A stretch of 63,093 nucleotides of DNA, filler included, from Collodictyon triciliatum (taxonomy: Eukaryota): NCBI GenBank assembly GCA_043381765.1. It is 42 parts of 42 records of this genome, joined end to end, with 100 filler letters (N's around TTAATTAATTAA, not from the genome) between each part and the next. Parts side by side here need not be neighbours in the genome. Positions count along the whole stretch, not along the records: positions 48,210 to 49,609 come from JBHJMP010011186.1; 41 more parts are not named here. One strand, given 5' to 3'. Under the pieces are notes generated by a model that was not told the origin of the DNA, ran no database searches, and saw nothing but the letters and a program-made list of their open reading frames with translations. Below are positions 1-63,093 of this stretch, in pieces. The translations under genes and the position numbers were made by a program. Every line of letters starts with the position of its first letter. Position 1 is the first letter of the stretch.

Positions 1-96
1 ATACATGTCAATAAATAAAATTGACAAATGAACCAAGAAAAAGAGCCATTCCCATGGAATGAACATATACAGGATGTGTGAGAATAACAATAATTA

Positions 97-1395
97 TTAC
101 AGTAATACTTGTAATAGTAAAAAAAAAAAAAGTCTGACCTCAACAAGATATTTTCGATACAAATATAATCTTCTTGTCGCATATTCTTTTGATATCATTC
201 CTTGAACAAAAAAGAAAAAGGCACTGAAAATAAACATTCCTATCCAACTACAAACAACGAACCACGTCGCTATTCTAGACAGTTTTTGAAATTTTAGTTG
301 TTTTTCGAAAAAGAAAAAGAAAACATATACATGTTGAACAAAGAACAAGGAGATTTTCACGTGTAACATTATTTGACGCATTAACTGCTATTTGTGTGGA
401 TAGATATAATGACATAAAATTACTTGATTCTTAAGTTCCAGAATACGAACATAAATGAGCCCACCCCAAACCAAAAAATAGCCACTGCCATGCTCAAGTT
501 ATATGGAATGTAAGAACATGAGGCAAAGGCGCCAAATAAGCCATACAGCTCTGACACAAAAAATATGATTTCATTCAAATCCTTTCCTTCAGCCAAATGG
601 GAATCATAGACCATAAATCCCTTCACAAAAGAATAGACGCTCATAAGACCGAAGCCACATATAACTAGTGCTTGATTGTTTTTGAATCCAAAAGACTCTA
701 CTCTTTCTTGACTGTTGTTGAAATGCAACGAGATACATATGGCTGCTATCAGCGGAAGAATAACAAAAAAGCGGAACAGCAGAATGTACCCAAATTTGTC
801 ACCATTTACATCTCCCCCGAGGTCATGATAAATGTAGATATCGATAAACCCGCTTATTAAAAACATGATCAGGTATAGAGTATAGTCAGTCCTAAAGATA
901 AATGGGATTAGCCCTTCATTCGACAAGAAAAAAAGAGGATGTGGACTTTTTAATTATTATTTTATTATTATTATTATTAATAATAATAAAAAAATAATGT
1001 AATAACAATAATAAAGCCTTCAATACCTAGCCAAGAGTGCATTGCTGATTCCACAAATAATTTGTCGATATTCCTGTTCGTACTCAACCTCTTTGAAGGA
1101 GTAGAAATGGAAAAAATAAAAATACGTCCTTGTAACTAAATCCTCCCTCAAAAGTCCTTCCTCCTCTACTGAGGTCTAAAATGTAAAATCGATTTTATGA
1201 TTTTTTATTTCAAGCAAATGTACAAAAAGTTTTTAGTATATCATATTGTTTAAAAATAAATGTTACAAGGGAGATGTGATTTTCTTCGTCCTTCACATCG
1301 GGCCATTCAAAAGGAGATACATCAAGTGATAAGTGGTCATCGATGATACAGTAATTGCTACCTTTGTGATTTACTCTACTTACAGACCCTAACAA
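97..1395 (-). CDS. Partial multi-exon membrane protein resembling a membrane adenylyl/guanylyl cyclase 6TM anchor
   Basis: An exon at ~1027-1175 reads ...HFYSFKEVEYEQEYRQII (F-x-x-x-x-x-E-x-x-Y, as precedes TM1 of membrane cyclases). ORF 420-926 is hydrophobic, and the post-TM segment reads SKEYATRRLYL. It is collinear with 42460-43608. Confidence 0.5.
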
Positions 1396-1412
1396 CTCCT
1401 TTTAAAAAAACT

Positions 1413-1512
1413 NNNNNNNNNNNNNNNNNNNNNNNNNNNNNNNNNNNNNNNNNNNNTTAATTAATTAANNNNNNNNNNNNNNNNNNNNNNNNNNNNNNNN
1501 NNNNNNNNNNNN
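1413..1512. other. Artificial contig linker N44-TTAATTAATTAA-N44 (first of ~41 copies, about every 1.5 kb)
   Basis: The same 100-bp spacer, with stops in all six frames, recurs throughout. The contigs between copies shrink steadily from 1412 to 1397 bp. Confidence 0.99.
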
Positions 1513-1530
1513 AAATAGATAAATACATAC

Positions 1531-2924
1531 AGTGTTTTCTGCTGGCAGGAAAGACCTAGTAATAGCTAGTATCGTTCCAAAAATACCCACGTAGAAAATA
1601 AGGCTAGAATAATCGAAATAAAGATGTCTTAAATTCAACCACTACACATATTAAATCAAAATTAAGTTTATGTCCAACCATGACTTCAGGATTCATTCTC
1701 ACTTCCTTTTTAAATTGGGAATTGAGCCTTGGTCCGGTACCAATTACCGAGAAAAAAAAAGTAATTAAAACTAACCTCTTTGTCAGGATATGAACATCAA
1801 GAAGGACTCCTTCGTCAATCAAACCAATCAGCAAAAGAACAGCAGCCATCGCTCCGACAACAAATGAAACAAGTCTTTATGATTTAGAAAAAAATAGGAT
1901 CAAATTCTAAAATTTGTTTTTATCCTTGTCACGATACCCATATCCATTTAAAACATGCCTTCAGGAAAATCCGAAAAATTGCATGTGACAATAGCGTTTA
2001 AAAAAACCTTGCAAGAGCGGACACGCGATAATCAGGAAAGTTATCGATGTATGACTGTGCAAAAGGCATGCTGAAATTTAACCTAAATGGAAGCTGGTGA
2101 ATACTTTTTTATTTTTATTTTTGCTGTTCTTCTCCATTAATAAACGATTTTATCACCTGTTCTGAAAAATATGTGGAAGTTCGTTAAACTCTCGAAGCTT
2201 CCATCGAGCATACGGCGACCATTGGCGAGTCCCAACCCTGGATGGACGGCTCTGAATTTCCTATGAATCGATTATTTCATAAATAATATATTAGTGCGCA
2301 AACTCAGGTTTCAGAGCAATTACGCCCCTGAAATAGGAGAAAAAAAACAGTGCTTAAGTTTATATGCGAAAAGAAGATTGAATCAGTAGGGCGTACTGAA
2401 TGAAAATTAATGTGTAATATATGTCCAAAGTGTTCGGATAGATTGACACCCCAAATATAAATATTTTATGACATACTTCACCGTATCGAAAGAAGGTGTA
2501 GACGATAAGAAAGAGGACTATGCATGGAGACAACAAGATATTTGCAGTAATTAACCATACCAAATGCTTCTTCATTCTAATATTAAAATCGTCTACACTT
2601 TTAAAAGAAACTTATCTTTTTCACGATTTCGAAAGAGAGAAAAAAATGGGAAAAAGAAATTTAGACAATATCTCTTATACTGTGATAATTATGTTGTTGA
2701 GAGGAAAACATAAATTCATTAAATTCGCATAAATCAACCTTTCAGCCAATCTTTTCCTAGATATCAAAATAATGTCAAAGTTATTTTGAATAAAACCATA
2801 GTCAGTTTAGAATAAGCATATATACTGGCTTTTCCTTCGATTACTAGATATGTTTGTATAATGTACTTGTTCGAAGGATTGAGATACTCGCGATGGATAG
2901 ATGAATCAATGCTGAAGATGTTGT
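1531..2924 (-). CDS. ATG9: Autophagy protein ATG9, internal exons
   Basis: GT-AG spliced exons give ANILLSPCIVLFLIVYTFFRYGE | EIQSRPSRVGTRQWSPYARWKLREFNELPHIFQNR | LNFSMPFAQSYIDNFP | FVVGAMAAVLLLIGLIDE | LIFYVGIFGTILAITRSFLPAENT. The R-x-WS-x-YA-x-W-x-x-R-x-FNEL-x-H stretch is the ATG9 core motif. Confidence 0.9.
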
Positions 2925-3024
2925 NNNNNNNNNNNNNNNNNNNNNNNNNNNNNNNNNNNNNNNNNNNNTTAATTAATTAANNNNNNNNNNNNNNNNNNNN
3001 NNNNNNNNNNNNNNNNNNNNNNNN

Positions 3025-3929
3025 CGCGTTCTAGTGACCTGCGAAGGACGCGGCGGAAGTGTTCGATTGGGTGGAGTGCTTGGATTCGTTGGGTCCTGCA
3101 CACGCCCACACGGTAGATTCAGTGTTTGTGCCGTAACAAAAGTGCGTTCGTATGAGGCGAGCTTCACAGGGATTGTGACGTGGACATCCAATTGAAAAGT
3201 CCGCTGGCTGGTTGAATCGCTGGCGCGAGTGATGCACTCGGTGAAGAGATAATTGGAGAAGACTGTGTTGCGTATTTTTACGGGTAATGCTGGTGGTGGA
3301 ACGAATACCTATACAAAGCACCTTATTTAAGAACGCGGCTCTGTCTCCGATAGGTTTGTTGTGTGGCTGGTGAAGAATAAATCTATCGCAATGATGCATC
3401 AATGGAAAATGCAACTACATGTTAATATTTTGTTTCGCTTGAGTCAAATATGCGTACATATTCTGTTGACAATTCAGGGATTGTGTATGCGTCTCCAGTC
3501 CCTTCGCCGATAATACTGCCGTTGAAGAAGATTTGAATGATTTGTGGACTCACTTGCGCGGGGACGAAATTGTTGTTTTTTACCCGGATTTGTGTCTATA
3601 GTCCAAACAAAATAAGCCAAATAACTCATGGTATTTTCTCAAGTTTTAGATGAATAGTGAAACATTTGGCTTTGATGTGACATCATTTGTCCATGTACTT
3701 GTTCGATGAGAGCTGCGTGTTTTTTTTTCTTTTCTTATTTGGACTCCGTGTGGAAAAACATATTACTCCGTTGTGCTATATTTATATCACTTACATATCC
3801 AGAAAAAGTGCTCGTGATAAAGTTATTTTGGGTGATAGTGAAGCCACTGATTTTTGTATCGAGATTCCGCGGTACAAAGAAGGCAAGGCAGAGAATCACC
3901 GCCAGGAAAACGAGCGATGTGAGCCCCAC
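3025..3929 (-). CDS. TMEM106/LEA_2-like single-pass membrane protein, partial
   Basis: Spliced: VFLAVILCLAFFVPRNLD..TFSGY | TQIRVKNNNFVPAQVSPQIIQIFFNGSIIGEG..TIPELSTEY | ...YLFTEC...LNLPCG. This parallels TMEM106 motifs FFLFPR, NNNY, VIG, YxxxxC and the terminal xCG. Confidence 0.55.
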
Positions 3930-4354
3930 CTTTAGTTTAAAATACTTCCTGTGTGATTTTTCAAATATACTTAAGCAATTTCAAGCAATACATTTATATT
4001 TAATATCACAAAAAAATATTACTAAATTAGAGAGTGTTTCTCGATATTGATTATTCTTGATGTATGGAGTAATTCAATATCAATTTTGATTCGAGATAGT
4101 TACAGACTTTGCAAGGTCCTTCTGGTCGACCTCATCTTTCTTAATCTTTTTTGGCGGCCTATATATAATGATATTATTTAATTTAACATGCCCGGCCATC
4201 ACCAACTATTCGATAGAAGAACGAAAATCATATTTTCTACACTAAGGGTCCTAGGTAATAAAAAAAAAACCATAGCAAAAACAAACTTTCGTCTGATATT
4301 AGACGCCTGGGTGCAATCAATATGTATTTAGGAGTTTCGTGGTAATCCGATACT

Positions 4355-4426
<72 letters not shown>

Positions 4427-4535
4427 CTTTTTTTTNNNNNNNNNNNNNNNNNNNNNNNNNNNNNNNNNNNNNNNNNNNNTTAATTAATTAANNNNNNNNN
4501 NNNNNNNNNNNNNNNNNNNNNNNNNNNNNNNNNNN

Positions 4536-5946
4536 AAGATAATATGAGATGATAAAAATAAACATATTCGGTTGTAAATATGAGATGCACAATTATGTAT
4601 ACAAGAAATTAATGCTAAATGATTCATGTGAATACATCATGATGCCATATTCATATAATTTCTGTGTCTGGTTTGTAATGTAATCATAGCCTGTAATTTT
4701 TATTCCTCTTGAAAAATAAGATAATACAAGATGATAAAATTAAACATATTCGGTTGTAAACATGAGATGCACAATTATGTATACAAGAAATAAGTGCTAA
4801 ATGACACATGTGAATACGCCATAATGCAATATTCATATAATTTCTGTGTCTGTTTGTGTATATACATAGATTGTACGTTTTTATTTTTTTAATAGATAAG
4901 ATAATATGAGATGATGAAAATAAACATATTCGGTTGTAAACATGAGATGCATAATTATGTATACAAGAAATAAGTGTTAAATGATTCATGTGAATACATC
5001 ATGATGCCATATTCATATGATTTCTGTGTCTGGTTTGTAATGTAATCATAGCGAGTATATTTTTTTATTCTCTTGAAAAATAAGATAATACAAGATGATA
5101 AAAATAAACATATTCGGTTGTAAACATGAGATGCACAATTATGTATACAAGAAATAAGTACTAAATGATTCATGTGAATACATCATGATGCCATATTCAT
5201 ATGATTTCTGTGTCTGGTTTGTAATGTAATCATAGCGAGTATATTTTTATTCTCTTTAAAGATAAGACAATATGAGATGATGAAAATAAACATATTCGGT
5301 TGTAAACATGAGATGCATAATTATGTATACAAGAAATAAGTGCTGAATGATTCATGTGAATACATCATGATGCCATATTCATATAATTTCTTTGTCTGTT
5401 TGTGGTATAATCATAGCCTGTAATGTTTATTCCTCTTGAAAAATAAGATAATATGAGATGATGAAAATAAACATATTCGGTTGTAAATATGTGATGCATA
5501 ATTATGTATACAAGTTATAAGTGTAAAGCGACATATGTCAATACACCATGGTGCAATATTCATATGATTTCTGTGTCTGGTACGTGTATAATCATAGCCT
5601 GTAATTTTTATTCCTCTTGAAAAATAATAGAACACAAGATGATGAAAATATACGTATTCGGTTGTAAATATGAGATGCACAATTATGTATACAAGAAATA
5701 AGAGTTAAATGATTCATGTGAATACATCATGATGCCATATTCATATGATTTCTGTGTCTGATACGTTTGTAATCATAGCCTGTAATTTTTTATTTCTCTT
5801 GAAAAATAAGATAACATAAGATGATGAAAATATACGTATTCGGTTGTAAATATGAGATGCACAATTATGTATACAAGAAATTAATGCTAAATGATTCATG
5901 TGAATACATCATGATGCCATATTCATATAATTTCTGTGTCTGGTTT
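4536..5946. repeat. AT-rich tandem satellite, ~182-bp monomer, ~7.7 copies filling the contig
   Basis: The anchor CGGTTGTAAA occurs at 4569, 4751, 4931, 5115, 5297, 5478, 5659 and 5841 (spacing 180-184). The monomers are similar over their full length. Confidence 0.97.
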
Positions 5947-6239
5947 NNNNNNNNNNNNNNNNNNNNNNNNNNNNNNNNNNNNNNNNNNNNTTAATTAATT
6001 AANNNNNNNNNNNNNNNNNNNNNNNNNNNNNNNNNNNNNNNNNNNNAAGGGGGGAAGGTGTTTGGGTGCTGTTGTTTTTTGGGAGGTGTTAAAAAAAAAA
6101 AAAAATTTTTTTTTTTGGGGGGGGGGGGGGGGGGCTCTTCATTGGTGGAGTTACTTTCTAGTCTGGGTATTTGATTGGCGATCATGTCTTCGCGTATTCT
6201 CTCATTTTTTTCCATTCGTTTTCGTTGTTAGATGTTCTG

Positions 6240-6800
6240 AATACAATATCCATAGTTTCTGACATTAAAGACTTTCTGGATACATGCGTGTACCTTGTCA
6301 GTTATGCCCAAGGTGCGTCTGATATCCGGGTTTTCTTGGTGCCATTACCGTCCCAGGAGATGTTGTATGGTAGCATCAGTGTTTTCGTGTGGTATCTCTT
6401 GGTTAGGTCTCTTCTTAGGGTCTCCTAATTGCTCACTTTCTCGTGTTCTTCCTTGGCTTGGTTTCCTGGCAATACTACCACTACATCAATTGTGTGTATG
6501 GTTTTGCGAATCTTATCGTGTACTATTACGTCACGTCTAATGGCCATTGTCTGGACTTTGGGGTCAAAGTCACAGTCAGAATGTATCGCGGCATATTGGT
6601 TTGCTATTACTTTTTCTATTCTCTGTCTTTTGAGGCTTTTGTATTCCGAAAGGTTGTATTTGAGGGCTAGGTGTTTGTGGATACATTGGAATACTTCGTT
6701 ATGGCGTTAGTGAAGTGTGGTAGATTAAGGGTGTACGCTCCTGCTCCGTGGGAAAGTTTCCTTTGTATCTTACAAGTGTTGCATTTTGTTATGTTGTCAA
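6240..6800 (-). mobile_element. Decayed non-LTR retrotransposon 3' end with restriction-like endonuclease (R4/Dong/NeSL-type)
   Basis: A CxxC knuckle remnant (KCNTCK) is followed by RHNEVFQCIHKHLALKY...IRRDVIVHDKIRKTIHTIDV...EHEKVSN*ETL...PYNISWDG. There is an in-frame stop at 6425-6427 and frameshifts. Confidence 0.85.
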
Positions 6801-9800
6801 AGAATCTCCATTGGTTTTGCACACATAAAAAAAACCACGCCGATGGCAACCAAGCCTCACTTTGACGACGAGAGTGTATTCTACAAGCACTAAAGAACGC
6901 GGCCGGTAAGGCGGGCAGCGGGGATGCAGCAGAAGGTACTCTACCCGGCTGGCTGTGTTGTGAGACTTATGGGCGAGTACAGAGATACTGACGCATGCCA
7001 CACGCCTGTGCTTGCTGGAGCAGCTTTGCGAAGTCCACCACATCCGTACACGCGGCCAGTCTCTCACCGACGTTGTCTCGCCCGTGGTCAAGCTGAACAT
7101 GCCTCATAGAGACGCTGCCACAACCACGCAGCCTCGCAAGAATAAGGATTTGCCCTGCAGGCAGGGGAGTCCGCCATACACAAGTAAAGCCGGTAACTAC
7201 GAACCGGACCAGCCACACGGCAATACAAAGGCCACAGACGTGTCTGTGGAGGAGGGTTACACCTCTGCCTCTTCCTCTTAATTCGCCCAGTGTGGCCCGG
7301 CGCTCTGCCTATGAGCGCATTGGGGGACTAACGTTTCCCATCTTGAAGGGTGGCTCAAAGAATCTTTCTTTCCCTTCGCCCCGGAGGATTTGCGATATAT
7401 ATGGTATTATGACACATATCGATCTTGGCAGCTCCCTCAATCATTCAGGACCGATTCNNNNNNNNNNNNNNNNNNNNNNNNNNNNNNNNNNNNNNNNNNN
7501 NTTAATTAATTAANNNNNNNNNNNNNNNNNNNNNNNNNNNNNNNNNNNNNNNNNNNNGACGCCTTTTTCAGTTCGTGCGAGAAGCTTCGGATTGGTCTTA
7601 TGAACGGCTCCGTAAAATAGTGCTTTACATATCTATTACGAAAAAGAATATCACACTCTTGTTTGGGGACTGCAATGACAGCATATTCAAAAGTTTACAT
7701 GTGTCTAGGTATGCTGCCCGCACTTGAAGTAAGGAATTATGCCTGGAGTGTTGTTTTTGTGTTGTCTGTGAACGAAAAGGAAAAAGTAGCCACATCGACA
7801 ATCTGCACACTAGTTTTTTCTTCTCATTCCAGCGCAATCAGGGGGCTCGCCTACTGAAGCAATACCTCTCCTATTGCACCCGCCATCATTAATATGGCTG
7901 ATATGTAGTCGACCGCTGTTGGTATCTATGAGATTTGTGTATCTCGTCCACTGCGCCTATTTTTATCAGCAAGGCATCGAGGAAAGATTCAAGACCTTCT
8001 CATTAAATGCATAGGCAGATGTAACCATCGCAAAGATTTTGTTTATTCTGTAATATTTTCCAACCTACTGGCAGTTTTTTCTTCGAAAATAATCTTATTT
8101 TAATTGTGTAAACGACTTGATGTATATGAATCGATTGGGAACCGCAGTTTTAGAGGGATTTTTGATAAATGAATGTATTCATCAGATCGAATATGAGATA
8201 AAGAGCTGGCAGTTATGACATGATTGCGTGGCTATTTAAAGCAGAAAGGCGAAATTATGAATTCATATTTTTGTACATCACTTAGTTAGTACAGGACAGT
8301 GGGTCTACATGAAGTACAGATTATGCCTGGATTTGGGTTTCTTTTCGAACTTTCGTGTTTAATTCGACAGGGACACACATGATAATACTTAAGATTTTTA
8401 ATGTGAATTCAATAGAATCATTAAGCACTTTTTCCAAGCTGTATCAAGAATCTGGTTGGCAGAGAAATTTCAAGTTTCATTACGCTTAGAATTAATCAGT
8501 TCGAGGTGGTAGATTTGTGATTAAATTGAATGATTGGTTTCATATAAAGCAAAAATAGTCCATATGCTATGCTTTTGCTATAAACAGAATCTGCATTACT
8601 GAGGCAATAACAAAGCGAGCACCTCCAGCTAACGAACTCTATGTTCAATTGGCAAATCAATTTTATGAAAAGAAAGCATTTCGTAGGATGAAAGTTTGGC
8701 CAGAATAGTCAAACCTTAAGCTTTCCATCTATGAAACCTAGTGTACCGAGCGAACCACTGGAAGAATGTTATTTTAAAAAAGGAGAACATTGAATAATCG
8801 TTTGCTAAATCTACTGAATTTTTTTGGCGGAACACCTTAGTTCAGGAACTCATCAATGCAATATGATAGAATTTCATTTTGAGATACTTTGGAATCCAGC
8901 ATTACATAAGGAACACAAATATTTTCTCTCTACTTAAAATATGGTTTGATGAGACTCTCCATTTTTTTNNNNNNNNNNNNNNNNNNNNNNNNNNNNNNNN
9001 NNNNNNNNNNNNTTAATTAATTAANNNNNNNNNNNNNNNNNNNNNNNNNNNNNNNNNNNNNNNNNNNNATAAAAAAAAGAGAGATAAAAAAAAGAGAGAT
9101 AAAAAAAAGAGAGATAAAAAAAAGAGAGATAAAAAAAAGAGAGATAAAAAAAAGAGAGATAAAAAAAGAGAGATAAAAAAGAGGGAGAAAAAGAGAAAGA
9201 AAAAGAGAGAGAAAAAAAGAGAAAAAGAGAGAAATGTTTTCAAGAGCAAGTTCGAAAGCGAGCAGATTGGGAATTATGGCAAGGAACTCCGAAGAACTTG
9301 ACTCTGTTATGATCGGCCCTACATTTTAGGAGCGAAGGCGCATGGCCAGCCGAGACGGCGAATCACTTGTGCTTGGGAGGCGGTTGACTGACTCCTGTGT
9401 GTTTTGATCACAAGGAATAGTAAAATAAAGAAAAATAAAAAAAGTACAAGCCTGTGATAAAAGACTCGGGTTGGTACTTCAACAACCACACACCCCACTC
9501 ATCTTTCCCCTCTCTATCTTGAAATTAACGAAATACATTTCAGTCTTTGCGCGGTTGTAAGAAACTCATGTCACGGTTCAGCCTCAGGACGATGCGACTT
9601 ATTGAAATCCTTAAGCCTCCGGTGCGTAGTGTTGCTGTTGCGCTGGTTGATGCAAAAAGCTGATTCATCAAGCGGATCGTGATTCGCAAGAGCAAACACC
9701 CGATAAATCTGGAATTCTGCAACGGATTCCACAATTGGTTAAGATAGAAAGAGTCGTTAGTAAAGGGTACTACGGATGCAGCAGATTTAGGTATTTTGAG

Positions 9801-10199
9801 AGAAAGAAAGCAAACGTCTGATTGTTTTTGCTCCTGTGTTTGGGTGCTGACGAAGAGTTTCGGGGTTGCTGCTAGAAGCACTAAAAAGGCAAAGAAACCA
9901 TTATTTTTTTGATTCATTTTTCAGTCCGTAGCGCCAAGCTAATCAGAAGAGGGCATCGATGGGGAAGGGCAGCAGTTTGGATGCGCGGGTGGCATTCATG
10001 ACCCTATACAGCCTTCCAAAGAGGAATCATACATGCTTTTCATAGTGTGGTTCTTCGTTGTCAATTTTTAATTCGGTAATTTTCGATGGGAATTTTGATT
10101 CTCGCTACCTATAACAAATCTTCAGTGAATACGATTGTTTTTTTCATACAATTTTTCCTATTTGTTAAAGATTGGGGTGTCTCGAACGGTCACCTAGCC

Positions 10200-10479
10200 T
10201 TCGTATGTACAGGTGCTAAGCCGCTCTCTAATACTCAATATCACCAATAGGGAGCTATGGATAGGCACACGCGCGGCAAAAGCTGGCAAAGTCTCCCAAC
10301 AATGCACACTTTGCAGCAACGGTGATGAATTCATCGAGCACACATTTGTGCAATGTCTCTTCGCTCAAAACCTGCGCGAAACAGCCGGTGAGATTCTTCG
10401 ACTGACACTCAAGACAGCTGCGGCTGTTGGCCCAATCCAGGCGATATTTGGGCCTCTGCAACAACTGCATCCAGATGCA
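10200..10479 (+). mobile_element. L1/Tx1-like ORF2 fragment, zf-RVT zinc finger (5'-truncated)
   Basis: CTLCSNGDEFIEHTFVQCLFAQ fits the C-x2-C-x8-H-x4-C motif. Composition shifts abruptly from the AT-rich flank. Confidence 0.8.
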
Positions 10480-11459
10480 NNNNNNNNNNNNNNNNNNNNN
10501 NNNNNNNNNNNNNNNNNNNNNNNTTAATTAATTAANNNNNNNNNNNNNNNNNNNNNNNNNNNNNNNNNNNNNNNNNNNNGTGGGAGACTGCTTGGTCGGG
10601 CGGGCGTCTAGAGTGTATGCTCTAAAGGTTCTATGTCTAAAGCGCACGGCGACCTCAGAGTTTTCCAACCGGGTTTGTTAGGCTGTGTAGAAGCCGTGGC
10701 AGATATAATATGGATTAGCTGGGGGCTGATTATGACCCTCGGCTGGTTGACAGGTTAAGTGCATATTAACCAGGGAGTGTTTAGTACTGTGCATTAATTC
10801 CCTCCCACTTTGTTCGTTCTCGTTTCTGCGGTAGCACATGGGGCGTATTTGCCTGCTCGCCTTGCGGGTAGGTGAATGTGATGATGGAATCGGTCAAGTG
10901 GGAGCATTTGGAGGGCGAAGACTTTTGCATCAGGTTTATATCCACCTACAGCCATTCCCCTTACATATCTATTAATATTAGTATTTTGACACGAGCGTCC
11001 TATTAGTTGCCATTATATTTTCCCTTCTTTTTTTTTCTTCTTTTTTTTTAATTCGGGCTCGTGAAGGGGTACGTGCCGCTTCGCACGCTCCCACCAGGGC
11101 CGAATGTGGCAGGCGGTTGATGCGAAACACAATTCGTGCGACTTTCCTGTGATGGCCACTATGTGGAACACAGTCCGGCATAACGCGTGCAAAGCGTTTC
11201 TGGCTGGTGCTGAGCGATCCCTTACCCGCAATGCCTGTGCAGTTCGAGGTTTAGTGAATTAGGTGGAATAGTTCATATCTTGTGCTGCTCAAATTATATT
11301 TTAAAAGATCTATTGAACTGAATTTTTGAAAACAGGGCATCTTATATCATTAAAAAAGATAAAATATATAAATTCCATATATGTAATAATATTTTTATCA
11401 AGTCCGGCGGAAAATACAAAACACGACATATCGAAGGCTTCTCAAGTTTTTTTTTTTTA

Positions 11460-11989
11460 TTCACGACAGACTTAGCTGTTGGCGCCCATGCCAATAATCT
11501 TTTTTTCAACCACCAAGCAAGTATTCCGAGGTAAGAAGGCTTCTCAAGTTGCAGCCAGCTCTTCTGGTTCCAACAATGGTGCGGAAAACACCCGACTTGC
11601 ATGTAAAATTCAGGAAGACCCGTGCAAGGAAGCCACTTGCAAGTCGTTTACAACAAGAACAAGGCCCGCAGACTCACCGATGCGCTCCTCCTCCTTCTTG
11701 AAAGCGAACAAACTTTGGGAAGAGTCCATCCAATTGCACTTACCAGACAGCGAAGGCCTTTGCCTGTTTACCTTCCGCACTGCAGAGAACGCCCGAAAGC
11801 TTCTGGAGGTGAAGCAGGTGAGTTTAATGATATTACGATCAGCTTCAGCAGAAGTAAACCAACAGAGACCTCGGCGATGCTCTACCAACCACCGCTGGAC
11901 GTGTGGCCGCAACTCCTTCGTGAGGAGCTGAAGCCGTTCAGACCGACCCACGTGGAGATCAAAAAGGACAAAGGCTTCTTCACAGACAC
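11460..11989 (+). mobile_element. L1/Tx1-like ORF1 (RRM-type), frameshifted
   Basis: Joining two frames gives LFTFRTAENARKLLEVKQV/FNDITISFSRSKPTETSAMLYQPPLDVWPQLLREELKPF, which resembles the ORF1p RRM region. It starts just after a T-rich host tract. Confidence 0.55.
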
Positions 11990-12089
11990 NNNNNNNNNNN
12001 NNNNNNNNNNNNNNNNNNNNNNNNNNNNNNNNNTTAATTAATTAANNNNNNNNNNNNNNNNNNNNNNNNNNNNNNNNNNNNNNNNNNNN

Positions 12090-13100
12090 ATGGAGTGAAA
12101 AGACTCTAGAAAGTTCAGCAAAGCCCTCGCAAACTAAAATAGTTTTTCTGGCGTCAGATAGTGCCTCGAATCAATAGGGATATGTTTCCGTCTAACTTTC
12201 ATGTATATGTGTTTCCCTTGCTCATAAATTCTTAGTTGTTGCTAAGCAAAGCAAGAATCTGTACACTTTTATCGAATTTAGAGAAGATGAAGTAAAGTTG
12301 TTTGAGCGGTGAGGCCAGAAAACACACACAAAAAAAAAAATCCAAATCAATTGTGTCTATTTCGTTATCTTCCGACCAATAGCTTTTTTTGAATTATAAT
12401 GACTAAGACATGAGAATAGCAAAATGACCATAATATGTGGATTGGTACATTTATAATCCTATTTGTAGTTCAAAAAAATATGTCCTTTGAAATATAAATG
12501 AAAATGCACAAATAATCATGAAAGAAAAAGAAGGAAGGGGATTATAAAACTGTGATAAAATTGACAAAAATGCAGTGGCATGAACCCTGTCAAGATATAT
12601 TGTAAAATAATTGGCACACGCAAATCACGGACGCTGTTGGACTACATGTCGCAGTAGATTTCGTCAAAACAAGCTTCCAGAAGTCGCTCTAGATATTTGT
12701 TTAAGATGAATTCGATTTGTAAAATACTATCGTCAAGTTTAGCTAATCGATAGAAAAAGAGAAATTTTTCTTTGAAAGACATTTTTACGAATGAATGATT
12801 TGATTCCCTTCAAGTTTTCGATGTACAACTTCACTTGATGGCATGTTTTGTTGGAAAAATATACTAATATATGTCCTTGTTTATCCCTGTAATTTTTTTT
12901 GTAATCATACCACTGTTTTTGAGGGCAAAATATAAAAAACTAATGGTGGCATGTATTGCAAAACAAACGGTATCACCTCTTTGAGATTAAGCAAAAGAAA
13001 TAAGAAACAAGTGAATAAATGAACAAAGATGAAGTGAATGATATCTTTGAAAATATGATAAAAATTAACATTTTTGGCAAACTTTCCTCAAGGCAAAAAG
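12090..13100 (+). pseudogene. Decayed hAT-family transposase
   Basis: Motifs appear in hAT order: IVFLASDSASN (12157, the DNAxN motif), SLAHK (12220, the CxxH motif) and LDICLR[W]NS (12689-12714, RWNS with a frameshift). Many stops. Confidence 0.6.
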
Positions 13101-39204: not shown

Positions 39205-40606
39205 CCGATTCATCTGATATTGATATCCTCTTTTTTGACATGGGCAAAGACACCTGTAGATATGGTATTGTTTATATTTAATGTATCTTTATTTTTTGTT
39301 TTGTTTAGTTGGAATGCTTGTCGATTTTTTCATTACTTGTATCGCCGACTTTTGCTTATCAACTCCGCATCTTGCACTAGAATTCAACTGCAGACCCCAT
39401 CACAGAAACTGAGTTCCGAAGAAGGCAGCCACATCCCGGTTTTCGATGGCAATACGAAGCTGAAAAAACCTTTTCAAAGAGTAAGAATAAGGGTTTAAAG
39501 ATCAACGTCGTGACCACAGGGCTTCTATACGGATGCGGAGAAGACATTTTCTATCAATTTTTCAAGGCAAACTTGATTTATAAACAACTTATAATTCTCT
39601 CCTAAATTAACAAATGAGCGGCTCCTTATGCTTCGTATGAAAAAAAAATTCGCACTAAATTCACTTTTTTCTTTGCTAATCGAAAAAAAATATTGGTTAG
39701 CAAATATGGTCTGACGGTAGAATTACGTGTATCGGCGATGGGAGAAACAGATTCCCTACTATTCATGTTCGAGATTTTAGCACTGTTGTGAATGAAATTG
39801 TCAAGAGGAAGCCAAATGACCCTTACATTTTTGCGTGTGATGAGGGCTCAGACACTTTCAAAGATAAGATAATGGTTTGACATTAACTTTTATGCTTTAA
39901 CCCAACTAGAAAAACCTCCCTATTAGTGTCACTTTTTTCTAGCTTCCCGGTCTATATACGCATTTAATTGTTTGAATATTGTGTAGGCTCTTTGTAATGC
40001 AACAATGTCTGGTTACGAGGAGGTCGGTTTTGAAGATGCAATAATACAAAGCAATCTAACTCTTATGGATTTGGATAGACTTCATTTGAATCTTGAATAC
40101 ATGTCCTTAATCGTCCCCGAATGGGATATGCGGTGGAGATATCGGGTATTGGACTATTTTCCATCCTCTTTTAATTTCAATTTTGGTGTTCGGTATGGAA
40201 CCCAAATGAAGGGAATCCCCTTCTTTCCTTTATTTTTCTATTTCTTTTAATTTTTTTTCAATTAGCTGTTTAAAAATGAATTCCAACGAATTAAAGGACC
40301 ATAGTATAGAAGGTATGAAACCTTGAAAAAGTGTATGTAAAGAATATTTACTGTAGAAAGGATTCACCGCTGGTATTATATCGATCCTTCAGGAGTTTAA
40401 AGTAGCAATTATAATATTAGTACTATGTTTCGTTGGTCAAATTGAATCTTGTAGTATTGGAGAAGAAATACAGATATATTTCAAGCTACTTGTCTGCATG
40501 AACTAACATTGACCACTTGTCACATCTTCTAGGTCGTACATAGCCTTTCTCCTATCAAAGTGTTCGTACGCGGACCACCAAGTTCTGGAAAATCATACTT
40601 GTCAAC
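39205..40606 (+). CDS. AK7: Adenylate kinase 7-like (ciliary), internal exons
   Basis: ISSFLTWAKT | RRRQPHPGF..EAEK..VVTTGLLYGCGEDIFYQFFK | IGDGRNRFPTIHVRD..YIFACDE | ...MRWRY | ...LSPIKVFVRGPPSSGKS (P-loop). The order matches AK7. Confidence 0.85.
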
Positions 40607-40686
40607 NNNNNNNNNNNNNNNNNNNNNNNNNNNNNNNNNNNNNNNNNNNNTTAATTAATTAANNNNNNNNNNNNNNNNNNNNNNNN

Positions 40687-42107
40687 NNNNNNNNNNNNNN
40701 NNNNNNACTTAGAAAAACGTCCACTTTGATTGTATGTGCGGTTCCATCTTTCACCGGAAAGAAAATCGATACCCCACAAACTGTGGTCGTAAAGTCTAGA
40801 GTTTTTCAAACTAATTGTACCAGTGACTGCACGTTCACACCAAGTAGCAGATTGACTGCCCTGGTCCGCTCCATCACCCCACTCCAGGTTTCTGTGGGGA
40901 ATTTACTGACAATACAGGGAAAAGGGTTTAAAAATTTGGATAAGTCCATCAAAGTCTTTTTAGGAGATTACGAAGCAAGAATCACGTCGAAAAATGATAC
41001 GCACATAACTTGCAGGGTTCCTGTTACACCATTCGGTCTCCAGGATGTCAACATACTTATTACAAAGTATGGATTTGCAGACTCTGCTTCATTTGCCTTT
41101 GTGAAGCCCTATGTTCAGCATATAACTCCACTGAAAATGTCATTTGGAGGAGGTCACCTTACAATAATCGGTTCAGGGTTCCATTCTGATAGTTCCAAAA
41201 ATATTATTTCCGTAGGAAATAGTCCCTGCATTGTTTCTAAATGGTCCAACTCTGTGATGGTTTGCAAAGTGTCACCAGTATTATCCCCCTTTAACACACA
41301 AAATGAGACAATATCTGTTTCAATTGACACATTTTTGCTATCCCAGATACGAGTTATTTCATTCATGAAGGACTTGTCACCTTCTGTGGATTCGATTAAT
41401 TTAACTAATAAAAAGGATAAAGTACCAGCTACTATTGTCATTACTGGTTCAAACTTATCTCCTTATATTTATGAAGATGATTTTTCTCCAAGTTCATCTG
41501 AATCATATTCGTTTAGCCCATTTAATATCCCATCATCAGCAACAGATTCGACATTGGATACAAGTCTATCAGTATCCAGTTCTGAATCATTTTCATTATC
41601 TGAGTCAGAGTCAGAATCTGACTCGAACAAGGTTGTCCAAAAAGACTCTGTCACCGAAAGTACTACCTTAGAAAACATAGACTCAGGATTCCTCAATACA
41701 CAAGAAGATCCTAGTTCTGGATTCAAGATGAAAAATGACCAGGATTCTCGATCTACAACAATCGTCGTATCATCTATATGCACACAAACTGGGCCCAATA
41801 AGGATAATTTTTCCAATAGAGATGGAAAAGGTTTGTAAATATTGTCACTATTCGATGTCATTTGAATGCGCATTATATATTCAAATAACAAACTGATATT
41901 TTATATTCTGCAGATGATTGCTTATCCACAGAATATGACGATCTGGATCCAATAGCAGTAGCATTCCTAGAAGGGCAAAACGATTTACATCCTCTGAATA
42001 TTATGAGAGTATACCAGGATTCCTCCAGCGTGTCGAAAGTGATAATATTTGTTGGGTCTACACAAGCCACCTTGATTAGTGCAAATGACACAACCTTGAT
42101 TGCATCA
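40687..42107 (+). CDS. IPT/TIG-repeat surface protein (fibrocystin-L-like), partial
   Basis: Repeated V.SITP..G..LTI.G.GF...V.VG..C.I......I.C units and a Ser-rich insert. A GT-AG intron lies at ~41831-41913. Confidence 0.85.
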
Positions 42108-42459
42108 NNNNNNNNNNNNNNNNNNNNNNNNNNNNNNNNNNNNNNNNNNNNTTAATTAATTAANNNNNNNNNNNNNNNNNNNNNNNNNNNNNNNNNNNNN
42201 NNNNNNNCCTAGTCAACACATGCATAGCGTAGTAGAAGACGAGGTCAGAAAAACAAGTATGGATGATGAGAAAGATGACGACTTTGGTCAATGCAAGGAT
42301 GTGAGTCTCTCATTGCTGTATTCATGATGCTATTGATTACCAATCGATATGAGCTTTTTTTTGGACTATCTCACAACCCAATAATATACAAGCATCTTTC
42401 ACATTTATGGACAATATATTTTTTTTTTTTATTATTTTTGCATCTGTCTGTCGATAGCA

Positions 42460-43608
42460 GGCCAGGGATATGGATGGCTGCAGTCCGTTCTCCATGGCAA
42501 AGAGCACAAATGGATGGAGAGCATACTTTGGAGACATCCGGTTCAAGGATATAAAAGACGAGAAGGAGTATATGTCGAGTCTGAAAACAGAGGGGAACAG
42601 GAGAATAACATTGTAATCTTCAATCTGATGAGAGGGTGAAATGAAGCAAGGGTGTTTTGGACGTTCTCAGATTTTCTATTGACTGCATGGTACTGAACCA
42701 TTTTAATATTGTTTATCAATAACCACCACAGGATACAAATGATTGCAATATCAGCGTGCTGTGTGACTTATGGATACATCGACTATGGAATAATACGAGA
42801 ATGCACAGGGTTCGACATGAAGACAAACTCAGTTCTTTTGATACGACTGTTTGTGGTAGCACCATTAGCCGTGCTACTTACGATAAGCTTCGGTCTGTCA
42901 AACACAGACGGAGAAAGGAGGAAAGATATGCTGCGAAGTTGGGATATTCCATACTATTTTGGAGTGTTTTATGGATTGATGTCTCTCGCCCGGTTGATAT
43001 TGATTTATTCAGAAAATTTTATGGACTGCAACGTTTCGATTATTTTTACAGTATTAATTTACTCTGAGATATATGAAGTTGGTATATTTTTGGTGTCTCA
43101 AATCACTGTTGCATCAATTCAAATAACATCACAATTTATTATATGGACAGTATATTTGATAATGCTTACTTTTTTCTTTAAAGAGAAAATGGGGTAAAAA
43201 TCATTTCACCATAACAACACATTTGCACATATTTCATGATCAACCATTTATCGTATATAAGATATTTGATGAAGTATGTAACATCAAGAAAAAACAACCC
43301 TAGAATCCCATCAGGATTGGTGGATGTAGGGATTTTTATATCCGCCTTGGTTATCATTCCATTCTTTTTGTTCTCTATCTTCGCGTTCTCCCGAGAATTT
43401 ATAAGTAGAAAAGACTTCCTAGATAAGAAAGTATTGAATGAGGTAGGCTTTTTTTTTAATCTGACATAACATGTGATTGGAATGGTTCTTTTTTTTTAAA
43501 AAAAAATTACGTCTTTAGATTATTCTGAGACTTTATCAAGAGAATCAAAGGAATGAGAATGCTCTTCTCACCACCCTGGGAGATGAGCTTCTCTTATGTC
43601 TGAAGCAA
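42460..43608 (+). CDS. Membrane adenylyl/guanylyl cyclase-like 6TM anchor, partial (paralog of 97-1395)
   Basis: RFKDIKDEKEY | TM segments with GYID..LLIRLFVVAPL..YGLMS..SEIY | SREFISRKDFL..NE | ENQRNENALLTTL. The last segment resembles the helix that precedes cyclase catalytic domains. Confidence 0.55.
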
Positions 43609-43708
43609 NNNNNNNNNNNNNNNNNNNNNNNNNNNNNNNNNNNNNNNNNNNNTTAATTAATTAANNNNNNNNNNNNNNNNNNNNNNNNNNNNNNNNNNNN
43701 NNNNNNNN

Positions 43709-44924
43709 ACTGAGACTGAGACTGAGACTGAGACTGAGACTGAGACTGAGACTGAGACTGAGACTGAGACTGAGACTGAGACTGAGACTGAGACTGAGAC
43801 TGAGACTGAGACTGAGACTGAGACTGAGATTGGGATTGGGATTGGGATTGGGATTGGGATTGGGATTGGGATTGGGATTGAGACGGAGACGGAGGTTGCG
43901 ATTGCGATTGAGATTGAAATTGCCATTGGGTGTTAGAATATGAAATGGTATTTGTCAAGTGATATTCTCGTGTTAGCGTTTCAGGTCGATTTTCATAGGG
44001 ACTTTCGGACTGTGAATGGGTGGACCCTTTCGATTCTATAGGCGTTGGGGACCCCTGATGTGATTTCGTTGATTTTGAAACAGTTTTTCCTAAATGTCGA
44101 GTGGGCTTAGTTGTTTTAGGTGTTAAGACTATTTGACAAGAATCCTCCAATCCACATAACGATTCATGAACTGATGATTGGTGGTATGGTATATCATTAG
44201 TCTTTGTCGAAATGGAACTGTGCTCTGTCTGTATGACTGTTTTTAACGCTGATATATGTGTATTTAAACCGTTTTGTGTAATGTCCTTGCTAGCGGAACC
44301 CCGCCAGGATGCTTCTGAAATAGATGGTCTGGCATTGTTTGATTTCTCTGAGGAAGTCCATTTTGATTCATCTGTAGTGACCTGCATCGCAGCTGTATGT
44401 GCCGTTTGTCCACTGAAGGGGCTGCTTTCAGATGCCGATTGGCTTGGTAGGGTCTTCGATTCTTCAGATTCCGACTGTGAGTAAGAATGGTCATCTAAAC
44501 GACCGCGTATTGTTGATGGTGTATGAGACGTAATTTTACTTAAACTCCCCATGCGTGTTTGTTTCCACCAGATCGCTATTTCATTCGTGACTTTTTTATT
44601 GCTTATGTTACTGCTTCGACTTCTAATACTGAAGTTAAGAGTTGATAACAGATAGGTATTTGATCTACTTCTCGTGTTTGAAATTGAGCGAACATAATTA
44701 GTCTTCACGTATTTATGATTGGTTTCTGTGAATGACACATATTCTGGTCCTGTTGCGATATTTGGTTCATGTAGTGTTTCTAAGTGTGACATATCTTCCA
44801 CGTTGGAAGTGGTTCTGGTCTCTGACTCTGATTTGGATGATTCTAGCGAGCTCATGTACCAGTTACTAGCTTTGGGCTTATCTAAAGAATTGTCTGTCTT
44901 TGAAGAGTGCTGGGCAATGTGACC
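43709..44924 (-). CDS. Ser/Thr-rich mucin-like exon ending in (SQ)n
   Basis: About 400 open codons follow a polypyrimidine tract and TAG acceptor. A GAGACT hexamer repeat encodes SQ. Confidence 0.6.
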
Positions 44925-46709
44925 TATATGCATAAATGTTTACTTTTTTCCTTATCTTTTATCCTTTATCCTTTATCATTTATCATTTATCATTTATCCT
45001 TAATCCTTTTCTTTTTTCTTTTTTCTTTTTTCTTTTTTCTTTTTTCTTTTTTCTTTTTTCTTTTTTCTTTTTTCTTTTCTTTTTTCTTTTCTTTTTTCTT
45101 TTCTTTTTTNNNNNNNNNNNNNNNNNNNNNNNNNNNNNNNNNNNNNNNNNNNNTTAATTAATTAANNNNNNNNNNNNNNNNNNNNNNNNNNNNNNNNNNN
45201 NNNNNNNNNGCGGGCACTTGGGTAATTCCTAGCGGTTGCCTATGTTACACCCTATAAATTCAGCGCTTCTGAGGCTCTATTGATTTCTTGGGGGCGTGGT
45301 TACATCACAATAATATTCGGTTTTGATTTCGTCCGCACAAACTGTTCTCTAGAGTGACGTTTCTATTGATTTGGGACGGGATGGAGCAGCGAAGATGTTG
45401 CTCAAAAGCAAAAGCAAAAGCAAAAGCAAAAGCAAATGCAAAGATAAGAAAAGAAAAGGAGAGAAAAGATTAAGCGTGGGTGTTTCGCCGTGAGTTGGAT
45501 GGATATTGTCTGAAGCTCTCCGTTGAGACACTTCTTTTTTATTTACTTTTTCTTTGTGCTTCTGCCGGATATTCATTCTCTGCTATCGCCATCTTTATCT
45601 TGCTACTATGATAGGGTGAGTCTGGTTAGAAGTGTGCGCGAACCAGTGACGAGCCCATCAACAAGAGAACACTGTGTAATCATGCATCAGTCACAACAAT
45701 AGTCGAATCAATCTCATCCATGAAGTTTTCTTGGTTAATTTCTCTTTATATTATGACCATCCACATGGCATTGGGGCAAAGGGAAAAGGGTAAGAAAGTC
45801 AGAGTCATTTTGTACAATGTGTGTCTTTAGACAAAGAGAATATCAAGAGATACGAGGAATCTTCTTTTGCGATATCAATACTATGGATTGTACATGGACA
45901 TATACATGAAAGCTATAGGAGAAAATCCACAGGGGATATCGTAGGTTCCAGATAGAGTTACCGTCCATCGCAATTATAGTGGTAGGCTGTTCTCGTGTCT
46001 GTCCACAACAATCCCAGAAGAAAAAGAAAAAAAAAAGCGAGGAAAAAGTGGCGGAAAAGAAGAAAAAAAAAGTGCGAAACGACGGACTATCTAGTACCAA
46101 GAAAAAAAATATAAGTCAAAACTTAATAATTTGCATCTTAAATGTTCCACAAAGAAAAAAAACAGAAGAAAAAACATCACATGTTTAGGTCAGGTACACA
46201 GAAAACGACTTGGCGCATTTACCTCATCCCAACCATCCATGGCAGAATCCAGAAACACAAGTGTTGCTAGTGTGTTAAGGAAACCAGATAGGGATGTATG
46301 TTCAGTTTGCTTGAACCGCGGTTTTCTTCATCATGCGCTGCAGAGTCATCGAATCAATGGGAAGGATTTCCTCGAATTCAAACACATCTGGTGTCGGTTC
46401 TGAAGACGGACGCTGTCCTGACTGTGCCTTCTTGCGCGACTGCTCACGCTTTGCCCCTTGCGGAGCACTTGCTTGGCGAGATGACTGATCGATGCATGAT
46501 TAATAATGGTAAAAAGATATAAAAAAAGATATAAAAAAAGATATAAAAAAAGATATAAAAAAAGATATAAAAAAAGATATAAAAAAAGATATAAAAAAAG
46601 ATATAAAAANNNNNNNNNNNNNNNNNNNNNNNNNNNNNNNNNNNNNNNNNNNNTTAATTAATTAANNNNNNNNNNNNNNNNNNNNNNNNNNNNNNNNNNN
46701 NNNNNNNNN

Positions 46710-46790
<81 letters not shown>

Positions 46791-46873
46791 AAAAAAAGAA
46801 AAAAAGAACAAAAGATGAAAAAAAAAAAGCGACTTCTCAAAAGGACATAAACAAGAATAAAAATTATAAAAAC

Positions 46874-47489
46874 CTGATTTTCCTCACCGCACATGAATAT
46901 GATAGTTTTAAGCAAATCAGGATAGTAGGGCAAAGATATTTTGGAGAGACCAAGATTGAGTAGCTCAACGATTACGGAAAAGAAAGTTTCGCGTCGGCTA
47001 CAAAGGCATTTGAGTTTTTCTGACAAAGATGACATATAAATGGCAGGTTCGGCAAATGATGTGCCAGAATAGGAATATGAATTACTTGAAATAGTCCAGA
47101 TATTCGGGATGTTCTTTTGTGTATGAAACAGATTCCTGACACATTTTCATACCCTCGAGAAGGAAGGTGTGGATTCTACACCGCAAATTTGAATTAAATA
47201 AACATCGAGCTAATAATATTTGTTATTTTGAGAATAGACAATTGATACCGGGGAGATATATCCTCCAGAGAGTAAGTTTCCATATCCTTCAAATGGTATT
47301 GATTTCGAATAATCTATATGGTCAATAGCTTTCAGAATTCATGTCATGCTTTCCAACTTGCAGGAGAAAGCTGTGTAATATATAGCGATTTTATTACCGT
47401 TGCAACTATTCGGCCAACCTTTCCTCTAATCTGCTTCGATGCCTCCACTTTTGTTGTAAGAACTTTATCCATGATTCGGTCTAGAGATT

Positions 47490-47521
<32 letters not shown>

Positions 47522-47944
47522 GATGATGATGATTTCGAATGCAGACTGAAATTAAACGAACGAATGGGAAGCATTAACAGCGATAACAAAACGAATAAAA
47601 GTAAAATAATTGATAAATAAAAATCACCAAAATATCGGAGACTTCTCCAGGAATATTCTCCGACGATTCTAGCGACATGTGACAACTTTTTGTTTTGCCA
47701 GAAAGACGAGCCTGCTTCCAGTGAAAAATCCAGCAACAGCTCTATCGAAGATTTAATGAGTTCCAAAACAGACTGACGAGTTGGTTAAAACAACATGTAT
47801 GTCAATTCCAAACCATGTATCCATATCAAGCGGCGCGGGTCGCGGTCAAATACGATGAATTGAATAGCTCCGGTCCAGATAGTAGAGGTCTCGACGGTAC
47901 AATTTTGAATGGCTGTTCGCAGAAAGTTGACTATAACTTCATTC
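46874..47944 (-). CDS. PSME4: Proteasome activator PA200/Blm10, internal exons
   Basis: Spliced FLRTAIQNCTVETSTIWTGAIQFIVFDRDPRRLIWIHELLLDFSLEAGSSFW...EYSWR...KQIRGKVGRIVAT. This parallels the PSME4 segment LRTALSNITVET..W......RDPRKLHWLFELLL..EWR..KNVRERIG. Confidence 0.85.
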
Positions 47945-48209
47945 TAGAAAGATCATGGGAATATGTTGATGAGGACAACAACCAGCACCACATTTGCATA
48001 ATTCTAGTGGTAATTAAAGAAAAAGAAAAAGAAAAAGAAAAAGAAAAAGAAAAAGAAAAAGAAAAAGAAAAAGAAAAAGAAAAAAGAAAAAAAAAAAAAA
48101 AAGAAAAAANNNNNNNNNNNNNNNNNNNNNNNNNNNNNNNNNNNNNNNNNNNNTTAATTAATTAANNNNNNNNNNNNNNNNNNNNNNNNNNNNNNNNNNN
48201 NNNNNNNNN

Positions 48210-49238
48210 CACGGCGAAGAGGCCTGCCTTCAGCTGCACCTTGTATGCTGCGCCGAAGCCGCCCTTGCCCAGAAAGTTGTCCCGCTTCTCAAAGTCCATT
48301 GTCAGGAGATCGGCGTAGTTGCCACGGGCCAGGCGGCTGGTTGGGGCGGCGTAGATGCCGGACTGGATGTTGGGACTGGCTGCAACCTGTGTAAGTGGAA
48401 GGTTTGTGTCAGGTAAGTCTGTTAGCTTTTATGGCTTATGCGGTGGTATCGACCTAGGGGTATGTTAGTTGTGTCCTGTGTTGTGTATGTGTTGGTTGAG
48501 GGTGGATGTGTGCTTACGGGGTCGTAGAGCTGCAGAGCGCGGATGTGTTTGTTGTCATCGTATCCTGTGTTGTTCCAGCAGGGGAGATTGGAGATGCCAC
48601 GCGGGGCTCTCTTTATGGTTTGTGTCCATGTATATTTTATCCAGAGATTTTTCAGATTTGTGAGCGCTGTGATCTGTGCTGGAAGCTCCTCCATCTGTGT
48701 GTATCGTTGTCAGTCATTTTCTTTTAAACATAAATAGTAATATAATATATGAATAAAAACATACCGGATTTCTTTCAACATCAAGACGTGTAAGACCAGT
48801 CAAACATGATATTTGTGCAGGTAGTGATGACAGCTGATTGACACTAACATAAAGTATACTGAGACCAGTCAAACACGATATTTGTGGAGGTAGTGATGAG
48901 AGCTTATTGCCATAAACATAAAGTACACTGAGGCCAGTCAAACACGATATTTGTGCAGGTAGTGATGACAGCTTATTGTTATAAACATGAAGTACACTGA
49001 GACCAGTCAAACACGATATTTGTGCAGGTAGTGATGACAACTGATTGCAATCAAGATATAATTCTTTCAGACCGGTCAACAAAAAAACACCAGGCGGCAC
49101 AGATGACAGTTCGTTGCCACCGAGATTCAGATATGTGGAGCTTTTTAGACTGGCAATATCAGCAATTGGATCGTAAGAGAGAATCCGGACTTCTTCCAAA
49201 AGTGCATCCACTTGGGCAGGTGTGAGACAGTCAGACAT
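48210..49238 (-). CDS. Cytosolic LRR protein with a downstream protein-kinase exon (LRR family copy A)
   Basis: Exon 49238-48765 has 23-aa LRRs (LSSLPAQISCLTGLxxLxVxxN) and is followed by exon 48694-48518. An exon from 48386 reads ...DNFLGKGGFGAAYKVQLKAGLFAV (kinase subdomains I-II). All junctions are phase 0. Confidence 0.85.
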
Positions 49239-49709
49239 CTGGACAGATTCCGGCTGTGTATATGGGTAGACTGGCTATGTGTCAATACAATACACATCTT
49301 TTATTTGTTTTATGAGTGGACTTCACAATCACACATGACAGAATAACTCGAGTCAGGACGGTAGGGTTGTGCACATAGAGAACAGAAAGTACTTTGTGAA
49401 AGAAAAAAGGAAAGCAAGTATTTCGACAAGACGACATTAAATATCCCCCAAAGGCCGGCGGATTTTTCAGAGAAGACGACTTGTGCAGAACTTGTGTGCT
49501 TGTGTTTCCTTGGAAATTCACCGGTTCGGGGTTGGCCACAGACAAGGTTGACCTCTTGCATCGAAAGTCTTGGGAATAGCCGGGTGCTTGTCGCGTGCGT
49601 CACCGGGCGNNNNNNNNNNNNNNNNNNNNNNNNNNNNNNNNNNNNNNNNNNNNTTAATTAATTAANNNNNNNNNNNNNNNNNNNNNNNNNNNNNNNNNNN
49701 NNNNNNNNN

Positions 49710-51109
49710 ACTGCTGGTGATACTTTGGGTCGTTTTTTAGCAGAACGATTGACTGTTGCGAGCACTGTCACCACAGTCCGAAATACATTAAATTGTCTTT
49801 CATTAAATGGAACGGGTGGTACAGCGGGCAATCCTGCTATTATTTTTGGAGACAACACAACTTTACCAGCCGCAAACAGAAGCGGTATTTATGGCGCAGA
49901 TGATACTGTAAATATTAGCACGGGTGGGACTGAACGTCTGGTTATAAATAATGCAGGGGCAACTCTTACAGGCAATCTAGTTATGGCCGGAACTAGCGGC
50001 GGCATTGGTGTCATAGCAAGTACAGCAGATGCGGCTGGTTTATATAGTACAACAAATACATCAACAGGCATCCGATTTCAAAACACAAATAACAATATTC
50101 GAATTCTATGTAATACAATAAACATTTTAGACTGTACACGCAACTCAAGCACTAATGAAGGGATAGCGTCTATGGAAGAGGTATTACAAATAAAAAAATC
50201 TGTGCGCACGCCAATAAACGAAGTAAATGCAGATTTTACAATTGGAGCGTTAACACCTCGGTTTCTACGTGTAGATATTGCTAACGGAACTCAATTAATT
50301 AACTTATTGTTAATGCCAACTAGATGCGAAGCACAATATCATACAGTTCTTCCATTCAAAAGTAGTGTGAATGCTAATAGACTTTATATTACAACAGCCG
50401 GATCAACTACAGTTGAAATACATTATTATGAGAACAAAGTAAAAACTGTAATTACTGGAAATACGCAATTTGAAATTTTTGAGGGTGTAGTGTATCAATG
50501 TATCTACAAATCTACATCAGCTACTACCGGAATTTGGTATTTTTGGCCGGATTGTAATACTGCATCTCAGAGTATAGTAACTGTTACCGGTATACAATTT
50601 GGTGGAGCAGGGTCTTATATTACTGGAAGCAGCACAGGACAGTCAAGTACAATGACTATGCAGTTAAATTCAAATACTGTAATGTCAACGACACAAGACG
50701 ACTTTTCTATTTTCAACACCTTAAAACTGTCTAAGGCAATAAGTGGAGATTTTATTGTTGTTGACAATGGAACATTTAATATCACTCGAGATATTCCACG
50801 TAGAATTATTCTAACAAAGGCGGTGTCAGGATCGGCAACGACTAATATACATTTTCCCAGTGCTACAGCAGTGCCAAACGGTCTGGAAGTTGAAGTAATC
50901 GTGTGGAACCTTCCAGGAAAAAACGGAACTGGTTATAAAAGAATAAGATTCAACCAGGCAGGCGCAGAGCCAAACAACAGCGCGTTTATAATAGGCGCAT
51001 CTAATCTTAATATGATGGCACTTCAAAATACAATTTATGAGGTAGCAGAAGGCACTTGGTTTAGAGCATGTTGTATGAGAGTTGGAAATGGTGTTCCAGG
51101 TGAAACAGT
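49710..51109 (+). CDS. Viral tail-fibre/structural-like protein, internal fragment
   Basis: Intronless and G/T/N/S-rich, with GTAGNPAIIFGD....SGIY..DTVNISTGGTERLVINNAG, a fibre-type motif, followed by a second degenerate copy. Confidence 0.55.

Positions 51110-63093: not shown

What the first reader, a model, noticed from the sequence alone, without database searches (positions are those of the whole stretch)
48518..49609. Paralogous LRR genes with a fixed backbone and introns but hypervariable ligand-face residues: candidate diversified receptor family
Seen: this contig and 60509-61596 align end to end. Intron 1 (~70 nt), the upstream ~370 bp and the LRR backbone codons (LSSLPAQISCLTGL) are almost identical. 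The exposed xxLxLxxNx positions differ in every repeat. Copy A: TYLNLGGNE, KELYLDCNQ, SVLHVYNNK, SVLYVYGNK, SILYVSVNQ, TRLDVERNP, KNLWIKYTW. Copy B: TSLDLGSKN, KRLYLGNNK, TYLDVCGNK, TKLYVHENQ, KELYLDVNE, TELAVFNNP, KSLYINNGS. Known: these positions form the concave binding face that diversifies in lamprey VLRs, plant NLRs and brown-algal LRR-ROCO proteins. Inference: coding sites that diverge more than introns point to diversifying selection or targeted conversion. Two copies among ~42 contigs, with no signal peptide or TM segment, suggest a large cytosolic non-self sensing family in a protist.
Basis: partly seen in the sequence, partly recalled or inferred. Interest (0 to 1): 0.85.

Follow-up and report, generated by a model that had tools for sequence, protein, structure and literature searches.

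The report
Diversified cytosolic LRR-kinase gene family
Two short contigs carry sister genes of a multi-copy family from an unidentified freshwater eukaryote: the leucine-rich-repeat scaffold is nearly frozen, the predicted ligand-contact residues differ in almost every repeat, and one copy appears to be spliced onto the start of a protein kinase, as expected of a recognition-receptor family.

Summary
Contigs 48210-49609 (A) and 60200-61596 (B) carry paralogous minus-strand genes. About 370 nt of upstream sequence, a 70-nt intron, the next exon and the first ~73 nt of a second intron are 92-96% identical. Each gene has seven 23-residue LRRs. Residues 11-23 are the same in 89 of 91 positions; the six x positions of LxxLxLxxNx match in only 11 of 42.

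Non-synonymous divergence at x positions is 0.46 per site. It is 0.06 in non-coding DNA (p 1e-21), 0.22 at LRR synonymous sites (p 1e-4) and 0.28 at cassette-local synonymous sites (p 0.048).

- Copy A continues across a 131-nt intron into what looks like the start of an RLK/Pelle-like kinase.
- Copy B switches inside that intron to an (AEEAKR)n module.
- Most of the "upstream" region is probably a 5'-UTR intron.

Public-run contigs show spliced forms, at least about ten variants and seven further cassettes. No close relative was found in the protein and contig collections searched.

My reading is a germline-diversified cytosolic LRR-kinase family, closest in concept to brown-algal LRR-ROCO genes. 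Immune function, targeted conversion and the "protist" label remain untested.

The parts
49271..49609 (-). Copy A: conserved upstream region, inferred to be the 3' part of a 5'-UTR intron. The acceptor AG lies at 49271-49272.
   Evidence: It differs from copy B at 23 of 367 aligned sites, with 1-2 nt indels and therefore no reading frame. Contigs of runs X2 and X4 leave the genomic sequence at 49272, and one at 49252, and continue into a common 27-nt leader (table 7). This is inferred, not proven.
49239..49270 (-). Copy A: 5' UTR between the inferred acceptor and the start codon.
   Evidence: Neither the leader nor this stretch contains an ATG, so 49238 is the first ATG of the spliced mRNA (read from the sequence).
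48765..49238 (-). Copy A coding exon 1 (474 nt, 158 aa): N-terminal helix cap plus LRR units 1-5 and the cassette half of unit 6.
   Evidence: Translation. Pfam LRR_8 E 9e-23. AlphaFold model with mean pLDDT 73 and strands at 36-38, 59-63, 82-86, 105-109, 128-132 and 151-155.
48793..49047 (-). Copy A: 69-bp tandem array (3.7 units). Each unit is a 30-nt variable cassette plus a 39-nt near-invariant backbone.
   Evidence: Tandem Repeats Finder. Unit matrices: backbone 35-39 of 39 nt identical among the 8 central units of both genes; cassettes 16-27 of 30.
48695..48764 (-). Copy A intron 1 (70 nt, GT..AG, phase 0).
   Evidence: Gene model. A joint 48694->48765 skipping 70 nt is seen in 2 contigs of run X1, shorter side 49 letters (table 5).
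48518..48694 (-). Copy A coding exon 2 (177 nt, 59 aa): rest of unit 6, unit 7, and a C-terminal cap-like stretch.
   Evidence: Weak Pfam LRR_14 match.
48387..48517 (-). Copy A intron 2 (131 nt, GT..AG, phase 0). Only its first ~73 nt (48445-48517) are homologous to copy B.
   Evidence: A joint 48384->48516 (cut +2), skipping 131 nt, is seen in 2 contigs of run X2 at depth 164. The shorter side is only 28 letters, below the tool's 30-31-letter rule. The homology break is visible.
48210..48386 (-). Copy A coding exon 3 (cut by the contig end): linker, then a glycine-loop motif, the apparent start of an RLK/Pelle-like protein kinase domain.
   Evidence: All 15 PDB matches at E<=10 are protein-kinase N-lobes (BRI1, BAK1, PLK1, RIPK, PBL2, LYK3), each individually non-significant at E 0.16-1.3. 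One plant-like RLK matched at E 5.7e-4 in 1.84 billion representatives. Pfam gave no match.
61223..61596 (-). Copy B: conserved upstream region, homologous to 49239-49609.
60755..61222 (-). Copy B coding exon 1 (468 nt, 156 aa).
   Evidence: Pfam LRR_8 E 1e-20.
60686..60754 (-). Copy B intron 1 (69 nt).
   Evidence: 66 of 69 aligned sites are identical to copy A.
60509..60685 (-). Copy B coding exon 2 (177 nt).
60445..60508 (-). Copy B: homologue of the start of intron 2. It is a possible 64-nt phase-0 intron ending in AG at 60445-60446.
   Evidence: Read from the sequence. No spliced read was seen for it.
60200..60444 (-). Copy B: open frame of (AEEAKR)n, an 18-nt tandem repeated 10.5 times, which replaces the kinase exon of copy A.
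   Evidence: The same junction appears as loose ends at 48445 in runs X1 (2 contigs) and X2 (1 contig) (table 7).
14912..14938 (+). 27-nt leader sequence in another contig. It is identical to the 5' leader joined to family transcripts and is followed by (AG)n up to the contig end.
   Evidence: The 16-nt core matches once in the window with 0 mismatches, against 0.05 expected by chance. Sequence read.

Best explanation
A and B are two members of a multi-copy nuclear gene family of an unidentified, probably freshwater, eukaryote. The family encodes cytosolic proteins with a short helical N-terminal cap and about seven 23-residue LRRs of the SHOC2/ROCO class.

The 5' module comprises the 5'-UTR intron, coding exon 1, intron 1, coding exon 2 and the first ~73 nt of intron 2. 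It is shared nearly unchanged between copies and is joined to different 3' modules: an apparent RLK/Pelle-like kinase in A and an (AEEAKR)n helix-type repeat in B. The break lies inside intron 2, which indicates exon shuffling by intronic recombination.

Within the LRR array each 69-nt unit has two halves. The 39-nt half (LSSLPAQISCLTG, the convex helix side) is almost identical at the DNA level in every central unit of both genes. The 30-nt half (LxxLxLxxNx, the beta-strand and adjoining loops of the concave face) differs.

Most likely mechanism (inferred): germline birth-and-death evolution. Unit duplication and cassette exchange are helped by the identical backbones, gene conversion keeps the framework and non-coding parts homogeneous, and diversifying selection retains different concave-face residues. 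Each paralogue would therefore bind a different intracellular ligand and, in kinase-bearing members, report it by phosphorylation.

Shown: the anatomy, the divergence pattern, the multi-copy state and splicing of intron 1. Supported but not shown: the link to the kinase. Inferred: selection, cassette exchange and a recognition function. A role in sensing non-self is the most attractive option but is untested.
For: Anatomy and statistics:
- Gene models.
- Amino-acid identity is 11/42 at x positions, 25/28 at core positions and 89/91 in the backbone.
- Nei-Gojobori estimates: x positions dN 0.72, dS 0.26; backbone dN 0.006-0.01, dS 0.20.
- x non-synonymous 48/104 versus non-coding 32/511 (OR 12.8, p 1e-21) and versus all LRR synonymous 27/123 (OR 3.0, p 1.3e-4).
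- Backbone nucleotide divergence of 16/273 equals the non-coding level, but 14 of the 16 changes are synonymous.

Cassette exchange:
- Synonymous sites of the L/N core codons inside cassettes differ at 8/24, against 32/511 in non-coding DNA (p 1.5e-4).
- A2 is closest to B5, not B2 (25 versus 23 of 30 nt).
- A3, A4 and A5 are mutual near-copies (23-27 of 30).

Structure:
- The model places strands at unit positions 3-7 and helices at positions 16-20 with period 23.
- The nearest solved structures are LIC11098, LRRD1 and SHOC2.

Family size and expression:
- 208 contigs of run X1 and 162 of run X2 were laid at 85% identity or more. In X1 the identity bands are 36 at 99%+, 63 at 95-99%, 70 at 90-95% and 39 below 90%.
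- Up to 11 contigs carry an alternative letter at one place.
- Of the 40 variant places shown (89 more not shown), 24 lie in LRR units, and 23 of those 24 lie in cassettes.
- Joints from exon 2 into several backbone positions have 1-27 unmatched letters between them. Read by hand, these give seven further cassettes that keep L1, L/F4, V6 and N9 and change the x positions.
- Intron 1 is spliced out in 2 contigs of X1.
- A freshwater metatranscriptome run (X4) also has a spliced paralogue.

Kinase: all 15 PDB matches are kinase N-lobes. A loose end beyond the contig end, translated by hand, continues the frame with a beta-3-type AVKK motif (table 7).

Cytosolic location: no TM-like or signal-like segment in 276 aa.
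Against: - Only two copies are available with phased cassettes, and both are truncated.
- Measured against synonymous sites within the cassettes, the excess is about 2-fold and marginal (p 0.048). Relaxed constraint plus old cassettes could explain much of it.
- Synonymous sites in the exons (0.18-0.33) are more diverged than the introns and upstream region (0.06). The non-coding yardstick is therefore itself constrained or recently homogenised, and it overstates the contrast.
- Kinase identity rests on 58 residues. Pfam gives nothing, each PDB match is non-significant, and the best hit in 1.84 billion representatives was a spurious bacterial repeat protein.
- The exon 2 to exon 3 joint has a shorter side of 28 letters at min_likeness 85, below the tool's own criterion.
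- Short-read contigs across 39-41-nt identical backbones may be chimeric, so the order of cassettes in A and B is not certain.
- Runs X1 and X2 are only guessed to be RNA, and they also contain unspliced forms.
- There is no ligand, phenotype or organism, and no related family in any collection searched.
Confidence: 0.6

Rival explanations
1. These are ordinary signalling-scaffold paralogues, like SHOC2, LRRK or RSU1 LRRs that bind endogenous partners. The x positions are simply weakly constrained and old. The framework, introns and upstream region look young because gene conversion or regulatory constraint keeps them alike. No arms race or non-self recognition is involved.
For: The nearest solved structures are endogenous scaffolds: SHOC2 and LRRD1. 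Against cassette-local synonymous sites the ratio is only about 2, with p 0.048. Exon synonymous sites are 3-5 times more diverged than non-coding DNA, which points to homogenised or constrained non-coding parts. In Ectocarpus, LRR-kinases showed no shuffling or clustering, unlike the ROCO genes (PMC3341825, passages read).
Against: x-position non-synonymous divergence still exceeds every synonymous yardstick used. There are many variants, with variation concentrated in cassettes in independent runs (23 of 24 listed places). Backbone positions that are solvent-exposed on the convex side, and usually free to vary, are frozen (89/91). Plain relaxed constraint does not predict that contrast.
Confidence: 0.25
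2. Diversity is generated by a programmed or somatic mechanism. The invariant 39-nt backbones act as homology guides for copying 30-nt cassettes from donor units into expressed genes, as in lamprey VLR assembly or antigenic-variation systems.
For: The backbone is identical at the DNA level across units and genes, including synonymous sites (35-39 of 39). Cassette-sized replacements, 10-27 letters between joints that land on backbones, are seen in run contigs (table 5c). An A5-like cassette is seen as the last unit in another transcript.
Against: There is no evidence of within-clone variation, and contigs cannot show it. All observations are equally explained by many germline paralogues. No incomplete germline gene, donor arrays or deaminase or recombinase are in view. 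A and B both look like complete, spliceable genes.
Confidence: 0.05
3. The mosaic pattern is partly an assembly artefact. Short-read assembly of a repeated family collapsed or cross-joined paralogues at the identical backbones, so A and B are chimeras, and the B junction to (AEEAKR)n is a misjoin.
For: All contigs are about 1.4 kb and often end in simple repeats. Both contigs break at nearly the same upstream point. The backbone identity of 39-41 nt is longer than common k-mers. Logan contigs of this family are shattered into pieces of 100-170 nt (table 8).
Against: The B-type junction recurs in two other runs, in 3 contigs (table 7). Reads of 100 nt or more span a backbone and both flanking cassettes. 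Both contigs keep an open frame, canonical splice sites and an exact 23-residue register. Chimerism would reshuffle cassettes but would not create the cassette-versus-backbone contrast.
Confidence: 0.1

Closest known systems
Brown-algal (Ectocarpus and kelps) LRR-ROCO and LRR-kinase candidate immune receptors (PMC3341825 and PMC11378527, passages read)
   Same: A multi-copy family in a non-plant, non-animal eukaryote. LRRs of 23-24 residues of the LxxLxLxxNxL type. Positive or diversifying selection mapped to concave-face residues. Unit duplication and exchange within and between loci. The LRR domain is fused to an intracellular signalling domain, and some members are LRR-kinases. No TIR, NB-ARC or CC domain.
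   Different: In brown algae each LRR is its own 72-nt phase-2 exon and is shuffled as an exon. Here five and a half units lie in one exon as a 69-nt tandem array. The output domain there is mostly ROC-COR; here it is an apparent kinase or an (AEEAKR)n repeat. Ectocarpus LRR-kinases were reported not to shuffle. No sequence relationship closer than generic LRR was found. Whether the Ectocarpus LRR-kinases have a TM segment is in supplementary tables I could not open.
Plant LRR-RLKs (RLK/Pelle kinases) and the LRR receptor kinases of oomycetes, Monosiga, Chlorella and Ectocarpus (PMC3268121, passages read)
   Same: LRR domain N-terminal to a kinase. The best matches of the kinase start are BRI1, BAK1, PBL2 and LYK3. 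In plants, x positions of the LRR are the ligand-binding and fast-evolving sites (recalled knowledge).
   Different: Those proteins have a signal peptide, an extracellular LRR domain and a transmembrane helix. Here there is no signal-like N-terminus and only a ~45-residue hydrophilic linker between the LRRs and the glycine loop. The repeat is 23 residues of SHOC2/ROCO type, not the 24-residue plant-specific type.
ROCO proteins (LRRK2, Dictyostelium and cyanobacterial ROCO)
   Same: The most similar LRR sequences in the 5.8-billion-protein collection are ROCO-type LRRs at 40-57% identity, many with Ras/COR Pfam domains. Both are cytosolic. LRRK-type members also end in a TKL kinase.
   Different: No ROC-COR lies between the LRRs and the kinase start in copy A. 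The spliced product goes from the last LRR through ~45 residues directly to the glycine loop.
Lamprey and hagfish variable lymphocyte receptors (recalled knowledge; no call)
   Same: Invariant framework with hypervariable concave-face residues in cassette-like LRR units. Short stretches of identity between units could guide copying.
   Different: VLRs are secreted or GPI-anchored, have cysteine-rich LRRNT/LRRCT caps, and are assembled somatically from an incomplete germline gene. None of this is seen here, and A and B look like complete germline genes.
SHOC2, LRRD1 and Leptospira LIC11098: the nearest solved LRR structures
   Same: 23-residue LxxLPxxIxxLxxLxxLxLxxNx repeats, E 3e-66 to 2e-48. 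The predicted solenoid has a strand every 23 residues.
   Different: Similarity is generic for the repeat class. The N-terminal cap, exon 2 tail and linker have no match. None of these is reported as a hypervariable paralogue family fused to a kinase (recalled).

Membership tests
Leucine-rich repeat proteins, 23-residue SHOC2/ROCO-type class | Tandem LxxLxLxxNxL motifs recognised by LRR profiles | tested here: met
   Pfam LRR_8 E 9e-23 (A) and 1e-20 (B), plus LRR_4, LRR_14 and LRR_1 above their cut-offs.
Leucine-rich repeat proteins, 23-residue SHOC2/ROCO-type class | Repeat period of 23 residues with LxxLPxxI in the variable segment, and a solenoid with one strand per repeat | tested here: met
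   69-nt period. The AlphaFold model (pLDDT 73) has strands every 23 residues. The best PDB matches are LIC11098, LRRD1 and SHOC2.
LRR receptor(-like) kinases (plant LRR-RLK, protist LRR-RK) | N-terminal signal peptide and extracellular LRR domain | tested here: not met
   The N-terminus MSDCLTPAQVDALLEEVR is hydrophilic and predicted helical. This is a crude hydropathy test; no dedicated signal-peptide predictor was available.
LRR receptor(-like) kinases (plant LRR-RLK, protist LRR-RK) | Transmembrane helix between the LRRs and the kinase | tested here: not met
   The highest 19-residue Kyte-Doolittle mean in the 276 aa of spliced copy A is 1.34, inside an LRR. The linker between the last LRR and the glycine loop is hydrophilic.
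LRR receptor(-like) kinases (plant LRR-RLK, protist LRR-RK) | Complete protein kinase domain of the RLK/Pelle (IRAK) group | tested here: inconclusive
   Only 58 residues are available. All 15 PDB matches at E<=10 are kinase N-lobes, with BRI1 and BAK1 at the top, but E is 0.16-1.3. Pfam gave no match. The catalytic motifs lie beyond the contig end.
ROCO (LRRK) family | ROC GTPase plus COR domain following the LRRs | tested here: not met
   In copy A the splice joins the LRR exon to a linker and glycine loop with no intervening GTPase. This is unknown for copy B beyond the (AEEAKR)n repeat.
Brown-algal exon-shuffled LRR receptors | One LRR per 72-nt phase-2 exon | tested here: not met
   Units 1-5 and half of unit 6 lie in a single 474-nt exon. 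The only intron in the array is phase 0, after the cassette of unit 6.
Brown-algal exon-shuffled LRR receptors | Excess non-synonymous change at concave-face positions | tested here: met
   x positions have dN 0.72 against dS 0.20-0.35. p is 1.3e-4 against all LRR synonymous sites and 0.048 against cassette-local sites. This is a pairwise test on two genes only.
Variable lymphocyte receptors | Somatic assembly from donor cassettes into an incomplete germline gene; LRRNT/LRRCT cysteine caps; secretion signal | not testable with these tools
   Contigs cannot show within-clone variation (caveats). No cysteine-rich caps or signal sequence are seen in the translation.
NLR (NB-ARC or NACHT plus LRR) | Central STAND NTPase domain | tested here: not met
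   No such domain is present in the 276 (A) or 215 (B) residues. The LRRs are N-terminal and start 33 residues after the first Met. Parts beyond the contig ends are unknown.

The most novel reading that the evidence does not exclude
The DNA-level invariance of the 39-nt backbone is not a by-product of protein constraint. It is the working part of a cassette-exchange mechanism. The identical backbones guide frequent copying of 30-nt concave-face cassettes among many loci, possibly also during clonal growth. That would give a unicellular or small freshwater eukaryote an individually variable repertoire of cytosolic LRR-kinase sensors, a VLR-like logic with a kinase output.
Probability: 0.06. Interest if true: 0.9.

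Novelty: new variant of a known kind. Interest (0 to 1): 0.55.

Why it matters
Hypervariable LRR repertoires are the basis of recognition in plant immunity, lamprey adaptive immunity and, putatively, brown algae. If confirmed, this would be an independent example in an uncharacterised freshwater eukaryote.

It has an unusual design. The protein is cytosolic with no TM segment. The 23-residue units are arrayed in one exon, and the framework is frozen even at synonymous sites. The same sensor head is recombined, through an intron, onto different output modules: an apparent kinase or a charged helical repeat.

This would add a data point on how often eukaryotes have invented diversified intracellular receptor families. 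It would also offer a compact system, 30-nt cassettes between fixed 39-nt anchors that are easy to amplify, for testing whether such diversity is purely germline or also arises within clones.

Tried and rejected
- **Whole genome:** none is held, so copies could not be counted in the assembly.
- **The search for related loci, metagenome contigs, with the A/B alignment:** 592 pattern matches, 0 confirmed.
- **Backbone DNA pattern:** 0 matches in metagenome contigs and 0 in genome contigs.
- **Protein collection, exon 1:** longer proteins (1627 hits among 8000 scored candidates) and near-length proteins (266 hits). All were generic LRR proteins at 57-59% identity or less, with no family member. 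Crowding by long LRR proteins is possible.
- **Protein collection, exon 2, longer proteins:** 2 candidates, none at E<=10.
- **Exon 3 against 1.84 billion representatives:** 2 hits. One was a spurious bacterial repeat protein and one a plant-like RLK.
- **Pfam on exon 3:** nothing.
- **ESM Atlas:** only generic bacterial LRR clusters.
- **Rfam on the window:** 0 matches.
- **Earlier findings of the scan:** nothing by place, sequence or words.
- **Sequencing runs:** no run holds more than 13% of the sampled words.
- **Depth:** conserved segments are 10-100 times deeper than the A-specific cassettes and intron 1. The tool says summed contig depth is not copy number, so I do not use it as such.
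- **Parts of contig A without cover in X3 and X4:** not interpreted.
- **Spliced-leader trans-splicing:** considered for the common 5' leader and not adopted. A shared 5'-UTR exon duplicated with the module explains it as well, and the one genomic copy (14912-14938) is followed by (AG)n, not GT.
- **A and B as orthologues from two species in a mixed sample:** considered and rejected. Both the A-type and B-type 3' junctions occur in the same run, X2.
- **Organism identification:** other contigs gave only eukaryotic gene fragments.
Full report
**What the window is.** The 63,093-base window is not one locus. It is 44 contigs of about 1.4 kb, sorted by length and joined by N/TTAATTAATTAA linkers, with GC from 0.27 to 0.59. 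ORF scans of the other contigs give eukaryotic gene fragments: a UBC E2 exon, ATG9, a PDEase, TIG domains, zf-RVT and an NRPS-like frame. Rfam finds nothing. No whole genome is held. The finding concerns contig A (48210-49609) and contig B (60200-61596).

**Check of the observation.** A and B are the only pair of the 44 contigs with inter-contig similarity: 1186 bp at 87% (alignment). The gene lies on the minus strand. My model is as follows.

| Feature | Copy A | Copy B |
|---|---|---|
| Start codon | 49238 | 61222 |
| Coding exon 1 | 48765-49238 | 60755-61222 |
| Intron 1 | 48695-48764 (70 nt, GT..AG, phase 0) | 60686-60754 (69 nt) |
| Coding exon 2 | 48518-48694 | 60509-60685 |
| Next | intron 2, starting with GTAAGC | homologue of the start of intron 2 |

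A versus B p-distances are 0.063 upstream, 0.043 in intron 1, 0.080 in the first 75 nt of intron 2, 0.151 in exon 1 and 0.108 in exon 2. Pfam confirms LRRs (LRR_8 E 9e-23 and 1e-20). Tandem Repeats Finder reports a 69-bp array of 3.7 and 4.3 units. The 41-nt backbone occurs 8 times at 3 or fewer mismatches, against 0 expected, and only in these two contigs.

**The pattern, quantified.** Each gene was put in a 23-residue register with position 1 as the first L of LxxLxLxxNx. A and B then agree at 11 of 42 x positions (2, 3, 5, 7, 8, 10), 25 of 28 core positions (1, 4, 6, 9) and 89 of 91 positions 11-23. Nei-Gojobori estimates:

| Site class | dN | dS |
|---|---|---|
| x positions | 0.72 | 0.26 |
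| core positions | 0.089 | 0.44 |
| backbone | 0.006-0.01 | 0.20 |

Non-synonymous differences at x positions are 48 of 104 sites. They exceed non-coding differences of 32 of 511 (OR 12.8, p 1e-21) and all LRR synonymous differences of 27 of 123 (OR 3.0, p 1.3e-4). Against synonymous sites inside the cassettes only (13 of 46) the excess is about 2-fold and marginal (p 0.048; Jukes-Cantor ratio 2.0).

Two further points matter. First, backbone nucleotide divergence of 16 of 273 equals the non-coding level, but 14 of the 16 changes are synonymous. Among the eight central units of both genes the 39-nt backbones are 35-39 of 39 identical, whether compared within or between genes, while the cassettes are 16-27 of 30. 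Second, synonymous sites of the L/N core codons inside cassettes differ at 8 of 24, and backbone synonymous sites at 14 of 77. Both are significantly more diverged than the introns and upstream region (p 1.5e-4 and 0.001). Selection on point mutations at x residues alone would not produce this. It suggests that cassettes are older than, or exchanged independently of, a framework whose non-coding parts are homogenised or constrained. Consistent with exchange and duplication, A2 is closest to B5 (25 of 30) rather than B2 (23 of 30), and A3, A4 and A5 are near-copies of one another (23-27 of 30).

**Structure.** An AlphaFold model of exon 1, built from a two-sequence alignment, has mean pLDDT 73 and pTM 0.71. 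It shows an N-terminal helix (residues 7-20), then strands at 36-38, 59-63, 82-86, 105-109, 128-132 and 151-155, and short helices at 72-76, 95-99, 118-122 and 141-145. In unit terms the strand covers positions 3-7 and the helix positions 16-20. Variable positions 3, 5 and 7 therefore lie in the strand, and positions 2, 8 and 10 flank it. By established knowledge of LRR solenoids (recalled), this is the concave face. The frozen segment forms the convex side. The nearest solved structures are Leptospira LIC11098, LRRD1 and SHOC2 (E 3e-66 to 2e-48). These are 23-residue LRRs of the SHOC2/ROCO class.

- *Copy A apparently continues into a kinase exon.* After a 131-nt intron (48387-48517, GT..AG, phase 0) the frame continues in an exon running to the contig end (48210-48386). 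It encodes a hydrophilic linker followed by a glycine-loop motif. All 15 PDB matches at E<=10 are protein-kinase N-lobes aligned at their starts, led by BRI1 and BAK1, with PBL2, LYK3, RIPK and PLK1. Each is individually non-significant (E 0.16-1.3). Pfam finds nothing in 58 residues. The search of 1.84 billion representatives returned one spurious bacterial repeat protein and one plant-like RLK at E 5.7e-4. A loose end beyond the contig end, read by hand table 7, continues with an AVKK-type beta-3 motif. I put the kinase reading at about 0.8.
- *Copy B has a different 3' module.* Homology to A stops 73 nt into intron 2. B continues with an 18-nt tandem repeated 10.5 times that is open as (AEEAKR)n. 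This frame is reachable in frame through an AG at 60445-60446, which would make a possible 64-nt intron. No spliced read supports that. The same junction recurs in runs X1 and X2 (3 contigs), so it is not a misjoin peculiar to this assembly. The shared 5' module has thus been combined with different 3' modules by a break inside an intron.
- *Most of the "upstream" region is probably a 5'-UTR intron.* Contigs of runs X2 and X4 leave the genomic sequence at 49272, and one at 49252, and carry a common leader (table 7). The leader's 16-nt core occurs once elsewhere in the window (14921-14936, 0 mismatches, 0.05 expected). The first ATG of the spliced mRNA is then the one at 49238.

**Location in the cell.** No TM-like segment occurs in the 276 residues of spliced copy A. 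The highest 19-residue hydropathy mean is 1.34 and lies inside an LRR. The N-terminus is hydrophilic. The protein is therefore most likely cytosolic.

**Family size and expression.** No public run holds more than 13% of contig A's sampled words. I laid four runs at 85% identity or more.

- Runs X1 and X2 (small, same study, guessed RNA) gave 208 and 162 contigs on this 1.4-kb stretch, spread over all identity bands. In X1: 36 at 99%+, 63 at 95-99%, 70 at 90-95% and 39 below 90%.
- At single places up to 11 distinct contigs carry an alternative letter, so there are at least about ten variants.
- Of the 40 variant places shown (89 more not shown), 24 lie in LRR units, and 23 of those 24 lie in cassettes. 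Cassettes make up 43% of unit length.
- Intron 1 is skipped exactly in 2 contigs of X1 (shorter side 49 letters).
- Intron 2 is skipped exactly at the predicted phase-0 borders in 2 contigs of X2. The shorter side is only 28 letters, below the tool's own 30-31-letter criterion, so this link is supported rather than shown.
- Seven joints run from the start of exon 2, or from a cassette, into backbones of different units, with 1-27 unmatched letters between them. Read by hand, they give further cassettes: LEVLFVFNNP, LxxLAVCANP, LIGLYVSDNP, (LTRLD)IFLNP, LSILYVSVNP, LSVLYVWSNP and LEYFDVSVNQ. All keep L1, L/F4, V6 and N9 and change the x positions. Some imply a different number of units.
- A freshwater metatranscriptome (X4, 14 contigs) has a spliced paralogue. 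A freshwater metagenome (X3, 7 contigs) has near-identical pieces.
- X1 and X2 also hold unspliced forms, so they are not pure mRNA.

**Relatives elsewhere.** None was found beyond generic LRRs. The protein collection gave ROCO/SHOC2-type LRR proteins at 57-59% identity or less, and nothing for exon 2. The metagenome and prokaryote-genome contig scans found nothing. The ESM Atlas returned generic bacterial LRR clusters. The scan's earlier notes hold nothing.

**Interpretation.** The best-supported reading is a germline-diversified, multi-copy family of cytosolic LRR proteins with modular outputs: an apparent RLK/Pelle-like kinase in A and a charged helical repeat in B. Unit duplication and cassette exchange between identical backbones, framework homogenisation by gene conversion, and diversifying selection on concave-face residues would together produce the pattern. 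A similar contrast, loci homogenised by concerted evolution while binding sites stay diverse, is discussed for MHC genes. That comparison is recalled; I saw only the search listing, for example PMC3434948.

A recognition-receptor role is plausible but untested. The main rival is a set of endogenous signalling scaffolds with weakly constrained x positions. That rival is helped by the marginal result against local synonymous sites. A somatic, VLR-like mechanism is not excluded but has no direct support. Partial chimerism of the short-read contigs could scramble cassette order but would not create the contrast.

**Comparison with known systems.** The closest in concept are the Ectocarpus and kelp LRR-ROCO and LRR-kinase families. 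Those comprise 37 ROCO and 15 LRR-kinase genes, one LRR per 72-nt phase-2 exon, exon shuffling in ROCO but not in LRR-kinases, and positive selection on the concave face (PMC3341825 and PMC11378527, passages read). The present genes differ in having the units as a tandem array inside one exon, in lacking ROC-COR, and in the intron-borne swap of 3' modules.

They are not LRR-RLKs in the strict sense, because they lack a signal peptide and a TM helix (PMC3268121, passages). They are not ROCO proteins (no ROC-COR in A), not NLRs (no NTPase seen) and not VLRs. The architecture of the Ectocarpus LRR-kinases may bear on how new the TM-less LRR-kinase arrangement is.

I found no description of such a family in my searches, which were limited to open-access full text.

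**Verdict.** The finding is a new variant of a known kind, namely diversified LRR receptor families. Interest is moderate to high, tempered by two truncated copies, an unknown organism and no functional evidence.

Noticed in passing
window 14912-14938 (+), contig 13600-15008: A 27-nt sequence is identical to the 5' leader that run contigs join to the 5' UTRs of the LRR genes. In the genome it is followed directly by (AG)n up to the contig end, with no GT donor visible. It could be a shared 5'-UTR exon or a spliced leader.
   Followed up: partly
window 60200-60444 (-): An 18-nt tandem repeated 10.5 times is open as (AEEAKR)n, an ER/K-type charged repeat. It replaces the kinase exon in copy B. 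It gives a weak low-complexity Pfam match only (Plasmodium_HRP, below cut-off).
   Followed up: partly
window 48445-48453 (-) in copy A: The AG acceptor that would open the (AEEAKR)n frame in B is conserved in A. There it leads to a stop after five codons, so use of this acceptor would give an LRR-only isoform. No read evidence.
   Followed up: no
window 31687-33090 (-): A 468-residue frame, open from end to end of its contig, has irregular LRRs (Pfam LRR_8 E 4.5e-16). It is unrelated in sequence to the A/B family.
   Followed up: partly
window 24158-25561 (-): An intron-less 468-residue frame has AMP-binding and PP-binding domains (NRPS-like) in a contig of 29.5% GC. Whether it is of eukaryotic, horizontal-transfer or contaminant origin is unresolved.
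   Followed up: no
window 49710-51107 (+): A 466-residue frame, open across its whole contig, is rich in G/T/N/A, resembles a fibre or adhesin, and has no Pfam match. Possibly bacterial or viral.
   Followed up: no
window 20216-21042 and 34697-36100: Two contigs with GC of 0.56-0.59 stand out among mostly 0.27-0.46 contigs. They have long open frames on both strands and no Pfam match. The assembly probably mixes organisms.
   Followed up: no
window 48020-48109, 60060-60099, 61697-61860, 14937-15008: Many contigs end in microsatellites such as (GAAAAA)n, A/C-rich runs, (GAAA/GAGA)n and (AG)n. The assembly breaks at simple repeats.
   Followed up: no
contigs A and B, exon versus non-coding sites: Synonymous sites of the exons (0.18-0.33 differences per site) are 3-5 times more diverged than intron 1, the start of intron 2 and the upstream region (0.06). 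The non-coding parts are either constrained or recently homogenised.
   Followed up: partly
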